Sequence record: NC_018859.1
DNA from: Escherichia phage ECBP2
Reading direction: 5' to 3' (one strand)
Length of the DNA stretch: 64,000 nucleotides
Shown here piece by piece: positions 1 through 64,000 of the stretch. The position numbers and the translations under genes are program-made. The number at the start of each line of letters is the position of its first letter. The first letter of the stretch is position 1. The notes beneath the pieces were generated by a model. That model was not told the DNA's origin. It was given only the letters and a program-made list of their open reading frames with translations, and did no database searches.

Positions 1-1716
1 CTTCCCTTTGCAGCGATTGGTTCTTATGTCAAGGACTCTAAGGGTCGCACCATTGGTGTAAATCGTACTGGTATCAACTCTGATATCAAACAGCTCACTC
101 AGAAAGTAACCTTTACACAACCTGTAACTGTTCCTGATGCAGTTGGAGATTATGATGCAGTAACTTTGAGACAGCTTCGTAATAGTGGTGGTGGTTCTGG
201 TGGTCCTACCATGAGCGGTATCTCCAACTTTGGTATTGGTGATTTCCATCTTCGTGACAGTCGTGCTTTCATTCCTGCATTTGAAGTTGTGTCTGATGGG
301 CAGCTTTTAAACCGCGCTGACTATCCAGATCTGTGGGCTTATGCACAATTATTGTCACCAATCGAGGACTCTTTGTGGCTTTCTGACAAGTTCAAGCGTG
401 GGAGATATAGTAAAGGGGATGGTTCTACTACCTTCCGTGTTCCTGATAGGAATGGCGTTCAGGCTGGTTCTATTCGTGCTTTATATGCTCGCGGTGATGG
501 TGGTTCTTCTTCTGCTAACGGAGATATTTTTGAATCAGCAGCACCAAACATTACAGCTGATGTGACCTCGTATTCTTCAACCTCATACTCACAGGTATTT
601 GGGATAACTCATGGTGCTATGTATGTAGACAACAGCACTTTCCCAACTGGTGATGGTGATGCTATCCCTTCAACTGGAAACATTGCCATCAAAGGTCGAT
701 TCAATACCTTACACCTAGACGCATCGCGATCAAACTCAATTTATGGTGCATCATCTGATGAAATCATGGGTCGTAACTTTGTTGGTGTTTGGACTATTCG
801 TGCTCATGGTGGTTTTACTGCTGCTAATACTTCTTGGTCTGTTATTAACAGCGACTCGACAGAGCCTCCTAGCGGTACACCGATTACTGGTGGTTTAGTT
901 TCTTCTAAATACTTAGTTGGAGGTGTTGATAAGTATCGGTCTTCTTTCCAATTGCAAGGGTCTAATGAAGTTGATTTATCAACTAGAATTACCACCATAA
1001 ATGATAAATATTCCATCGGAGCTGCAACTTGGGATTTTAAATTAGATGGTAAACTTCTTTTCAACAAGAGTCTAACTCCTAATGGAACAGGAAACGCTCC
1101 TGGAAATACCTACTTAACTCTAGCTAATACTTGGATGAGTTCTTCATACTCTGGATATGTAGGGTTTGTTGGTGGTGGGGCTGGGGTTTCTAATGGGGGT
1201 TGGAGAAACTTTATTTCTTTAGGGGCTCTAATCTTCCCAGACTCTAACCATCCATCCGCTGTTATTTCTCAAGTTTATGACTATGACCTTCCTACAGGAA
1301 ATCAACCTAATGGAGACATTGTCAGAAATACCTATTTCAGTGCTGAGAGCTACGACATTACCTTCGGGAACAACAGTGGGACTACTAATTACATCTTCAG
1401 TAAATCTCCAGTCTCTGACGAACGACTCAAGCATAGCATTAAGGAAGAAGGGACAGCCACAGCTCTTTCTAACTTAAACAAGATGGAGTATAAAACCTTT
1501 ATCTATAATTATGATGAGAAAGCAACTGTAAGGCGTGGGTTTATTGCCCAGCAACTTGAAGCTATTGACCCTCAATATGTTAGGAAGTATAAAACTTTCA
1601 AAGGGACTGATACCCTAGCTTTAGATGAGAATGTGTTGCTTTTAGATGCAATTGCTGCAATCCAAGAACTTACCAAAAAGGTTGAAGTTCTAGAAGCGAA
1701 GTTAGCAGAGAAGTAA
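1..1716 (+). CDS. Tail fibre/tailspike protein (5' end outside window) with C-terminal intramolecular chaperone (peptidase S74-like) domain
   Basis: Frame 1 is open from nt 1 into ORF 166..1716. It has a collar-like motif ADYPDLWAYAQ. The C-terminus SDERLKHSIKE...GFIAQQLEAIDPQYV...LLLDAIAAIQELTKKVEVLEAKL matches the auto-cleaving chaperone module of endosialidase/T5 pb1-type fibres. A hairpin terminator follows. Confidence 0.85.
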   Translation, partial: LPFAAIGSYVKDSKGRTIGVNRTGINSDIKQLTQKVTFTQPVTVPDAVGDYDAVTLRQLRNSGGGSGGPTMSGISNFGIGDFHLRDSRAFIPAFEVVSDGQLLNRADYPDLWAYAQLLSPIEDSLWLSDKFKRGRYSKGDGSTTFRVPDRNGVQAGSIRALYARGDGGSSSANGDIFESAAPNITADVTSYSSTSYSQVFGITHGAMYVDNSTFPTGDGDAIPSTGNIAIKGRFNTLHLDASRSNSIYGASSDEIMGRNFVGVWTIRAHGGFTAANTSWSVINSDSTEPPSGTPITGGLVSSKYLVGGVDKYRSSFQLQGSNEVDLSTRITTINDKYSIGAATWDFKLDGKLLFNKSLTPNGTGNAPGNTYLTLANTWMSSSYSGYVGFVGGGAGVSNGGWRNFISLGALIFPDSNHPSAVISQVYDYDLPTGNQPNGDIVRNTYFSAESYDITFGNNSGTTNYIFSKSPVSDERLKHSIKEEGTATALSNLNKMEYKTFIYNYDEKATVRRGFIAQQLEAIDPQYVRKYKTFKGTDTLALDENVLLLDAIAAIQELTKKVEVLEAKLAEK

Positions 1717-1722
1717 TCTAAT

Positions 1723-1741
1723 AGCCCCTTCGGGGGCTTTA
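1723..1741 (+). terminator. Hairpin terminator after tail fibre gene
   Basis: AGCCCC-TTCG-GGGGCT followed by TTT, 7 nt after the stop codon. Confidence 0.6.
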
Positions 1742-1810
1742 GTAGTAAGTCTGTTCAAGAAGTAATGAAACTACTATATCACAAAAGGAATACACATAGG
1801 AGATACGAAG

Positions 1811-2029
1811 ATGAAAATGATGAAACAAATCAGTTATGGGTTAGCTTGTGTTGCTACCGGTTTTGCTGTGTCAGTGGCTGTTCCTGTTAACGCAGTGCAT
1901 CCTCTGGTAACACAACCTGCACCAGTTGAGAAATTGAGTGCATCATGTAAGCAGCGTACAATTCAGAATAATCTTGTGGTTATTTGTCCGGACTCTGATT
2001 CTAGTGCTCTGAGAAATATGCTTCAGTAA
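1811..2029 (+). CDS. Small protein with N-terminal signal/TM segment (possible lysis accessory or holin-like protein)
   Basis: SD AGGAGA lies 7 nt upstream of the ATG. The hydrophobic N-terminus is QISYGLACVATGFAVSVAVPVNA. The gene sits directly upstream of the lysozyme gene. Confidence 0.45.
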   Translation: MKMMKQISYGLACVATGFAVSVAVPVNAVHPLVTQPAPVEKLSASCKQRTIQNNLVVICPDSDSSALRNMLQ

Positions 2030-2059
2030 TTTAGGGCTGACTGGAAAAGGAGGTGAAAA

Positions 2060-2551
2060 ATGGATAATGTCGCATTGCCACCGATACAACTGAGCTTAAG
2101 CCCAGAAGGGATGGAATTCATCATGAAGCATGAAGGTATGAGAACTCGTGCTTACCAAGATTCCGCAGGTATCTGGACGATATGTGTTGGGGCTACGCGC
2201 GATATGAATGGGTATCCAGTTAGACAGGGATTAACGTATTCTATAGAGGATTGTCTAGCTCTGCTAGATAGAGACACACAAGACTCTGTTCGTGCCACTC
2301 AGAAAAATATTAGGGTTCCTTTGCTAACCCACGAGTTTGATGCTCTCACCTCTTTCAATTTTAATGTAGGAGGAACAGCTCTATCAACTTCTAAGCTAAG
2401 GAAAGTGATCAACGGAGATGCTAAGGGTGATGTTTACTCAGAGTTCTTACGTTGGGATAAGATAACAGTCAGAGGTGTAAAACAACAGAGTCCGGGACTT
2501 CACAACCGAAGAGTTGCAGAAGCAGACCTATACACCATAGGTAAATATTAA
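2060..2551 (+). CDS. Lysozyme, glycoside hydrolase family 24 (T4/lambda-type muramidase)
   Basis: Motifs MKHEGMRTRAYQDSAGIWTICVG and FDALTSFNFNVGG are typical of phage GH24 lysozymes. SD is AAGGAGGTG. Confidence 0.85.
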   Translation: MDNVALPPIQLSLSPEGMEFIMKHEGMRTRAYQDSAGIWTICVGATRDMNGYPVRQGLTYSIEDCLALLDRDTQDSVRATQKNIRVPLLTHEFDALTSFNFNVGGTALSTSKLRKVINGDAKGDVYSEFLRWDKITVRGVKQQSPGLHNRRVAEADLYTIGKY

Positions 2552-2563
2552 TGGAGGTGCCTT

Positions 2564-3367
2564 TTGGCTATTGAAACTACAGCGGTAGTAACTACCGATT
2601 TAAATCCCCTGTACCCTCGTGACAGGGACTACATCTACGAAGGGGCGGCTCAACTCCGCCTCATTAAACAAGTGTTGATTAATACATTCCCTAATATCAC
2701 TGAACCAGTGAACCTGTCCTCTGAATCCTTTAAGGCTTTGTCAGAGAAGATCACATTTACTGGCGATGCAATGGATGTTGGTAATCTGATGATTAAGAAC
2801 CTAACTCCGGGTACAGGTGATAAAGATGCTGTAACCAAAGGTCAGATGGAAGCTTTCATGTTGAATTGGATGCAGAATAAACTTTATCGTATTGGTGCTT
2901 ACTATATCACTGAAGAAGATATCAACCCCGGTGATTCTAGCTCTCTCGGCTTTGGCTCTTGGGCTAAAGTTACTGGTGTTGTTATGGGTACTGGTGTTGT
3001 CAACCCCGATGGATCTGTTCCTAACGCCCAGCGTGTTGAGTTCCAAGCAGGCGGTACAGGTGGTCGTGTGTTCAATACAGTTCGTGCTGATAACATGCCT
3101 CTGACGACAATCAACGGTTCTAGTTTCCAAGTAAGTTCTTACTCTCACGCACACGGTATTACGATGGGTCGTGGTGATGCTAGTGGTCACAATAGCAACC
3201 CTAACTGGTATAGTCCGGGTGGTGGTTATACTCAGACAACTGATACAAATACTCACTCACACTCAATCTCTGGTTCTGTTAGTTTTGGTTATGATGATAT
3301 CTCTCGTCAGCCTATTAACACTTTACCACCGTTCCGAGCAGCACACATTTGGAGACGTATTAGCTAA
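2564..3367 (+). CDS. Tail fibre-like structural protein
   Basis: TTG start 5 nt after GGAGGTG. The G/S/T-rich beta-type sequence ends in LPPFRAAHIWRRIS, a fibre-like C-terminus. Located in the structural block. Confidence 0.5.
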   Translation: MAIETTAVVTTDLNPLYPRDRDYIYEGAAQLRLIKQVLINTFPNITEPVNLSSESFKALSEKITFTGDAMDVGNLMIKNLTPGTGDKDAVTKGQMEAFMLNWMQNKLYRIGAYYITEEDINPGDSSSLGFGSWAKVTGVVMGTGVVNPDGSVPNAQRVEFQAGGTGGRVFNTVRADNMPLTTINGSSFQVSSYSHAHGITMGRGDASGHNSNPNWYSPGGGYTQTTDTNTHSHSISGSVSFGYDDISRQPINTLPPFRAAHIWRRIS

Positions 3368-3376
3368 GGAGGTAGC

Positions 3377-6300
3377 ATGGCTCTCTATCCGATTAAATCA
3401 TTAGGCGCAGTTGGGGTTATCGCTGACCAAGCACCTACTGACTTAGCACCAAATGCTTTCACTAACGCTATTAATGCTCGGTTTGTTGAGCAGAGAGTCT
3501 TTAAGACGGGGGGTAATGCCCCTCTTTCTTATGTAGACGAAGATAAAGATCTGACTCCTCTCTCGTTCCTTTCAATGCCTTTCGATTATTATAGCGCAGG
3601 TACTAGCTTCCTTGTGGTAGGTACAGATAAGAAACTGTATAAACTTACCGATGAAAGTTTAACTGATATCAGCCGTAAGGTTGCTACAGCTACGAAGAAA
3701 GCATCAGCGACAATTAAGATTTATCCAGTGGTCTCTAGTATTTCCCCTAAAGAGACTTCTGTATCCATGAACTTTAACCAGACCAAGATTCTTGAAGTTG
3801 AAGTTAAACCAGTAGATGCACAGAATGCTAACCTAGTTTGGGAAGTGAGTAACTCTTCTTATGGTAGTATCGAGGTTGACCCTACTGATTCTAAGAAAGC
3901 TACACTGACTTCTAAATCAGTTGAAGGTAATCTAGTTGTTACGGTCAGTACAGCTGACGATTCTATCTCAGCTCAGATTGCAGTTAACATCATCGATGGT
4001 GATTCTGGTATTTATCTGAGTCAAGATACACTGACTATGCGTAAAGGTGGTACTTCTACTCTTACAGCTATCACAGGTAAACCTTCTGTAACTTGGACTT
4101 CTTCTAACCCATCTTTGATTTCGGTTTCTCCTAATGCTAACACTAAGACGGTTGTTCTTACAGCTCTTGGAGAAGGACAGGCAACTATCACCGCTGACAA
4201 TGGGACAAAGACTGCATCTTGTGTAGTAACAGCGATTCCTCAGATTGATAGTATCTCATTAAGCCAGACAGATGTTCAAATGAGTCGTGGTACTCAGTAT
4301 ATCTTGACAGCAACTGTTAGCCCAGCTAATGCTCCTAACCAAGCAATCACTTGGACTTCTTCTAATACCAATATTGCTACAGTAAGTGGTACAGGTACAG
4401 AAGCTACCATCACTGGTTTGCTTGCAGGTTATACGGAGATTACAGCAGTGACAGCAGAGGGAAGTCGTTCAGCAGTTTGTACTGTTCGAGTTGACCTATC
4501 CTCTCGTTTGGCAAGTAGGGCTATGTCAGCAATGGCTATCACTACAGAAGCTCCTGTAGAAGAACCGGTTGTTGAGTCAGAAGAAGTTACTTATTTTGAC
4601 ACTGATACAATTGGTATTGATACGTCAGGGATGTCAGAAGGGAATAACTTCTACGACTACTCCAACGTTATGGACTTGGAAGGATTTGGTAGAGCAGCAA
4701 TGCTTGCTAATGATCCTCCTCTCACTGGAGTTACTCTTGATGTTATTGATGCTTCTCTTGATGTAGGTGAAGAAATTGTTATCACAGCTACAGCATCTCC
4801 TACTGGAAGTTACACTTACAAGTGGACGGTTGATAAGAGTGGTTATGTTTCTACTACCTCTACAACTAACCCTACTTTGAAACTTACTGCTATTCGTAAG
4901 GGTGAGATTAAGGTGACTTGTACTGTAAGCCAGATGGTCCAGAAAGACTATGATGCGTTTGAAGATTATCCTTGGTATCATGCGATCATCTCTAACTGTG
5001 CAGTAGCAACTACTCACTACGAAACTCCTCAGGTTAAGGAATTCGATTCTGAATACTTCACTGATCTTCCGGGATGGGGTGAACAGACAGTTGTTGATGC
5101 AGATGGCAACCCTTCTGTTAAGAAGTATAACTGGAAGTGTGAACGAGTAAGGGCTTTTAATAATAGGTTGTTTGCTCTGAATATGAGAGAGTCTAACGCT
5201 TCTGGTGTTACTACTCATTATCCTCTTCGTTTACGTTGGTCTAACTTTGCAGAGGAAAACAAGGCTCCTGAGCTTTGGGATGATTATGCATACGACCGAG
5301 CAGTAACTTCTGACCTAGCAGCTAACATCGTAGGACAGACAGAAGCTCTTGAGAATGGTTACGCAGGGTATATTGACTTGGCTGACTCTAACGGTAGTTT
5401 GTTAGATGTTCTTCCTCTGAAAGATTACCTGTTCGTGTATACTGAGTTTGAAACCTACATTGGTTCTCCTACTAACAACACCTATCAGCCTTTGATGTTT
5501 AAGAAGCTGTTTAACGATTCAGGTATCCTTGCTCCTGAATGTGTGGTGGAAGTTGAGGGTGGTCACTTTGTAGTAACTCAGAACGACGTCATTCTACATA
5601 ATGGTGCTTCTAAGAAATCTATTGCTTCTAACCGAGTGAAGAACATGCTCATTAATGAGATTTGTCTGGTGAACCCAATTGCTACACGAGTTCATCTTCA
5701 TCAGGATAAGAAAGAAGTGTGGGTTCTTTATGTAGGTCCGGGTGAACCTAAAGAAAGTTTTGCTTGTACTAAGGCAGCTGTATGGAACTACGAGTTTGAT
5801 ACTTGGTCTTTCCGTACGATTCCTTACTCTTACTGTATCGGTCTGGTTGATCCTCCTGTTCTGGAACGTGGTCCTATCTGGGCTGATTTCCAAGAGATCA
5901 CTTGGGATGACCCTTCGATTGACAAACTGGTGTGGAGAAAAGATGCAACTAACTTCCGTCAGCGAGTTACAATCATAGGTTCTTTCTTGAAAGGATTTTA
6001 CCAAGTTGATATAGGAGCTTTGGATTATATCTATGACAGAACAAATGATGTGGTTATAGAGAAGCCTCTGGAAATGAGACTAGAGAGAACGGGGATTGAT
6101 TTTGATAACGTCACTAATGAATGGAATCAGAAACACATTAACCGATTTAGACCTCAAGTAACAGGAACAGGGACTTATACTTTTGAAGCAGGTGGTAGTC
6201 AATTCTCTAATGAGTATGGACACAACCACTCTACTAAAGAGTTTAGGGTTGGTGTAGATCGTCACGTAGCAGTCAGACTGAACCATCCATACCTATTCTA

Positions 6301-6382
6301 TAATGTTATAGATAATGATGTTAACAGTAATGCGTCTATGAATGGTTTAACCATAGAGTTTGCTGTTGGCGGTCGAAGATAA
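3377..6382 (+). CDS. Large virion/tail protein with tandem bacterial Ig-like (Big_2) domains
   Basis: At least three repeats have the pattern I..I.LS...V.M..G....LTATV.P.NA.NQ..TW.SSN..IATVS..G...A...G...ITA. The protein is 1001 aa and a terminator follows. Confidence 0.7.
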   Translation: MALYPIKSLGAVGVIADQAPTDLAPNAFTNAINARFVEQRVFKTGGNAPLSYVDEDKDLTPLSFLSMPFDYYSAGTSFLVVGTDKKLYKLTDESLTDISRKVATATKKASATIKIYPVVSSISPKETSVSMNFNQTKILEVEVKPVDAQNANLVWEVSNSSYGSIEVDPTDSKKATLTSKSVEGNLVVTVSTADDSISAQIAVNIIDGDSGIYLSQDTLTMRKGGTSTLTAITGKPSVTWTSSNPSLISVSPNANTKTVVLTALGEGQATITADNGTKTASCVVTAIPQIDSISLSQTDVQMSRGTQYILTATVSPANAPNQAITWTSSNTNIATVSGTGTEATITGLLAGYTEITAVTAEGSRSAVCTVRVDLSSRLASRAMSAMAITTEAPVEEPVVESEEVTYFDTDTIGIDTSGMSEGNNFYDYSNVMDLEGFGRAAMLANDPPLTGVTLDVIDASLDVGEEIVITATASPTGSYTYKWTVDKSGYVSTTSTTNPTLKLTAIRKGEIKVTCTVSQMVQKDYDAFEDYPWYHAIISNCAVATTHYETPQVKEFDSEYFTDLPGWGEQTVVDADGNPSVKKYNWKCERVRAFNNRLFALNMRESNASGVTTHYPLRLRWSNFAEENKAPELWDDYAYDRAVTSDLAANIVGQTEALENGYAGYIDLADSNGSLLDVLPLKDYLFVYTEFETYIGSPTNNTYQPLMFKKLFNDSGILAPECVVEVEGGHFVVTQNDVILHNGASKKSIASNRVKNMLINEICLVNPIATRVHLHQDKKEVWVLYVGPGEPKESFACTKAAVWNYEFDTWSFRTIPYSYCIGLVDPPVLERGPIWADFQEITWDDPSIDKLVWRKDATNFRQRVTIIGSFLKGFYQVDIGALDYIYDRTNDVVIEKPLEMRLERTGIDFDNVTNEWNQKHINRFRPQVTGTGTYTFEAGGSQFSNEYGHNHSTKEFRVGVDRHVAVRLNHPYLFYNVIDNDVNSNASMNGLTIEFAVGGRR

Positions 6383-6388
6383 CAACTA

Positions 6389-6410
6389 GGGAGCTTCGGC
6401 TCCCTTTTAT
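6389..6410 (+). terminator. Rho-independent terminator
   Basis: GGGAGC-TTCG-GCTCCC followed by TTTTAT. Confidence 0.75.
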
Positions 6411-6431
6411 TGTTTATAATTGGAGGTATTT

Positions 6432-7442
6432 ATGGGTGCTGGAGGTTTTCGTAAGAATACTGGAAGAAACAACACCACACTTCCCTACAACGTTGGGTTT
6501 CTAAACAATGTAGAGGATACGGATAAATATAACGTTGCAGTTTATGATGAATTACAGAAAGTCAGTACAGCAACCAATCAAATGTTCCAAGCAATCGACG
6601 AGATTCATGATGAGATAGATGTTCGTATTAAAGCTCTTCATGCAATGAATCTACAGTTCGATGAACTTGAGAACCGAATTACTACAGAGATTGAAACAGC
6701 AATTGCTGATATCCAAACACAGATGGGTAATCTATCCACTGAAGATATTTGGGATAGAAGCACTAATCCTCCTACTAAATTGGATGGTACAGTTGCAGGT
6801 TTCAAAACTTCTATTGAAGGTAATGACTTAAAGATTCAGACAGTACAAGGGATTGTGAACGAACAGGGAGAGGAGATTGCTTTAGTTCAAACAGAACTTA
6901 CTGCTCAGGGTACTCAGATTGCTGAAGTGGATGGTAAGGTTACTACCGTACAGAACTCTCTTTCTCAATACATGAGATTAGACAGCTATGAAGCTACATG
7001 GGGTGTCAACTCTTCTGTTAACGGTCAGTATGCTGGAGTTAAACTTACTAACAACGGTACGAATAGTCAATTCCAAGTAACAGCTAACAAGTTTATTGTC
7101 GGTGATGGTAACTCAGGTAACACACCTTTCGTATTTGAAGGCGGTAGGGCTAGGATGGAGTTCGCTGATATTAAGAACGTCAACATTACCACAGCTCAGA
7201 TTGCTAATGCTCGTATTCAGTTTGCTCAGATTGATAACGTGTGGATTACTGACGGTCAGATTGCTAACCTTACTGCTAACAAGATTACTGCTGGTTCTAT
7301 GAGTGGTTCTAATTGGAGACTTACAGTTGGTGGAGATTTTGTTATGGGTGGTACAGGTGGGGCACAGCTGTGGATGAATGGTAACAGGATTGATTTCTAC
7401 GATGGTGGTGGTGCTTTGAGAATTAGAATAGGGAGTTGGTAA
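6432..7442 (+). CDS. Tail fibre / host-specificity-like protein
   Basis: ATG at 6432 lies 5 nt after GGAGGT; the TTG at 6420 in the ORF track is unlikely to be the start. N-terminal coiled coil. The C-terminal repeats KNVNITTAQIANARIQFAQIDNVWITDGQIANLTANKITAGS resemble lambda J/fibre repeat regions. Confidence 0.55.
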   Translation: MGAGGFRKNTGRNNTTLPYNVGFLNNVEDTDKYNVAVYDELQKVSTATNQMFQAIDEIHDEIDVRIKALHAMNLQFDELENRITTEIETAIADIQTQMGNLSTEDIWDRSTNPPTKLDGTVAGFKTSIEGNDLKIQTVQGIVNEQGEEIALVQTELTAQGTQIAEVDGKVTTVQNSLSQYMRLDSYEATWGVNSSVNGQYAGVKLTNNGTNSQFQVTANKFIVGDGNSGNTPFVFEGGRARMEFADIKNVNITTAQIANARIQFAQIDNVWITDGQIANLTANKITAGSMSGSNWRLTVGGDFVMGGTGGAQLWMNGNRIDFYDGGGALRIRIGSW

Positions 7443-7443
7443 T

Positions 7444-8463
7444 ATGGCGTATGGAATATGGTGTCAACCAGTGGGGCCGGGTCCAGCTACTCCGGCTGCT
7501 TTGTTTATAGATAGTAATTTAACATTTCCACAATATCTAGGGGCTTTTAGTATATCCCCTTCTTGGAGTGCAAGGAATGCCTCTTTTACTGTCGGTTCCT
7601 TTGACGGACAAGGTGAGTTGCTTATTGTTCCTACTAGTCGGTTGATTCAAGATTATTATGTTGGTACAGACCTGATGCCAAGCTTCAGCACTGTCACTGG
7701 CATAGGAACCTCTGGTCAGACTGTTAATATAAATATAGACCCAGCTGGTGCGAGTGGTAACAACAACCGTAACTTCCCCATGAGCTTTCAAGCCTATAAA
7801 CTCTGGCCTAGAGGTAATAGGAGTTATGGTATCACTTTCTCTAACTCAGCTGACTTCTTCTCTATCTCTGATAGTGGAGTTGTTGGTCAATGCACTTGGG
7901 CATACAGAGGTGGTGTTGGTGACGGCTTCACTGTTCCTAATGCTGGACCTAATGCTCTGGTTTTTGCCAATTGGAGTCAGGGAGGTGTGTGTGTTGGTTA
8001 TAATCCAAGTAATAGTCAAATGATTATTACTCACAATAGATCTAATCAATCTGGTAATAACAGAGGGGCTTCTGTTGGAGACATGCGAATAGCAGTATTT
8101 GCCAGTGGTGTAGGAGTTCCTGAGCACAATGGTGGCCTAAACATCTATTCACCGGGGACTACTTCTTGTGTCTTTTCTACCTACAGAACTCCTTTTGCCA
8201 TAAACAGATTCTTCCCTTCTAGTGGAGGAGGTACTGGATTAGGTATTCCTATGATGTGCCTTAATACTACTAATGGAGCTATAACTGGTCAAGGTGGGGG
8301 TTGGATGTGGGTTCATGAAAGAACACATACAATGGAGAATGGTACTGTTGGTACAGGTTTTGGACCTCTGGTTGCTAACTGGACAGATCAATATCCAATC
8401 AATGTAAATATAAATTTGAACTTCACATACCCAATGCTAGAAGGTTCTTTAATATACGCTTAA
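7444..8463 (+). CDS. Structural protein, unknown function
   Basis: The start overlaps the upstream stop (TAATATG). Beta-rich G/S/N/T composition. Located in the structural block. Confidence 0.5.
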   Translation: MAYGIWCQPVGPGPATPAALFIDSNLTFPQYLGAFSISPSWSARNASFTVGSFDGQGELLIVPTSRLIQDYYVGTDLMPSFSTVTGIGTSGQTVNINIDPAGASGNNNRNFPMSFQAYKLWPRGNRSYGITFSNSADFFSISDSGVVGQCTWAYRGGVGDGFTVPNAGPNALVFANWSQGGVCVGYNPSNSQMIITHNRSNQSGNNRGASVGDMRIAVFASGVGVPEHNGGLNIYSPGTTSCVFSTYRTPFAINRFFPSSGGGTGLGIPMMCLNTTNGAITGQGGGWMWVHERTHTMENGTVGTGFGPLVANWTDQYPINVNINLNFTYPMLEGSLIYA

Positions 8464-8472
8464 GGAGGATTT

Positions 8473-9267
8473 ATGACAATACGCATGGGAGTGTCCGAGC
8501 TAGACCCTATGGTCCAGCAAGCTTCTAAAAAGTACGGCATTCCTGCTGCTCTTATCCATGCAGTTATTCAGAGGGAGTCTAGTGGTAGACCTTCTGTTGC
8601 ATCAGGTACAGGGCCGGTAGGTTTAATGCAAATAAGTAAAGGGCTGGCTAAGGATTATGGCTACAAACTAGAAGATCGTCTAGACCCTGCTAAGAATATT
8701 GATATGGGTGCTAGGTATATCAGAGACAACTTAAAAGCTTTTGATGGTGATGTGAAGAAAGCTATGGTGGGATATTCTGAAGGGACTGGTGGAGCAAAAC
8801 AAATGTTCGCTGGTAAGAAAGGATTCACACCTCAGGCTTTGGATTCTATGAACAATAAGAACTTTCTTCCTTTCTATACAGCTAATGATGCTGCTGGTCA
8901 GGTTGCTAACCCGATGGGTGCTTTACAGTCAGTACAGCCAGTGAATCAGTTCTCTCCTGAATTGGTTACTAGAGAAGGTGCTGCTAATGCTCCTACTCAG
9001 GCTGAGATTGCTGCTGCTAAGACAGGTGCTCTTGGTGGCTCCCCTACTGAGTTCTATTCTGATGATGTAGAGGAAGCTGGAGAAGATCAGAAGCCACAAC
9101 AGAACTTTGGTAATGCTGCACTAGCTGCTGCTGCAATGTTAGCGGGTAAGGCTCCTAAGTCTCAAACAGTTCAGAGAGCACATGCACCAACTCAAGCAGG
9201 TTCTCAATACAGCCCACATACACAAGCCGTTCTTAGACGTTTGGCAAGTGTTGGTGTTATTAAATAA
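8473..9267 (+). CDS. Virion-associated lytic transglycosylase (SLT domain)
   Basis: ALIHAVIQRESSGRPSVASGTGPVGLMQIS contains the catalytic E-S and GLMQ motifs of soluble lytic transglycosylases. SD is TAAGGAGG. Confidence 0.8.
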   Translation: MTIRMGVSELDPMVQQASKKYGIPAALIHAVIQRESSGRPSVASGTGPVGLMQISKGLAKDYGYKLEDRLDPAKNIDMGARYIRDNLKAFDGDVKKAMVGYSEGTGGAKQMFAGKKGFTPQALDSMNNKNFLPFYTANDAAGQVANPMGALQSVQPVNQFSPELVTREGAANAPTQAEIAAAKTGALGGSPTEFYSDDVEEAGEDQKPQQNFGNAALAAAAMLAGKAPKSQTVQRAHAPTQAGSQYSPHTQAVLRRLASVGVIK

Positions 9268-9279
9268 TAAGGAGGACGT

Positions 9280-10329
9280 ATGTCTTTATTCGGGTCTGCT
9301 TCTAAGACTAAAACTACAGTGGCTCCATCTTCTCAGGTTGATGCTCTGTTAAAACAGATTGTAGCTAATGCTCAGAATATGAATAGCAATGATGCAGGTT
9401 TCATCTCTCAGCAATTGGCTGGTCTCAATCCTAATCAACAAGCTGCTCTTTCTAACCTAGCTAACTCCTCTACCCTGAACCAGTTGAGTGGTATGTATAC
9501 TCCTCGTACACAGCAGGGCTTAGATCAGATGAATACTCTGGCTCAGAAGTATTCTGCTCTAGGTAACAACTCTATTGGTGCTGGTGATGTTAATAACTTC
9601 AGTTCTGGACTTAATAACTCAGCTCTTGCTCAGTCAACTGGTAAAGCAGCTTCTAATGTATCTCTCGGTAATGGCTCTGACTCAGGTTCTCTCCGTCGTG
9701 CTTCTGCTCAAGGTGCTGCTTTGAACTCTGCTAATACTAATCTGTCTCGTAGCATCTCTGGCAAGAATTTGGGTGTTAATGCGCTCCAGTCTAATAACTC
9801 TTTCCAACAAGGATTGCTTAATGCTCAGACTGGATTAGCTGGACAGAATTTGAATCTTGGTGCTCAAGGTACACAAGCTGCTCAACAGGCTATTCAGAAC
9901 CAACTTACTGCTGGTAATCTACAGCAACAGCAAGATCAAGCACAAGCTGACCTTAATTGGCAGAACGCTATTGGTAGTCAACAATATGGGTGGAATCAAC
10001 TCAACAACCAACTGAATGTATTAAACTCAGTAAGTCCTATGGCTGGTTACACAATTACTAACAAAGGAGCCGCTCCTAATACAACTCAACAGCTTCTTGG
10101 AGCTGGTGTCACTGGTCTAGGTATTGCAGGTCGGTTAGGTGCATTCACTCCTAGTCAACAAACTACGAATGCTTGGAACTCCTACAATGCTTCTGGTGGT
10201 CAATCTGGTATGGCTGGTCCTATGATTGGTGGGTCTAACCTTTCCAACTCTTCTGGTCAGAGTAACTGGTTGTCTACAGCTGGGAGTAATATTTTAGGTG
10301 GTGTTCTCGGAGCCTTCGGGGCGAACTAA
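9280..10329 (+). CDS. Q/N/S/G-rich low-complexity virion protein
   Basis: SD TAAGGAGG. Starts MSLFG. Extreme Q/N/G/S/A bias. Paralogous in style to the next gene. Confidence 0.55.
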   Translation: MSLFGSASKTKTTVAPSSQVDALLKQIVANAQNMNSNDAGFISQQLAGLNPNQQAALSNLANSSTLNQLSGMYTPRTQQGLDQMNTLAQKYSALGNNSIGAGDVNNFSSGLNNSALAQSTGKAASNVSLGNGSDSGSLRRASAQGAALNSANTNLSRSISGKNLGVNALQSNNSFQQGLLNAQTGLAGQNLNLGAQGTQAAQQAIQNQLTAGNLQQQQDQAQADLNWQNAIGSQQYGWNQLNNQLNVLNSVSPMAGYTITNKGAAPNTTQQLLGAGVTGLGIAGRLGAFTPSQQTTNAWNSYNASGGQSGMAGPMIGGSNLSNSSGQSNWLSTAGSNILGGVLGAFGAN

Positions 10330-10338
10330 GGAGGAGTT

Positions 10339-11307
10339 ATGGGTTTATTTGGTGGAGGGGGTAGCACGTCTACTTCCAAAATGACAAGACCTGAATATAT
10401 TCAAAATTATATTGACCAACTAGTCAATCAGGTGAATAACACAAGTTCAGGCGATTATGTTTATAAAGACAATGTAGGTTTTAATCAGAACCAAACTGAG
10501 GCTCTGAATAACCTTTCTCAATCAGGGGCACTAGGTGCTCTCTCTTCTCAGTACATGGGTGCTGCTCAATCTGGTCTAGGTTATCTTGACCAAGCTAATA
10601 CTGGTTACAACAATCTGACTAATTCAGGTCAAATCACTGGAGAACAGATTGGTGCTTTGGCTGGTCAACTCTATGATGATGACGCTGTTCAGGCTGCTAT
10701 TACAGCTAATAACGAACAGACCCAGCAAGACTTGGCTCGTAATGCTCTTCCTCAATTGGCTCAACAGTATGCTGGTCAGCAAGGTTCAGGTGCACGTATG
10801 GCTAAATCTTTTGCTCAGGGTGATGCTCTGAATCAGATGCAGAATACAGCAACCAATATTACTAACAGTGCTTATGACTCTGCTGTCAATCAGGCTCAGA
10901 GTATCCTGTCTGGTAATAGACAATCTCAGGCTTCCGCTCTAAGTGGTCTCTCTGGTATCGGTAACACTATGTCTAACCTTGGTACTCAGGCAGGTCAACT
11001 TTCTCAACAGCAGATGCAGAATCAATGGGCAGCAGGTTTGCAACAGCAACAACAGCAACAGTCTGAATTGGACAATGCTTATACTAATGCTCAGAATGCA
11101 GCCAATTGGGGCTATCAAGACATTAATAACCAACTCGGTGCAGCAGGCGTACTCAATGGTGCTTTAGGGACAACGACTACTAATAAAGTTTCAGGTGGTG
11201 GAAGTGGTTTCTTAGGTGGTGCTATGAGTGGCGCAGCAGCAGGCTCTTCCTTTGGACCTTGGGGTGCGTTAGCAGGTGGGGTCATTGGTGGGTTGGCTAG
11301 TTCTTAA
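10339..11307 (+). CDS. Q/N/S/G-rich low-complexity virion protein (paralogue of 9280..10329)
   Basis: SD TAAGGAGG. Starts MGLFGGGG. Has the same composition, polyQ tracts and glycine-rich hydrophobic tail as the upstream gene. Confidence 0.55.
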   Translation: MGLFGGGGSTSTSKMTRPEYIQNYIDQLVNQVNNTSSGDYVYKDNVGFNQNQTEALNNLSQSGALGALSSQYMGAAQSGLGYLDQANTGYNNLTNSGQITGEQIGALAGQLYDDDAVQAAITANNEQTQQDLARNALPQLAQQYAGQQGSGARMAKSFAQGDALNQMQNTATNITNSAYDSAVNQAQSILSGNRQSQASALSGLSGIGNTMSNLGTQAGQLSQQQMQNQWAAGLQQQQQQQSELDNAYTNAQNAANWGYQDINNQLGAAGVLNGALGTTTTNKVSGGGSGFLGGAMSGAAAGSSFGPWGALAGGVIGGLASS

Positions 11308-11321
11308 TTAGGAGATTAATT

Positions 11322-12953
11322 ATGCAACAAACATCTTACGCGTATCTTCGTAGTCAAGACCCGCGCAATCAGATTTATGGTGATCGTCAGAGAGGGGTTA
11401 CGGCCTCTCCTTACATGTCTAGACCTGCTGGTCCAGCTGCTGACCTTTCTATGTATCAGCGTCCTGCTGTACCTGCTGGTTTGGATGAACAAGTACAACA
11501 AGCTCAGGCTGATCAACAGGCAATGGTCAATCCGGGATTCAAGCAACGTTTGTATGAACAGCAAGGCATTTCTGTCCCTACCAGTTTGGCTGGTATTGAC
11601 GCTGGTATTAATCCGGGTGAAGAAGGCTCTATGATACCTCCTGATGTAGCTCCTGCTTCTAGTCCTCTTCCGGTTACTGCTCCTGCTAAACCAATTGAAG
11701 AGTCAGATAAAGAATTTGCCCCTGAACAAGTACAACAGGCACAAGGTGTGATGAATACTATCGCTTCTGGAGTTCCTCAGGGTGAAGGTATGAGCGGTGC
11801 TACTCGTGCTGCTGACCAAGAACGTGTTAACCAAGATATCCTTAAAGTTGCACAATCTAAGAACCCAGCAGAAGCTTGGAAGACTATGCAGAAACAACCT
11901 TTCTATCAGAACTCTAGTTTCTATACTGGTTTGATGGGTGTAGGTCTTTCTATTATGTCTGGTAAGTCTCCGATTGAAGCATTCCAGATTGGTTCTGGTA
12001 TGGCATCTCAGGATGAAGCTAAACAACAGTTGGAGTTGAACCGTGATAACCTGATTGAACAAGGTTACTCTCAAGATTCTGTAGCTGCTGCTATAGCTTC
12101 TGGTGATCCTTCGATGTTGAAGATGCGTCAGATTAGTCCTCAGGAGAAGATGGCTCTTGCTGCTCAGGATGAAGCTCGTGCTAATCAAGAGTGGGATAGA
12201 CGTCAACAGATTCAAGACCAGTCGGTTCGTGAACGTGCTGCTGAAACTCGTCGTGCTGCTGAAGAACGTGCCGATGCACAGTTTGCTAAACAGAAAGAGC
12301 TTATTGGCTATCGTGATCAGGTTAAAGCAGACCGTGCAGAACAAGCTGCTCAGAGCTTCAACTTCAGTACGAAAGAGCTTCGTAACGTTCAGAATACTGC
12401 TGAAGGCTCTGTTGCTAAACAGTGGGCAGAAAAAGCAGCTCTGTTTAAACAGTCTCACAAAGACTTGGATTTGGCAGACAAAGCCATTAAAGATGGTGAT
12501 TATCAATCTGCTCGTACCGCTTACATGCAGGCTATCATGAACTCCGCAAGGGCTGAAATTGGTGCTAACCGCTCTCTGCAAGCAGATGACTTATCCCACT
12601 TTGCAGAAGACCCGTCAATCTTTGTTAAGACTGGTAACACTTGGTCTCTCAAAGCTGGTTATCGTCCTTCTGATGCAGCTCTGTCTTATGCTCGTAAGCA
12701 GGCAACAGTTGGTGCTTCTTCCGCTGATAAGGGTGTTCTGGAATCTAAGAAAGCTACAATTGATGCTTATATTGGTTCTGGCATGGATAAGAAGCGTGCA
12801 ACTGCTGTGGTTAACCGTGGTATCCCTTCTGGTGGTTTCTATGACCCATACAAGACTTTTGATGCAGAAGCTGATGAAGCTGTTGGTGGTGCAGCAACTA
12901 ATCCCAAACTTAATGGTGCTCTGTCTTCTAATGTTGATTGGATGATTCAGTAA
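11322..12953 (+). CDS. Virion/internal protein, coiled-coil rich
   Basis: 543 aa ORF in the structural block with a charged helical central region. No catalytic motif recognised. Confidence 0.5.
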   Translation: MQQTSYAYLRSQDPRNQIYGDRQRGVTASPYMSRPAGPAADLSMYQRPAVPAGLDEQVQQAQADQQAMVNPGFKQRLYEQQGISVPTSLAGIDAGINPGEEGSMIPPDVAPASSPLPVTAPAKPIEESDKEFAPEQVQQAQGVMNTIASGVPQGEGMSGATRAADQERVNQDILKVAQSKNPAEAWKTMQKQPFYQNSSFYTGLMGVGLSIMSGKSPIEAFQIGSGMASQDEAKQQLELNRDNLIEQGYSQDSVAAAIASGDPSMLKMRQISPQEKMALAAQDEARANQEWDRRQQIQDQSVRERAAETRRAAEERADAQFAKQKELIGYRDQVKADRAEQAAQSFNFSTKELRNVQNTAEGSVAKQWAEKAALFKQSHKDLDLADKAIKDGDYQSARTAYMQAIMNSARAEIGANRSLQADDLSHFAEDPSIFVKTGNTWSLKAGYRPSDAALSYARKQATVGASSADKGVLESKKATIDAYIGSGMDKKRATAVVNRGIPSGGFYDPYKTFDAEADEAVGGAATNPKLNGALSSNVDWMIQ

Positions 12954-12973
12954 GACCTAAGTCCTATCTCTTA

Positions 12974-12982
12974 TAATGTATA
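12974..12982 (+). promoter_or_regulatory. TAATGTATA motif (candidate phage-sigma-dependent middle/late promoter)
   Basis: Exact TAATGTATA lies 37 nt upstream of the ATG at 13019, in one of the few intergenic gaps of the plus block. The same 9-mer recurs at other gene-array boundaries. Confidence 0.5.
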
Positions 12983-13018
12983 TAGGAGGTAGGACATTTT
13001 TATTTATAAGGAGAAATT

Positions 13019-16000
13019 ATGGCTAACTTAAAACCGTGGGAAGAAGCTTCTAAAAGCCCTGCGTATTTGAACGCCTCCCCTGAGCAACAGTCTCAGATGC
13101 GAGAACAATATAAAGCAGCAGGTGGAACAATTCCTGAGGCGGCTCCAGCTCCGAAACAAGAAGAACAACCGGGATTAATTGGTGACTTTGCTCAAGGTGT
13201 GTCCAATGCTATTCAATCAGGTGGTGCTAATATTGCAGCTAGTGCTGCTAGAGGTATTGGTGGATTAGTTGAGATTGGAGAGAATCTAACTGGTTCACAG
13301 ACAAGCTATGGTAAGCGTATTCAAGAGAACTCTAAGAATTTATTAGAAGAACGTCTCTCTAAGATTGAAGATGGTATTGGGAAGTCAGCTGGTCAGTATG
13401 CTGGTGTCGCTGCTGATATCGGTTTGACAGTTGCTAACCCTGCTATAGCTGCTGCTGTTATTGCAGCTCGTGAGACAGGCCGTGCTTATGCAGACCAAAC
13501 TCCAGAAGAGGGTGAAGAGAAGTCTGTTCTTGATGCTGGTTTAGTTGGTGGTGCTAACTTTGCAGCTCAGAAGATTCTTCCGGGGATGACAGGCACTGCT
13601 TCTACTACTCTAGGTCGTGTTGGTCAGAGTGTAGCATCTAATGCAGTGGCTGGTGCTAAAGGTGGTGCTCTTGTAGGTGCTGCTGAAGCACAGAACAAAT
13701 ATGGTGATGACACTACTCTTGCTAATATTATTGAAGGTGCTGTAGAAGAAGGTGCGATGGGCGCTGCTTATGGTGGGGCTATTGGTGGGGTTCATGGATT
13801 GATCAGTCGTCCTAGTCCTCAAGTATTTGACCGTACTCCAGAGCATGTTAAAACTGATATTGCCGCTGAAGATGAAGCGATACGTAGTGCTACTAATGCT
13901 GATGAATTACGTGAAGCGTATTCTAAAGCTGACAATGCTAACACTGCTTCTGCCCTTAACCTTCTGGACGAGAATGGTTTCCGTGTTACTGATGCTGTGG
14001 CTATGGATTCTCCTGCTGCTCAGCGTATCCTGAACACTGACCAAAGTCGTGCTGAGAAGGCTGCTACCATTCTGGAAGATCGTTCTAACGTTCCGGGTTT
14101 GAACCCTCTTGCTGCTCCTAACAAGCGTCAAGGTAAAGCGAACGCTGATAACGAACACAACCAGAAACAAGCCGTAGCAATGAAAGATGCGATGGCTGAC
14201 TATACGAAAGACAACACTAAGTCTCTATCTGACGTACTGGACAATCTTGACCGTGAATTAACATCTGCTCGTGCTAGTGGTGACTTTACTGGTAGTGCTA
14301 TGGATATTAAGAATCGTACTCAAGCTGACCGTGACTTCATTGATGCTTACAAAACTTTCTATAACGAAGCTAACCGATTCAAAGCTCGTGATGGTGAAGA
14401 CTTCAACAACTTCATCGAGAAAGCAACTGAACTACAGAAGCTAGCTGATAATGTTTCTCCAGAGATGAAGACTGCTATTGGTGGTTTGAAGAAACTCAAA
14501 GGTATGCCTGAAGGTTTCAACCCAATCCAAGATGCTTTCACTCTGAATAACACAGCTAAGTTAATGAGTAACCAAGACCGTGGTTGGACCTCTCTAACTG
14601 CTGACGGTTTCAAAGAAGCTGCTCCTCCGGTTCTGATTAAGAATCCACTTGGTGCTGCTAAACATGTTCTCAACCGTTTCCGTTCTGACCGTGCTCGCTC
14701 TCAACGTGAAGGCCAACAGGCGGCTAACAGCGAAGCTATTCGTTCTCTTGCTCGTAGTGATATGGAAGTAACTCGTGCTCGTGCTCAGGCTGATGAAGCT
14801 CGTGCTGCGATGGAGAAAGAACCTGAAGTTGATGACATTAAATTTAGAACTCAAAATGACCCGGAAATCGAACCGGTTCGGGAGCCTTCTGCTACTACTG
14901 TGACGGAAGAAATTTCCTCTCCTCAAACCTCTCCTTTAACTGCTCGTGATTTGGTCGCACAAAGACGTGCTTTGAAGGAAGCTCAAGCTAGACGTCAGGA
15001 AGCCGAAGCTAGTAAGATTCAGGAAGAGCCAACTCCCGAGCCAGAGCCACAAGAACCAGTTACTACAGCGAGAGATTTAGTTGCTCAACGTCGTGCTGTT
15101 TCAGAAGCTCGTAAACGTCAAGAAGCAGAAGAGGCCAGCAAGGCTGCTGAGAGCGCCCCCGAGGAACCAACTGTTCAAGCAGAGCCATTGCCTACCCGTG
15201 CTCCTAAAGCTCCTGAGGTTGAGGCTGAGCCTGTTAAACCGGCTACTGGAATCGAACGTCTGGCTGCTATGTCAAGTGCTGCTCGTCAAGCTACTAAAGA
15301 CCGTGCAGATCGCTTTGCTCGTTCTCTGTATACGGCAGGTGCGAAGGCTAAAGCTACAGCTGAAAACTTCCTTTCTTATAAAGGTGACCCGAAAGAGTTG
15401 ATGCGTCGTATTCGTCAGGAAGACCAAGCGAACAACTCCGAACGTCATGCTGAGATGGCTCGTAACCAACTTGCTTCTCAACAGGGTATTGCTGCTGCTA
15501 AGTCACAACGTGTTCGTTCTTCGTTTGCTGATTGGGTTAAGGAACGTGGTCTGCCTTCTGATATTGCTACCAAGGCATTACGTGCTGAGGAGAAAGGTAT
15601 TGGTGGGAACGTGACTAGTTTGGATTCACTGAAGCGTAGGTCTGAACGTCTGTATCAGAAACAACGTGATGATGAATTTAACAAACTATATGAGGAAGCT
15701 CTTGCAGAGAATAAGAAGATTGACAAAGCTGATGCCCCTAAACTGGTTGACCAGAAGAAAGAGTTACACAGTGAAATCAATACACTTCTTGATGCAGAGC
15801 CATTACGTCCAGCTCAGAAAGATGCTATGCGTAAGATGATGGAAGATTTTGTAGATGGGAAGTTTAAAGCTTCAGAGAGGGCTGGAAGGGAAGATGCTTT
15901 GGAAGTGGGACAGATGAAGGATATATGGGATGGCTTTATCAACACCTATAACCGTGAAGTTAACATGTTCAACAAAGCTAATAAGAACTCTCAGTACGAA

Positions 16001-17437
16001 GCAGCAGCTAAACACCTGCAAGCACGTCAGGAACGTCTTGATACGCTCCGTAACAGGGCTAAGGCTCGTAGTGATGCCAAGGCAGCGGTAGAGACAGAAA
16101 GGCAGTCTCTCGAAGCTATAGCGGCTCAGAAATCGGAGATGGAGAAACTGATGAAAGATCTGCCAGAGTCAGTACGTGAAGCTCAGGAAGGTCGTACGCT
16201 GAAACAGTTAGCAGCTCACCATGAGAAGAACTCTCCTGTACCACCAGAGCGTTTCCGTAGTATCATTGAACGTATCCACAACGCAGAGAGTGATTACATC
16301 GACCGTAAACGTCGACTCACTGAAGCGGAAGAAGATGCTCGTGAAGCTAAGTGGAATAAGATGTATGAGCAAGCGGAAGAGATGAACCGTAAGTTCGATA
16401 TTGACTCTCGTGTACAGCGTGATAAGAAGCTCAAAGAAGCTCAGGAAGCAGAGAATGACCGTATGGCAGTACAACGTCAACGTGATGACATTCACAAGCG
16501 CCTGATGCGTTCTATGGAGGATAAGGGTATTCCTAAGGAAGATGCAGAAATCTTTGCAGGTTCTTATATGGATAACCGTTACTCTCTTCTGGAGAAACCT
16601 ATGACTCCTACTGAGCACCAGAATGCTCGCTCTCGTATTGAATCTGATATCTCTAAGTTTGCTAAGGATTTTGAGAAGATGACACCAATCGAGAAAGATA
16701 TTGCTAAGGCAACTGGTGATATGGATGGGAAGGTAGAGGTGGATGCAGACACTTCGAAAGCTATCGAAGATGCGAAGAAGGTAGATTCTGAGTTGAAGAA
16801 ACTTCAGGATGAAGAGTTGGAAATGGAGAAAGTTCGTTCGGCGTTGCCGGAAGATGAAAGATCTCAAGCCTCCTCTGATATACTGGAAAGTATTAAGAAG
16901 CAGGAAGATGACTTTGCTAACAAAGCAGAGAAAGCTTTTATCGAAGGGAAAGACTTGCAGGAGCTGGCTAGTGTAGCGGAGGTTCTAGATAGGGTTCATG
17001 GTGCTGACAAAGCTGGTAATAACCGTCGCTTTGTGCGTGCTTTACAAACGGCTGCGGAGAACAAGAAACAATATGGAGATAATCCAGTGGCTTGGTTTAG
17101 TGCTGATGATTACTCTGCTATTGCGAAACTTGGTGCTGCTTCAGCGGGTGGTAACAAATCTAGAGCACTGGAGAAAATCTTTGGTTCTACTGCTGAACAA
17201 GCTAAAGGGAAACTTTTAGGGCGGGATGATGTAGCGAAGATTAGACATGTGATTGAAGAGAATCCTGATGTTAAGATTCCTTCTTACAAGACAACTACTC
17301 GACAAGAGTATTTACAGTTCTTGGAGAAGTATAATGACGAGGGAGAGTTGAAAGTCAAACGTGGTTCTCTGTCTGACAAGTTGGAGAGAGGTAAGCGTCA
17401 AGCTAAACTCCGTGTTAGAGTTCGAGCTAAGGAGTAA
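13019..17437 (+). CDS. Giant internal virion/ejection-type protein (1472 aa)
   Basis: Gly/Ala-rich hydrophobic N-terminal region, then a very long charged coiled coil with an internal tandem repeat (ARDLVAQRRA..EA..RQEAE twice). Last gene of the structural block; a terminator follows. Confidence 0.6.
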   Translation: MANLKPWEEASKSPAYLNASPEQQSQMREQYKAAGGTIPEAAPAPKQEEQPGLIGDFAQGVSNAIQSGGANIAASAARGIGGLVEIGENLTGSQTSYGKRIQENSKNLLEERLSKIEDGIGKSAGQYAGVAADIGLTVANPAIAAAVIAARETGRAYADQTPEEGEEKSVLDAGLVGGANFAAQKILPGMTGTASTTLGRVGQSVASNAVAGAKGGALVGAAEAQNKYGDDTTLANIIEGAVEEGAMGAAYGGAIGGVHGLISRPSPQVFDRTPEHVKTDIAAEDEAIRSATNADELREAYSKADNANTASALNLLDENGFRVTDAVAMDSPAAQRILNTDQSRAEKAATILEDRSNVPGLNPLAAPNKRQGKANADNEHNQKQAVAMKDAMADYTKDNTKSLSDVLDNLDRELTSARASGDFTGSAMDIKNRTQADRDFIDAYKTFYNEANRFKARDGEDFNNFIEKATELQKLADNVSPEMKTAIGGLKKLKGMPEGFNPIQDAFTLNNTAKLMSNQDRGWTSLTADGFKEAAPPVLIKNPLGAAKHVLNRFRSDRARSQREGQQAANSEAIRSLARSDMEVTRARAQADEARAAMEKEPEVDDIKFRTQNDPEIEPVREPSATTVTEEISSPQTSPLTARDLVAQRRALKEAQARRQEAEASKIQEEPTPEPEPQEPVTTARDLVAQRRAVSEARKRQEAEEASKAAESAPEEPTVQAEPLPTRAPKAPEVEAEPVKPATGIERLAAMSSAARQATKDRADRFARSLYTAGAKAKATAENFLSYKGDPKELMRRIRQEDQANNSERHAEMARNQLASQQGIAAAKSQRVRSSFADWVKERGLPSDIATKALRAEEKGIGGNVTSLDSLKRRSERLYQKQRDDEFNKLYEEALAENKKIDKADAPKLVDQKKELHSEINTLLDAEPLRPAQKDAMRKMMEDFVDGKFKASERAGREDALEVGQMKDIWDGFINTYNREVNMFNKANKNSQYEAAAKHLQARQERLDTLRNRAKARSDAKAAVETERQSLEAIAAQKSEMEKLMKDLPESVREAQEGRTLKQLAAHHEKNSPVPPERFRSIIERIHNAESDYIDRKRRLTEAEEDAREAKWNKMYEQAEEMNRKFDIDSRVQRDKKLKEAQEAENDRMAVQRQRDDIHKRLMRSMEDKGIPKEDAEIFAGSYMDNRYSLLEKPMTPTEHQNARSRIESDISKFAKDFEKMTPIEKDIAKATGDMDGKVEVDADTSKAIEDAKKVDSELKKLQDEELEMEKVRSALPEDERSQASSDILESIKKQEDDFANKAEKAFIEGKDLQELASVAEVLDRVHGADKAGNNRRFVRALQTAAENKKQYGDNPVAWFSADDYSAIAKLGAASAGGNKSRALEKIFGSTAEQAKGKLLGRDDVAKIRHVIEENPDVKIPSYKTTTRQEYLQFLEKYNDEGELKVKRGSLSDKLERGKRQAKLRVRVRAKE

Positions 17438-17444
17438 ACAAGAA

Positions 17445-17484
17445 AAGCCCCCAACCTGTAAAAAGGAAGGGGGCTTCTTTATTT
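17445..17484 (+). terminator. Terminator at convergence of plus and minus gene arrays
   Basis: AAGCCCCC...(16 nt loop)...GGGGGCTT followed by CTTTATTT. Confidence 0.65.
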
Positions 17485-17672
17485 CTAGATATAGATTCGA
17501 CATTTTGATATCAAACCTTTATCACTTCTCTTGCCATATCTACTATACAGTAGGGGTGTGTCCTTGCTCTTAATAGAAACCATTAGAACAAAGAGAAAAC
17601 CCAAGGCTATTAGAATCCATCGAATTCATCATACATCCCAATTTTCTTCTTCGAAGTCAATCATAAGACCTC

Positions 17673-18032
17673 CTAGATTAGATCATAATACTTAATAATA
17701 TCAGAGAGCTTAAACTCTCGAATGTCATTCTTGTCATTGTCCCAAGCGGTCATTATCCAACAAGGTTTGCCCCCATTATGATAACGGGAAGAAGCAACTG
17801 AGGTTCGTATAGGAACAACGGAGCGGTCTGCAATTTCACCTCTCCAATTACGATAGCTAAAGCGAAGAGTTTGTGTCGTAGATACTTGATCATTTGTATT
17901 TTCCTTGTTCATAGATTCAAAGACTTCCTTCTCTTCAGGAGTCTCTAGATTTTTTAAATTCGCGTCTTGCATCATTCTCTTCCTTAGTTTTAATCTTATG
18001 GCAAGGTTCTTTACACAAGACTTGAAAGCCAT
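17673..18032 (-). CDS. Hypothetical protein, WYL-like C-terminal pattern; start uncertain
   Basis: R..VVPIRT....Y..GGKPCWIMTAWDNDKNDIREFKLSDI resembles the WYL-domain pattern. The 5' part overlaps the upstream HNH gene, so the true start is probably an internal Met. Confidence 0.4.
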   Translation of the reverse strand: MAFKSCVKNLAIRLKLRKRMMQDANLKNLETPEEKEVFESMNKENTNDQVSTTQTLRFSYRNWRGEIADRSVVPIRTSVASSRYHNGGKPCWIMTAWDNDKNDIREFKLSDIIKYYDLI

Positions 18033-18339
18033 CTACCTCAACCAAAGCTCTCTCAATGATTTCATCCCAAGATGCTTCATGGTCCACTGGAACAATAGGA
18101 TTAATGTGGTCAACAGCTACTTCCTTAAGAGGAGAGTCATTACCACACATGGCACACTTGTAGTGCATTGCCAGCTTGCCAGTCTTAGGGTTGATCTTAC
18201 GTTCTGTCTGAGCTTCTTTGAGAGCATCAAACATAGGCTTCCACTTTCTAGTCAGAGAACGAATCCCTGACTTGATGAAGGAATTATAACGTGCTTCAGT
18301 CCACTGGTTTGAACATCTTGTTTTCTCAGCCTTCGCCAT
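17935..18339 (-). CDS. HNH endonuclease
   Basis: CAMCGN...VDHINPIVPV...QVLCKEPCHKIKT is an HNH core with flanking Cys pairs. Confidence 0.75.
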   Translation of the reverse strand: MAKAEKTRCSNQWTEARYNSFIKSGIRSLTRKWKPMFDALKEAQTERKINPKTGKLAMHYKCAMCGNDSPLKEVAVDHINPIVPVDHEASWDEIIERALVEVDGFQVLCKEPCHKIKTKEENDARREFKKSRDS

Positions 18340-18517
18340 AACCTACATCCATATCAGCGTCTTCCCAAATACGTTTGTTAATACGATGTGATTCTTTTTC
18401 AGCACGAGGGATACGTCCAGTACGACGATCAAATGCTTGATGTTTAATCTTCTGGTCTTTACGAGACTCACGATTAGAGGAATTTTCATCATACGAACGA
18501 TAGTCAAATTTACCCAT
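18326..18517 (-). CDS. Small basic protein
   Basis: SD AAGGA. 63 aa, R/K/D/E-rich. Coupled to the downstream gene by overlap. Confidence 0.4.
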   Translation of the reverse strand: MGKFDYRSYDENSSNRESRKDQKIKHQAFDRRTGRIPRAEKESHRINKRIWEDADMDVGYGEG

Positions 18518-18530
18518 TATAATATCCTTA

Positions 18531-19349
18531 TTACCAAGTTTTATCTAACCATGACCATTCAAAGAGGTCACCTTCAGCTTGTCCGACGAAGAGCAATCGA
18601 GCATTTTCTAGCATCTTAGCTTCTGCTTCTTCCTCGAACCTCTTATAGTATTCCATTCGTATAATGTGATAAAGAGTACACTTATCGAATACCTTCTCAA
18701 TAAGTTTGATTGCAGCCTTGCTACCAATACCTTTACGACGCATAACTAGGTTGCCACCCCACATCATTTCAACTTTCTCACCACATCCGGGGATGTTGTC
18801 TGTACTGTCCCCAATCAACATCTGATAGAAGAAGTTCTGCCATGCTACTTCCTCTGATACATAATGAGGAGGTACTTCTTTCTGTCGTTCACCACAAGCC
18901 CAGCGATAATGCCATCCGGGAGTGATTAACAAATCCTTATCACGAGTACAGATGATAGTGTTCTTCTCAATACGTTGTCGTTCAGCGAGTGCATCATCTG
19001 CTTCTCTACCAAACACCTCAACGTACTGATAATGTTCTTTGATGTAATCACTAACGTTCTGCCAATGATGTGGCCTTTCTCCCGGAGGTCGGTTAGCTTT
19101 GTAACCTTGTTGCTGAGCAATATCAAATCGGAAGTTACCACCTTCACTAAAATAGAAGACAGTTCTTTCACAACCAGCTCTTGAGATGATTACATCAATC
19201 TTATGTTGGAGACGTTCAATCAAGAATCCATAATCAACTGGAACACGACCTGTGTCTAGAAAAGGATGCTCTTGTGTAAGAGCACCAACCTCATACCGTA
19301 GAACATCTCCGTCCACAATCGCTACTTCTGGATAAGATATATCACTCAT
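18531..19349 (-). CDS. 5'-3' exonuclease / flap endonuclease (T5 D15 / Pol I 5' nuclease family)
   Basis: Motifs EADDALAERQ, TRDKDLL and IGDSTDNIPGCG. The start is set at MSDISYPEV (ATG 19349), which has GGAGG 5 nt upstream. Confidence 0.85.
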   Translation of the reverse strand: MSDISYPEVAIVDGDVLRYEVGALTQEHPFLDTGRVPVDYGFLIERLQHKIDVIISRAGCERTVFYFSEGGNFRFDIAQQQGYKANRPPGERPHHWQNVSDYIKEHYQYVEVFGREADDALAERQRIEKNTIICTRDKDLLITPGWHYRWACGERQKEVPPHYVSEEVAWQNFFYQMLIGDSTDNIPGCGEKVEMMWGGNLVMRRKGIGSKAAIKLIEKVFDKCTLYHIIRMEYYKRFEEEAEAKMLENARLLFVGQAEGDLFEWSWLDKTW

Positions 19350-19785
19350 GATTTCCTCCATGGTGTCGGATAAGGTGACAATTAGCACAGAGCATGACAT
19401 ATTTATCTAACTCTGCCTTAAGTTTAGGCCAGTACCGATAGTATGAAGGGTTTTCGTCTTTTGTTTGTTCATCCAGATGATGGAACTGCATAACACAAGG
19501 TGGGTATTCTTTTTTACAATCTAAGCAAACACCTCCCATGTATTCTATTGCTTTTATCTTAAGATCTCTATTTGCCTTATTAGCAACCTCTTGCCGTCTT
19601 TTTCTATTGGCAGCATACCAAGCTCTTTTCTTTTCTGCGGTACAAATCTTACAAGTTCCAGTCACACCCTTAGTGCACACCTTATTGGGGTGATATTCTG
19701 TTAGGGCTTTTTCAACCCCACAAACGTTACACACCTTAGTATCTGCATCCACAATTGCTACTTCAGGATAGATTACATCAGGCAT
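19342..19785 (-). CDS. HNH-type homing endonuclease-like protein, free-standing insertion
   Basis: Cys-rich N-terminal half plus FHHLD...K...LCANCH..RHH. Its first 15 codons duplicate those of the flap endonuclease gene. Start MPDVIYPEV (ATG 19785) overlaps the upstream stop. Confidence 0.7.
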   Translation of the reverse strand: MPDVIYPEVAIVDADTKVCNVCGVEKALTEYHPNKVCTKGVTGTCKICTAEKKRAWYAANRKRRQEVANKANRDLKIKAIEYMGGVCLDCKKEYPPCVMQFHHLDEQTKDENPSYYRYWPKLKAELDKYVMLCANCHLIRHHGGNHE

Positions 19786-20377
19786 AGAGATCTCTCCGTG
19801 TCTGTGCAATACTGTACTCTAAATACTCCACTGCCTCTTCTACAGAACCATCATTAAAGAGAAGATAGGTTGAAAGGTTCGTGCCTTCAATATAGGAACG
19901 AGAGTCTCCTTCAAAAGTACATCCATCCCGATAAATCTGAATTACTCGAACATCGAAATGCTTTTCCAGTTCTTCAACTTCTGCTTTGAATCCACCATCA
20001 GAGAAAACGATAACATCGTTCTGTCCTAGCAGTTGTTGTTGTTGAATGCTGCTAACAGCAAGTTTACCCATGCAGGTATCCCCAAACATTGGCTTCAGAT
20101 AGTTCTCACTAGTTGAAATCATCAAATCTCGAACTGACTTACCGCCCCATTCAGGACGGTTATGTTCTTTCCACTCACGGTCGTTGTACAGCTCCATGAA
20201 CTCATGAAGAGGGAGACCTAATGCAGCAGCAGCCACTCGATACATAGGCTCCTTAAAAGCCTTTACATGAGGTCTAAACTCATCGTTACCGAGTGTCTTC
20301 TCTAACCAAGAATTAGCGATTGTATCTTTACCACAACCCGGTGGTCCATTCAGAATTACTACTAATGGTTTACTCAT
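19778..20377 (-). CDS. P-loop nucleotide kinase (dNMP kinase-like)
   Basis: Walker A ILNGPPGCGKDT at the N-terminus. Size and layout match small phage deoxynucleotide kinases. Confidence 0.55.
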   Translation of the reverse strand: MSKPLVVILNGPPGCGKDTIANSWLEKTLGNDEFRPHVKAFKEPMYRVAAAALGLPLHEFMELYNDREWKEHNRPEWGGKSVRDLMISTSENYLKPMFGDTCMGKLAVSSIQQQQLLGQNDVIVFSDGGFKAEVEELEKHFDVRVIQIYRDGCTFEGDSRSYIEGTNLSTYLLFNDGSVEEAVEYLEYSIAQTRRDLYA

Positions 20378-21027
20378 TATTGAATCATCCCTTGAAGATC
20401 TTCTTTATCAAAGTGCTTCTCTACTACCGCTTCATACAGATCACGATTCTCTGCATAACGGCGATAGAAAGTTCCGTGTGAAATTCCCAGCTCCTGCTGG
20501 ATGTGATCATGAGGTATTCCAAGGAAGAGCATAGAGAACATGCTTGCCATTTTCTTGGTATCCATAATATCACTTAAGTCTTGGAAGAAGAAAAAGATTC
20601 TAGATTCCAAGAATGGGTCTCCAGTAGAGTCATGCTTATCCATCGCAATCTCTAAAGGACTTTCCCACGAGTTCATCTCAGGAGGTCTAAACATATCAGC
20701 CTCTGGAATAGAGTAGATACGTCGGTCTCCAACTGTCTGACGGTTAGAACGAATTGACCAGATGATATTCTTAACACGATAAGTCATGTGCTCAATATCT
20801 TTTTCATCAGTGAGCAGAAGTTCTTCTTGCTTTGCAAACACAAAACGCCAAGCGTTCAGTAACACTTCCTGAGCAACATCCTCTGCTTCGTGATAATCTT
20901 TAATGTCATACATAAAATACTTATGCACAACTTTCCAGTTCTCCCGATAGAATTCATCGAAGGTTGGATAATACTTAATAGGAATGCCATGAATACGATA
21001 GCGTGTAGGTGTTGTCTTTTTCTTCAT
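20377..21027 (-). CDS. ECF-like sigma factor
   Basis: Region 2-like [17 protein letters not shown] and region 4 HTH-like [27 protein letters not shown]. Confidence 0.75.
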
Positions 21028-21051
21028 AAGTCGTCCTTAACTTACTTTACA

Positions 21052-21276
21052 TTAAACTACGCAGAATAAATACATAGCCGTTTCAGGGCAAGGGATGGCT
21101 GTCTGAATGCCACTCACTTTAATCCACATATCCTCTTCAGAGTCATAATAGGCCCAATAGGATTGATCTCCATCTACAAAGAACTTAAAGGTTCGTCCCC
21201 AAATCTGGTTGTTATACTCCCATACTGCATGAAATTGAGTAACACCTTCTGGTATTGTAAGTTCCGCTCTGATCAT
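21052..21276 (-). CDS. Hypothetical protein
   Basis: 74 aa ORF with an ATGA overlap onto the upstream gene. Confidence 0.5.
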   Translation of the reverse strand: MIRAELTIPEGVTQFHAVWEYNNQIWGRTFKFFVDGDQSYWAYYDSEEDMWIKVSGIQTAIPCPETAMYLFCVV

Positions 21277-21533
21277 TGTATCCCTCTCTTCTTGAGAGCT
21301 TTCAGTAAACCATTATGGTTAGCAGCACAGGTTGTGTAGTTGTCCTGATACCACTCTAATGTTGTTGCAAATGCCACTCCCTGTGCACTCTGAAGCAAAG
21401 GGAGATCAACATCACATTCAGCTTTTAGGTTTGTTGGTAAGGGCACTAGCTGCCTGCTGTTGTCGCTCGTTGAACAAGCTGACAAATTCATCGCTAGCAC
21501 ACACATTGTAAAAAACTGGCTTAGTCTTTTCAT
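21273..21533 (-). CDS. Outer-membrane spanin subunit (o-spanin, lipoprotein)
   Basis: Signal peptide with lipobox LSAC. The ORF starts inside the i-spanin gene in another frame, the classic overlapped Rz/Rz1 arrangement. Confidence 0.65.
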   Translation of the reverse strand: MKRLSQFFTMCVLAMNLSACSTSDNSRQLVPLPTNLKAECDVDLPLLQSAQGVAFATTLEWYQDNYTTCAANHNGLLKALKKRGIQ

Positions 21534-21765
21534 AATGCATCTCTTTGTAAATAGTTTCTGTGTTCTTCTTCCAGTTTGATAAACCAGTTAGAACTTTCTG
21601 AGCTACTTCATCAGCAGCCTTAGCTCTCTCTATCTCTATCTCTTGCTGTTTCTTCTCTTGGTCAAGAGCATTACTATCATTTCGATATTGCTCAAACTTC
21701 ATACCACCAAAGAAAACCAGAGCTGTAAAGATTAAGAAGCCGATATTATTTTGAAGCTTTTCCAT
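21418..21765 (-). CDS. Inner-membrane spanin subunit (i-spanin)
   Basis: N-terminal TM IGFLIFTALVFFGG followed by a charged coiled coil. The start is set at MEKLQ because the upstream alternative start lies inside the terminator hairpin. Confidence 0.6.
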   Translation of the reverse strand: MEKLQNNIGFLIFTALVFFGGMKFEQYRNDSNALDQEKKQQEIEIERAKAADEVAQKVLTGLSNWKKNTETIYKEMHYEKTKPVFYNVCASDEFVSLFNERQQQAASALTNKPKS

Positions 21766-21776
21766 TTTAACTCCAA

Positions 21777-21801
21777 CGAAAAAAGCCACCCGAAGGTGGC
21801 T
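21777..21801 (-). terminator. Rho-independent terminator after SSB-like gene
   Basis: Minus strand reads AGCCACC-TTCG-GGTGGCT followed by TTTTTT. Confidence 0.75.
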
Positions 21802-21824
21802 AAGCTATTACAAGGAGAGATTCA

Positions 21825-22565
21825 TTAGAAAGGGCTGTCATCTTCTTCAAAGGTAGATTGCGGCTCTTCATTAATAGTAGGGATACTTGGAGTCGCGTCT
21901 TTCTGTTCAGTGTCAGAAGCGCGAGTAACTTCACGACCGGCCAGAGGAATGTTTTTAGCATCGTTAGCTTGAGTCAGAAGGTTACGTTGGAATGGAAACA
22001 TAGCTTGATAAGCAGCCAAGTTGGCGTCAGTTTCAGCGTACGGTTCGAAGAAGATAAGGTCGCTACGAGGAGCACCTACTGCATCACGATACTTGGTCGG
22101 GATTGGAGTGATGCTCTTGATGGAGTTTTTCTTCTCACCAGCTTTGTTGGTGTAAGAGTTAACTAGAATGTTGACAGGCTGACCAAGCAGCATATCTTTG
22201 AACCAACCCAAATCACCTTTCAGTGCTTGAACACTTGGGTCGATCATTTTAATTAGGTTCAGAATACCAGAGTTCTTAGCTCGTGGGTTTACATCGAAGG
22301 ATTTAAACTGACAAGCAGGACGTGGGTCCAATGCCTTACCATCACTATCTGTACCAGTTGCGTCAACACCAATCAGTTCAAATGCCAAGTCCATACGGAA
22401 AGCTGGGTTCTTAGGAGTAACTGCTTTGGTCTTAGGGTCAATCCAAGGGTCACGATTGTGAACACCTAAACCTACTACACGAACAATTCGTGCTTCGTAC
22501 TCGCCATCAGGGATTACATCGTAGTTGGATTTACGGGATACAGACAGTTCAGGGATCATAGACAT
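21825..22565 (-). CDS. ssDNA-binding protein, T7 gp2.5-like
   Basis: Size and the acidic C-terminal tail ending in aromatic F (STFEEDDSPF) match gp2.5-type SSBs. First gene behind a TAATGTATA motif. Confidence 0.5.
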   Translation of the reverse strand: MSMIPELSVSRKSNYDVIPDGEYEARIVRVVGLGVHNRDPWIDPKTKAVTPKNPAFRMDLAFELIGVDATGTDSDGKALDPRPACQFKSFDVNPRAKNSGILNLIKMIDPSVQALKGDLGWFKDMLLGQPVNILVNSYTNKAGEKKNSIKSITPIPTKYRDAVGAPRSDLIFFEPYAETDANLAAYQAMFPFQRNLLTQANDAKNIPLAGREVTRASDTEQKDATPSIPTINEEPQSTFEEDDSPF

Positions 22566-22624
22566 ATTAATATTTCCTTATATAAATTTAAGATTGTTGC
22601 TCTCTTTGAGCGGTTGGTATACTA

Positions 22625-22633
22625 TATACATTA
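22625..22633 (-). promoter_or_regulatory. TAATGTATA motif (candidate phage-sigma promoter) driving the SSB-like gene leftward
   Basis: Minus strand reads GGTGTAATGTATATAGT, 60 nt upstream of the ATG at 22565. Confidence 0.5.
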
Positions 22634-22695
22634 CACCTATACAGATAAGGTTCTATTATACTATAACCTTTTTGGTAGTAGATAACAGTAAGTAG

Positions 22696-22704
22696 TAATG
22701 TATA
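22696..22704 (+). promoter_or_regulatory. Inverted second copy of TAATGTATA motif facing rightward
   Basis: GTAATGTATATA at 22695-22706 is a perfect 12-nt inverted copy of 22623-22634. It faces a structured ORF-free 200 nt segment. Confidence 0.35.
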
Positions 22705-22913
22705 TATGGTATAGTTAGTAAAACTATTGCACGGGACCGACGACTATAAGGCGCGGACAACCACCTCTCATAAGTTTGTTAGAAATTGAGAGACTACCGG
22801 AAGGGCAGGAGACACCTGCGAGATAAAAATAGAGAATTAAGGAAATCCTTGATTTAGGTTGAGGACTCCTAGGACTTTGATTCTCTATTAAAATCAAAAG
22901 AAAACTAATTAAC

Positions 22914-23492
22914 TTACCATTCAATAAACTGATTTAGATTAGTATACTTAACTTCTCTCTGAAACTGAAGATTAGATTCTCTCTGTTTAGTAAGAAGATT
23001 AAGTTCATCTTCCTTTCTTTTATCAAACTCTTTTCTAATCTCTTGCAGAGACACAGCTCTGTAATCAATTTGTTCCATAGAAGTACAAAAGTATCTCCAA
23101 TCTTTGATAGTAGAGTTATGAGTATGAGCATAGATATTATACTTTCCTCTCATTTCATCAGAGTGAATAGGAATATGAGTTACCCAAAACTCTTTGTACT
23201 TATAATCACCACTGATGTGTCTAAAGACTTTCATCATATCAGGGAGAAGTTCTAATCTGTCATGATTTCCTAAGACAAGATGTTTCTCTCCTTTTACTTC
23301 AGCGATGATATCAAGGGCATACTTTTCAAACACCCAATCACCGGTAAAGAAAGTTTTATCACGTTTAGTAACATGGTCAAACGCTGCTAAGATAGCTTTG
23401 TCGTGTTCTTCAATACTACTAAACCTCTTCCTAAAGCTACAGATGTTACGATGGCCTAGGTGACCATCACCTGCAAAATAAACTTCAGCCAT
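22914..23492 (-). CDS. Metallophosphoesterase (calcineurin-like phosphatase)
   Basis: Motifs YFAGDGHLGH, FTGDW and VLGNHD. Start MAEVYF overlaps the upstream stop (ATGGCTGA). Confidence 0.75.
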   Translation of the reverse strand: MAEVYFAGDGHLGHRNICSFRKRFSSIEEHDKAILAAFDHVTKRDKTFFTGDWVFEKYALDIIAEVKGEKHLVLGNHDRLELLPDMMKVFRHISGDYKYKEFWVTHIPIHSDEMRGKYNIYAHTHNSTIKDWRYFCTSMEQIDYRAVSLQEIRKEFDKRKEDELNLLTKQRESNLQFQREVKYTNLNQFIEW

Positions 23493-23652
23493 TCTCGTAT
23501 GTGTCCTCATAATATGAGTAGTTGAAGGATTCAGCTTTCGTTTCAGCCTCCTCCATATCGTCTGTTTCCAGAATCACTCTCCAGCCAGAACCGTTAGGAT
23601 ATTCAGCTCCCTCATCTAGCCAGACTTTGTATCGTTTAGATTGTGCAACCAT
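23485..23652 (-). CDS. Small acidic protein (paralogue of 24220..24399)
   Basis: Shared pattern with its paralogue: KY.VW..E......GW...L.TDD.EEAE......NY..YYE. Confidence 0.45.
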   Translation of the reverse strand: MVAQSKRYKVWLDEGAEYPNGSGWRVILETDDMEEAETKAESFNYSYYEDTYENG

Positions 23653-23839
23653 CGCAGATGTAATCTCCACTAAGAGACTCTTGTAGGAGTCGAGATTGCT
23701 CATCGGCATACAGAGCATCAATTTCTTCCTTGAGCTTTGCAAGTTCTACGAAGTTTATCAATTGACCATAATCCGTCGCATCAGTGACGAATTGAAACAA
23801 ACCTTTACCTTCAGCTTTAACAATATACTCTTTAGACAT
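23636..23839 (-). CDS. Hypothetical protein
   Basis: 67 aa ORF in the coupled array. Confidence 0.45.
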   Translation of the reverse strand: MSKEYIVKAEGKGLFQFVTDATDYGQLINFVELAKLKEEIDALYADEQSRLLQESLSGDYICDGCTI

Positions 23840-24063
23840 TATAAGATCTCCCTTTGTTTGCTGTTAATGACCGTCATCGCTGTGACTGGATTGTTTGTTC
23901 CAAGATATTCCAGAACAGGGACACCCTTAGTCGGTTTATCAGCCTCTGTGTAATTCTTAACCTTGCCACCAAGAACCGCTAGAGAAGCCTGAGCTTCCGC
24001 TTCATCATAGTGAATTCGGTCAACTGTTTTCTTTCCAATCCTATAAGTGTGAACGTAAATCAT
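23839..24063 (-). CDS. Hypothetical protein
   Basis: 74 aa ORF with start/stop overlaps on both sides. Confidence 0.45.
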   Translation of the reverse strand: MIYVHTYRIGKKTVDRIHYDEAEAQASLAVLGGKVKNYTEADKPTKGVPVLEYLGTNNPVTAMTVINSKQREIL

Positions 24064-24266
24064 TTAACTTCCTCAATATCAACTAATTCAAAACTTCCTA
24101 TTTCTTCAAGCTTAATAATCTCTTTAACCTTCTCAACAGCTTTAATAGGGTTTTCTTCTTCTACAACTTTACACCCTGATACTTCAAGACTGCCTGTTCC
24201 ACGAAGGTATAAATTCAACTTATAAACTACTTTGTAGTATTTCATCGTGCTCCCAATTTCTTTCAT
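24060..24266 (-). CDS. Hypothetical protein
   Basis: 68 aa ORF with an ATGA overlap. Confidence 0.45.
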   Translation of the reverse strand: MKEIGSTMKYYKVVYKLNLYLRGTGSLEVSGCKVVEEENPIKAVEKVKEIIKLEEIGSFELVDIEEVK

Positions 24267-24399
24267 AATATCCAGAGTTGTAGTTTAGGGCGCATTTCTC
24301 GGCCTCTTCTATGTCATCTGTGTTTAGGATATTAACCCAACCACCAACTTCATCAAAACCCTCTTCTTCTTCATTAAACCATACGCTGTATTTCTTCAT
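24220..24399 (-). CDS. Small acidic protein (paralogue of 23485..23652)
   Basis: Start MKKYSVWF. Paralogue pattern as for 23485..23652. Confidence 0.45.
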   Translation of the reverse strand: MKKYSVWFNEEEEGFDEVGGWVNILNTDDIEEAEKCALNYNSGYYERNWEHDEILQSSL

Positions 24400-24575
24400 C
24401 TTGATAAGACTCTCCCCCAATCCTTGATGTAACAGCGACCGTCAACCCACTTTGTATCTGACTTAAATTCTTGAGACAGTCTCACTTCACAATCTTCTCT
24501 ACTGGCATCCCCTCCGATATCAATCAGATACAGGAATAGGGCTATACCTAAAGCCCAAAGAATTAACTTCTTCAT
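24396..24575 (-). CDS. Small membrane protein (59 aa, below ORF-track cutoff)
   Basis: MKKLILWALGIALFLYLIDIGG... ATGA overlaps at both ends fill an otherwise empty 150 nt gap. Confidence 0.4.
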   Translation of the reverse strand: MKKLILWALGIALFLYLIDIGGDASREDCEVRLSQEFKSDTKWVDGRCYIKDWGRVLSR

Positions 24576-24964
24576 CGTATCACCAGAGGCTCTTCAGAGT
24601 ATACAGGAGAGGCTATTTCTACCGGAGGTGCTGCTCTAAGGTCATTAAGCCTTACGCCCTTCAGCATACCATCTAGGTGGTCCATTTTAGGGATACCTAC
24701 AGGGAAGTCATCAATCCAAACATCCACAAAGAAACCCAAGCTCTGGGTGACGGAATCCTTCTGAACACCGTTGCAAAAGATAACAGGAATATCTAGACTT
24801 GCTGCATCTGCTAGAAGCTCCTCATTTGAATACCCATTGGGTTGAGCAAAACGATAGGTGACAATACGTACATCATGTCCACGAGATTTCATAAGACCTA
24901 CAATGTGGGTCCACATCTCTTTGTCCACTGTAAAAGTATCATCATAATCTAAACCAATATTCAT
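24572..24964 (-). CDS. HAD-superfamily phosphatase-like protein (possible 5' nucleotidase)
   Basis: N-terminal DxDxT motif (GLDYDDTFT) and a late acidic motif (VWIDDFP). SD AAGAGG. Confidence 0.55.
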   Translation of the reverse strand: MNIGLDYDDTFTVDKEMWTHIVGLMKSRGHDVRIVTYRFAQPNGYSNEELLADAASLDIPVIFCNGVQKDSVTQSLGFFVDVWIDDFPVGIPKMDHLDGMLKGVRLNDLRAAPPVEIASPVYSEEPLVIR

Positions 24965-24981
24965 ATTAGCCTCTTAGACAA

Positions 24982-25003
24982 GAAAAGCCACCCGAAGGTA
25001 GCT
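24982..25003 (-). terminator. Rho-independent terminator
   Basis: Minus strand reads AGCTACC-TTCG-GGTGGCT followed by TTTTCTT. Confidence 0.65.
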
Positions 25004-25245
25004 TATTTATTTTGTGTTTCCAGCTCGATAATACGAACCTTCAATCCATTGATTTCTGCATCAGCAGCTTCTAACTTAATCAAACTTTCTTCAGCGTTAG
25101 CTTCAATCTGGATAACAGCAGTAGTCAGTTCATACAAAGCTTGACGTAAGGTATCCTTACCCATAGAGTGAATCTGTGCAAGGAGGTGTTGTTTACCTTC
25201 AGATGTTTCCAGAGTTTCTTTTAATTCTTTAGAGGTTAGAGTCAC
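25003..25245 (-). CDS. Coiled-coil protein
   Basis: GTG start after AAAGGAA. 80 aa helical heptad sequence. Confidence 0.45.
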   Translation of the reverse strand: MTLTSKELKETLETSEGKQHLLAQIHSMGKDTLRQALYELTTAVIQIEANAEESLIKLEAADAEINGLKVRIIELETQNK

Positions 25246-25247
25246 TA

Positions 25248-25415
25248 TTAATTCCTTTCGTAGATTTTGAGAACTGTACCACCATCTTCTTCAATCTGAG
25301 CAACGACTTCATCGCGTTCTTCATCAGAATAAACTAGTTGGTTATGAAATTTACCAGTGGAGTCTTGATAATAGATATTCCACTTTGGAGCAGGTTTACG
25401 AATCAGGTCCATCAT
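25248..25415 (-). CDS. Hypothetical small protein
   Basis: The start is moved to MMDLIRK because AGGAGA lies 8 nt upstream. Confidence 0.4.
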   Translation of the reverse strand: MMDLIRKPAPKWNIYYQDSTGKFHNQLVYSDEERDEVVAQIEEDGGTVLKIYERN

Positions 25416-25546
25416 TTGGCTTTCTCCTCTCGTTCTACCCATGTTTGAAATAATTCACCGTAATCTTTGGCGTCTTCAAAACGCCCTTCATCCTGTGCGA
25501 GCTTCTGTTGATTCAAGCACCATTCAGAACTTTTTACTTCTTCCAC
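25412..25546 (-). CDS. Hypothetical small protein (44 aa, below ORF-track cutoff)
   Basis: GTG start 8 nt after AAGGAG. The stop overlaps the next start (ATGA). Confidence 0.3.
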   Translation of the reverse strand: MEEVKSSEWCLNQQKLAQDEGRFEDAKDYGELFQTWVEREEKAK

Positions 25547-25627
25547 TTCCTTGTCTCCTTAAAAAGAACTAATCAATAAGACTAGTTCATTTCGTAATAC
25601 CATTCAACTCTTCCACTGAACTAATCA

Positions 25628-25939
25628 CTACTTCTCCACCACAAAGAGGTTAACTTCAATGAAAGTTTCGTATTGTGTTGACTCCTGCTTACGGGTGTAG
25701 TAGAAATGACGACCTTCTAATGCACCTCCGTACTGAGTGGCACATCTTTTAACCATCTCTTTTATCACATCTATAACTGATACGCCTTTCCACGGACGTA
25801 ACCCATGAGTAGGAATTTCTGCTGTGCAGGTTACTTGTGTATAACCTACATCTTGTAGAGGTGTCTCAAGAATCAGCTTTGCCCAAGCATCAAAATTAAG
25901 CTTGGGGTTATATTTAACTTCAGTTTTGATATCAATCAT
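25628..25939 (-). CDS. Hypothetical protein
   Basis: 103 aa. The start overlaps the stop of the polymerase 3' exon (TAATG). Confidence 0.5.
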   Translation of the reverse strand: MIDIKTEVKYNPKLNFDAWAKLILETPLQDVGYTQVTCTAEIPTHGLRPWKGVSVIDVIKEMVKRCATQYGGALEGRHFYYTRKQESTQYETFIEVNLFVVEK

Positions 25940-26091
25940 TAGTGAGTATGATTCCAGTTTAATCCAATCTTACAATCAGATGCAAGAGGACATTCCATCT
26001 TGAGATATTCCCCTGCTTTACGGACACACTCTTCAGTGAGAGTGCGCAGAATATTAACATCATCACGATGTACAGTGAACTGGCCTTCATC
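25939..26091 (-). CDS. DNA polymerase (family A) exon 2 / C-terminal fragment
   Basis: Reads DEGQFTVHRDDVNILRTLTEECVRKAGEYLKMECPLASDCKIGLNWNHTH*, which is the remainder of motif C (HDE) plus the conserved PolA C-terminus ending in H. Confidence 0.75.
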   Translation of the reverse strand, partial: DEGQFTVHRDDVNILRTLTEECVRKAGEYLKMECPLASDCKIGLNWNHTH

Positions 26092-26698
26092 CATTCAGTT
26101 ATTCCCAAATTACTTCGGGTGTCGGACTATATCATAACAGCATAGCTAATTTGCTGTTGTTGGCGCTTCGAGGGTTTCCCTGTTAACCCCCTACTCCCTT
26201 AGGATAGTCTCTACACTTTCCACTTCCGAATCCATCTACAACCGATTCCGAAGCTCACACCAAACTTCTCTGCAAGATGTACACCAGAGCATTCTGTTTC
26301 TAGCCAATAGAGCCTTGCAGCCTCTTGCCTATCTCCATTTCTTCCAGTGTTTGATTCTATTGCATGTTCTGAACCTTCAAGCATTTCTAAGTGCTCAAGA
26401 TTGGAACAAGCTCTATTCTTGCATTTGTGATTTATTTCATAACCGTCAGGAATAGAACCAAAAGATTCTTCCCAAACATGCCTGTGATACATGACCCATT
26501 TGCCATCTATTACTTTTCTGAAATAACCATTTTTATTAAGTTTGTGTGAGATAGGGATGATACACCCTGTTTCGGTTGTTTCCAAAACAAGAGTTTTCTT
26601 AGCCATATCATCTCCTAATAGCTTAGCTCGGTATTGCCCTCAACTTAATGGTAGGGTTTCACCGAGTTCACCAACTTTTACATGCACAATGAAAGTTT
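26092..26698 (-). mobile_element. Group I intron (607 nt) in DNA polymerase motif C, carrying an HNH homing endonuclease gene
   Basis: Exon 1 ends in U. Intron nt 12-19 (GUGCAUGU) pair with the last 8 exon nt (ACAUGCAU), giving a terminal U.G wobble (P1). Intron nt 6-11 (UUCAUU) pair with the exon 2 start GAUGAA (P10). The intron ends in G. Splicing restores VIDMH-DEGQF. Confidence 0.7.
26211..26606 (-). CDS. Intron-encoded HNH homing endonuclease
   Basis: HRHVWE...EINHKCKNRACSNLEHLE (HNH_3/I-HmuI-like) with a C-terminal HTH-like segment. Own SD is AGGAGA. Confidence 0.8.
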   Translation of the reverse strand: MAKKTLVLETTETGCIIPISHKLNKNGYFRKVIDGKWVMYHRHVWEESFGSIPDGYEINHKCKNRACSNLEHLEMLEGSEHAIESNTGRNGDRQEAARLYWLETECSGVHLAEKFGVSFGIGCRWIRKWKV

Positions 26699-28393
26699 AT
26701 GCATGTCGATAACCTTCGCACAACGAACACCATCACGCTCAATCCATTTATTGAGGAATAGCATTGCATACTTCATAACAATCGCCCCAGCGCTCTGTAA
26801 GAGCGTATTTAAGGCTTTATGGACCATAACCTTTCCAGTTGCATCTCTTCTCATTGTAATACGACGTCCATCCACACCGTAGATGTATCCACTTTGTGCT
26901 TTCTCGGTCATACGTTCAATAAGGATTGCAATACAAGGATTCTCTGCTAAGAATCTTGCTCTCATAATAGCCCCTTCGTCAGAGCCACCACCTACGATAC
27001 TTCCTAGTTTAGCGTCACCTGCCCCATAGTTAAAGGCATATATAAACGTCTTAGCGTTATCGCGAGTAGGAAGACCAGCAAGTTTTTGGTTATGTGAGTG
27101 AATATCTCCTTCTAAAAGAATATCTCTGTACATAACAGCAGAAGCTAGACCACGTTCAGCTTCTCGTTTCTTAGCTGGGTTGTTTTCTCGCTCTGCTTCA
27201 GCGAGCATCTCACGACATTCTTTAATAAGGTAGTGAGCTAGCATCCTCAGCTCAAGACCAGAGCCATCGTAACCTAAGAAGATTTCACGACCAGCAGGTA
27301 CATAGAACTTATAGGCACCTACAGGTTTGTCTTTCTTGCCCGGTTTTCCCACTTCGTAGATAATGTTAGTACCTTTTCGTACGTAACACCCATCAGGGAT
27401 ATGGTTGGTAATGATGAAAGGATAGTTATGACTATCGTCTGAGGAATAGTCAGATTGAAAAAGACTGCGGCACTCGTGACCAAACAAACCGCGAGAAGGA
27501 ATATTAACAACAATACGGTGTTTAAAACGAAATGTCGGAGTAGCGCAGCTATTAGCTTCGGCGGACAACTTACCATCTTCTCGTTCCTTGTCTATAAGAC
27601 CATTAATCAAGCCAAGCCTGTGAGCCGCTACAACACGTCTCTTAAGCAAACCTCCCACACCCCCTAGCTCACCCCCAAGACCTTCTTCAAGCGTCTCCTC
27701 GAGGTTTGTAGGAGCTGTAGGCCACTTGTTTGACATGGCTAAAGCTTTCTTAATTTCATCAAAGGTTACAGGCTTCTTCCTGTTCGGATTCAAGCCTAAA
27801 CCACTGACGTAGGCTTTCATGTAGTTGACAGTGTGATAACGGAAGTGTTTATCCAAGAACCGACGAATGTCAGCATCAATCATCTCAGCTGTCTGTTTTT
27901 CTTTAGCGTTTCCTCGCATCCAAGCAGAATACCAAGCAGCATATGTGCCATACTTCTTCATCGCTTTACGGATTTCGTAAGTATTCCAAGGTTTCTTGGA
28001 TGTGTTCCACTCTGGAGGAATGAAGCCTTCATCCATCAAGGCTTCTTTGATACGTGCATCTTTCGATGGGTCGAAGTCTACATACTCAACGCAAGTAAAC
28101 GCCCCACCGATATCTTCTCTTTTAAGACCAACTCTGTCACAATAAAGCTGAGGCCACTTCTGTAAAGCACCTGACTTCTTAAAAGGTTTCGAATAAGTTG
28201 AACCATCCACCCGCATTTTGGGGAGGAGAGGAATCAGTTCTTTATCAATATTGACAATAATCTCTTTGAGAAGGTGAACAAACCACCGAGCGTTTCTTCT
28301 GTGGAAGTTGACGCCATGCTTCGCCTGCTTTGAGATTATATCAGCGACTGTCATCTCCGTTATGAAAGGTAACTTATCAGGGTTATCCATCAC
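26699..28393 (-). CDS. DNA polymerase (family A, T7-like) exon 1: polymerase domain without 3'-5' exonuclease
   Basis: Motif A YDGSGLELRMLAH and motif B DNAKTFIYAFNYGAG. The ORF reads through only 6 codons past ...VIDMH. SD AAGGAG. Confidence 0.85.
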
Positions 28394-28406
28394 CCACTCC
28401 TTATAG

Positions 28407-28760
28407 TTATTGATATATTAAATCAGTGAACGCTTGGTTATCCTCAACGATATCTAACTGTTCGTAGGATTCCGTTAGTTCATCCACATAAAAGACTGCT
28501 GGAATATCTTCTGCTCGCTGTCTACGAGCTTCTCTTCGTTCGTTACTGTTCCTCTGAACCTGTGCAAGTTTCATACCCCACACCTGCTCATACAACTCAG
28601 GATACTTATCACTAACCACTACAAAGTTTCGAGCTGGTTGGTTTCGGTTAATCTTCGCTGTTAATTCAATAAACTGACGAAACTCTTGAATGGAGAGGTT
28701 GTCATGAATATTGTCCCATTTGAGAACGCAGTGACGTTCTAGGCGTTGAGGTACTGGCAT
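28407..28760 (-). CDS. Hypothetical protein
   Basis: 117 aa ORF in the coupled array. Confidence 0.5.
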   Translation of the reverse strand: MPVPQRLERHCVLKWDNIHDNLSIQEFRQFIELTAKINRNQPARNFVVVSDKYPELYEQVWGMKLAQVQRNSNERREARRQRAEDIPAVFYVDELTESYEQLDIVEDNQAFTDLIYQ

Positions 28761-28763
28761 AAC

Positions 28764-29021
28764 TTACTCCACTGTCGGGAAAGGTTTCAGATTGTTCATA
28801 GCTGTACGAACATCATCACAGATTTCAGGGTCACGATAAGAGAGGAATTTACCATCCTTACCACGAATCATTACATTCGTCCGTGCTGTTTTATTAGGCA
28901 ATAAAGAAATCCCTCCAATAAGATGGTTGGTAGGGTGTTGTCCTTGATTAACCTTGTAGTCATGAGTCTGAGCGTCACCATTAAAGAGATGATCACGAAT
29001 TTGGATTAAGCTAATCTTCAT
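28764..29021 (-). CDS. Small protein, tandem paralogue A
   Basis: Shares TARTNV.IRG.DGKF.S.RD......NLKPFP with 29023..29274. Start MKISLI follows directly after the upstream stop. Confidence 0.5.
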   Translation of the reverse strand: MKISLIQIRDHLFNGDAQTHDYKVNQGQHPTNHLIGGISLLPNKTARTNVMIRGKDGKFLSYRDPEICDDVRTAMNNLKPFPTVE

Positions 29022-29022
29022 A

Positions 29023-29274
29023 TTATGCACCAAAGTTAGGGAAAGGTTTCAGATTTTCAATAGACTCAGCAATACGCTTAGGAACAGCCTTATCACGGAA
29101 GGAGATGAACTTGCCATCAGGACCACGAAGGGCTACATTAGTACGAGCTGTTGTTTTGTTAAACTGAATCATCTCAACAGAGCTTGTAACATTTTCTACA
29201 GGAAAAGTATAGCTCTCAGTTGTGTTCAGAGAAGGGAGGAAATCAGTTACAGTGATGTAAGTTACTTTAGACAT
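29023..29274 (-). CDS. Small protein, tandem paralogue B
   Basis: See 28764..29021. Confidence 0.5.
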   Translation of the reverse strand: MSKVTYITVTDFLPSLNTTESYTFPVENVTSSVEMIQFNKTTARTNVALRGPDGKFISFRDKAVPKRIAESIENLKPFPNFGA

Positions 29275-29295
29275 ATTTATTACCTTAGGTTACAT

Positions 29296-29325
29296 AAAAG
29301 AAAAGGCCACCCGAAATGGGTAGCC
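29296..29325 (-). terminator. Rho-independent terminator
   Basis: Minus strand reads GGCTACCC-ATTTC-GGGTGGCC followed by TTTTCTTTT. Confidence 0.7.
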
Positions 29326-29330
29326 TTATA

Positions 29331-29657
29331 TTAACTTGAGCTTAAAGCTCCTTTTCTAGACTTGACTCCGCCTGCTGATTTTCCAGCACGATCTCCACTT
29401 TTGCCGCCGTTCGAGCGATTTCCAGAGATTGATTCAACACGTAAGTTACTTGACGCATTAGAACCTCCCGACTTGATTGATCGTTTATGTCCAACGTCTT
29501 TACCTCGGACAGCAGCTTTTCCATCGCGCTTTTCAACGATGCGACGTGCACGGTGGCGCTGAGCATCTCCGCTCTTGCTACCAACACCTGTCTCCCCACG
29601 TTTGATTGCAGTTCTTCGTTCTTGTGCATAATCACGTTTCGCCTTATCGGTCATCAT
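29331..29657 (-). CDS. Highly basic G/S/K/R-rich protein
   Basis: SD AAGGAG. Codon third positions match the rest of the phage better than the overlapping alternative frame (29342..29635). Confidence 0.45.
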   Translation of the reverse strand: MMTDKAKRDYAQERRTAIKRGETGVGSKSGDAQRHRARRIVEKRDGKAAVRGKDVGHKRSIKSGGSNASSNLRVESISGNRSNGGKSGDRAGKSAGGVKSRKGALSSS

Positions 29658-29689
29658 AACTCCTTAATATATCAGTGTACACTAAGGAG

Positions 29690-29698
29690 TATACATTA
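29690..29698 (-). promoter_or_regulatory. TAATGTATA motif (candidate phage-sigma promoter)
   Basis: Minus strand reads CATAATGTATACTCC, 33 nt upstream of the ATG at 29657, in the 44 nt gap after phoH. Confidence 0.5.
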
Positions 29699-29701
29699 TG
29701 T

Positions 29702-30439
29702 TTATGATTTTTCAGATTCCATTGCTTTAACAATAGCTTTACAGAAACCTGAACGAACAATATCATCCGATTCGCCATCTACTAGAGCGGCAAATTCAAA
29801 TAACTGGTGACGGTAGATGAAATCAGTAGCCCAATCAAGACCACTCTCACCACGCATGTCGTGCTGGTTAGTGTCCCCCATGCAGAACATCTGAGAGGTT
29901 TCACCAAGACGTGTCATGATTGAATATGCTTCATCAGGAGTAGTGTTCTGGAACTCATCAACAATCACGATAGCATCGTTGAACGAGCGACCACGTAGAT
30001 ATTCCAGAGGTACGAACTCAATATTACCATTACCTACTTGACATTCGTAGAAACCTTTACCGTAGCGCTGAGTAATAACATCAACGATTGGCATTAGGTA
30101 TGGTTCAAACTTCTCACGAAGCCCACCGGGAAGTAATCCAAGACTATTACCCATACCAACAGCAGGTCGGCTTAGGATAATCTTCTCAATCTTCCCACTC
30201 TTCAGAGCATCAATCACTGTAGAAGTGATTACGAAGGTCTTACCACAACCAGCAGGAGCATCTGTGAATACAACCTGTTTGGTTTTAATTGCATCAAGCA
30301 GCTCACTCTGGAATTGGTTCTGAGGTACTACCGGCTTAGCAAGAACTACTTCTTCAAATTCCCGCTTTCCTTTCTTGGTGACGAGAGCTTCACGACGTAA
30401 TTCTCTCCGTGACGCTTTCCGAGATTCTCTACGACTCAT
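29702..30439 (-). CDS. phoH: PhoH-like ATPase
   Basis: Walker A DAPAGCGKTF, IVDEFQN and the RG.S motif region are typical of PhoH. Confidence 0.85.
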   Translation of the reverse strand: MSRRESRKASRRELRREALVTKKGKREFEEVVLAKPVVPQNQFQSELLDAIKTKQVVFTDAPAGCGKTFVITSTVIDALKSGKIEKIILSRPAVGMGNSLGLLPGGLREKFEPYLMPIVDVITQRYGKGFYECQVGNGNIEFVPLEYLRGRSFNDAIVIVDEFQNTTPDEAYSIMTRLGETSQMFCMGDTNQHDMRGESGLDWATDFIYRHQLFEFAALVDGESDDIVRSGFCKAIVKAMESEKS

Positions 30440-30617
30440 TTCCTACCTCCGTGTTCTTCATATAAGAAGCTACAGGATTTACACTCTGAGCAATGGATAC
30501 CTATAACCTTAATTTCGACAAACTTCTTATTCTTCCCTTTAGTCGGGGAGCCTTTGGCAAGCTCCCGTATTACTTTCGAGTTCAAATGGAGAAGAGTTGA
30601 TTCACATTTAAAACATT

Positions 30618-30938
30618 TCAGATTGATTTGTCCTTATGTAAACGGTATACTTCAGTAGCCATACAAGCAATACGCTCGTCATGTGGGAGATGCATACCAG
30701 TAGAGCCGTTCCATCCTTCGAACTCTGAATCAAAGAATCCAACAGGCTCGGGATACATCTCTTGCAAAGTGGTTAAGTCATCAGCCACTTGTTGCCATTT
30801 GTCATCAGACCAGATTGGGTCATCCAACCAATAATACAGATAGGAATGGATAAGCATCTGCGTTCTGTGTCGTTTAATCACTTCAGCAGGACTAATCTCG
30901 TTTCCGTTAACAGTCCTAAATGTATTATCATTAATCAT
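30618..30938 (-). CDS. Stand-alone protein resembling domain Ia of NAD-dependent DNA ligase
   Basis: HSYLYYWLDDPIWSDDKWQQVADDLTTLQEMYPEP aligns with E. coli LigA [35 protein letters not shown]. No adenylation domain follows. Confidence 0.45.
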   Translation of the reverse strand: MINDNTFRTVNGNEISPAEVIKRHRTQMLIHSYLYYWLDDPIWSDDKWQQVADDLTTLQEMYPEPVGFFDSEFEGWNGSTGMHLPHDERIACMATEVYRLHKDKSI

Positions 30939-31414
30939 TCCAAAACCCTTTCTTCTAAATCGTAAAAGATTTGATTTGTCCCATTATTCTCAACAAGCAC
31001 TGTTCCATTATCTAACAGGGTAGCAACTTGGGAATAAGGAATGTTCTTTAACATCAGAGCATTAATGGTCGGCTTATTTTTGAAGTAAGCGACAGGCTCA
31101 ACATAGAAGGAAATCCCACGACTTCCTTTAATTGGAGTGCTAGAAGATAGAACCCAAATTGTTTCTGGCTTGTCTATTTCCTTTTCAACACCAACCTCAA
31201 CAAGTGAGTCAGCAGCGAAACCTACAGGACGACTAGAAGAGCCAAGTGCCCGAATAAATCCTGGCAATTTTGACATGTTAGACCAACTACCAGTGTTTTC
31301 ATTAAACACAGGTCTTACGTCTCCATATGCCCAAACCAGATTATCATAGTCACGGGCTATGTATTTAACCCAATCAGGAACATCATACTCCCTTCCTTCA
31401 AAAATAACTTTCAT
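30935..31414 (-). CDS. Hypothetical protein
   Basis: 159 aa with an ATGA overlap. Confidence 0.5.
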   Translation of the reverse strand: MKVIFEGREYDVPDWVKYIARDYDNLVWAYGDVRPVFNENTGSWSNMSKLPGFIRALGSSSRPVGFAADSLVEVGVEKEIDKPETIWVLSSSTPIKGSRGISFYVEPVAYFKNKPTINALMLKNIPYSQVATLLDNGTVLVENNGTNQIFYDLEERVLE

Positions 31415-31684
31415 TTAGATAACCTTGTGCTTATAGATGTTAGGGTTGAAGTAGTGCAACCAGTTTATATATTGTTTCTGTTCGAGGTAGTGCCTGCAAT
31501 CATGACAAAAAGCATGACCCAAACCTGTTTCCTCATTCAGTTTGAAATTGATAAGAAGCTTCTGCTTTCGACAGAAGCTACATGCTTTAGTGGGCTTCAC
31601 GTAATGCATCCCAAGAGATTGGATATATTTTACGAAGCTCTTCATCAATTGTTGATGCGAACACTCGTACTTCGTACTGAGCAT
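31415..31684 (-). CDS. Small zinc-ribbon protein; start uncertain (overlaps thyX 3' end)
   Basis: CSFCRK...CHDCRH Cys pairs. The true start is probably an internal Met. Confidence 0.4.
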   Translation of the reverse strand: MLSTKYECSHQQLMKSFVKYIQSLGMHYVKPTKACSFCRKQKLLINFKLNEETGLGHAFCHDCRHYLEQKQYINWLHYFNPNIYKHKVI

Positions 31685-32237
31685 GGTCTGACAGTCGCTG
31701 ACGACACAACTCTGACCAACCGTATAGAGAACCAGTCCATACCCACTCAGTGATCATACCCTGAGGTAATACGAATCGAGCTTGTTCTGGAGCAATGAAC
31801 TTAATCAATTCATCGTACGACTCAAGAGCTGTTTCATATGCTCGGTTAATCAGAACTAGTGCAGAGTTTTGTGCTCCTGTGGTGAGGAGATTCCCTGCAC
31901 CTGCATGGAGGTCCGAAGGTCTTTCAAAAATCTCTTTAGGGATGAAGAGTTCAACTGCTCCATCTTTATACCGCCGGGACATTTCGTTCCACGAGAATCC
32001 AACTTGGTGTTTATTGAGTTGTCTAGCAATTGCAATGGGAGCCTTACACCGAAAGGTGATTTGAGGGTGTCGAAAAGGAGTCACATGACGTTCCCGAGCT
32101 AAGAATTTAATCAACCGCTCGTCACGTTCGTTCAGATCACCATCTCGTGTCACACCAAAGGAAACCCTTGCTGCATTGACCACAGATTTGTCGGAACCCA
32201 TGTGCTCTACCAGTGTTGCTTTTAAAAAATCAGACAT
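31587..32237 (-). CDS. thyX: Flavin-dependent thymidylate synthase (ThyX-like, divergent signature)
   Basis: RHVTPFRH and KHQVGFSWNEMSRRY sit at the positions of ThyX H.SP.EH and RHR..S....S.R. The first and third Arg of the signature are replaced. Confidence 0.7.
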   Translation of the reverse strand: MSDFLKATLVEHMGSDKSVVNAARVSFGVTRDGDLNERDERLIKFLARERHVTPFRHPQITFRCKAPIAIARQLNKHQVGFSWNEMSRRYKDGAVELFIPKEIFERPSDLHAGAGNLLTTGAQNSALVLINRAYETALESYDELIKFIAPEQARFVLPQGMITEWVWTGSLYGWSELCRQRLSDHAQYEVRVFASTIDEELRKIYPISWDALREAH

Positions 32238-32697
32238 ACTTCAACTTCTCCTTGTTGTAAATTTCTTCTGCCTCTTCGCAAGAAGCAAAAGTTCCTAAAT
32301 GTATATTCTTACCTTTGACGCCGATAATGGCTCGATATTTATCACCAGAAGCTGTCTTACGAAGATACACACCTCTAGGAAGATTTCCTATCTTGTTATC
32401 AACATCGTACTGCCTTCTGTTATGACAGTTAGTAGATGGATTCACATCTCTTAGGTTATCAATTGAGTCATTAAGTTTGTTCTGGTCAATGTGGTCAATT
32501 TCAAACTCAGGGAATTTTCCATGAACAAAGAACCAAGCAAGACGGCAAGCTCTGTAGCTTTTCCCTTCATGCTCAATGTAACGATAACCTAGAGAAGATA
32601 CATACCCAGCTTGATTTCCTTTAACCCTTCGACCTTTTGTGTTCTTCCAGAAGAAGTCTCCAGTCTTAGGGTTGTATTCCAAGTCGTCTTGTATCAT
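32230..32697 (-). CDS. HNH homing endonuclease with AP2 DNA-binding domain (free-standing)
   Basis: IDHIDQNKLNDSIDNLRDVNPSTNCHN (HNH) and GVYLRKTASGDKYRAIIGVKGKNIHLGTFASCEEAEEIY (AP2). Confidence 0.8.
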   Translation of the reverse strand: MIQDDLEYNPKTGDFFWKNTKGRRVKGNQAGYVSSLGYRYIEHEGKSYRACRLAWFFVHGKFPEFEIDHIDQNKLNDSIDNLRDVNPSTNCHNRRQYDVDNKIGNLPRGVYLRKTASGDKYRAIIGVKGKNIHLGTFASCEEAEEIYNKEKLKYV

Positions 32698-32704
32698 TTC
32701 TTAC

Positions 32705-32920
32705 TTAATAGTGAATCTTTTTATAAATCAGGTTGCTTCCACTTTCTGTTTCAATCCCTTTCTGGATTGTAACTTTAGAAGCACCGGTATTAGCAATTTT
32801 TAAAGCTCGCTTAAACCGGCGAGCCTCTTTCCGTGTGGAGTATGTTGAGAAGCTAGGGATTGTGCTATCAAAATTAAACCACTTAACTACCCAAAAAGTA
32901 ATCCAAGGTTTCTTTTCCAT
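32705..32920 (-). CDS. Small basic protein, family member 1 of 3
   Basis: Shares W-rich N-terminus, TR.EAR..K and the C-terminal K(V/I)(H/Y)Y with 34785..35000 and 35000..35212. Confidence 0.5.
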   Translation of the reverse strand: MEKKPWITFWVVKWFNFDSTIPSFSTYSTRKEARRFKRALKIANTGASKVTIQKGIETESGSNLIYKKIHY

Positions 32921-32921
32921 A

Positions 32922-33197
32922 TTAAATACCTTTCAGAGCCGTGTCTAAAAATGCACGGAGATTAGATTCAGTTTGCATACCTGATAAACTATAATGAGCA
33001 CCACTATTCTTATCAGGGACGACAAAGGCTGGGATACTGCGAACACCGTATTCAATGGCTCGCTCTCGACCATTACCTTCAGAGATATTTACTTCTTCAA
33101 CTTCTACACTGTAGTCAGCCACAACCTTCTTAAACACAGGAGCCATAGCTGCACATGGAGCACATGAATTACTATAAAACTTAATTACTTTACTCAT
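32922..33197 (-). CDS. Thioredoxin
   Basis: FYSNSCAPCAAMAP CxxC active site. Start MSKVIKF has AAGGAA upstream. Confidence 0.8.
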   Translation of the reverse strand: MSKVIKFYSNSCAPCAAMAPVFKKVVADYSVEVEEVNISEGNGRERAIEYGVRSIPAFVVPDKNSGAHYSLSGMQTESNLRAFLDTALKGI

Positions 33198-33198
33198 T

Positions 33199-33375
33199 CT
33201 ATTCCTTGTTAATAAACAGGTTGATATGACGCTGGGTAGCAGGAACAACAATAAAAGATTTATACTGACCTTTTGCTAAGTCATGAGCAATCTTCTTTGT
33301 CTGACCAAGACCCATCACACAGCCACTAACGATAATGGCATGTGCTTGTAATTCTTCAGGTAGGTTTAGTTTCAC
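33199..33375 (-). CDS. Hypothetical small protein (58 aa, below ORF-track cutoff)
   Basis: GTG start 9 nt after AAGGAA. Fills an otherwise empty 190 nt gap. Confidence 0.3.
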   Translation of the reverse strand: MKLNLPEELQAHAIIVSGCVMGLGQTKKIAHDLAKGQYKSFIVVPATQRHINLFINKE

Positions 33376-33387
33376 TCTTTAGATTCC

Positions 33388-33573
33388 TTATAGCATACAA
33401 AGAATAATAACAAGAGGTAGTGTTATAGCAAAATGTACCAGAACAACACTACCTAGCTTGATAGCTTTAACATCCTCTTCTGCTGGGTTTTCTTTAATTG
33501 CTAAATTTCGAGCTTTATATATAACAGTACCAACTATTAACGACCACACGGCCCACACAATCAGTGAAATCAT
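33388..33573 (-). CDS. Two-TM small membrane protein, tandem paralogue A
   Basis: ISLIVWAVWSLIVGTVIY...KENP....K.IK.GS..LV.F aligns with the adjacent gene. Confidence 0.5.
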   Translation of the reverse strand: MISLIVWAVWSLIVGTVIYKARNLAIKENPAEEDVKAIKLGSVVLVHFAITLPLVIILCML

Positions 33574-33582
33574 ATCAAACCC

Positions 33583-33762
33583 TTATGCAGTCAACAGGTG
33601 GAGAAGGAAAGGAATGACAACAGAGAAAATTACCAGAGCAATGCTGCCATGTTTAATGGGTTTAGCATCATTCGGATTTTCTTTAAGCATCTGTTTCTGA
33701 GCCAGATAAACGATACCACCAACAAGAATTGCCCACACAGACCATACGATTGCTGAAAACAT
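33583..33762 (-). CDS. Two-TM small membrane protein, tandem paralogue B
   Basis: The start is moved to MFSAIVWSVW (SD AAGGATG) to match its paralogue. Confidence 0.5.
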   Translation of the reverse strand: MFSAIVWSVWAILVGGIVYLAQKQMLKENPNDAKPIKHGSIALVIFSVVIPFLLHLLTA

Positions 33763-33825
33763 ATTCACATCCTTATAAAGAAGTTCGCCCCACCTCTTAA
33801 ACAAAGAGACAGGGCGGAGGTTTGA

Positions 33826-34392
33826 TTAGTAAGACACGTCACCACTAGAGTGGGACATGTTGCTCTTGACGAAGTAACAGAACTTGCCAAGACCTTCATT
33901 AATTTCTTGAAGCATACTCTGGTCTACTGGATAGGTGCACAAGTCTGAATCAAACTCGTCCATCTTTTCAATGATACACATCAGAGTCATGCACATGTCG
34001 GAAAGCATACCGTCCATGTCGAGATCAGCACTACCTTCTCTGAACCAAGCACAACTAAGATAGCTACTAGCTGTTGCATCCACTTTGATACAGTGATAAC
34101 GCATTCGCTCAGCTACTCGGTCTCCTGTTTCACGAGCATAGTCTTCTAATTCATCGAACATACCATGAACACCTTGGAAACCAGCTCCAGAGACGTTCCA
34201 GTGGTAATTCTTTGCTTTGATGTGTAGAAGCTCAAGGTTAGCCTGCACACCGCATAGGATGTGCTCTAGACTGTTACCGCTGATCAGTTTATTCATTCCC
34301 TCAAGACGAGAGATAGAGGAGTCAGTTGTAGAGAATGGGTTACTAGAACCCACTCGTGTTAGTTCAGGTAAGTCGAAGACATTATTATGCAT
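33826..34392 (-). CDS. Dps/ferritin-like protein
   Basis: KAKNYHWNVSGAGFQGVHGMFDELEDYARETGDRVAERM matches the Dps ferroxidase-site helix pattern (HWN..G..F...H..F.E). Confidence 0.7.
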   Translation of the reverse strand: MHNNVFDLPELTRVGSSNPFSTTDSSISRLEGMNKLISGNSLEHILCGVQANLELLHIKAKNYHWNVSGAGFQGVHGMFDELEDYARETGDRVAERMRYHCIKVDATASSYLSCAWFREGSADLDMDGMLSDMCMTLMCIIEKMDEFDSDLCTYPVDQSMLQEINEGLGKFCYFVKSNMSHSSGDVSY

Positions 34393-34714
34393 TAGGAGTC
34401 TCTCCTTCTAAGTTGGTTGAATTGGCTACGTTACGAGCAATGTTGTCCATGACCTGCTGGGTAATAACAATGCAATTCTGTGGGTCTACAGACTTAGAAC
34501 GCCCCATTTCAGGGTCATAAACCTTAACACGTTTGGCTGTTGAGCCAGTAACTTGCAACACTTTGAGAAGATAACCTTGATTTCCAATAGACCATGCAAC
34601 AACATCACGATTCTTGATATAACGACCAAGCATATCACGATGATAGAACTGCTGCATAACTTTAGCTTTGCTAATCTCTTCAGATGGCGGGGCCACTTTA
34701 CTCAAATCTAACAT
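34385..34714 (-). CDS. Hypothetical protein
   Basis: Start set at MLDLSK because AGGAGAG lies 5 nt upstream. Lies behind an AAATGTATA motif. Confidence 0.5.
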   Translation of the reverse strand: MLDLSKVAPPSEEISKAKVMQQFYHRDMLGRYIKNRDVVAWSIGNQGYLLKVLQVTGSTAKRVKVYDPEMGRSKSVDPQNCIVITQQVMDNIARNVANSTNLEGETPNA

Positions 34715-34751
34715 AACTCTCTCCTGTTTCATACAATATTCTTATACTGTA

Positions 34752-34760
34752 TATACATTT
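34752..34760 (-). promoter_or_regulatory. AAATGTATA (one mismatch to TAATGTATA), candidate phage-sigma promoter
   Basis: Minus strand reads CAAATGTATATACAG in the 52 nt gap upstream of 34385..34714. Confidence 0.4.
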
Positions 34761-34784
34761 GAGAGTTATCATATCTACTACCAA

Positions 34785-35000
34785 CTAGTAATAAACCTTG
34801 CTGGATATGAATCCAGCACTGTTCTGGATATTTTCAATCCAACGATGAATCTCCACCTTTTCAGCGATTCCTAAAGCTTTTGTAGCTTTTATAGTTTTCT
34901 TAGCAAGACGAGCCTCTTGTCTTGTGTTGAATAATTGAATACAATCACCACCAAGAGCTTTGTTAGCCCATTTAGTACGAACTGCCCATAATTTATCCAT
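34785..35000 (-). CDS. Small basic protein, family member 2 of 3
   Basis: See 32705..32920. Confidence 0.5.
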   Translation of the reverse strand: MDKLWAVRTKWANKALGGDCIQLFNTRQEARLAKKTIKATKALGIAEKVEIHRWIENIQNSAGFISSKVYY

Positions 35001-35212
35001 TAGTAATGTACCTTTCCGCTGATATAGAAACGACCTGATTTAAAGTCTTGAGCTTTGTGGATAGTGATCTTATTAATTGTGCTTTCACAACTTAACAAGA
35101 ACTTCTTATGAGCGCGAGCTTCTTGACGGGTATTCCTAATACCCATTGACTCTGTACCACTGCTCCAGTGAATACGAACTACCCAACGTCTTTTCATTGT
35201 TCCAAACTCCAT
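35000..35212 (-). CDS. Small basic protein, family member 3 of 3
   Basis: See 32705..32920. Confidence 0.5.
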   Translation of the reverse strand: MEFGTMKRRWVVRIHWSSGTESMGIRNTRQEARAHKKFLLSCESTINKITIHKAQDFKSGRFYISGKVHY

Positions 35213-35403
35213 TATCTGTCAACCGATTTAGGGACAAACTGCATTACACAGACCTGATTACGAGGGAGATTTATTTCACAAGCGGCTCTTCTCGTCTCAA
35301 TCTTAACGCTAGAATCTGGACCAACGTTAGATATAAATACTCCCATAGCAAATGCCCCAACTACAAAACCAATAGCTAAGTAAGTAGCTTTTTCTTCTTT
35401 CAT
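35212..35403 (-). CDS. Small membrane-anchored protein
   Basis: N-terminal TM YLAIGFVVGAFAMGVFI. Confidence 0.45.
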   Translation of the reverse strand: MKEEKATYLAIGFVVGAFAMGVFISNVGPDSSVKIETRRAACEINLPRNQVCVMQFVPKSVDR

Positions 35404-35408
35404 CTTGG

Positions 35409-35942
35409 TTATACACCTTTAGATGCAACTACACCTTCAGAGTTATTATAACGACCCTTCACTGCATAGGAGTGTTCCCCTGCATGAGAGTGCTCAAACA
35501 TCACCATCTGACCAACACGCATACCAGCACGAACTCGTAAGCTGTGGTTGTGAGTAACGTTATGGAATTCAAAGGTTAGCTTACTGCTATTAAACCCTGC
35601 ATCAGCCCAACCAGCATGAAGGTGGTTCAAACCACAACGAGCCATTGAGGAGCGGAGTACAAACAGGCTTGAGATATTATCTGGAAGGTTAAACTCTTCC
35701 ATCGAGTGAGCTAAGAAGAACTGTCCCGGAGTGATAACGATACCATCTTCAGGGATTTTTACTTCTTTCCACTTGAGGTTTTCTTTAGCATCAATGTCAA
35801 CAATGCCGTCAGCCTGTTCTTCAACAAGGATAGTATCACCAATACGGATATCCACGCTAGCAGCGTTAACATATTTATGCTCCGCATCTAAAAAGCCATT
35901 ATCAATAACGCTGTGTAATTCTTGAGAACCTAAAAGACTCAT
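35409..35942 (-). CDS. dcd: dCTP deaminase (dUTPase-fold)
   Basis: ASVDIRIGD, LRSSMARCGL and AGWADAGF...L.FEF.N align along the whole length with E. coli Dcd. Confidence 0.85.
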   Translation of the reverse strand: MSLLGSQELHSVIDNGFLDAEHKYVNAASVDIRIGDTILVEEQADGIVDIDAKENLKWKEVKIPEDGIVITPGQFFLAHSMEEFNLPDNISSLFVLRSSMARCGLNHLHAGWADAGFNSSKLTFEFHNVTHNHSLRVRAGMRVGQMVMFEHSHAGEHSYAVKGRYNNSEGVVASKGV

Positions 35943-37387
35943 GAGTTTCTATTTCCTTGTACAGATGATGCCAAATTGTTAATCATGTTGCGAGCTGTTT
36001 CACGAGATAGTGTAACACCTGCTAAGTTGTTATGAAGCTCACCAGATAGTTCACGAGCAGCAGCTCGAAGTTCTGCACCAAGTGCAGTGTCAGAGTGAGC
36101 CAGACCGTTACGACGACCGACAGGTCGAGGAGTATTGTTAGCATCATTAGCTAAAGATGGAAAATCAATACGAGCAGCTTCACGAGCCGCTATCGCTGCT
36201 ACTCGATCTTCCGTAGGGGTTGGCAAATCACCAACTTCTACACGTTCTATATCACCAGCACATAGACCCTGAACAACTGAGCTTACTGTTTCCCATGAAC
36301 GATGAGAACGCTGTAAATCACCCATTGACGGAGAAGGAATAGGACGAGCAGTTCCCCCTTGAACATGCCATGTACGGTTGTGGGTGTCCGTCCCAGAAGA
36401 ACGTGCACTACCAAAACTACCATTAAAAGTATTACGAGGGTCCATTGTAGAAGGGGCTGCGAATCTTGGGACTTCCTGTTGCCAAGAGTCACGTCTGTTG
36501 GTTCCCGGAGTCCAAGGTTGTGTGATTGCTTCAGCACCGATAGTGGTTAATCCACTAGACCATTCTGTCTGTAGGTTAACTTCCTCGTCCAGATAACTAC
36601 GACCCCTTTCCTGAGGAATGTTTAATATAGTTTCCATCATCTTCAGGGTATAATGACGACGCTGATTCTGATATAAATTTACACCAGCCATAGGTCCAAC
36701 TAAATCACTAATCAGGTGAACTTCTGGCTCACCGAAAGCTCCCATTGCAAGGTGCATATATTCGGTAGAACTGCTATAAACTGCAACAGTTGCTTCAGGC
36801 CACTTCTTGTGAACGTACTTCATTTCACGACTAGATACCACAGGAATGTCACGAGTGTATGACATTGCAAACAAACCTTCGTTTGACACATACAGATTAC
36901 CAAGAGTCATAAACCCTTGACAGATCATAGGGAAGCGACGGCTTAAAGTATCCATATCCAAAGGTAGATTAATCATCATCTGGATTTTAACTTGATCAAT
37001 CTCAATTTCCAGAATCTCTTGGAAAGTGAAAAGCGCTTCAGCATAGGTTGTCCCGTTAACAGGCTGAATTAGTCGAGATGTAACTTGAAGCCCCTTACTC
37101 TCTGTCCAAGACAAGAAGTTGTCAAGGAACAGTGCAGCATTACTTACGTTAGCAGGGCTGTTTTCCTGACGAGTGTTCCAACGGAATCCCCCTTGAACTA
37201 GGAAGATATCAACATCATTCGGAGTTCGATTTTGGAAGAACGTATCACGGATAGCACCACCTGCAATGACAGGATAGATACCATCAGGGACTACGTTATC
37301 TCTGATCAAATTACGAATTAGGTCAAGCCCTACACTGAGGGCTTCTCCTTCTTGAAGGTTCAATTCAGACAATGGAATCTTAATCAT
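35939..37387 (-). CDS. Pol-beta-superfamily nucleotidyltransferase (CCA-adding/poly(A) polymerase-like head) with long low-complexity C-terminus
   Basis: VIAGGAIRDTFFQNRTPNDVDIFLV fits the GG.(V/I)RD...(n)D.D signature of tRNA nucleotidyltransferases. The rest is not recognisable. Confidence 0.45.
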   Translation of the reverse strand: MIKIPLSELNLQEGEALSVGLDLIRNLIRDNVVPDGIYPVIAGGAIRDTFFQNRTPNDVDIFLVQGGFRWNTRQENSPANVSNAALFLDNFLSWTESKGLQVTSRLIQPVNGTTYAEALFTFQEILEIEIDQVKIQMMINLPLDMDTLSRRFPMICQGFMTLGNLYVSNEGLFAMSYTRDIPVVSSREMKYVHKKWPEATVAVYSSSTEYMHLAMGAFGEPEVHLISDLVGPMAGVNLYQNQRRHYTLKMMETILNIPQERGRSYLDEEVNLQTEWSSGLTTIGAEAITQPWTPGTNRRDSWQQEVPRFAAPSTMDPRNTFNGSFGSARSSGTDTHNRTWHVQGGTARPIPSPSMGDLQRSHRSWETVSSVVQGLCAGDIERVEVGDLPTPTEDRVAAIAAREAARIDFPSLANDANNTPRPVGRRNGLAHSDTALGAELRAAARELSGELHNNLAGVTLSRETARNMINNLASSVQGNRNS

Positions 37388-37389
37388 TT

Positions 37390-37938
37390 CTACATTTTCC
37401 AGTTGAGAGATGGGGGATTCTTATAATCAAATCCTGCCATTTGGCAAAGACACATATAAACCTTAACTGTTAAGTTAACGTCTTGCTCACAATATGTGAA
37501 CATGTCTTCAGTGAATGCATCCCATGCTTCTTCCTGCTCACCATAATCACCCTTCAGCTCACCCAGAAATTCGCCCCATTGCTTGAGGCCGTGACCACGA
37601 GGGCCATGTCTTGGGTCGCCTTTGGGATATTCTGGATTGTCTCCAATACGGTCAGGCTTGAGATAACGACTCAGGCAAAGTGTATCGAAAACATTGAAGT
37701 GGAAAGGTATTACATGAGAGTAGAATTTAAAGAGAGCTGGAAGGTCGAAGTCGATAATGTTATGACCTACAACTACATCAGCTTCTTTCAGTTTGTGAAG
37801 AGCTTCTTCAATTTGGTGAGGGCGATACCCCCACCGTTCACCTGTAAGAGCATCAAATATCCAGATACACCAGACATTTTGGATGCCCTCATAGAGATTA
37901 TCACCCTCGATATCGAAGGCGAATATTTTCTTTACCAA
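37390..37938 (-). CDS. 3'-5' exonuclease domain of T7-like DNA polymerase, encoded as a separate gene
   Basis: [10 protein letters not shown] (ExoI), [13 protein letters not shown] (ExoII) and YCEQDV (ExoIII) align with T7 gp5 residues 1-190. TTG start after GGGGAGG. Confidence 0.8.
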
Positions 37939-39722
37939 GGTCGTGCCTCCCCGTCTTGTGTGAGCAGAGAAGCTGCATCCTCACCATTGGTCAAGACAAA
38001 CGGATTAGCTTCATCAACTTCATGATCTTCTCGTTCTACAAGTCGACCTGTTTCATTGATGTACTTGGTGTAGCAAACACCTGTCTGACCATAGTTACGC
38101 TCTTTGAGGAGTCGTATGATTGACAAGTTCTTGCCTAACCCATCAGCTTGCTTATCTCGTTCAAAACCAATGATGCACTGACACCAACGCATTAGTGAAC
38201 GTGAACCAGTGAACTGAACCTCTTTCACCTGTCCACCTTCTTCGTGAGGAGCACCACCTGCCGGAGCATTCAAGTGAGATAATACAAAAGCAGTGAAGTC
38301 TAATTCCTTACACATACCAGCAAGCTCTGAGGCAATCTTACTGATTTCTGTATTCACTTCAGATGGGGTTAGGTGAGAGACTAGCGCAGTGATGTTATCA
38401 AGAATGATAAACTTACACTGATTCTCGACTACCCAGAAGCGAATACACTGCTTAATATCATCCCACTCATTCTGACCGAAGTTATCATACAAGAAGAATT
38501 TATCAGCATAACGAAGTGCTTCATCACGTAGCTGAGATTCCTCATATTCAACATCAGGTCGGTGGAAAGGTACAGATGCTGACTTACCTGCAATGTTTTT
38601 AACAGACATGCCTACCTTCTCTTCCAAGAAGAAGCCACCACCATTAAACCCATGTTCAAGGCAAAGCCATGCTACCAGTTCGTGTGCGATCAGGGTTTTA
38701 CCTGAACCAACACCACCACCGATTGCAACCATCTCTCCCCAACGAATACCGAAGGTCATTTCATTCAGAGTTTTCCACGGATAAGGAATACCCCACTCCG
38801 CTTTCTTCAGAGCATCTTCTAAACAATCAAAGACAGTAACAGCACCAGCAGGTGATTCCCGCTTCGCTGAATATTTCAGATTGTTGAATAACTCTTGACC
38901 TCGACCAGCGAGTAACATGTCATTTGCATCTTTGATTTCCTTCTCTTGACCATTGTAAGTGAAGGTTCCTTTCGGAATACGAGCAAATTTAACATGGGGG
39001 TATAATGCACGACCTTTAGTTAATGCAATCTCACCTGCATCATCATTGTCCATGCAGAGCACAATCTCCTCAAAACCATTCAAGAAGTCACGGTTACGTG
39101 AGAGAACGGAAGAGATTGAACCTGCACCAAACGGTAGAGATACACACGCAGGTTTGATGTTTGTAGCGTTCGTAAACGCAGTGAGCACATGGAAGCCAGA
39201 CATACAAGAGAGTGGGTCTTCAAAGATGAAGAGCTTCTTGTTGTACACGTCACCACGTTGTGCTTGAGCCATACCGAATAGGTCAGCTTCTTTAACACTG
39301 CCGATGTAATAGAATTTCTTGCTGTCCAGAAGCTTAACTTCATAACCAACAATGTTTCCATCACGTTCACGAGGGAAGAAATAACTATCAGGAGTTTGCC
39401 CATCCGTCTGACTTAAACCGATACGACATTCATATCGTTCAGAGACAGCTTTAGGAATCAAACGACGAGTAAGCTCGCCCTGAGGTAGCTCTAAGCAATC
39501 GTCTAAGATCTCTCGGAGTTCTTCAGGGGATAGTTCTTTCTTCTCATTCGGTGTAGGAGTTGTTCCCTTTTCGAAAACTTCATAACTGCCACAACGATTA
39601 CAACTGCCCCACTCTTCACCGGACTCTTCGTTTCGGAAGAGAATCATGTGATTGTGGGTCTTATCACGACCATGAGAGATACATTCCTTACAACCTGTAT
39701 CTCCTAGGATGATCTTTGACAT
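37932..39722 (-). CDS. Bifunctional primase-helicase (T7 gp4-like)
   Basis: N-terminal Zn ribbon (CKEC...CNRC), a TOPRIM region, then a DnaB-type helicase with Walker [10 protein letters not shown] and Walker B FIILDN. Confidence 0.85.
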
Positions 39723-39758
39723 GCTCTATCCTCCTTGGAATTCCTTGAGCAGACTTCT

Positions 39759-39965
39759 TCAATAAAACGAACGTATTTCTTCCCACACATCATCTTGAAG
39801 ACTTTTAAAACCCTGTAAAGCTGATTGGGTTCTCATGATAAAATCTTCAGAATGTTTATTGCGGTCAAGCATACTGACAAACTTATCATAACGGTTAATC
39901 TTCCACCGTAACTTTAAGTAATCAGACTCAAGCTTTCTCAGCTTCTGTCGCTCAATTACTGTCAT
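39759..39965 (-). CDS. Hypothetical small protein
   Basis: Start set at MTVIERQ, which overlaps the upstream stop. Confidence 0.4.
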   Translation of the reverse strand: MTVIERQKLRKLESDYLKLRWKINRYDKFVSMLDRNKHSEDFIMRTQSALQGFKSLQDDVWEEIRSFY

Positions 39966-40383
39966 CCTGTTCACCTGCCAGATACGCTGTCCAATCACCA
40001 GATTCAACCAGAACATCTTGTTCTTCGTCGATATGATAAATCCACGCTTCCACAGTTTCACCACTATCCAGCACTACTGGAATTAGTGTACGATTATAGA
40101 AGGTATATGGGTTGTCTTTACCACGATAACCTTCCAGACCGTCATATGGACCTTCCAGACCAGCTTGAGTTGTTTCAAACACTTCCACACGAACAGGCTT
40201 ACCATTACTGTCATGTTCCAGAGATACACTTGGGAAGTATGCTGTGCAATACTGATACAGGTTACAGTTGTTTACTGTCCACCCTTCACCAATAGACACA
40301 CCACCTGCACGAGCGTTGATAGCGTGGTTGTGTTGACCTTTACGAAGAGAACCATACGTTGCAACTAATACTTTATCAGACAT
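39952..40383 (-). CDS. Gamma-glutamyl cyclotransferase-like (AIG2/GGACT fold) protein
   Basis: ATYGSLRKGQHNH at the N-terminus (YG(T/S)L..G signature), later YFPS, GLEGY and AWIY. Confidence 0.7.
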   Translation of the reverse strand: MSDKVLVATYGSLRKGQHNHAINARAGGVSIGEGWTVNNCNLYQYCTAYFPSVSLEHDSNGKPVRVEVFETTQAGLEGPYDGLEGYRGKDNPYTFYNRTLIPVVLDSGETVEAWIYHIDEEQDVLVESGDWTAYLAGEQDDSN

Positions 40384-40387
40384 TACA

Positions 40388-40585
40388 TTACCTTTTGTTT
40401 AGAATTTCTTTTGTACAAGAAGTCCCGTTACACACGAGAATTGTTTGAGTTACAGAATCGACAACCGTTACATGGCTGCCACATTGAGTTATAATTTGAC
40501 CTCTCCCTGAATCTTTAGAGATGCATTCATCAGCGGCGATTGCTGATACGCTGAATAAGGAGAGGAGGAGTAAAATCTTTTTCAT
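40388..40585 (-). CDS. Small secreted Cys-rich protein
   Basis: Signal peptide MKKILLLLSLFSVSAIA and four Cys residues. Confidence 0.5.
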   Translation of the reverse strand: MKKILLLLSLFSVSAIAADECISKDSGRGQIITQCGSHVTVVDSVTQTILVCNGTSCTKEILNKR

Positions 40586-40591
40586 GACTGT

Positions 40592-41008
40592 TTACCAATC
40601 GTATAGGAAACCAGAATATCCGGAGAAAATGATTGATCGAACATCTTTTTCAGAGATTAGTTCAAAACTCTTCTTAACAGCTTCCACAAGATCACTGTTC
40701 GACAATTCTTTTTCCTTGAACCAATACTCTTCAAAAATATCAGAGAAGGTGTAGGTTCGATATCTCTCCAAGTCATAATAATGGTCTACTGCATAGTTAA
40801 TAACTCTGCTGATAGAGCTAGAAGCCACAGGGAAAAGGGAGCTGTGCTCCATAAACAGGCACCAGCGATTAAAGAGTGGTATGTCTTCATCTTTCAGAAG
40901 ACTCTCTAGCTCTTCCTTTGCCTCTTTCTTATGCTTCTCAAAGAGGTTTTTGGAATACTCTACGTCTAAGATACGACTTTTAAACATATCCAGTTTATTA
41001 TCAACCAT
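40592..41008 (-). CDS. Hypothetical protein
   Basis: 138 aa ORF. Confidence 0.5.
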   Translation of the reverse strand: MVDNKLDMFKSRILDVEYSKNLFEKHKKEAKEELESLLKDEDIPLFNRWCLFMEHSSLFPVASSSISRVINYAVDHYYDLERYRTYTFSDIFEEYWFKEKELSNSDLVEAVKKSFELISEKDVRSIIFSGYSGFLYDW

Positions 41009-41064
41009 TTACAACCTCCAGTTAAATTCGAACTAGCCTCCTCTTTCGAAGAGGCTAAAGCAAA

Positions 41065-41250
41065 TTATTCTACTTCGAAGTGTTTGATCACACCAGTCAA
41101 CACATCAGATTGGAATGTACCTACCAACTCCACTCCTCGGAAGAAGTTAACACTTGTTCCAAGCGATTCAAAACGCTCTGCTTGAATATCTAGAGATTGA
41201 ATATTACCTTCTGAGTTTACTGTACGAAACATGATTGTGTATTTATTCAC
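41065..41250 (-). CDS. Hypothetical small protein
   Basis: 61 aa with an ATGA-type overlap onto the upstream gene. Confidence 0.45.
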   Translation of the reverse strand: MNKYTIMFRTVNSEGNIQSLDIQAERFESLGTSVNFFRGVELVGTFQSDVLTGVIKHFEVE

Positions 41251-41489
41251 AGAGTTGTTACTCCCTTATCTTCTTGTGCAATTGCGATGATACGCTCAAC
41301 ACATTCCATTGAATATTTATCACCTCGTTTAAGGAAGGTGACAATTGCAGAGAACTGATTACCAATCATTCTCTTGTTTGTGATTCCAAACTCTTCACAG
41401 AGTTGGTTAATAGCTTTACGAGAACCAACAATCAGAGGTTCTTTTTGTTCGGTCATTCCACGACTGATCAAATCTTCGATAGACAACAT
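41247..41489 (-). CDS. Hypothetical small protein
   Basis: 80 aa. SD AAGGAA. Confidence 0.45.
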   Translation of the reverse strand: MLSIEDLISRGMTEQKEPLIVGSRKAINQLCEEFGITNKRMIGNQFSAIVTFLKRGDKYSMECVERIIAIAQEDKGVTTL

Positions 41490-41514
41490 TACAAATTCCT
41501 TTTGTTTTTTTTAA

Positions 41515-42762
41515 TTACAGAGTTACTGCTACTTCACTACCTTCAACAGTTACAGACTCTAACTTACGAGGGTTATTAATCTGTGCTGGATGGACTGGAA
41601 CGTTCCAACCACTGCGGTAGAAGTTACGACCATCGCAGAACAGAATGACATTGGCAGACATTGCATTAGGTTGCAGGTTGTTGTAAACATGACGAATATT
41701 TGCAATCCAGTAACCACGAGACAAAGTATAACCAGTAGGTGCATTACGAATAGTTTGAGTATTCATCTGACCTTCCAGTTGCATTTCTTCAGGAACCACA
41801 TCAACTGAATCAACCGGTTGTGCTACTTGGCCTTCCAGTGCAAAGTTTTCATCGTCAGCACTTTCACTGTCAGCAACCAACTCACCGTCTCCGTCTTCGA
41901 TTGGAGCTTCAACAGGAGTCTGGTAAACTACTTTATACTGAGGAGTATAGAGAGGGTTTTGAGCTTTAACAAACTCAAGGATGTTGTGACGGTAGATATC
42001 CAGAGTTGTGCCAGTTAGGCCCGGTGCTGTATTAACTTCCAGTACCCATGCTTCTTGACCTTTGGTGATGATATCAACTGCACCGAAATCTAGACCCATT
42101 GATTCAACAGCTTTCACTGCGTTGATCAGAGAGGCATCGTTCGGAACGTCTGTGAAGGAACTTGAGTAAACCCAACCAGTGTGATGGTTACGAACATCTT
42201 CACGATAGTTAGGGTCTTCACGATAACCGTTACGACGAATCTTTTTCTGAACATAGGTGATAGCACCTTTGAACACATGGACACGCCATTCACGACGTGG
42301 GCCTTGAATGCCTTTAGTGTACAGTTCAGCTCGACCAAGACCATCACCCGGTTCTACAACAACAATGCCCGAACCAGAGTGACCAGTCAGCTCATGGCGC
42401 TCATACACAATATTACCAGTGTTTGACCACTCTTGAGCAGTCTCTTGAACATCTGTGTATTCCACAGTTTTAACACCTGCTTGGCCCATCACGCTGAAAG
42501 CACGACGTTTGTTCGCTGCCATATGTAAGGCTGCGGTACGGTTAAGGACGGTTGCAGAACCAAAGAATGATTCAGGATAGCGACGGTTCCCGTAGTTAAC
42601 AACCACATCACCTTCACGAGAACGCCAGCGGCTATTCTCTGAAAGAAGACCCATCACGTTAGCATTGATGCGTTCATCACGGATAGTATCACTGATAGCA
42701 GATACCAGAGCGTTAACAGAATCAGACGGGCCATACGGAAGAACACGGATACGAGTAGTCAT
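41515..42762 (-). CDS. ATP-grasp ligase (RimK-like) with C-terminal extension
   Basis: Has the ANKRRAF, SGSGIVVV and EWRVHVF blocks and the C-terminal block DFGAVDII....AWVLEVNTAPGL typical of ATP-grasp enzymes. Confidence 0.75.
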   Translation of the reverse strand: MTTRIRVLPYGPSDSVNALVSAISDTIRDERINANVMGLLSENSRWRSREGDVVVNYGNRRYPESFFGSATVLNRTAALHMAANKRRAFSVMGQAGVKTVEYTDVQETAQEWSNTGNIVYERHELTGHSGSGIVVVEPGDGLGRAELYTKGIQGPRREWRVHVFKGAITYVQKKIRRNGYREDPNYREDVRNHHTGWVYSSSFTDVPNDASLINAVKAVESMGLDFGAVDIITKGQEAWVLEVNTAPGLTGTTLDIYRHNILEFVKAQNPLYTPQYKVVYQTPVEAPIEDGDGELVADSESADDENFALEGQVAQPVDSVDVVPEEMQLEGQMNTQTIRNAPTGYTLSRGYWIANIRHVYNNLQPNAMSANVILFCDGRNFYRSGWNVPVHPAQINNPRKLESVTVEGSEVAVTL

Positions 42763-42763
42763 T

Positions 42764-42994
42764 TTAGATACCTTTTAGTTTAAGAATTTCGTTACGACAG
42801 GATTGAATTTTAACTTCGATTGCCCAATACTCGGCGAACATTTCGTCTTCTTGGTCATCGTTTGGTGAATCAATTAGGTTGAAAGCAAACGGATACAGCT
42901 TTCGCTGCTCCGTCACCATTTGTTGAAGTCGGAGCTGTTGATACTCCAGCATTGTCAGGTGAGGCTTAGCTCCCTTGCTTGACATGAGGCTCAA
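42764..42994 (-). CDS. Hypothetical small protein
   Basis: 76 aa, coupled to the ATP-grasp gene. Confidence 0.45.
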   Translation of the reverse strand: MSLMSSKGAKPHLTMLEYQQLRLQQMVTEQRKLYPFAFNLIDSPNDDQEDEMFAEYWAIEVKIQSCRNEILKLKGI

Positions 42995-43199
42995 CTTTAA
43001 TCCCCTTCATTTTCACGTAGTCAGCCAACACGTTGTTAATAACGGTTGGAAAAGGGATTTCAACTGGAGAGTCAACCAGCTTCCCAATACCTTCTTGCAT
43101 CCACTTCTGAATGGCTCGAAGGTTATCACATCCTGTGCTTGTCATTGGGATACGTCGAGTAGTTACAACGTTATCCAACATCAATTTACGAACTTCCAT
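42966..43199 (-). CDS. Hypothetical small protein
   Basis: 77 aa. Confidence 0.45.
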   Translation of the reverse strand: MEVRKLMLDNVVTTRRIPMTSTGCDNLRAIQKWMQEGIGKLVDSPVEIPFPTVINNVLADYVKMKGIKVEPHVKQGS

Positions 43200-43210
43200 A
43201 ACTTCACCTC

Positions 43211-45244
43211 TTAATGTTTACCTTTACAGTAATCTGAATTACAGATCACCCTGTTTTCTTTGTTTAGTGAGCAAATTTCTGCATCACGCCACGGAATTTG
43301 TTTATAACAGACTGCACAAAACCCAATTGAAGTCCAGAGGGCTTTTGTGAACTCAGCTGTTCGTTGTCCGTCGTAACTGACAACTGTTTTTCGGAGAGTT
43401 GTTTGCTTTTCTGGAAATGTCTCCGCTTTCTCAGCGGGCACCTCCTTTGGGGCATTCTTTGGACCATAAACAGAGATGGCATAGGTATCGCCACCACGTT
43501 TTTCCAAATAAGAGTTTGGAACATCAGACAATTCAATGTCACCAGAACGTTTAGCTGAGCTGACCATTACAATCATCCGGCTAAGCATACGCTGATCAAC
43601 ACGAACTGCTACTTCAGGGCGGCGTGGGTTAGTTGTGTCAACTGCTTTAGTCCAAATGTAACCTTCAGACAATGTAGTGTTAGTCACTTTGTCTTTGATT
43701 TCTTTGGCACAGACATAACAAATGTCTTCACCACGCAGTTTACTCATTTCATTATCAAACTCGAAATCAGTTTTAACATTACCACACACAGCACAGACAC
43801 CCAAAGGAATGTCTTCATCTTCTTCAGATGGTTTGGAGAGTGCTTCGAAACAGGCCGGATGCCAATATGCTTGGTAAGCGAACACAGCTTTCTTAGCATC
43901 TTTCCAATCAATGTGCTTATCACAACCACCACAATCACCGTGAGAATGTGATTCCCAGAACTTACGAGTGACTTCTACACCATTCTTAGTGATGAAGGAG
44001 TCTTCTAAGTCAAAAGGGATATCATCATCAAAATCAGCGGTGGTGCTTTGAGGCTCCTTATCGGTAGCGTCAACAAACAGCCCTGAAGTTAGTACGAGGC
44101 GAATCATACTGTCCACTTCGGAGATACAAGCAACTGTCCCGCGATACACTACCTTTGGGTTTTCGAGAGCCTTCAAGTACTCACTCTTGGCTACATTATG
44201 AACATCACCCTCAACATATTCTTGAGCAGCATCATCATAAATATAACCAACCATCTTACCACGGTCAGTGTTGTTGTAAGCATGGAACTCGTGAGGGATG
44301 ATATCCACACGACCATCACGACGATATGGAAGACCACGATCGGCAGCCAGTTTATTCTGATCTTCAATCGCTTTACGACGGCGAATGTCTCCGCTTGTCA
44401 CGCCGGGCTTGTCGTCTTTGTTTCCGTAAATGTCGCTTGTGCTGCTGCTTGATTTGTTTGTCTGTTGGCTCTGATATAGTGAGGAGTTCGAGTAATAGCC
44501 GCCCCAGCGACTCGTTACCGTAAAAACCGGAAGCTTGTGCTCCACCTCTTGAGTCAGAGTCATACGGTTGCCAGACAAATCAAAGATGTATTCAGTTCCC
44601 ACTTTACACTCAAAGTGATCATTGATACGGTTCTTGTGTGACTTGGAACGATTAAGAATCCACATCAACATATCTTCTTCAGAAGCACCAAACCAATCCA
44701 GACCACAACGGGCCAGATGGAAAGGACGTTCATCGTTACGAATGATATGCAGAGTATTGTCTTTGGCGTCATGCCAGATTAAAGTGAACGCACCATCCAA
44801 CTTCTGGATAGTCTCTGCTGCACCAATGGTGTTGATTGAATGACAGATGTTTTCGCTATCAACTTCGAAGTTCTTATGGTCAGGTAACAGCTCTTGGTCC
44901 ATCAATGTACCATTGTGAACCAGAGTAATGTCACCATGAGAGAACGGGTGAGCATTTCGAGCATTGACAGCGCCACGAGTGGCATGTCGGCTATGACCAA
45001 CAATCCACGCTGGAGGAACTACATAGTTCGTAAGCCCCTTAGTAATATTCGTGTACTCTGTCTGAAGCATGAAAGCATAAGAAGGAAGTGCTTCTTTATA
45101 AGAAAACACTCTTGCATCACTTTTACGCTGACCGAACACACCAGTTGAGTGCTGACCACGGAAGACTCCGGCATACAGAAGCTGGTTGAATACGTCTAAG
45201 TCTGTGGAGGTCATGTTGCCCCCAGCTAATACGATACCACAAAT
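43211..45244 (-). CDS. Class II (Ntn) glutamine amidotransferase fused to a multi-zinc-ribbon C-terminal region; AUU start
   Basis: In-frame upstream of the track ATG the sequence reads TAG AAA ATT TGT GGT ATC GTA, that is (M)CGIVLAGG, the canonical Cys1 N-terminus of PurF/GlmS-type enzymes. AGGTGG lies 8 nt before the ATT. Later motifs are HSRHATRG and LVHNGTL. The C-terminal half has several CxxC pairs. Confidence 0.8.
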   Translation of the reverse strand: MCGIVLAGGNMTSTDLDVFNQLLYAGVFRGQHSTGVFGQRKSDARVFSYKEALPSYAFMLQTEYTNITKGLTNYVVPPAWIVGHSRHATRGAVNARNAHPFSHGDITLVHNGTLMDQELLPDHKNFEVDSENICHSINTIGAAETIQKLDGAFTLIWHDAKDNTLHIIRNDERPFHLARCGLDWFGASEEDMLMWILNRSKSHKNRINDHFECKVGTEYIFDLSGNRMTLTQEVEHKLPVFTVTSRWGGYYSNSSLYQSQQTNKSSSSTSDIYGNKDDKPGVTSGDIRRRKAIEDQNKLAADRGLPYRRDGRVDIIPHEFHAYNNTDRGKMVGYIYDDAAQEYVEGDVHNVAKSEYLKALENPKVVYRGTVACISEVDSMIRLVLTSGLFVDATDKEPQSTTADFDDDIPFDLEDSFITKNGVEVTRKFWESHSHGDCGGCDKHIDWKDAKKAVFAYQAYWHPACFEALSKPSEEDEDIPLGVCAVCGNVKTDFEFDNEMSKLRGEDICYVCAKEIKDKVTNTTLSEGYIWTKAVDTTNPRRPEVAVRVDQRMLSRMIVMVSSAKRSGDIELSDVPNSYLEKRGGDTYAISVYGPKNAPKEVPAEKAETFPEKQTTLRKTVVSYDGQRTAEFTKALWTSIGFCAVCYKQIPWRDAEICSLNKENRVICNSDYCKGKH

Positions 45245-45321
45245 TTTCTAATCCACCTGAAGGGTAAACCCTTTCATCTAATTAACCTTTAAATGCGCCC
45301 TTTATCAGAGCGCCCATTGTA

Positions 45322-46422
45322 TTACAGCAGTCGTTCTAATTGCATTTCCAGATGGTCTGGAATATAACCAGTGACGTTATCATCACTGCTACCCGATTCA
45401 CGCATCAATGCAAACATGTGACGAATTTCACGAACCGTTGCGATTCGAGTGCTTTCAATCTGAGGGGTGTAATAGGTCATGATCTCTTCATAGACAGCGT
45501 TGGCATTACCACGAACATATCCCAAGAAACCATAGAAGTCACCCATATCACGCAAGTTGATAAGGACTTCACCATCAGGGCCAGTCTGTTGTACACGAAC
45601 ACGACCAACCAGAGTAACAGAATGTTCACGACAGAACAGAATATCACGAGCCAAACGATAACCACCAGTCAGGTCATCATCATTAGGTGTGTAGTCCAGA
45701 GGCAGATACTGAATCATAGGAGCGAAGCGTAGCTCATTCAGTTTCTCAACATATGCTTCATTGTCCAAATCTGCATACTCAACAGCCAGTTTCTTAAGAA
45801 CCAAGAAGCGGTTGACCAGATTAAGGAGTTGGCTTTTCTTCCACTTTGGCTCTGAGATACGAAATTCAACAGAACCAAACTGAGCCAGAGGTAATAGGTT
45901 AAGGGAGGTGTACTTGTCCCAGCTATTAACAAGAGTATTGAAGAAGGCTTCACCATCTCGGTTGAACGCTGAGGAAGCATTCATTACCTGTGCTTGAACA
46001 ACAGCAAAGGCAGGACAGAAGTTGCTACGATAACGATGATATCCAGAACATTTGAACATCATCTTTTCATAGAACGTCCATCCAAGAATTACTTTCTTCA
46101 GGATATTACTATCAGCGTCACGCATATCCATATGAACGTGAGTAGAGCAGCGCCAAGTCCCTTCAGCTTCAGAGTCTTGTACTGCTTCACTCAGATTGTT
46201 AATAGCACTAAGCAATTCTACACCGTTGTAAGGCCGTGCACAAACCATCTCACAGCCATCACGAAGTGAACCATCTTCAGTACAGACCCAAAGATCTGCA
46301 TCAATTTCAGAGGTTCCTTCAACTTCCAGCTCGATGCCAATACCACACTGAAAAGCGATGCTTGGGTGCGGCTCAGCCAGACGAGCATTACGGTATCCAA
46401 AAACTTGTGCTACGGTTGTCAT
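45322..46422 (-). CDS. Glutamine-synthetase-like amidoligase
   Basis: GIGIELEVEG, CTEDGSLRDGCEMVC and RCSTHVHMD fit the amidoligase (GS-like carboxylate-amine ligase) pattern. Confidence 0.65.
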   Translation of the reverse strand: MTTVAQVFGYRNARLAEPHPSIAFQCGIGIELEVEGTSEIDADLWVCTEDGSLRDGCEMVCARPYNGVELLSAINNLSEAVQDSEAEGTWRCSTHVHMDMRDADSNILKKVILGWTFYEKMMFKCSGYHRYRSNFCPAFAVVQAQVMNASSAFNRDGEAFFNTLVNSWDKYTSLNLLPLAQFGSVEFRISEPKWKKSQLLNLVNRFLVLKKLAVEYADLDNEAYVEKLNELRFAPMIQYLPLDYTPNDDDLTGGYRLARDILFCREHSVTLVGRVRVQQTGPDGEVLINLRDMGDFYGFLGYVRGNANAVYEEIMTYYTPQIESTRIATVREIRHMFALMRESGSSDDNVTGYIPDHLEMQLERLL

Positions 46423-47045
46423 AACGTTTCCACCAACTCTACATTATATGATGACAGATCTGAAGAAATATGCTTGAACTTCTCCAGAAGGTTTAAAGAT
46501 TGACGACCATTGTCGCCGTTACCAGCAGAAAGATCAACTTGACCTACAAAAGCCCCTTTGTAGTAAACTTTACCATCAACAGGGTTAATATAGATGAAGC
46601 GAGTAACCAGACCTTCAAAGTCAGGGTTGAACAGGTTATACACCAGCTCTCCTGGAATCGAACGTCCCATTGAAGGAGGTGCACCACGCAGCTTGTTCCC
46701 CATCAGACCCTTAGCTCGCTGACGAACAGGGTTGATATGAGTCCAGCTTACCATGTTGTTACCATGTTGCAGATAGCCCACATCTGGAGATTCCAGAATC
46801 AGGCTCTGATCAAACACAGGAATACCCTGAACAACCTGTCGCTCAAACTGCCCTTCGGAGTTCTTAGACCAGCGTTCAACTTCAAAGGTTAAGGCCATTT
46901 CGGCTTCGTGAGAGAAGTCGTCTTCCCCAAAGCGGTTTGGTTGGGTTACGTTAAGCACATACAGAGGGAGATTAATCCCTCGTTCTGCGCGTTGGGCAAT
47001 CCATGTTCCGCAATAATAATGCTGAAAATCTCTTAACAGGCTCAC
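46419..47045 (-). CDS. Hypothetical protein of the amidoligase block
   Basis: GTG start after AAGGTG. ATGA overlap onto the amidoligase gene. Confidence 0.5.
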   Translation of the reverse strand: MSLLRDFQHYYCGTWIAQRAERGINLPLYVLNVTQPNRFGEDDFSHEAEMALTFEVERWSKNSEGQFERQVVQGIPVFDQSLILESPDVGYLQHGNNMVSWTHINPVRQRAKGLMGNKLRGAPPSMGRSIPGELVYNLFNPDFEGLVTRFIYINPVDGKVYYKGAFVGQVDLSAGNGDNGRQSLNLLEKFKHISSDLSSYNVELVETL

Positions 47046-47054
47046 GATAACACC

Positions 47055-47861
47055 TTAGATAATCTGAAGTTGAGAGGAGAACTTATCCGCTTCTTTAACA
47101 TCATTGCTGTTAATGATGTTGTGAAGCTTTTCGATAGGCAAACGGGAGTGCAGAGACATGAGGATTTCCATGTCACAGCCCTGAATAACCTTATCAACTT
47201 GATCGTAAACAAACTTACGAGTGGACTGTTCACCAATCCAGAAGTTCGACAGAGAACGATATTCAATACCGTAATCTTTATAACGAATCGCCGATGCCTT
47301 ACCGTAAAGTTCTTTACGACGAGTGTCCTTGTCCATCACAACCGCTGGAAGTGACAGGAAGTAATCGCACAGCACACCCAGCATCATCTGAGTCTGACGA
47401 CTAATTTCCAGTGTACCAGTAACACCGAGGTGAACGTGACCTCCAGCGGTACGCAGACCTTTGTCTGTCGCTACCGGAGATGGGTTTTTCTGACCAGTGA
47501 AGGCGTTGAAATCAGGAGTACAGCCAAATACGAAGGCTGACGGGTGGAATGATTCCAGCTCTTCAGCAGTATACACATGAGAGCTAATCCCAAGCGCAGC
47601 TTCCATACCACGTTCATGGAGAACTTTGTTGGTCAGATCAATACCACGCTGGATGTTATCATCAAACGCTTCAAACCCTTTCTGTGGGTTAATATCAAAT
47701 TCAGCCAGAACGTTGTCTTCTTGAAGACGAACATCAGGGGCCAGATCGATTTTGTTATCTTTAGAACAGCCCAGCTTACCAGCCACAGAGGTGATAACAC
47801 CAGAAGCAGTACGAACAAACATTTCAGGGTCAGAACCAATAAGGAAAGCACGCTTAGTCAT
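47055..47861 (-). CDS. Second carboxylate-amine ligase (phage COOH-NH2 ligase type)
   Basis: IGSDPEMFV, LQEDNVLAEFDINP, GCTPDFNAF, AGGHVHLG and EYRSLSNFW. Start MTKRAF overlaps the upstream stop. Confidence 0.55.
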   Translation of the reverse strand: MTKRAFLIGSDPEMFVRTASGVITSVAGKLGCSKDNKIDLAPDVRLQEDNVLAEFDINPQKGFEAFDDNIQRGIDLTNKVLHERGMEAALGISSHVYTAEELESFHPSAFVFGCTPDFNAFTGQKNPSPVATDKGLRTAGGHVHLGVTGTLEISRQTQMMLGVLCDYFLSLPAVVMDKDTRRKELYGKASAIRYKDYGIEYRSLSNFWIGEQSTRKFVYDQVDKVIQGCDMEILMSLHSRLPIEKLHNIINSNDVKEADKFSSQLQII

Positions 47862-48804
47862 TGTAATACTCCACAAGTTCATCAAAAAGGGAAACAACAC
47901 GGGCACCAGCTTCTTCTGGTGTCATTGAGGAAGGTACTGCTTGCATCAAGCGTTCAATAAAACTGCGAACAGTAATTCTGTCCATACGCTGATCTAATAC
48001 TTCACGTTTATGGCCTGCACACATTGACCAGAGACGTAACCACTCACTCATACTTTCATAATAGTCAGGGTCTTGGTCACGACGACGGGCCATACTACGA
48101 AGAACTCCGTCATTATGGTTTCGTACATAACCATCTCTGTTAGCGTCAATACCAAATATATTCTGAACCCATACGTTTTCAGAAAATTCATCAGTTGAAC
48201 AGACCAGTGGCAAAAATGCGATTGCACTCATTTCACCGGTAAAATAGGTCGCTGCTGATTCATCATCAGTATCCACATCATGTGAATAATCCCAACGACC
48301 AAAGAAGTTACGACTTAAACCAGCTAAGCGTAAAGCTAAGCCGATTCGTTGTCGCTTGAGTAACTCTTCCTTGTCTTGAACGCCTTCCTGAAGGAACTCC
48401 ATTCCCATAAAATCCCCATCCAGATAACTCCGGAGGGTCATTAATCCAGTAAACACCTTGTCTGCTGGATGGTCTCGAAGGTTCACGGCAACTGAGTTCA
48501 CCGAAGTGACAGAGAACATGTTTTTATAACAAGACATTGAGTTAAAAATGTCTGTTGCTTCAACTAAAGCTCTTTCGATATCTTTAGCTGGTGTGCTATA
48601 AAAGTTGTGAGGCCAGAAGTTAATAACTCCAATTTCTGAAGTTCTATCACGAAGGCTTGAGAGATTGATACTGTCGCCATTAATGTCTGTAACAGAATAC
48701 ATATGCTGACAGTTGAAAGTACCAAAACAAGCTCGCCCTCTGAACACTGACTCACCAAAGTCCTCTGATGGTGTTACCGGAGCAGTCGATGCGGAGATTG
48801 ACAT
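47854..48804 (-). CDS. Hypothetical protein of the amidoligase block
   Basis: 316 aa, coupled on both sides. Confidence 0.5.
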   Translation of the reverse strand: MSISASTAPVTPSEDFGESVFRGRACFGTFNCQHMYSVTDINGDSINLSSLRDRTSEIGVINFWPHNFYSTPAKDIERALVEATDIFNSMSCYKNMFSVTSVNSVAVNLRDHPADKVFTGLMTLRSYLDGDFMGMEFLQEGVQDKEELLKRQRIGLALRLAGLSRNFFGRWDYSHDVDTDDESAATYFTGEMSAIAFLPLVCSTDEFSENVWVQNIFGIDANRDGYVRNHNDGVLRSMARRRDQDPDYYESMSEWLRLWSMCAGHKREVLDQRMDRITVRSFIERLMQAVPSSMTPEEAGARVVSLFDELVEYYND

Positions 48805-48812
48805 ATTCGCCT

Positions 48813-50033
48813 CTATTTATTGAAGAATAATTTTTCCAAAATGTTTTCCCACTCTTCTGAGGGACGTACTGTATAATTACTACCTGTCAGTCCATTGGAC
48901 ATACTACTGATAATGTTATACATGTTGTAGCTTCGAGCTGAAGCTGTTTCATTGTTCCAGTTATAACCGAACACAATTTTAGCAAAAGATGTTTCAGATT
49001 CAGCCACCTCTCGGATAAATTCAACCAAGAGTGACTTTTCTGTGATGATTGGGCGGGTATCTTCCGACAGATGGCAATATTGAGGCAAAAGGATTGGCAA
49101 GAACATCGAGTTGTTCACTCGACAATCACGAACACCTTCACTGCGATAGATCAGACTGGAGAAGTCTTCATCACGCAGGTGGCCTTCACCTTCAGTGTAT
49201 TCACACTGTCGCCATTTGGTCTGGCGAGGCTCAATCATCGTACTACCAACACCCACTGTATACAGAGATGCTTGGAAGATACAGGAATCGTAATCATTCC
49301 CTGTTAAAGCAACACGTTCGTTACCGAATACATTCACTGAAGAGTTGATCAGTCGGCTGAATGCAAGAGAGGCTAAAGGAGACCAGCCCTTCTTATACAT
49401 CTTGTTCAACATTTCATACACAGCAGATTTTTCATCATCTGTATAGAATGTGCGATTCAACATCAGATAGAACAGAGCACGATCAGCGGGACAGCCATCA
49501 GTGCAAACACCCATGAACCCCACTTCATGCCACACCAGACATGAGTCAGAGTCTTTGTCCATAAATGCTGCAAAGGTTTCCATAACAACACGATCAGTGA
49601 TGTCAGGACGGTTGTTTTCTTCTGCCCATGTTTCCACATGAGAAGGAGGACGAGGGTCTTCATTTTCTAACCCTTCACGGAAATACTGAGTAGCGATATA
49701 TTCAGTATCACCATAACGTCTTACACCGTGAGCTGGAAGATGTGTTCCGGAGTTCCAGATATACTTGATTTCAGACATAGGCAACATATTCTCAAGAACG
49801 TTCTCTTCAGCAGTGCCTTGACGAACCATCATATTTTTACTCCACACCTTGATGCGGATATTCCAGCCGTAGTTGCTGTCATACGTGTTGTAGTAGTCAG
49901 GATCATCGTCTTCATCATCTTCATCATAATCACCACCCTGATAGTAACCTGCTTTAAGGAAACCATAACAAGGAGGCCAGACGGTTACAACATCTTCTGA
50001 TTCTTTCCAGCTTTGAAGTGTTACAGGGAACAT
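48813..50033 (-). CDS. Hypothetical protein of the amidoligase block
   Basis: 406 aa with an acidic DEDDEDDDPD tract. SD AAGAGGT. Confidence 0.5.
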   Translation of the reverse strand: MFPVTLQSWKESEDVVTVWPPCYGFLKAGYYQGGDYDEDDEDDDPDYYNTYDSNYGWNIRIKVWSKNMMVRQGTAEENVLENMLPMSEIKYIWNSGTHLPAHGVRRYGDTEYIATQYFREGLENEDPRPPSHVETWAEENNRPDITDRVVMETFAAFMDKDSDSCLVWHEVGFMGVCTDGCPADRALFYLMLNRTFYTDDEKSAVYEMLNKMYKKGWSPLASLAFSRLINSSVNVFGNERVALTGNDYDSCIFQASLYTVGVGSTMIEPRQTKWRQCEYTEGEGHLRDEDFSSLIYRSEGVRDCRVNNSMFLPILLPQYCHLSEDTRPIITEKSLLVEFIREVAESETSFAKIVFGYNWNNETASARSYNMYNIISSMSNGLTGSNYTVRPSEEWENILEKLFFNK

Positions 50034-50044
50034 CTTTTACCTCT

Positions 50045-50407
50045 TTACTCTGCTACCAGAAGGCCCAGAGATTTGCGAATGTAGGCAATGCTACGGAAGT
50101 TTCGGTAGTTTTCTTGGAAGCGCATTTTTTCGAATTCTGCTTCCTGAAGTTCTACCTCTGCTGCATTGTATCCTGCCACAGCCAAACTCACCACATCCTG
50201 AGGTAAGGTATTACGACGACGAATAAGATATTTATTCGCCTTTAACTTGCTTTGTGCACGAGCCATTTTGGCCTTTGCCGCCTTGATGCCATGAGCAATC
50301 CAGAGCAATTGCTGCTCCAAATCATTCTCGTCCATGCCACCCAAATCATTTGCTACTTTATGCAGCGTAGACAGGTTCACATGGCCTTTGATGGGGCGTA
50401 GGTTCAT
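50045..50407 (-). CDS. Hypothetical helical protein
   Basis: 120 aa. Confidence 0.5.
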   Translation of the reverse strand: MNLRPIKGHVNLSTLHKVANDLGGMDENDLEQQLLWIAHGIKAAKAKMARAQSKLKANKYLIRRRNTLPQDVVSLAVAGYNAAEVELQEAEFEKMRFQENYRNFRSIAYIRKSLGLLVAE

Positions 50408-50571
50408 AACTTCTCCTGTTTATCACATTGATTGGTAAGCCAGTTATAAGACCCTCTGTTGTTCTTGCTTAATTCACAAGATACAAAGGAAGTCACACGG
50501 GCAAACCCCACGGTGGCTAAGCAAATAAAGATTGCTGCCAATAAGAACTTAACTTTCAACTTATTATCCAT
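50404..50571 (-). CDS. Small membrane/secreted protein (55 aa, below ORF-track cutoff)
   Basis: SD AAGAGG. Hydrophobic segment FLLAAIFICLATVGF. The stop overlaps the next start (ATGA). Confidence 0.4.
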   Translation of the reverse strand: MDNKLKVKFLLAAIFICLATVGFARVTSFVSCELSKNNRGSYNWLTNQCDKQEKL

Positions 50572-50591
50572 ACAACCTCTTCTTTGAACTT

Positions 50592-50616
50592 AAAAAAGGA
50601 CTCTCCTAAGAGAGCC
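50592..50616 (-). terminator. Rho-independent terminator inside spacer A
   Basis: Minus strand reads GGCTCTC-TTAG-GAGAGTCC followed by TTTTTT. Confidence 0.7.
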
Positions 50617-50812
50617 AAGCTTTAAGGCCAATTAAATAGATATCACCCAATATCTGTGGATAACCTGCTCTTAAAATATTCTATCCGACGGATGTTCGAG
50701 GACTGTTCCTCTCCCTAGCATCGGCCCCATACGGGTAAGATTAAATTAAGTTTAGGTTAGTTGAGCCAGAATAGCTCACATAGCCCTCTGATACTCACAA
50801 GGGCTATAGATG
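50617..50812 (-). ncRNA. Candidate structured RNA element, copy A (homologous to 56233..56462)
   Basis: ORF-free. Begins with hairpin ATAGCCCT-12 nt-AGGGCTAT straight after a stop codon, then a TTTAAT box, then a nested stem whose base pairs covary with copy B. Ends at a terminator. Confidence 0.35.
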
Positions 50813-51064
50813 TTACTCTGTGGCTCCGTCGAAGCGTAGGATTGCTGTTGGAACAGGAATCACAACCATGTCAATCTCTAAACGGAAGAGATGGCCTGTG
50901 CTTAGCTGAACTGCTGTTACCGGTTTAGCGATACCACCAACAGATGCTGAGGGGATTCGAATAAAGAAATCCCCCGGATATTCCGTTGCACGAAATACAT
51001 CTCCCGGTGACATATCCTTTACTTGGGTAATTGATTCAGGAGGGGTTTTATTAGCAATTTGCAT
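50813..51064 (-). CDS. Small protein of the GD(V/I/F)F family (1 of 7)
   Basis: Has the shared N-terminal pattern ...(L/V)..(L/M).(P/L/A)GD(V/I/C/F)F... and a beta-rich 75-87 aa body. Confidence 0.55.
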   Translation of the reverse strand: MQIANKTPPESITQVKDMSPGDVFRATEYPGDFFIRIPSASVGGIAKPVTAVQLSTGHLFRLEIDMVVIPVPTAILRFDGATE

Positions 51065-51297
51065 TACAGACCTTTCTTAGCACGATCTTTGGCAGTTTTG
51101 CCAGTGCGGATACGGTGGGAAACATTAACCAGCTCGCCGCCTTCGACGATGGTCACGCTTTTGTTTTTCGCAATATCAAACACAGACTTCTCTGTACCAC
51201 CCAGACGAATCTGACGCGGTTCACTTTGGGTCTGAGTTGACTTGGATTCAAACTGGAACGGCTGACGGATGGCATCAATTGCGCTAACTTTAGACAT
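51064..51297 (-). CDS. Hypothetical small protein
   Basis: SD AAGGTAA. 77 aa. Confidence 0.5.
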   Translation of the reverse strand: MSKVSAIDAIRQPFQFESKSTQTQSEPRQIRLGGTEKSVFDIAKNKSVTIVEGGELVNVSHRIRTGKTAKDRAKKGL

Positions 51298-51325
51298 GTT
51301 TTTATTACCTTAAATTAAAGAGAGA

Positions 51326-51739
51326 TTAAACAACGAATTGGAACGCTTCGTATCCAAACTTGTACGAGAAACCGTGCTTGAACTTCACTACACGACCACG
51401 ATCACGGAAAGCTTTCAGACGACTGCTGAACCCAGCCATCGGCTCAGGGTCAATAGGGCTGCGAATCTTCATAGCTACAGAGTGCAGCTTGAAGCGCTTA
51501 CCAGTGCTACAGGCCATCATCACGTACTCCATACGAGTAGTCCAGATGTTAAGCACCATGCTTGTTTTCTCCGCTGACCAACCAGTCTTGCGGGCGATTT
51601 CCTTATGGATGTTAAGTTCCAAAGGAAGTGGGAATTGCTTGTTGAATGAAGCCGGATAAAGCTTGACCAGAAGATCAATGTTTTCTTTATACGTTAAGTA
51701 AGCCAATTTCTTGCTTACGTTGGGGAATTTCCCAGCCAT
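51326..51739 (-). CDS. ProQ/FinO-domain RNA chaperone-like protein
   Basis: KENIDLLVKLYPASFNKQFPLPLELNIHKEI....WSAEKTSMVLNIWTTRMEYV......GKRFKL aligns with E. coli ProQ KEVIAFLAERFPHCF...RPLKIGIFQDL...[20 protein letters not shown]...GATRVDL. Confidence 0.6.
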   Translation of the reverse strand: MAGKFPNVSKKLAYLTYKENIDLLVKLYPASFNKQFPLPLELNIHKEIARKTGWSAEKTSMVLNIWTTRMEYVMMACSTGKRFKLHSVAMKIRSPIDPEPMAGFSSRLKAFRDRGRVVKFKHGFSYKFGYEAFQFVV

Positions 51740-51807
51740 TTTTGAAGCTCCAAAACAGCGCCGAAAAGAGAGGCGTCATAGTAGCTAAAGGGAGGAGAGA
51801 AGAGGGC

Positions 51808-51924
51808 TTATTTACTTGCCTTTTTCTGTCCGTTAATGTACCAGATAACTGAACCATCAGGCTGTCGTTGACCGAAGCCTTTCAAGTTAACCATTTCTTC
51901 TTCAGAGTAGGCACGTTTTCTCAC
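51808..51924 (-). CDS. Hypothetical micro-protein (38 aa)
   Basis: GTG start 7 nt after CAGGAGA. Basic. Confidence 0.3.
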   Translation of the reverse strand: MRKRAYSEEEMVNLKGFGQRQPDGSVIWYINGQKKASK

Positions 51925-51937
51925 TGATTTTCTCCTG

Positions 51938-52195
51938 TCAGTAGAAGGTGTGTGTAGAGTCGTCGTTCATAGATAACCAAACGAAGAAGACAATCACACA
52001 GAAAGCAATAATACCGAGAGTTGCAAGGATTATAGTGTTAGCTAATGTGATATCTAACACTCTTTGCAGGTACATAAAGAATTGTATGATACCACATAAC
52101 CCTAGCACGACCCCAATAACAATAAGGAGCCAGTACGTGCAGAGAAGGACTGCATCCAATAGTGATACATACTTTGGATCATCTTTATGTTTCAC
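51938..52195 (-). CDS. Small membrane protein
   Basis: Two to three hydrophobic helices (LLIVIGVVLGLCGIIQFF, IILATLGIIAFCVIVFFVWL). Confidence 0.5.
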   Translation of the reverse strand: MKHKDDPKYVSLLDAVLLCTYWLLIVIGVVLGLCGIIQFFMYLQRVLDITLANTIILATLGIIAFCVIVFFVWLSMNDDSTHTFY

Positions 52196-52448
52196 TAATC
52201 TTCTCCACTAAATCCAGAGTTGCCGATTCAAATACAACACCAACTGGCATATTGGATGCCATATTACGAACATATCCACTCTGCATCGACACAGCTCGGT
52301 GGTATTCACAACCATTAGAGCTTTTGTTTACTTTCATGTAAATGGTTTGTTCTTTATCTTCTTTCAAAGTAAAGAAAGAGCCGATAGAAACACCTGCCAC
52401 CATTAGAGGAATATCCGCAATACGAGTTTTGTTAATGGTCAGAGCCAT
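52185..52448 (-). CDS. Small protein, distant GD.F family member (2 of 7)
   Basis: SD AAGGAG. IGSFFTLKED sits at the family motif position. Confidence 0.45.
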   Translation of the reverse strand: MALTINKTRIADIPLMVAGVSIGSFFTLKEDKEQTIYMKVNKSSNGCEYHRAVSMQSGYVRNMASNMPVGVVFESATLDLVEKISET

Positions 52449-52451
52449 TGC

Positions 52452-52706
52452 TTACTCCTTAATAGTTGCTTCAGCTTTGATAGGAATAACAGCAACATCT
52501 TTACGAGGCGCTGTCGCTCGGCCTGTGTTAAGACAGGCTACGAGTCTGTGCTCATCCGCACCTTTAATGCAGAGTCGAGTTGAGAACTCGGTAGACAGCA
52601 AGATGTATAAATCACCATCTTCACTGTTAGGATACATAAAGCAATCCCCAAGTCGCAAAGCACTGAGGGGTATTGAATTTTTACCTGCTGGCATGTTAAC
52701 TTTCAT
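52452..52706 (-). CDS. Small protein of the GD.F family (3 of 7)
   Basis: LSALRLGDCFMYPN motif. Confidence 0.5.
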   Translation of the reverse strand: MKVNMPAGKNSIPLSALRLGDCFMYPNSEDGDLYILLSTEFSTRLCIKGADEHRLVACLNTGRATAPRKDVAVIPIKAEATIKE

Positions 52707-52716
52707 TTCATCACCT

Positions 52717-53013
52717 TTATTTGTGAGAGTTTACGAACTCTTCAAGAACATTAACTGCATCTCGATATGCATTGGTAACTTTATACCAGTGATCAGTACC
52801 GAATGCACTCGGTTTGACGATTCTAACCAGACGACGGTGATAACGCACTGAGTAGACTAGATTCTCATAAGTCACCCTCAGTTCGTTTTTGCGTTCCATC
52901 TGAATAGATTTAAGGTGTCGCTTTGTTTTCCAGACTGTTACCGGCATAACCCTCTTACCTTGTTGTAAAGTATGGACCAATTTATGAAAGAACTCTCGGA
53001 AGAATGCTTTCAT
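52717..53013 (-). CDS. Hypothetical basic protein
   Basis: 98 aa. Its ATG directly follows the hairpin GGGAGG-8 nt-CCTCCC. Confidence 0.5.
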   Translation of the reverse strand: MKAFFREFFHKLVHTLQQGKRVMPVTVWKTKRHLKSIQMERKNELRVTYENLVYSVRYHRRLVRIVKPSAFGTDHWYKVTNAYRDAVNVLEEFVNSHK

Positions 53014-53231
53014 AAATAGGGGGAGGGGACGAATCCTCCCATATCCTATTAATTAATGTTGCATGTAAGACCTAACAATCCGATGCTGTAGTGGATAGCG
53101 TAAAACGCTTACCGGCATTAAACCCAGCCCATGAGGGGCTTATGTGATTAAAATGCTCAACATTGAGCGGTTAGTTGATAGGAGATCTGAAGTCCTATCT
53201 CAAAGGACTCTCGTAAGAATCCTTCACGATA

Positions 53232-53486
53232 TTACTTAGTAATAAAGACTGTCACCTTATCCATTACCCAGCCTATCAACATAAGGAAAGGTAAGAAGAG
53301 GATAAAGATCAGCATAAAAGGCCAGAAGAATATTACCGTCCAAATAGAATATTCATCAGGCTTACCACTCCATGAGGAATGGAAGAAGTTGTAGAGTGTA
53401 TTGGTTTTGAAGCACCATTTAACTACAATGGCTGCTAACCACCAACCAATAACATAAATCAGGAGGACATACGCTGCTGTAATCAT
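53232..53486 (-). CDS. Small membrane protein
   Basis: Three hydrophobic helices, W/F-rich. Confidence 0.5.
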   Translation of the reverse strand: MITAAYVLLIYVIGWWLAAIVVKWCFKTNTLYNFFHSSWSGKPDEYSIWTVIFFWPFMLIFILFLPFLMLIGWVMDKVTVFITK

Positions 53487-53713
53487 TCACCGTTCCATTG
53501 ATAGTTGCGAGTTACCACGTTTCCGTGGATAAGGAAGTGCTGGCGGCGAAGGATATCTTTAACGTTGTAGTAGGCAGCGTTACCGAGATGGCCTTCTTTA
53601 ATAAGCCAACGAAGATTACGGATATCAACCAACAGCATTTTTACTTGCTGTTGGCATGAAGTTTGAGCTGCTGTTTCAAGTAGAGCTTTCGTATCAGAAT
53701 AATGACCGGACAT
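53483..53713 (-). CDS. Hypothetical small protein
   Basis: 76 aa with an ATGA overlap. Confidence 0.5.
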   Translation of the reverse strand: MSGHYSDTKALLETAAQTSCQQQVKMLLVDIRNLRWLIKEGHLGNAAYYNVKDILRRQHFLIHGNVVTRNYQWNGE

Positions 53714-53714
53714 A

Positions 53715-54041
53715 TCACCACTCCTTACCTGTTGTTGTCACAGAGCCACCACACAGCTCACCACGGGAGATGAAGTCATAACGTGACCAATCACCTTGGG
53801 TAGCCATATCACGCTTTGCATAAGCCTTCTCGTCAACAGCACCGCCATTGGAACAAGAAGCACCAGCATAACGCATATCAATTTCACCACTAGGAATCTT
53901 CTCCCCGCTGTGCCAACGGGAAACACAGACACCTTCTACCGATAATGCACACCATCCATCAGGACGATGCTGTACGCAGCCTGTAAGAGCTACACAGGCG
54001 ATAAAGATACAGGTTAAGGTAATTACACCACCCCAGCTCAT
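53715..54041 (-). CDS. Lipoprotein, Cys-rich
   Basis: Signal peptide with lipobox LTGC. Confidence 0.55.
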   Translation of the reverse strand: MSWGGVITLTCIFIACVALTGCVQHRPDGWCALSVEGVCVSRWHSGEKIPSGEIDMRYAGASCSNGGAVDEKAYAKRDMATQGDWSRYDFISRGELCGGSVTTTGKEW

Positions 54042-54178
54042 GATCCCTCCTGAAGCGCCTTACGGCGGCTATCTCGCCAAGCCATCCAAGTGTAGATTTT
54101 GAGTTCTTCTCTTTCTTCTTCACTGAACAAACGAGGAGTGAAGATATCATCAAACCATTTATTAAACTCAGGGGTCAT
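54038..54178 (-). CDS. Hypothetical small protein (46 aa, below ORF-track cutoff)
   Basis: SD GGAGGG lies 4 nt before the ATG. The stop overlaps the next start (ATGA). Confidence 0.4.
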   Translation of the reverse strand: MTPEFNKWFDDIFTPRLFSEEEREELKIYTWMAWRDSRRKALQEGS

Positions 54179-54294
54179 ATACCCTCCTACGTTGATTGGT
54201 AGCCCCAAGATGCCGTATCTTATCCAACGACCCCATACAGACCTATAGGCTATTGTATGGCGCCGAAGGAGTACGCAAGCATCTTAGGGACATA
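54179..54294 (-). ncRNA. Candidate structured RNA immediately 3' of tRNA-Arg
   Basis: An 11-bp long-range stem CCCUAAGAUGC/GCAUCUUGGGG encloses a 7-bp hairpin CCAUACA...UGUAUGG. It shares GUAUGGGG(U/C)CG with spacer A. Confidence 0.3.
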
Positions 54295-54370
54295 TGGTGC
54301 ACCCTACAGGATTCGAACCTGTAACCAACGACTTAGAAGGTCGCTGCTCTATCCATTGAGCTAAGGGTGC
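54295..54370 (-). tRNA. tRNA-Arg(UCU): tRNA-Arg, anticodon UCU, CCA encoded
   Basis: Minus strand folds as a 76 nt cloverleaf: GCACCCT TA GCTC AATGGATA GAGC A GCGAC CTTCTAA GTCGT TGGTT ACAGG TTCGAAT CCTGT AGGGTGC ACCA. Confidence 0.9.
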
Positions 54371-54379
54371 TTGAATTGT

Positions 54380-54688
54380 TTATAAGGAGAAAGACTTCTT
54401 ACAATCCTTATCTTCAAAAGTGTAGTAGCCTGTTGTATCAGGGAAGTAGGCATACTTTGTTTCTTTGCCATCAGTAGCCATGACACGATTACCAGAAGTT
54501 GTTTCTACAAACAGAAGCCCATCTCTTACCATACCATTAGATTCTTTGATACCAGTTAAGCTATGCTCTTTAAGAGTGCATTGCTGAACACTCTGATACT
54601 TAACTCCAATCTCTGCACTATTAACAGAGATGATACCAATGGTTGTCATTAGTAGTAAGGTTGAGATGATAAAATGCTTTTGTTTCAC
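54380..54688 (-). CDS. Secreted protein
   Basis: GTG start after AGAGGT. Signal-like N-terminus HFIISTLLLMTTIGIISVNSA. Confidence 0.5.
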   Translation of the reverse strand: MKQKHFIISTLLLMTTIGIISVNSAEIGVKYQSVQQCTLKEHSLTGIKESNGMVRDGLLFVETTSGNRVMATDGKETKYAYFPDTTGYYTFEDKDCKKSFSL

Positions 54689-54706
54689 ATTAACCTCTGG
54701 ATTTAT

Positions 54707-54916
54707 TTAACTGAAGATACGCAAGGCCACATCGTGATAGATATGACCGGGGACTTTGTGCTGTTCTATTTTCAAACAGCGTTTACAGACACGAGATACA
54801 CGAGACTCTTTCGCTTCAACTGGAGTGTCTTTAGCGTGAGTGATATGTAAGTTTTCAGTGATCACCCACTCGTGTTTACATCCAGAATCTTCGGGCTTTT
54901 TCTTACGAAAGAACAT
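54707..54916 (-). CDS. Small zinc-ribbon protein, tandem paralogue 3
   Basis: CKHEW...VCKRCLK. SD AAGAGGTG. Confidence 0.45.
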   Translation of the reverse strand: MFFRKKKPEDSGCKHEWVITENLHITHAKDTPVEAKESRVSRVCKRCLKIEQHKVPGHIYHDVALRIFS

Positions 54917-54924
54917 AACACCTC

Positions 54925-55089
54925 TTAGATCAAATCTGTTTTCTTGTGCTTACCACACACTTTACAGCGGGAGTAGATACGCAACCCTTGCTGCTCTCCT
55001 CCAGCAATACGATGTGTAACCTTTAGTTCATAAGTAGAAAGATCTTCCCACTCATGGAAATGAAAGAAACGTTTGAACCATTTAATCAT
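54925..55089 (-). CDS. Small zinc-ribbon protein, tandem paralogue 2 (54 aa, below ORF-track cutoff)
   Basis: MIKWFKRFFHFHEW...RCKVCGK. Confidence 0.4.
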   Translation of the reverse strand: MIKWFKRFFHFHEWEDLSTYELKVTHRIAGGEQQGLRIYSRCKVCGKHKKTDLI

Positions 55090-55098
55090 AACGATTCC

Positions 55099-55245
55099 TT
55101 AGATTATGTCACGATGACTAACTTCACCACACACTTTACACTGGATATCGTAACGTACGCCCCTTGAATCTCCACAGATCAGCGGACGGGTGGCAATAAT
55201 CTTCCAATCATGACAATGAAAGACACGCTTTATCCACGTAATCAT
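55099..55245 (-). CDS. Small zinc-ribbon protein, tandem paralogue 1 (48 aa, below ORF-track cutoff)
   Basis: MITWIKRVFHCHDW...QCKVCGE. Confidence 0.4.
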   Translation of the reverse strand: MITWIKRVFHCHDWKIIATRPLICGDSRGVRYDIQCKVCGEVSHRDII

Positions 55246-55246
55246 A

Positions 55247-55504
55247 TTAAACACACGCCGGTAGTTCAATTAACTGAGGAGCACGACAAGGACCATCTTC
55301 ATACACACCAACCAACGTTGGCATGTAAGGCCCAGCGCACTGGTATTCGTCGAACAGTTCGTTATAGTTAGGCTTCCACTTCCAAGCCCACACATAACCC
55401 ATTCGATCAATGGCAATGTAACGAGTGTTCAGAGGAACCTGCATCATCACATCACCAACTGCTATTACTTTCGTAATAACTGCTGCTCGGAAATTTGTCT
55501 TCAT
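55247..55504 (-). CDS. Hypothetical small protein
   Basis: 85 aa. Confidence 0.5.
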   Translation of the reverse strand: MKTNFRAAVITKVIAVGDVMMQVPLNTRYIAIDRMGYVWAWKWKPNYNELFDEYQCAGPYMPTLVGVYEDGPCRAPQLIELPACV

Positions 55505-55752
55505 GGCGCTTTAATCTCAATCTGAACATTGACAACAAATACAGTATGGTTTGCACTGTACACCGAAGTGCCTATGATTGGCTTGTCATCACTGAGGATT
55601 TCAACAGCGTGTTCAAGGTTGATCTTCAGATGAAGACGCCCTGATTCCATGAAGAAATCACCAGCACGTATCTCACCGAACTTGGCTGGCACACCGATAG
55701 AGGGTATCAGTATGTCAGTGCGACCTTTACGGTCAAATAAACGATTAAACAT
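55501..55752 (-). CDS. Small protein of the GD.F family (4 of 7)
   Basis: FGEIRAGDFFMESG motif. SD AGAGAGG. Confidence 0.5.
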   Translation of the reverse strand: MFNRLFDRKGRTDILIPSIGVPAKFGEIRAGDFFMESGRLHLKINLEHAVEILSDDKPIIGTSVYSANHTVFVVNVQIEIKAP

Positions 55753-55795
55753 ATCAACCTCTCTTGTTAGTTTAAGTAAGAGTTATCCCTTAATT

Positions 55796-55826
55796 AAAAC
55801 AACAAAGGCCACCCCGAAGGGCAGCC
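55796..55826 (-). terminator. Rho-independent terminator
   Basis: Minus strand reads GGCTGCCC-TTCG-GGGTGGCC followed by TTTGTTGTTTT. Confidence 0.7.
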
Positions 55827-55831
55827 TCTTA

Positions 55832-56029
55832 TTAAGCACTACGCAGTTTGTTATTCAAGAAGCGATCTTCTGCATTATATAGGAATGCATAGAATAATTC
55901 TTTTGCTACATCCCGATCGCAATTGAGACATTTAGAAACCTGTAACAACAGGCCATCGCGACTGTTAGGATGGTCAATTATCGCAAGACGAATAATCTCA
56001 CGGATACCAACATCATGCTCAGCCGCCAT
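55832..56029 (-). CDS. Hypothetical small protein
   Basis: Start MAAEHD overlaps the stop of the upstream micro-ORF. Confidence 0.45.
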   Translation of the reverse strand: MAAEHDVGIREIIRLAIIDHPNSRDGLLLQVSKCLNCDRDVAKELFYAFLYNAEDRFLNNKLRSA

Positions 56030-56159
56030 AGAACCAATCACCTTGACGCTTACGGATGTTAGTGGTCAGACGAAGCATGGCAGACTCAATCTTCAGAGCA
56101 CCATTTGCTACTGCATCCATACGTTCAGGACGGTTCATACGTTTGGTTGTCTTTTTCAT
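56019..56159 (-). CDS. Hypothetical basic micro-protein (46 aa)
   Basis: Reads MKKTTKRMNRPERMD... Below the ORF-track cutoff. Weak SD. Confidence 0.3.
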   Translation of the reverse strand: MKKTTKRMNRPERMDAVANGALKIESAMLRLTTNIRKRQGDWFYGG

Positions 56160-56197
56160 AACGTTCTCTCTTTGTTAATGGAGGCAGGATTGCCAGT

Positions 56198-56232
56198 TAA
56201 TATAAAGGGAAGCCCTACACGTTAAGGCTTCC
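56198..56232 (-). terminator. Terminator-like hairpin inside spacer B
   Basis: Minus strand reads GGAAGCC-11 nt-GGCTTCC followed by CTTTATATT. Confidence 0.5.
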
Positions 56233-56462
56233 GCTTGTACAAACTGTCGAGAACTCTCTACCCCTAGATTGTTCTCTATCCCAAACCGATACATACCCCT
56301 ACATATCGGAATGCCATTCGAAAATTAAACAGGTTTTAGTCTATCACCGGATGTTTGAGACAAGTCTCGCCCTAGCGGTGAGCCATATGGCATTGAGATT
56401 ATAGTTAATTGAGGAACATCCTCACATAGCCCTCTGATAAACACAAGGGCTATAAGTCGATG
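56233..56462 (-). ncRNA. Candidate structured RNA element, copy B (homologous to 50617..50812)
   Basis: Same order of parts as copy A: post-stop hairpin ATAGCCCT/AGGGCTAT, TATAAT box, covarying nested stem. It has two further hairpins with UAGGGGUA loops, then a terminator-like hairpin. Confidence 0.35.
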
Positions 56463-56687
56463 TTACTTATTAGTTAGTCGAACGTTAGGCACAAGTTTAA
56501 CTGCTGCTGTTTTCATCTCTCCAATGACCTTACCGGTAGAGAGATTAACAAAATAAGCAGTGACTTCACCACCACAAGCTGTACGCATATAATAACTGCT
56601 TCCAGTTCTGTCAAACTGAAAAACGTCTCCCGGCTTTACATCACCAAGAGTTGTGACGCTTTGCTTTTTATCAATATCAATCTTCAT
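56463..56687 (-). CDS. Small protein of the GD.F family (5 of 7)
   Basis: LGDVKPGDVFQFD motif. Confidence 0.55.
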   Translation of the reverse strand: MKIDIDKKQSVTTLGDVKPGDVFQFDRTGSSYYMRTACGGEVTAYFVNLSTGKVIGEMKTAAVKLVPNVRLTNK

Positions 56688-56918
56688 TTAACCACCAATA
56701 TTCGTTACTTGTACATTAGGTACAGAGATAACTTCATGATCTTCAGGTATCTGGAACAAAGTCCCCTGACCAAGACCAACGACACGGCGCATACCCTGCA
56801 CATAGGTGTCTGTCTTTAGGTAGAGGTGTTCAGTGTTATTTTGTAATCGGAATACGTCACCCGGACGTAGATCGCTGAGCTTTTTAGTAACAACTAAAGA
56901 TGGGAGATTAATTTTCAT
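56688..56918 (-). CDS. Small protein of the GD.F family (6 of 7)
   Basis: LSDLRPGDVFRLQ motif. Confidence 0.55.
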   Translation of the reverse strand: MKINLPSLVVTKKLSDLRPGDVFRLQNNTEHLYLKTDTYVQGMRRVVGLGQGTLFQIPEDHEVISVPNVQVTNIGG

Positions 56919-57157
56919 TACTTACTCTCGATAGCAATTTTGTATTCATACTTAGAGACTTCAGCGTCCGCAGAAACCTTAAGTATATCAGAGGTGTTGT
57001 TTAATTGCATTGCCGATGAATATTGAGATGATACCTTCATCCAGAAAAAGGTGTCACCATCGGGGTTTTGAAACTTGAAGATGTCCCCATTAGAGAGGTC
57101 ACCGAAAGTTAACTTATTTTGTTTAGGCTTGGGGATGATTTCGAAATTCATTTTCAT
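56918..57157 (-). CDS. Small protein of the GD.F family (7 of 7)
   Basis: FGDLSNGDIFKFQ motif. Confidence 0.55.
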   Translation of the reverse strand: MKMNFEIIPKPKQNKLTFGDLSNGDIFKFQNPDGDTFFWMKVSSQYSSAMQLNNTSDILKVSADAEVSKYEYKIAIESK

Positions 57158-57330
57158 TTGATTAACACCAAATCAGTACGACGTTCGAAGGAAGGGGAAG
57201 ACTCACCATTCCACTGAACAAGATAACAGAGAACACCATCAATTATTGTTCTCTGACGAATAACACCTGTAATAGTTCCACCAACAAGGCGAACGGTGTC
57301 GCCAATGGTAATTTTAACCTTTGAGCGCAT
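57154..57330 (-). CDS. Small SH3/KOW-like protein
   Basis: Start set at MRSKVKITIGDTVRL, after the upstream gene. Confidence 0.4.
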   Translation of the reverse strand: MRSKVKITIGDTVRLVGGTITGVIRQRTIIDGVLCYLVQWNGESSPSFERRTDLVLIK

Positions 57331-57619
57331 CTCCTGTTTCCTCATTCTGGCGTTTAATTTCTTCAGTGAGTTGCTTATTGAGATCTTGAATACGCTTAAT
57401 CTCCCAACCCAAAGAAGCCAAACGATCATTACGTGCTTCGATTTGCTCCTGCATCTTTGCCAGCTTAAGTCGAGTAGCATCATTAAAGTCTTCCTCTAGC
57501 TTAAGAAGGAACTCGTAACAACGCTTCCAGCTTGCTGATTTATTTCTTAAAATAATAAATCCTAGAGTAGAAATCGTTACAGTGAGTACGAAAAGAAATT
57601 TATAAACCTCTAAAGTCAT
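57314..57619 (-). CDS. Membrane-anchored coiled-coil protein
   Basis: N-terminal TM FLFVLTVTISTLGFIIL followed by a charged helix. SD AAGAGGA. Confidence 0.5.
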   Translation of the reverse strand: MTLEVYKFLFVLTVTISTLGFIILRNKSASWKRCYEFLLKLEEDFNDATRLKLAKMQEQIEARNDRLASLGWEIKRIQDLNKQLTEEIKRQNEETGDALKG

Positions 57620-57820
57620 ATCTTTATCCTCTTAAAGTAAGATATTATAAGAAATATTATTTAGAATTTATTATTTCTAAACTTAATTTCTATCAATAAT
57701 TTTCAGAGGTCTATATACAGTCATTACCTCTGGTTCCGAATCACTACCACTTTTTGCAGAGAAAATCATAAGTAGGTGATTTATAAAGGAATTTAGTTTG
57801 CCAATCTTGGCACCTATGAA

Positions 57821-58207
57821 TCAGTCACGGGCACTATTATTGAACACTAAATCACCACAATACATAGGATTGGTATACCACTTTGGCACCCCTTCACTCT
57901 TACTTTGAAAGTGTGTACCGCTGTACAAAGGCACATAATCTTTCTTCAGTGCACGTCTTGCAAGCCGCTCGCTCTCTCTGATTGACTTCTTAGTCAGAGG
58001 GTTATCATCACGAATCAGCTTTACATAACGCTTAAAAGGTTTCTCCTTCTTTAATAAGACGGGTATCCACTCGAACTGGTTTCGTTGGTTTATAACCTGC
58101 TCGGCAGTCAGTTTTCGTTGTGACATTCTGTTTATTACGGTATCCGCTACTAATGCTTTGCAAGCGGTTGGCTGATTCCCTGCCTCATAATAAATAGTCA
58201 ATGTCAA
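57821..58207 (-). CDS. Cell-wall hydrolase, SleB-like; start uncertain
   Basis: YYEAGNQPTACKALVADTVINRMS...NQFEW resembles the SleB/CwlJ hydrolase core (EA..Q....AVA.V..NR). Confidence 0.5.
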   Translation of the reverse strand: MTLTIYYEAGNQPTACKALVADTVINRMSQRKLTAEQVINQRNQFEWIPVLLKKEKPFKRYVKLIRDDNPLTKKSIRESERLARRALKKDYVPLYSGTHFQSKSEGVPKWYTNPMYCGDLVFNNSARD

Positions 58208-58258
58208 AAGTAGCTGGGCTGTCGTTATCAGAACTTACTACCCCCTTGTTTTACGGGC

Positions 58259-58286
58259 ATAAAAAAGCCCCATCCGAAGACGGGGC
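58259..58286 (-). terminator. Strong rho-independent terminator
   Basis: Minus strand reads GCCCCGTC-TTCG-GATGGGGC followed by TTTTTTAT. Confidence 0.8.
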
Positions 58287-58339
58287 GACCTGAAAGAGTG
58301 AACATGACCTCACTCATTTAAGAATCCTCGCAAAGACTC

Positions 58340-58495
58340 TTAAAAAAGCGGCCTCGTTAAAGGCCCGGTCAAATGACCATCCAATAGGGATTGAACCATG
58401 CCAATGATTCACAAAGGGAGTTCCCTTTAGGCATCACTAGCTACGCAAAAAGCCGCACAAAGGCGGCAGACACAAAGACGCTCAAGAAGAGCGTC
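58340..58495 (-). terminator. Cluster of three further terminator-like hairpins
   Basis: Minus strand has three hairpins: GACGCTC-TTCTT-GAGCGTC + TTTGTGT; GCCGC-CTTTGT-GCGGC + TTTTTG; GGCCT-TTAACG-AGGCC + GCTTTTTT. Confidence 0.5.
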
Positions 58496-58527
58496 ATAGT
58501 AGTTGACTACTGGTACAGAGAAGAGGC

Positions 58528-58971
58528 TTACTTCACTCTCGCTTCCTTGATGGGGTCAATGTATTTTTCAACTCCCCATTTATGCTGACTATCAGCGTAG
58601 AAAACATCCGGTGCACACTGGCTTGTCTTAGGGAAAGCCTGCGGGTCTTTCGTGCTACCCTTAAACTTCTGTTTACCACGGGTGCGACCATTACAGAAGA
58701 TTTCTAACTTCTTCTCTTCTTCGGTTTTAGCTCCCCCGCTCTGTAACAAAGAACGTTTATGATCAGCTAACAACAACGCATCAGCACGATGGACACGATG
58801 GCCTACACGTTTTGCCACACTGGAAGGAACATGGGATTCAGCCTCAGCCTTTGCAGCACGACGTTTTAAACTGCGCTTACTGACGTGATTGGTTGCCTTC
58901 GACTTCTCTTTCTCCAGTTCAGAGATAGAAAAACAACGCCCGCCCTTCATGCTGATTTTAGATTTAGCCAC
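58528..58971 (-). CDS. Basic protein
   Basis: GTG start after AAAGGAA. K/R-rich, 147 aa. Confidence 0.5.
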   Translation of the reverse strand: MAKSKISMKGGRCFSISELEKEKSKATNHVSKRSLKRRAAKAEAESHVPSSVAKRVGHRVHRADALLLADHKRSLLQSGGAKTEEEKKLEIFCNGRTRGKQKFKGSTKDPQAFPKTSQCAPDVFYADSQHKWGVEKYIDPIKEARVK

Positions 58972-59040
58972 AATCTTATTCCTTTTAGTGATAAGTTATA
59001 TCGGGCAAGCCCATCAAGGCGATAGGCTTGAACAAATAAC

Positions 59041-59250
59041 TTAATCAAGTAAACCGAATGACTTCCAACTGCGTAGCAGGATTGTACCGTCATCCATAGT
59101 TACACATAATTTTAGTAGTTTCTTATTGGCACTACTCACCGTTGTAATTCTTCCGGTTGTGCATTTACCTTTATTGCTGTAAAGATATACAACACGACGG
59201 CCTAACAGTCGGGAAGGAGCTTTCTTAAATTCTGAGATGTTAGTGATCAT
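59041..59250 (-). CDS. Hypothetical small protein
   Basis: 69 aa. Confidence 0.45.
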   Translation of the reverse strand: MITNISEFKKAPSRLLGRRVVYLYSNKGKCTTGRITTVSSANKKLLKLCVTMDDGTILLRSWKSFGLLD

Positions 59251-59471
59251 AATGCTTGATACCTTTGAATGTGTTCAATACGGGTAGATTGAGCAAAGGA
59301 CGCTTTAACAGCCATTTTCCTAACTTCTTCTTTACGCTGATTGGTGTGTACAGTATCCCAATGGTTGTTATCACGTTGGCGCTGTAATATCTTACTGCAT
59401 TTGCGATGGTTTCCCGTGCTGCGATGTTTCTCACAAATAGGACACTTGCCAAAATTGCTACTGAATATCAT
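59247..59471 (-). CDS. Small zinc-finger protein
   Basis: CPICEKH...H..C. Confidence 0.45.
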   Translation of the reverse strand: MIFSSNFGKCPICEKHRSTGNHRKCSKILQRQRDNNHWDTVHTNQRKEEVRKMAVKASFAQSTRIEHIQRYQAL

Positions 59472-59692
59472 TTTCTCAATCCCAACTTTCTTAAGATACG
59501 GCCTAACGTTGTTTCTTGCGTGATAATATAGCTGATCGCTTCACGTTCCAACGTTTCGATCTTCATTGGCGACGGATACCATTCACCGGTAATCACACAT
59601 TTACACTCAACGCCATACTTTTTAGATAGGCGGTAATGTTGACCGTTGACAAGGTTTCTATAAATCGTGGTATGCGTAATTAACATGATCAT
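59468..59692 (-). CDS. Hypothetical small protein
   Basis: ATG at 59692 follows AAAGGTG. Confidence 0.45.
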   Translation of the reverse strand: MIMLITHTTIYRNLVNGQHYRLSKKYGVECKCVITGEWYPSPMKIETLEREAISYIITQETTLGRILRKLGLRK

Positions 59693-59713
59693 CACCTTTG
59701 ATTAAATTCTTTG

Positions 59714-59739
59714 ATTAATGCACTGAATCAATGCACTGA
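59714..59739. repeat. Tandem 13-bp direct repeat AT(T/C)AATGCACTGA x2
   Basis: Lies between the terminator at 59741..59773 and the start of 59468..59692. Confidence 0.6.
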
Positions 59740-59740
59740 T

Positions 59741-59773
59741 AAAAGAAAAGGCGCTACCCGTTAAGATAGCGCC
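59741..59773 (-). terminator. Rho-independent terminator
   Basis: Minus strand reads GGCGCTA-10 nt-TAGCGCC followed by TTTTCTTTT. Confidence 0.7.
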
Positions 59774-59797
59774 TTATGTTTATTCAAATTGTCTTAC

Positions 59798-60697
59798 TTA
59801 TGCTGCCTGACGTGCTGCCATAATCTCAGCCGCTTTACGCAATACTTCTTCCTCTTCTTCTTTCGCAGCTTGTTCGGTACGGGTAGCAACCGTTGAAGAG
59901 ATACGACCGCGCAGGCTTTCTAACTTCTCCTGCATTTTGGCAATGGTGGATTCCATTTCATCGGCATACGAATCCAGTGATTCCAGTTCCTTGCTTGATG
60001 CGTTCATCAGATAATCATCAGAGATCGCTACCGTTGAAGCCGTGACTTTCTTGATGAGTGAGTCAAAAGACTTCTTAACCTTGCCTACTTCTTCACTCAG
60101 GGCAATAGTATTATCACTGGTAGCGCCGTTACGTTCATCAGCCAATAATTTTGCTTCAATACGGATTGCATTTAAGCGTTCAACCAAAGCGTAAATATCT
60201 TGGTTAAAATCTTCCTTGTTTTTCGCCGGGATTTGCAGGTGTGCCGCCACGTTGTCATTGCAACCCTTGTAAAAGTTAGGGTTATCTACTTCAATTTCAC
60301 GACCTAACGCAAAGTTTTCGAAAGCGTTCGACCAGCGAGCGCGATTCTGTTCCATTTTGGCCTTAATTTGCGCTTCTTTCGCATCTTCTTTCGCTTTCGC
60401 TTCACCTTCCAGATTAATCCACTTTTTACGACCGTTTGCCGCATCGGTGTTAAACTTGACAGGAGTCAGGAAAGTGATTGCAGTGGCGATCACATCCATA
60501 TCACGAAAACGCTCGGTTAACAGAAAATCGACCGCCGCCTGCAATACGTCTAACTTTTTACCGTTGCTGCGGAAGTGCTGCAAATGACCTAACAGAAAAT
60601 TAGAAACATCTTGCTTAATCGCCGCGTTATTGCTACGAATGTTGTTAGCCAGTGCGTTAAAACCAGACTCTTTTACCAGATTAAAAATTTTAGCCAT
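59798..60697 (-). CDS. First gene downstream of the promoter region: acidic coiled-coil protein
   Basis: ATG at 60697 follows AAAGGTGA. 299 aa; the C-terminal half is helical and E/K/A-rich. Confidence 0.55.
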   Translation of the reverse strand: MAKIFNLVKESGFNALANNIRSNNAAIKQDVSNFLLGHLQHFRSNGKKLDVLQAAVDFLLTERFRDMDVIATAITFLTPVKFNTDAANGRKKWINLEGEAKAKEDAKEAQIKAKMEQNRARWSNAFENFALGREIEVDNPNFYKGCNDNVAAHLQIPAKNKEDFNQDIYALVERLNAIRIEAKLLADERNGATSDNTIALSEEVGKVKKSFDSLIKKVTASTVAISDDYLMNASSKELESLDSYADEMESTIAKMQEKLESLRGRISSTVATRTEQAAKEEEEEVLRKAAEIMAARQAA

Positions 60698-60763
60698 GAT
60701 ATTCACCTTTCAATTGTAAGGGCACTATGCCCCGCTCTCTATGAGCTTTTTAAGTCGCCATTG

Positions 60764-60840
60764 ACTTATCAATATCCACTCATTGTTAAGTAATTATTGA
60801 TAAGTGGGGCGGTCTTATCAGAAGTTAACCTTGCCGCCCC
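60764..60840. promoter_or_regulatory. Perfect 11-bp inverted repeat (ACTTATCAATA / TATTGATAAGT, 20-bp spacer) abutting a 7-bp GC stem (GGGGCGG / CCGCCCC)
   Basis: Read directly: arms at 60764-60774 and 60795-60805, GC stem at 60806-60812 and 60834-60840. Lies 70-140 nt upstream of the ATG at 60697. Confidence 0.4.
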
Positions 60841-61618
60841 TTTATCTGTGATGTTTCATCTGGTATCTTTAATTAGTCGCTATAAACGAAGCCGACCTGA
60901 TAGCGATGATCAATCATCACAATAAGGCAGTGCGTCCGACTCTAATTAGTTACTTTATTGTAACCGTCGGCAATATCGTCTACTTTGCTTTCGCTCTCGC
61001 CTATCCTTTTATACTAACTCTCAATCGCTAACCATCGCCCACTACGGGAGGTTATTGCGAAAGAGTCATTAGCCGTCTAATATTCCGACGTTTTATATCT
61101 TTCGGCAAGTTTACTACATAACCCGACTATGTACTTTCATCTTATGATGAATCTCAAGCCGTTCACATCGTAAACGTTCACACTAAACCTTATTGTTAAA
61201 TAGCAATTTGCCACTTTTTAACCACTCCCCGCCGCTCTCAATTGAGCGTTAATTCGTCGGACTTGCCTACCCTGATTAACTTCTTTCACTGTAGCACCAT
61301 GTTAGCGATGGCCGCCGCTACCCTTAACCGTGGGCGATTAGCTTAAGCCTTTGCGTGTACTCAATGAATCCGTTTATCAGTGGTGACTTTTCCAGTAAGG
61401 GAATGTAAAACTGTTTACCCTGATATTTTAGGGAGTTTTACGCCGTTTTATCTGGTATGCTGTCCGATGGTTATTATCTTCCAGCATATTTAACCGATAT
61501 AGGAGAATGTTTAAATTGTTAAAGAGCGGTAAATCTATCAACGTGCTTTCTCACGTTATGCAACTGTTAGCCGTTGTTACGCTTTTCACTGAAGCGGTGA
61601 TTTGCTCAAGTGATGCTC

Positions 61619-61647
61619 ATTATGGACCATGTTGTTTTTGCCGTCAA
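61619..61647 (-). promoter_or_regulatory. Sigma70-type promoter P2 with A-tract UP element
   Basis: Minus strand reads GAAAAAGATTAAAAAAGTGA TTGACG -17 nt- CATAAT GAGCAT. Confidence 0.65.
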
Positions 61648-61921
61648 TCACTTTTTTAATCTTTTTCGTCGTTCCCGCTATTGGGAGGATATATCAACCC
61701 GCTTTATTGGGTTGAAGATTAAGCGATGAGGCTTAACCCATGATTCATATTGTTAAAGAGCGTTTAGCCTTTTATAGTGTCTGCTAATCACTACATCATT
61801 AAAGGCTTACTTGTTCATTAACGGGGCGCCTAAGCCCGAACTACCCGCTGCACTATGTGCCACCTTTCCCGCGATACGTTGATTTGGGAACTAGTTAACG
61901 TTGTTTTGTTAACTTGTGGTT

Positions 61922-61950
61922 AGTATGGACTACCTTAACCACGTTTGCAA
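61922..61950 (-). promoter_or_regulatory. Sigma70-type promoter P3 with A-tract UP element
   Basis: Minus strand reads GATGATAAAAAAGAGG TTGCAA -17 nt- CATACT. Confidence 0.55.
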
Positions 61951-62250
61951 CCTCTTTTTTATCATCTTCTTTTATTCTTTTCCCTTATCTCGCGTGAATC
62001 TATGCGAAAGGGCAAGATGATAAGTCTGATTTGTCTTTTAGGAATCTAGTGCGCTTTCAAGCATTGACCATTTGAAAGTATCGAACAAATGAGGCTTATT
62101 TTGTTGCTCATCGTCCGCATGTTCACGTATGAATCAGGAATCAATTCTAGTGGTCAACTAAGCGCCTTATAGTAATGACGTTCCCGCCACCTGTAAGACA
62201 AATCATATTTTTAAAGAGCGGGATTTTTCAAGTCATCGCTGACTATGCTC

Positions 62251-62279
62251 ACTATATATCAGGCTTTTTCCGGTGTCAA
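62251..62279 (-). promoter_or_regulatory. Sigma70-type promoter P1 with A-tract UP element
   Basis: Minus strand reads GAAAATACTTGAAAAAGAGTA TTGACA -17 nt- TATAGT GAGCAT. Confidence 0.7.
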
Positions 62280-62376
62280 TACTCTTTTTCAAGTATTTTC
62301 ACTTTCTAGCCTGATTTTTAAAGAGCGGGGCAATTTCTTGCCTTGTATGTTTTACATCGTACCCGATGAAATGAAG

Positions 62377-62385
62377 TATACATTA
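62377..62385 (-). promoter_or_regulatory. TAATGTATA motif inside the ORF-free region
   Basis: Minus strand reads GATTAATGTATACTTC. Confidence 0.4.
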
Positions 62386-62557
62386 ATCAGATGAGGTTGC
62401 AATAGGGTAAAGCAAATTATTTTAAACTTTTTCACTATAGGGAGGTAAAAGAGCGGGCGCACGTGATACATCATAGGAAACGGCTTGTAAAGCGATAAAA
62501 AGCGGCCTGAAACGCACTGTAGCGAGCTAAAAGGGAGTAAGGTATACAATCACCTTA

Positions 62558-62585
62558 GAAAAGAAAAAAGCCTCATAGCGAGGCT
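62558..62585 (-). terminator. Rho-independent terminator
   Basis: Minus strand reads AGCCTC-GCTAT-GAGGCT followed by TTTTTTCTTTT. Confidence 0.75.
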
Positions 62586-62597
62586 TATAAGAAGGGT

Positions 62598-62678
62598 TTA
62601 AAACATCAGATAGATTATGACCATAGGCATGACCACGGCACAATAAAGAAGGAAGATCAGTCCTATGGATTTAAGCAT
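62598..62678 (-). CDS. Hydrophobic micro-peptide (26 aa)
   Basis: Reads MLKSIGLIFLLYCAVVMPMVIIYLMF. The start overlaps the stop of the upstream micro-ORF. A terminator follows. Confidence 0.3.
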   Translation of the reverse strand: MLKSIGLIFLLYCAVVMPMVIIYLMF

Positions 62679-62772
62679 TACCCATAGCCGATAGTAAAAC
62701 ACCCAGCAGGAGAACGACCAGAAAAAACCCTACAACCGTTTTAATGATGAATTTAATAAACCACATAGCCAT
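62671..62772 (-). CDS. Hydrophobic micro-peptide (33 aa)
   Basis: SD AAGAGG lies 4 nt before the ATG. Reads MAMWFIKFIIKTVVGFFLVVLLLGVLLSAMGNA. Confidence 0.35.
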   Translation of the reverse strand: MAMWFIKFIIKTVVGFFLVVLLLGVLLSAMGNA

Positions 62773-62860
62773 AAACCTCTTTAATTAAAGGATGTAAGAA
62801 TAAAGCATATCAGCGACGAATAACGCCACTGTAACGACGAATAAGCACCGCCAAAAATAA

Positions 62861-63127
62861 TCATTCCCCATTTATATCACCCTCAATCAGCCCATGATTT
62901 AGCAGGTTAGCAAGTGATAATCCACCGTCAAAATATATAGAACGAAAATCATCGCGGGTAATTTCAAAATCAGCAAAGGCTAGCCAATCTTTAAGAGGCT
63001 GATATTCCATCCTGCAAAAAGTGATAACAGGTAACGTTATCTGACCATCAAGTGTGTTAAACATGATAGATTGCTCGCCAACAAAACAAGAAAAGCCGTT
63101 TGATAATTTAACTTCTTTAATAGCCAT
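62861..63127 (-). CDS. Hypothetical protein
   Basis: SD TGGAG. 88 aa. Confidence 0.5.
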   Translation of the reverse strand: MAIKEVKLSNGFSCFVGEQSIMFNTLDGQITLPVITFCRMEYQPLKDWLAFADFEITRDDFRSIYFDGGLSLANLLNHGLIEGDINGE

Positions 63128-63153
63128 TATTTATACTCCAAAAAATAGATTAT

Positions 63154-63645
63154 TTACTTACTAGCCTTAATGCAGTTGGCTAAATTAACGTGAACGGTAT
63201 AAACAGCGTTATCAGCGTTATTATAAACGGTAGTCGCAAGCATTGATTCGTTCATCGGGCCATAACTGACCAGATTCGTGACAGCTTTCGCATGGCTGTA
63301 ACGTTGTACAGTGCCAAATGTAACTAGTTCAGGATCGTTATCAGTACGCTTGAGAACTAGATCACTGTTAGGCTGATTGTCTAGTGTTTTGGTACTAACG
63401 ACCAGACCATCACGGGAAACGTTACTGAATTTAACTTTTAACACGATTTGATTGGTGTCACTATCCGCACCGTTACAAATCAGCCAACCTTTATTGATGG
63501 AACTAGCGAAAACGTCAGCGGCATTAGTTGCAGGAGCAGGACTAGCGATAGCCTTATCAGAAAGAGAAGTTACCAGTGTACTAACACCGATCGCGGCGAC
63601 TAGCGCATAACTTGCCAGATTAATAGCCTGCATTACTTTCGCCAT
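63154..63645 (-). CDS. Secreted/periplasmic protein
   Basis: SD AAGGAG. Signal-like N-terminus INLASYALVAAIGVSTLVTSLSDKAIA. Confidence 0.55.
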   Translation of the reverse strand: MAKVMQAINLASYALVAAIGVSTLVTSLSDKAIASPAPATNAADVFASSINKGWLICNGADSDTNQIVLKVKFSNVSRDGLVVSTKTLDNQPNSDLVLKRTDNDPELVTFGTVQRYSHAKAVTNLVSYGPMNESMLATTVYNNADNAVYTVHVNLANCIKASK

Positions 63646-63684
63646 TTTTGTTACTCCTTAGGTAGAATCAATTAACTATTGCCA

Positions 63685-63712
63685 ACTATATAATAAAAGG
63701 AAAGAGCGACAA
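63685..63712 (-). promoter_or_regulatory. Sigma70-type promoter P4
   Basis: Minus strand reads GCTAAAAATAAATAG TTGTCG -16 nt- TATAGT, 40 nt upstream of the SD of 63154..63645. Confidence 0.5.
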
Positions 63713-63917
63713 CTATTTATTTTTAGCTTTCTTATAACTCACTGAATCTTAAAGAAATTTAATTTACTAACTTCTCTCATTCAGGGCATAGCTTACTACT
63801 TCTATTGTTACTTTATAACATAACGCCAGACCGACGGGGAGAACGTGCCGCATAAACAGACCTACGGGGCAACGGTACAACGTAACCAGCACGGGGGAAG
63901 GATAAACGGGTAACCTA

Positions 63918-63926
63918 TAATGTATG
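63918..63926 (+). promoter_or_regulatory. TAATGTATG (one mismatch), candidate rightward late promoter at window edge
   Basis: CCTATAATGTATGTTG on the plus strand resembles the site at 12974 (CTTATAATGTATATAGG). It points toward genes beyond the window. Confidence 0.35.
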
Positions 63927-64000
63927 TTGTTACATGATGCTATTGTTAGCGGCTTGCGGGGATAATATACCAATCAAATAATTAACCCATCAAACTATCA

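Follow-up and report, generated by a model that had tools for sequence, protein, structure and literature searches.

Copies of boxA are present in the leader and in the spacer of rrn operons, and the rrn antitermination complex is composed of NusA, NusB, NusE, NusG, SuhB and S4. The boxA consensus is GYTCTTTAANA (PMC5725501), and its 8-nt core is contacted by NusB/NusE (PMC3177189). In rRNA operons and CRISPR arrays, boxA protects long untranslated structured RNA (PMC7665894; PMC4807359), and a boxA precedes the CRISPR arrays of Salmonella and of numerous further genera (Stringer et al., 2020, PMC7665894). In the suhB 5'UTR, a boxA within 50 nt of the start codon represses translation, which leads to Rho termination (Baniulyte et al., 2017, PMC5725501). 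In phiEco32-like phages, the host sigma70 RNA polymerase transcribes the early and middle genes leftward (PMC8948821; PMC12276001), and the literature on this family left antitermination of early transcripts open, in a remark that concerned phage 7-11 (PMC8948821). Nothing linking boxA with phiEco32 was found in the literature searched.

The window, which is the whole stretch of 64,000 nt analyzed here, was assigned by BLAST and taxonomy to a phiEco32-like coliphage of the Gordonclarkvirinae, with its early genes on the minus strand. A repeated motif was found in a 1.9 kb ORF-free early region (the gap), whose flanking genes also lie on the minus strand, and the features of this region are collected in Table 1. 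SU10, 4E8 and SU7 carry a terminator annotation at the position homologous to the end of the upstream early operon. The PHROG of the first downstream gene, the phi32_124 homologue (gene 124), has no assigned function, and its product had no Pfam domain match; a strong intrinsic terminator lies 3' of this gene. The window contains one tRNA-Arg gene, far from the gap.

Table 1. Coordinates of the features in and around the ORF-free early gap (positions in the window)
Feature	Position	Strand	Remark
boxA-1, CGCTCTTTAACAA (then TTTA)	61516..61528	-	perfect consensus; copy nearest the structured RNA
boxA-2, CGCTCTTTAACAA (then TATG)	61750..61762	-	perfect consensus; position kept in 21/21 genomes
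boxA-3, CGCTCTTTAAAAA	62208..62220	-	perfect consensus; begins at about +24 from the strongest sigma70-like promoter of the window
boxA-4, CGCTCTTTAAAAA	62315..62327	-	perfect consensus; about +41 from promoter TTGCAA-16-TATACT; hairpin GGCAAgaaaTTGCC directly 5'
Degenerate boxA-like copy, CGCTCTTTTACCT (also given as CGCTCTTTTACC)	62443..62455	-	8-nt core CGCUCUUU kept; two positions off GYTCTTTAANA
Sigma70-type promoter TTGACA-17-TATAGT, predicted start about 62243	62251..62279	-	11/12 consensus; conserved in relatives
Sigma70-type promoter TTGCAA-16-TATACT, predicted start about 62368	62375..62402	-	promoter scan
Promoter-like TTGAAA-18-TATGAT, boxA-3 in its spacer	62202..62231	-	promoter scan
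Sigma70-type promoter TTGACG-17-CATAAT, predicted start about 61611	61619..61647	-	upstream of boxA-1 and structured RNA
boxB-like hairpin AACGUG-agaaag-CACGUU	61540..61557	-	11 nt 5' of boxA-1
Hairpin GGCAA-gaaa-UUGCC	62329..62342	-	single-sequence fold; directly 5' of boxA-4
Intrinsic terminator, end of upstream early operon (phi32_125-128 homologues)	62568..62586	-	terminator scan
Structured untranslated RNA, about 0.8 kb	60720..61515	-	flanked by boxA-1 and the 5' end of the phi32_124 homologue
phi32_124 homologue, 299 aa, first gene downstream	59798..60697	-	PHROG 13018

The motif TTAAAGAGCG matched the 64 kb window exactly four times, always on the plus strand (61519, 61753, 62211 and 62318). 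The four copies span 0.8 kb; the number expected from dinucleotide shuffles was 0.15, and at least four copies were reached in 0 of 100 shuffles. The clustered plus-strand repeat described by the first-pass annotation is thus real, the shuffled-control count that it had proposed showed enrichment, and no exact copy lies elsewhere in the window, where it had noticed none. The spacings it had given (234, 458, 107 and 128 nt, the last to a copy at 62446) and the longer similarity of copies 2 and 3 were reproduced (families D1/D2); copies 1-3 are alike over up to 18-36 nt (families D1, D5). Neither dyad symmetry nor regular spacing was found among the copies.

Read on the minus strand, the motif is CGCTCTTTAA(C/A)AA, which fits the boxA consensus of gamma-proteobacteria at every position. 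A scan of the window with GYTCTTTAANA gave 7 matches against 0.60 expected, and four of them, all perfect, were clustered in the gap on the sense (minus) strand (61517-61527, 61751-61761, 62209-62219 and 62316-62326). The orientation of these sites is that of the flanking genes and of the published leftward early transcription. Copy 1, CGCTCTTTAACAATTTA, was identical at 16 of 17 bases to the E. coli rrnG boxA-spacer RNA ugcucuuuaacaauuua (PMC2724277, Table 1). Taken jointly with the antitermination model set out below, it is highly probable that the repeats are rrn-type boxA elements, that is, putative RNA sites for the host NusB-NusE(S10) heterodimer.

Several sites that resemble the motif were also analyzed. 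The sequence at 62446, TAAAAGAGCG, is a one-mismatch copy of TTAAAGAGCG, and the other 7 one-mismatch matches were dispersed over both strands of the window. A one-mismatch version occurred in only 5 of 21 genomes, and the 62446 copy is probably weak or decaying. The first-pass annotation had listed it beside the four exact copies, which are consensus boxA elements; the 62446 copy itself is off consensus and poorly conserved. A degenerate copy had also been placed at 63701, and an inverted relative at 60732. The site at 63701 does overlap the -35 element of a minus-strand promoter-like sequence (TTGTCG-16-TATAGT), but only AAAGAGCG is common to it and the motif. A complementary stretch is likewise present at 60732 (60728-60741 versus 62319-62332, 14 nt, 93% complementary, pair I8). 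The resemblance of both sites to boxA is coincidental. A further look-alike at 61196, GCTATTTAACAAT, is conserved as a structural part of the downstream RNA and carries the C5A change, which is known to inactivate the lambda boxA. The sites at 62446, 63701 and 61196 all failed the GYTCTTTAANA consensus, and 60732 is no consensus boxA either.

Other roles were considered for the motif and rejected. The plus-strand promoter TTGTTA-17-TATAGT at 61750 has no counterpart at the other copies. The idea that the motif is a spacer or operator element conserved within sigma70 promoters holds at one weaker site only (62231-62202); in the 21 genomes the motif lies downstream of the starts at a variable distance. 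No resemblance to the gp36 middle/late promoter consensus tAATGTAtA was seen, and promoters of the N4 type (the hairpins used by the virion polymerase and the middle promoters, t/aTTTA) were dropped because the phage belongs to the phiEco32-like group.

Conservation was investigated in 20 GenBank genomes and 8 metagenomic or IMG/VR contigs. Sense-orientation copies were present at the homologous place in 20/20 GenBank relatives and in the 8 contigs, which answered the call of the first-pass annotation for a conservation check. The GenBank relatives carry 3-6 copies of the loose core (AAGAGCG) per genome, and strict-consensus copies number 3-5 per genome, with only 1 in one incomplete contig. 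Since the number of cassettes differs among relatives, cassettes appear to have been duplicated and lost. All 87 strict copies in 21 genomes were on the sense strand. At the positions past the selected core, the counts among the 87 were A87, A86 and T79, and the consensus N position was A48/C24/T15. A 13-nt block is nearly invariant across three genera, whereas both its flanks are variable. The boxA columns were invariant in alignments A1 and A2 except at the consensus N position, as was seen for boxA-1 in 22 sequences. The two gene-proximal boxAs, boxA-1 among them, kept their position in 29/29 sequences.

The first-pass annotation had described the motif as interleaved with early promoters; this holds true, and the architecture of the region turns on it. 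A sense-strand boxA lay 7-150 nt downstream of 69 of the 73 strong sigma70-like promoters found in the gap across the 21 genomes, and 69 of 87 boxAs had a strong promoter-like site 7-150 nt upstream (starts predicted from sequence). Promoter-like sites are also present in the upstream translated early operon, where the consensus scan of the window gave no boxA. The highest PWM score in the window (15.8) was that of TTGACA-17-TATAGT. The TTGCAA-16-TATACT promoter is overlapped by an exact gp36-type TAATGTATA at 62377-62385, which, within the gap, is lineage-specific (only in the window, Bas90 and KBNP1711). The TTGAAA-18-TATGAT site exceeded the PWM threshold used only in the window and KBNP1711, and so is probably secondary. 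A TTGAC(A/G)-17-CATAAT promoter was found 75-89 nt upstream of boxA-1 in 21/21 genomes, and the window's version is predicted to drive boxA-1 and the structured RNA. In most relatives, boxA-2 has a TTGACA-16-TAAGCT/TAGAAT promoter 7-17 nt upstream; in the window the sole candidate is a weak TTGCAA-17-CATACT some 153 nt upstream.

In single-sequence folds of the leader segments, each boxA was preceded by a hairpin. For the hairpin before boxA-1, RNAalifold analysis of 22 sequences showed three compensatory stem pairs (AU19/GC3, GC15/AU6 and UA13/CG7/AU1/GC1). The boxA was unpaired in 3/4 minimum-free-energy leader folds, with boxA-4 and the first bases of boxA-1 partly paired and z-scores that were not significant; RNAalifold also paired the first boxA-1 bases in some models, without covariation. 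The hairpins lie 5' of boxA, which is not the order of a lambda-type nut site; no conserved hairpin directly 3' of a boxA was noticed, and in no single-sequence leader fold was the 3' flank of a boxA a hairpin.

The stretch of about 0.8 kb that separates the last boxA from the next gene is, on the evidence of comparative folding, a large conserved structured RNA. Alignment A1 (22 sequences) gave 235 predicted pairs, of which 77 were compensatory, at -240 kcal/mol, with 98.8% of cells paired. Double changes affected 77 pairs (300 cells), compared with 33.6 pairs (77 cells) in shuffles, none of 500 of which reached the observed values, and with 7-13 pairs (12-23 cells) in slid controls. The sense-strand fold scored -236, whereas column shuffles gave -88 +/- 7.6 and the antisense strand reached -160, and the G-U-containing covariation was specific to the sense strand. 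No ORF of more than 50 aa was found in this region. A search of Rfam 15 over 59500-64000 gave no match at E<=1, and at E<=10 over 60650-61700 it gave only five sub-threshold chance matches; tRNA and Rfam families were rejected for this RNA on these grounds and because the sole tRNA-Arg is far away. The RNA may be closed by a helix between 61528-61534 and the Shine-Dalgarno region (60702-60708); this helix showed no covariation. The sense RNA is G-rich, not C-rich, and so does not look like a typical Rho substrate of the rut type. When PJNS034, 7-11, T7 and the IMG/VR loci were searched with an nhmmer profile of the RNA, no distant homologue was detected, a scan of IMG/VR with an 18-mer of the RNA gave close relatives only, and a metagenome scan with ACGGTT..GGGTAGCGGCGG gave close relatives and many chance matches. 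No mention of this RNA was found in the literature searched.

We consider it highly probable that these tandem cassettes, in the order promoter, (hairpin) and boxA, load Nus factors so that host RNA polymerase can transcribe the long structured RNA and the genes downstream. The polymerase would initiate at a minus-strand early promoter, and the nascent RNA would display CGCUCUUUAA(C/A)AA within its first ~10-150 nt. NusB/NusE would bind the boxA and be joined by NusA, NusG, SuhB and possibly S4. The resulting complex would be of the rRNA-operon type, termination-resistant, fast and RNA-chaperoning, and the modified polymerase would cross ~0.8-1.6 kb of untranslated structured RNA despite Rho and continue into gene 124 and beyond. 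Nus factor binding, the Rho sensitivity of the leader and the antitermination or chaperone activity are what we infer from the sequence. To our knowledge, 3-6 boxAs per transcription unit is more than in any described system, and this number may point to an added role such as titration of Nus factors. A wider proposal, to which we give an even chance, is that the 1.9 kb region is an rRNA-operon mimic, in which the boxA cassettes drive a ~0.8 kb non-coding RNA whose synthesis and co-transcriptional folding would be Nus-dependent and which would play a part of its own during infection, be it in host takeover, in anti-defence or in the regulation of gene 124.

Several observations, the high number of boxAs per unit among them, count against the antitermination model. 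No strong promoter is found in the 150 nt before boxA-2 of the window, and the spacer of a second promoter-like site contains boxA-3, so that a role at the DNA level is conceivable there. The G-richness of the sense RNA goes against the part of the model that involves Rho. Complexes of the rrn type act better at Rho-dependent terminators than at strong intrinsic ones, and the terminator after gene 124 is a strong intrinsic one.

The main reading in the first-pass annotation was that the repeats are iterons or operators for a phage DNA-binding protein. DNA-level sites for an early-promoter repressor, a replication initiator or a small terminase would be in keeping with same-orientation repeats in a non-coding, promoter-rich region, and with the one copy that lies within the spacer of a promoter-like site. 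However, this reading was unsupported, because the sites are strictly co-oriented with transcription in all 87 strict copies, lie 7-150 nt downstream of predicted starts in the 21 genomes and not on the promoters, with no fixed distance to -35 or -10, are neither palindromic nor regularly spaced, and have the sequence of the host Nus-factor boxA, the variable position coinciding with the consensus N. The surrounding region is also constrained as RNA, as indicated by its sense-specific covariation, and we regard DNA-level sites as very improbable. What stood in essence was the fallback in that annotation, an RNA-binding site CCGCUCUUUAA on the transcribed minus strand, the boxA identity of which had gone unnoticed. 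The probability is just as low that the motif is independent of Nus, either as a passenger of recently duplicated promoter cassettes or as an RNase or RNA-processing site. The extended likeness of copies 1-3 and the varying number of cassettes are what such an origin would leave, but variable flanks around a nearly invariant block are not, and the same block is found behind different promoters in the unrelated phages T7, PJNS034 and a T7-like contig. Chance identity of 16/17 to the host rrn boxA-spacer, in four sense-only repeats, is very unlikely.

It is also unlikely, if less so, that the boxAs act mainly as decoys, with RNAs from replicating phage DNA sequestering NusB/NusE/SuhB and crippling host rRNA synthesis and ribosome assembly. 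The unusually high number of strict-consensus copies per genome, which differs between close relatives as if tuned for dosage, and the near-consensus promoter before each copy are consistent with decoys. However, a decoy needs no fixed position directly upstream of a conserved structured RNA, whereas both gene-proximal boxAs hold their position throughout the 29 sequences. A decoy role is compatible with the antitermination model, and both could run together.

With the boxA reading, a previously unexplained repeat is given a specific mechanism that can be tested cheaply. The ORF-free stretch, which the annotation of about 100 deposited phiEco32-like genomes leaves empty, would be neither a spacer nor an origin but a unit from which a large conserved structured RNA is transcribed, and such molecules are rare. 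The phiEco32-like family is in use for transcription research and phage therapy. With a simple consensus scan of this kind, phage genomes could be screened for early transcription units and for non-coding RNAs that have been overlooked.

Among the known systems, the E. coli rrn leader (boxB-boxA-boxC) has the same boxA, with the CUUUA by which rrn differs from lambda, and its AACAAUUUA spacer is also present in phage copy 1. The hairpin-then-boxA order, strong tandem sigma70 promoters upstream, a long structured untranslated RNA downstream and more than one boxA per unit are common to both. However, the phage elements are phage-encoded, their first base is C as in lambda and not U as in rrn, each of the 3-6 cassettes has its own promoter, and the downstream RNA is not rRNA and has no Rfam match. 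No boxC-like GU-rich element was noticed by eye in the phage region. In lambda nutL/nutR, as is predicted here, a phage boxA RNA recruits host Nus factors for early antitermination; the boxA of lambda, CGCUCUUA, is weaker and depends on N at a boxB hairpin downstream of boxA, whereas here the boxA is of the consensus rrn type, the hairpins are upstream and no N-like protein was noticed. The CRISPR boxA is similar in that it stands in a leader, ahead of a long untranslated RNA that is structured or processed, and protects that RNA from Rho, but it is chromosomal, with one boxA per array and no tandem promoter cassettes. The suhB 5'UTR likewise has a consensus boxA outside rRNA operons; in contrast, the phage boxAs are ~0.8-1.6 kb from the next start codon, and boxA-1 would come near the gene 124 ribosome-binding site only through the long-range closing helix, which is unsupported by covariation.

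No consensus boxA was found in the rightmost 16 kb of Salmonella phage 7-11. Phage T7 carries CGCTCTTTAACAATCTGG at 812-829, 63 nt after the A3 early start. As here, T7 is a virulent coliphage in which strong early promoters for host polymerase (A1-A3) are followed by a consensus boxA, but T7 has one boxA for three promoters, located before translated genes (0.3 onward), and no 0.8 kb structured RNA. The T7 boxA is not annotated in the RefSeq record, and a literature search for boxA in virulent phages or T7 gave nothing relevant; we presume that the element has already been remarked on in the T7 literature. An IMG/VR scan for CGCTCTTTAACAAT gave mostly single, probably chance matches, and clusters alone were taken as informative. 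Two to three promoter-boxA cassettes were found in a T7-like IMG/VR contig (three cassettes) and in phage PJNS034. Together with T7, the T7-like contig and PJNS034, the locus described here suggests that N-independent rrn-type boxA elements behind strong early promoters are common among virulent coliphages, beyond the lambdoid phages.

The first-pass annotation described a reiterated motif in the early region, and this observation was confirmed. A motif count over the window with shuffled controls showed four exact matches to TTAAAGAGCG, all on the plus strand, against 0.15 expected, and none of the 100 shuffles reached four. The one-mismatch copy at 62446, the irregular spacings and the longer match between copies 2 and 3 were likewise as described. 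Judged by its sequence on the minus strand, the repeated motif is a boxA. BoxA acts as RNA: the NusB-NusE(S10) heterodimer binds it, and from there the Nus-factor antitermination complex assembles, on rRNA operons in E. coli and, together with the N protein, on phage lambda. The gamma-proteobacterial boxA consensus, GYTCTTTAANA (Baniulyte 2017, PMC5725501), was matched perfectly by all four exact copies, here called boxA-1 (nearest to the structured RNA) to boxA-4. Copy 1 was identical at 16 of 17 positions to the rrnG boxA plus spacer. In binding studies the rrnG boxA-spacer RNA was CACugcucuuuaacaauuua; the lambda sequences are cgcucuuaaaaauuaa for nutL and cgcucuuacacauucca for nutR (Prasch 2009, PMC2724277). 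CUUUA, the mark of the high-affinity rrn boxA as opposed to the weaker lambda boxA, was present in the window copies.

Scanning the window with the consensus gave seven matches against 0.60 expected. Three of these lay outside the gap, the ORF-free early region, as scattered singletons, one sense to late genes and two antisense to minus-strand genes; their number is slightly above the whole-window expectation of 0.6, and they are probably due to chance. The other proposed copies are not consensus boxAs. The site at 62446, CGCUCUUUUACC, keeps the 8-nt contacted core of boxA (defined in PMC3177189) but departs from the consensus and shows little conservation, and the supposed degenerate copy at 63701 is three positions off the consensus and sits on a -35 hexamer. 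As for the inverse copy reported at 60732, a look-alike does exist at 60728-60741, but it is simply the place where the final two hairpins of the structured RNA meet (helices 36 and 37, each with a compensatory pair).

BLAST matched the window region to about 97 deposited coliphage genomes at 86-96% identity, with KBNP1711 as the closest relative and phiEco32, SU10 and several BASEL phages among them. These relatives are phiEco32-like podoviruses of the subfamily Gordonclarkvirinae (genera Kuravirus, Nieuwekanaalvirus and Suseptimavirus). Late genes of the family are transcribed rightward and middle and early genes leftward; the early genes, at the right end, are transcribed by host sigma70 RNA polymerase, sigma70-dependent transcription is later shut off by gp79, and the phage sigma factor gp36 serves middle and late genes from the consensus tAATGTAtA (PMC8948821; PMC12276001). 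The ORFs and strand composition of the window (plus strand to about 17.5 kb, minus strand from there to 64 kb) agree with this layout. The gap spans about 1.9 kb (60707-62560), contains no ORF of more than 50 aa and is left empty in careful annotations of relatives.

The homologous region was compared in 20 GenBank relatives from three genera. Each carried three to five copies of a strict-consensus boxA, all of them sense-oriented and within the gap. The two copies proximal to gene 124 (the phi32_124 homologue) were fixed in position, and the variable number of upstream copies indicates gain and loss of cassettes. Promoters were called with a simple sigma70 weight matrix, and all starts are predicted. 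Across 21 genomes, the gaps held 73 strong promoter-like sites, of which 69 were followed by a boxA 7-150 nt past the predicted start, and 69 of 87 boxAs had a strong promoter-like site upstream; many cassette promoters were of the TTGACA-16/17-TATAAT class. For boxA-2 of the window, the only promoter-like site was a weak one some 153 nt before it. After the selected core, the next three positions were A in 87, A in 86 and T in 79 of the 87 copies. The "N" position of the consensus (A in 48, C in 24, T in 15) was the only variable column inside the motif in the alignments, and both flanks were variable. The same layout was found in eight further metagenomic or IMG/VR contigs. Predicted folds placed a hairpin 5' of each boxA, as in rrn leaders (boxB then boxA) and unlike the lambda order; in the hairpin before boxA-1 (61557-61540), three stem pairs had compensatory substitutions.

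Two further elements were seen near the early promoters. An exact gp36-type element, TAATGTATA (62377-62385, minus strand), overlaps the -10 of the sigma70-type promoter before boxA-4 and is restricted to this window, Bas90 and KBNP1711; it could allow middle or late expression of the RNA in this lineage, or be a chance match. By eye, three direct repeats with a spacing of about 30 nt and the form (A/G)ACC-N-ACGGGG(A/C)A (gaccgacggggagaacg, gacctacggggcaacgg, aaccagcacgggggaagg) were noted at 63815-63900; read along the minus strand, they precede the rightmost early promoter-like sites.

Coordinates of the boxA copies, predicted promoters and neighbouring features
Feature	Coordinates	Strand	Remark
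Exact motif copies, boxA-1 to boxA-4	61519, 61753, 62211, 62318	minus as read	CCGCTCTTTAACAATTTA; ACGCTCTTTAACAATATG; CCGCTCTTTAAAAATATG; CCGCTCTTTAAAAATCAG
Predicted promoter	62402-62375	minus	boxA-4 at about +41
Predicted promoter	62279-62251	minus	boxA-3 at about +24; best promoter score in whole window
Predicted promoter	61647-61619	minus	boxA-1 at about +84
boxA consensus matches outside gap	8444-8454, 31043-31053, 54565-54575	plus	perfect GYTCTTTAANA
phi32_124 homologue	59798-60697	minus	one border of gap
Intrinsic terminator	62586-62568	minus	closes upstream early operon; other border of gap
Structured RNA (A1, 22-sequence alignment)	60720-61515	minus	about 0.8 kb between boxA-1 and gene 124 start codon
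Same-orientation boxAs, 2-3 per contig	L024 5294-6574 (also L023, L128); L043 2973-3911; L095 853-2007; L147 4984-5192

The region downstream of boxA-1 was conserved to about the same degree as the first 50 nt or so of the adjacent coding sequence, and it tolerates indels of many lengths. RNAalifold analysis of the 22 sequences on the sense strand gave 235 base pairs, 77 of them with compensatory double changes, at -240 kcal/mol. Standard pairs filled 98.8% of 5161 cells in this structure, and changes on both sides were observed in 77 pairs and 300 cells. Within-column shuffles gave 33.6 +/- 3.4 pairs and 77 +/- 9 cells, with none of 500 reaching the observed values, and sliding the 3' partner by 1-3 columns left 7-13 pairs, 12-23 cells and 35-48% paired. 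The alifold energy of the sense strand was -236, compared with -88 +/- 7.6 after column shuffling (z about -19) and -160 for the antisense strand. Many G-U to A-U or G-C changes were compatible with the sense strand only; the region is therefore a structured RNA of large size, or else gene 124 has a giant structured 5' leader. The RNA had no match in Rfam 15, and among the sequences examined its sequence profile matched only in the phiEco32-like clade.

A closing helix predicted by RNAalifold, regarded here as speculative, would pair the 7 nt directly 5' of boxA-1 with the Shine-Dalgarno region of gene 124, akin to the leader-spacer stem enclosing 16S rRNA; it showed no covariation. The conserved look-alike at 61196, GCUAUUUAACAAU, carries a C5A change and is no consensus boxA. 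It forms a hairpin and a 10-bp long-range helix (A1 columns 345-355 with 654-663), and in the modelled fold it is a structural part of the downstream RNA. Because a C5A change inactivates the lambda boxA (PMC3177189), the look-alike may derive from a boxA that was exapted or has decayed. The longer stretch GCTATTTAACAAT (61188-61212, minus strand) was invariant in 20 of 22 sequences and had two point changes in TH42. In phage LAMP (about 1890-1960 of L017, A1 columns 445-527), one RNA arm is replaced by an unrelated insert about 35 nt longer and the flanking helices are kept, which suggests a variable peripheral domain.

The best-supported reading of these observations (sequence identity, orientation, predicted-promoter linkage, selective conservation and the kind of RNA that lies downstream) is that the phage would use the host rRNA-type antitermination system and need no N protein. 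Binding by Nus factors, sensitivity to Rho and the consequences for function are inferred, as follows: sigma70 polymerase would initiate at the cassette promoter, NusB/NusE would bind the nascent boxA, and the complex with NusA, NusG and SuhB would make polymerase resistant to Rho and pausing; the complex may also aid co-transcriptional folding, as proposed for rRNA. BoxA is needed exactly where long RNAs are untranslated, as in rRNA (PMC4807359) and in CRISPR arrays (PMC7665894). The translated early operon upstream has promoter-like sites and no boxA; the untranslated structured RNA has several boxAs. As a variant compatible with this reading, many boxAs behind strong promoters might also titrate Nus factors away from host rRNA synthesis.

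The first-pass annotation held that the irregular same-orientation repeats fit iterons or operator sites, or alternatively an RNA processing or binding site on the minus strand. The DNA-level iteron/operator model is disfavoured, as is the view that the motif is a passenger of duplication or a processing site: against both stand the strand bias, the variable distance from the promoter, a conservation pattern shaped like the boxA consensus and the fact that other phages carry this block after promoters unrelated to these. The boxA finding is real and largely explained. BoxA itself is a textbook element; the parts most likely to be new are the multi-cassette arrangement and, above all, the structured RNA of about 0.8 kb. 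The interest lies in an rRNA-operon-like unit with a large RNA lacking an Rfam match in a well-studied phage family, and each step is directly testable. A literature search, outside which the two primary phiEco32 papers fell, gave no mention of boxA with phiEco32.

Among known systems, rrn leaders and CRISPR-array leaders are closest to the ECBP2 arrangement, whereas lambda differs in its weaker boxA, its downstream boxB and its requirement for N. Same-orientation boxAs were also found in contigs with no similarity to the window except in promoter/boxA-cassette segments (L023, PJNS034). A TTGACA-type promoter lay upstream of most copies in L023, L024 and L128 and of one in L043, and also in PJNS034, but of none in L095. 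In L024, L023 and L128 an inverted repeat flanks boxA (GGCATACATAGGTACA ... TGTAACCTATGTAAGCC), and in L095 each boxA is the end of a direct repeat of about 60 nt. T7 (NC_001604) carries a consensus boxA, CGCTCTTTAACAATCTGG, at 812-829, which is unannotated in the RefSeq record; the A3 early start is 63 nt before it, and gene 0.3 lies downstream. The T7-like IMG/VR contig L024 has three promoter-boxA cassettes upstream of the RNA polymerase gene, and an ORF-free gap of 1.8 kb in coliphage PJNS034 (L147) contains two. At the sequence level, an early-leader boxA in virulent coliphages thus has precedent.
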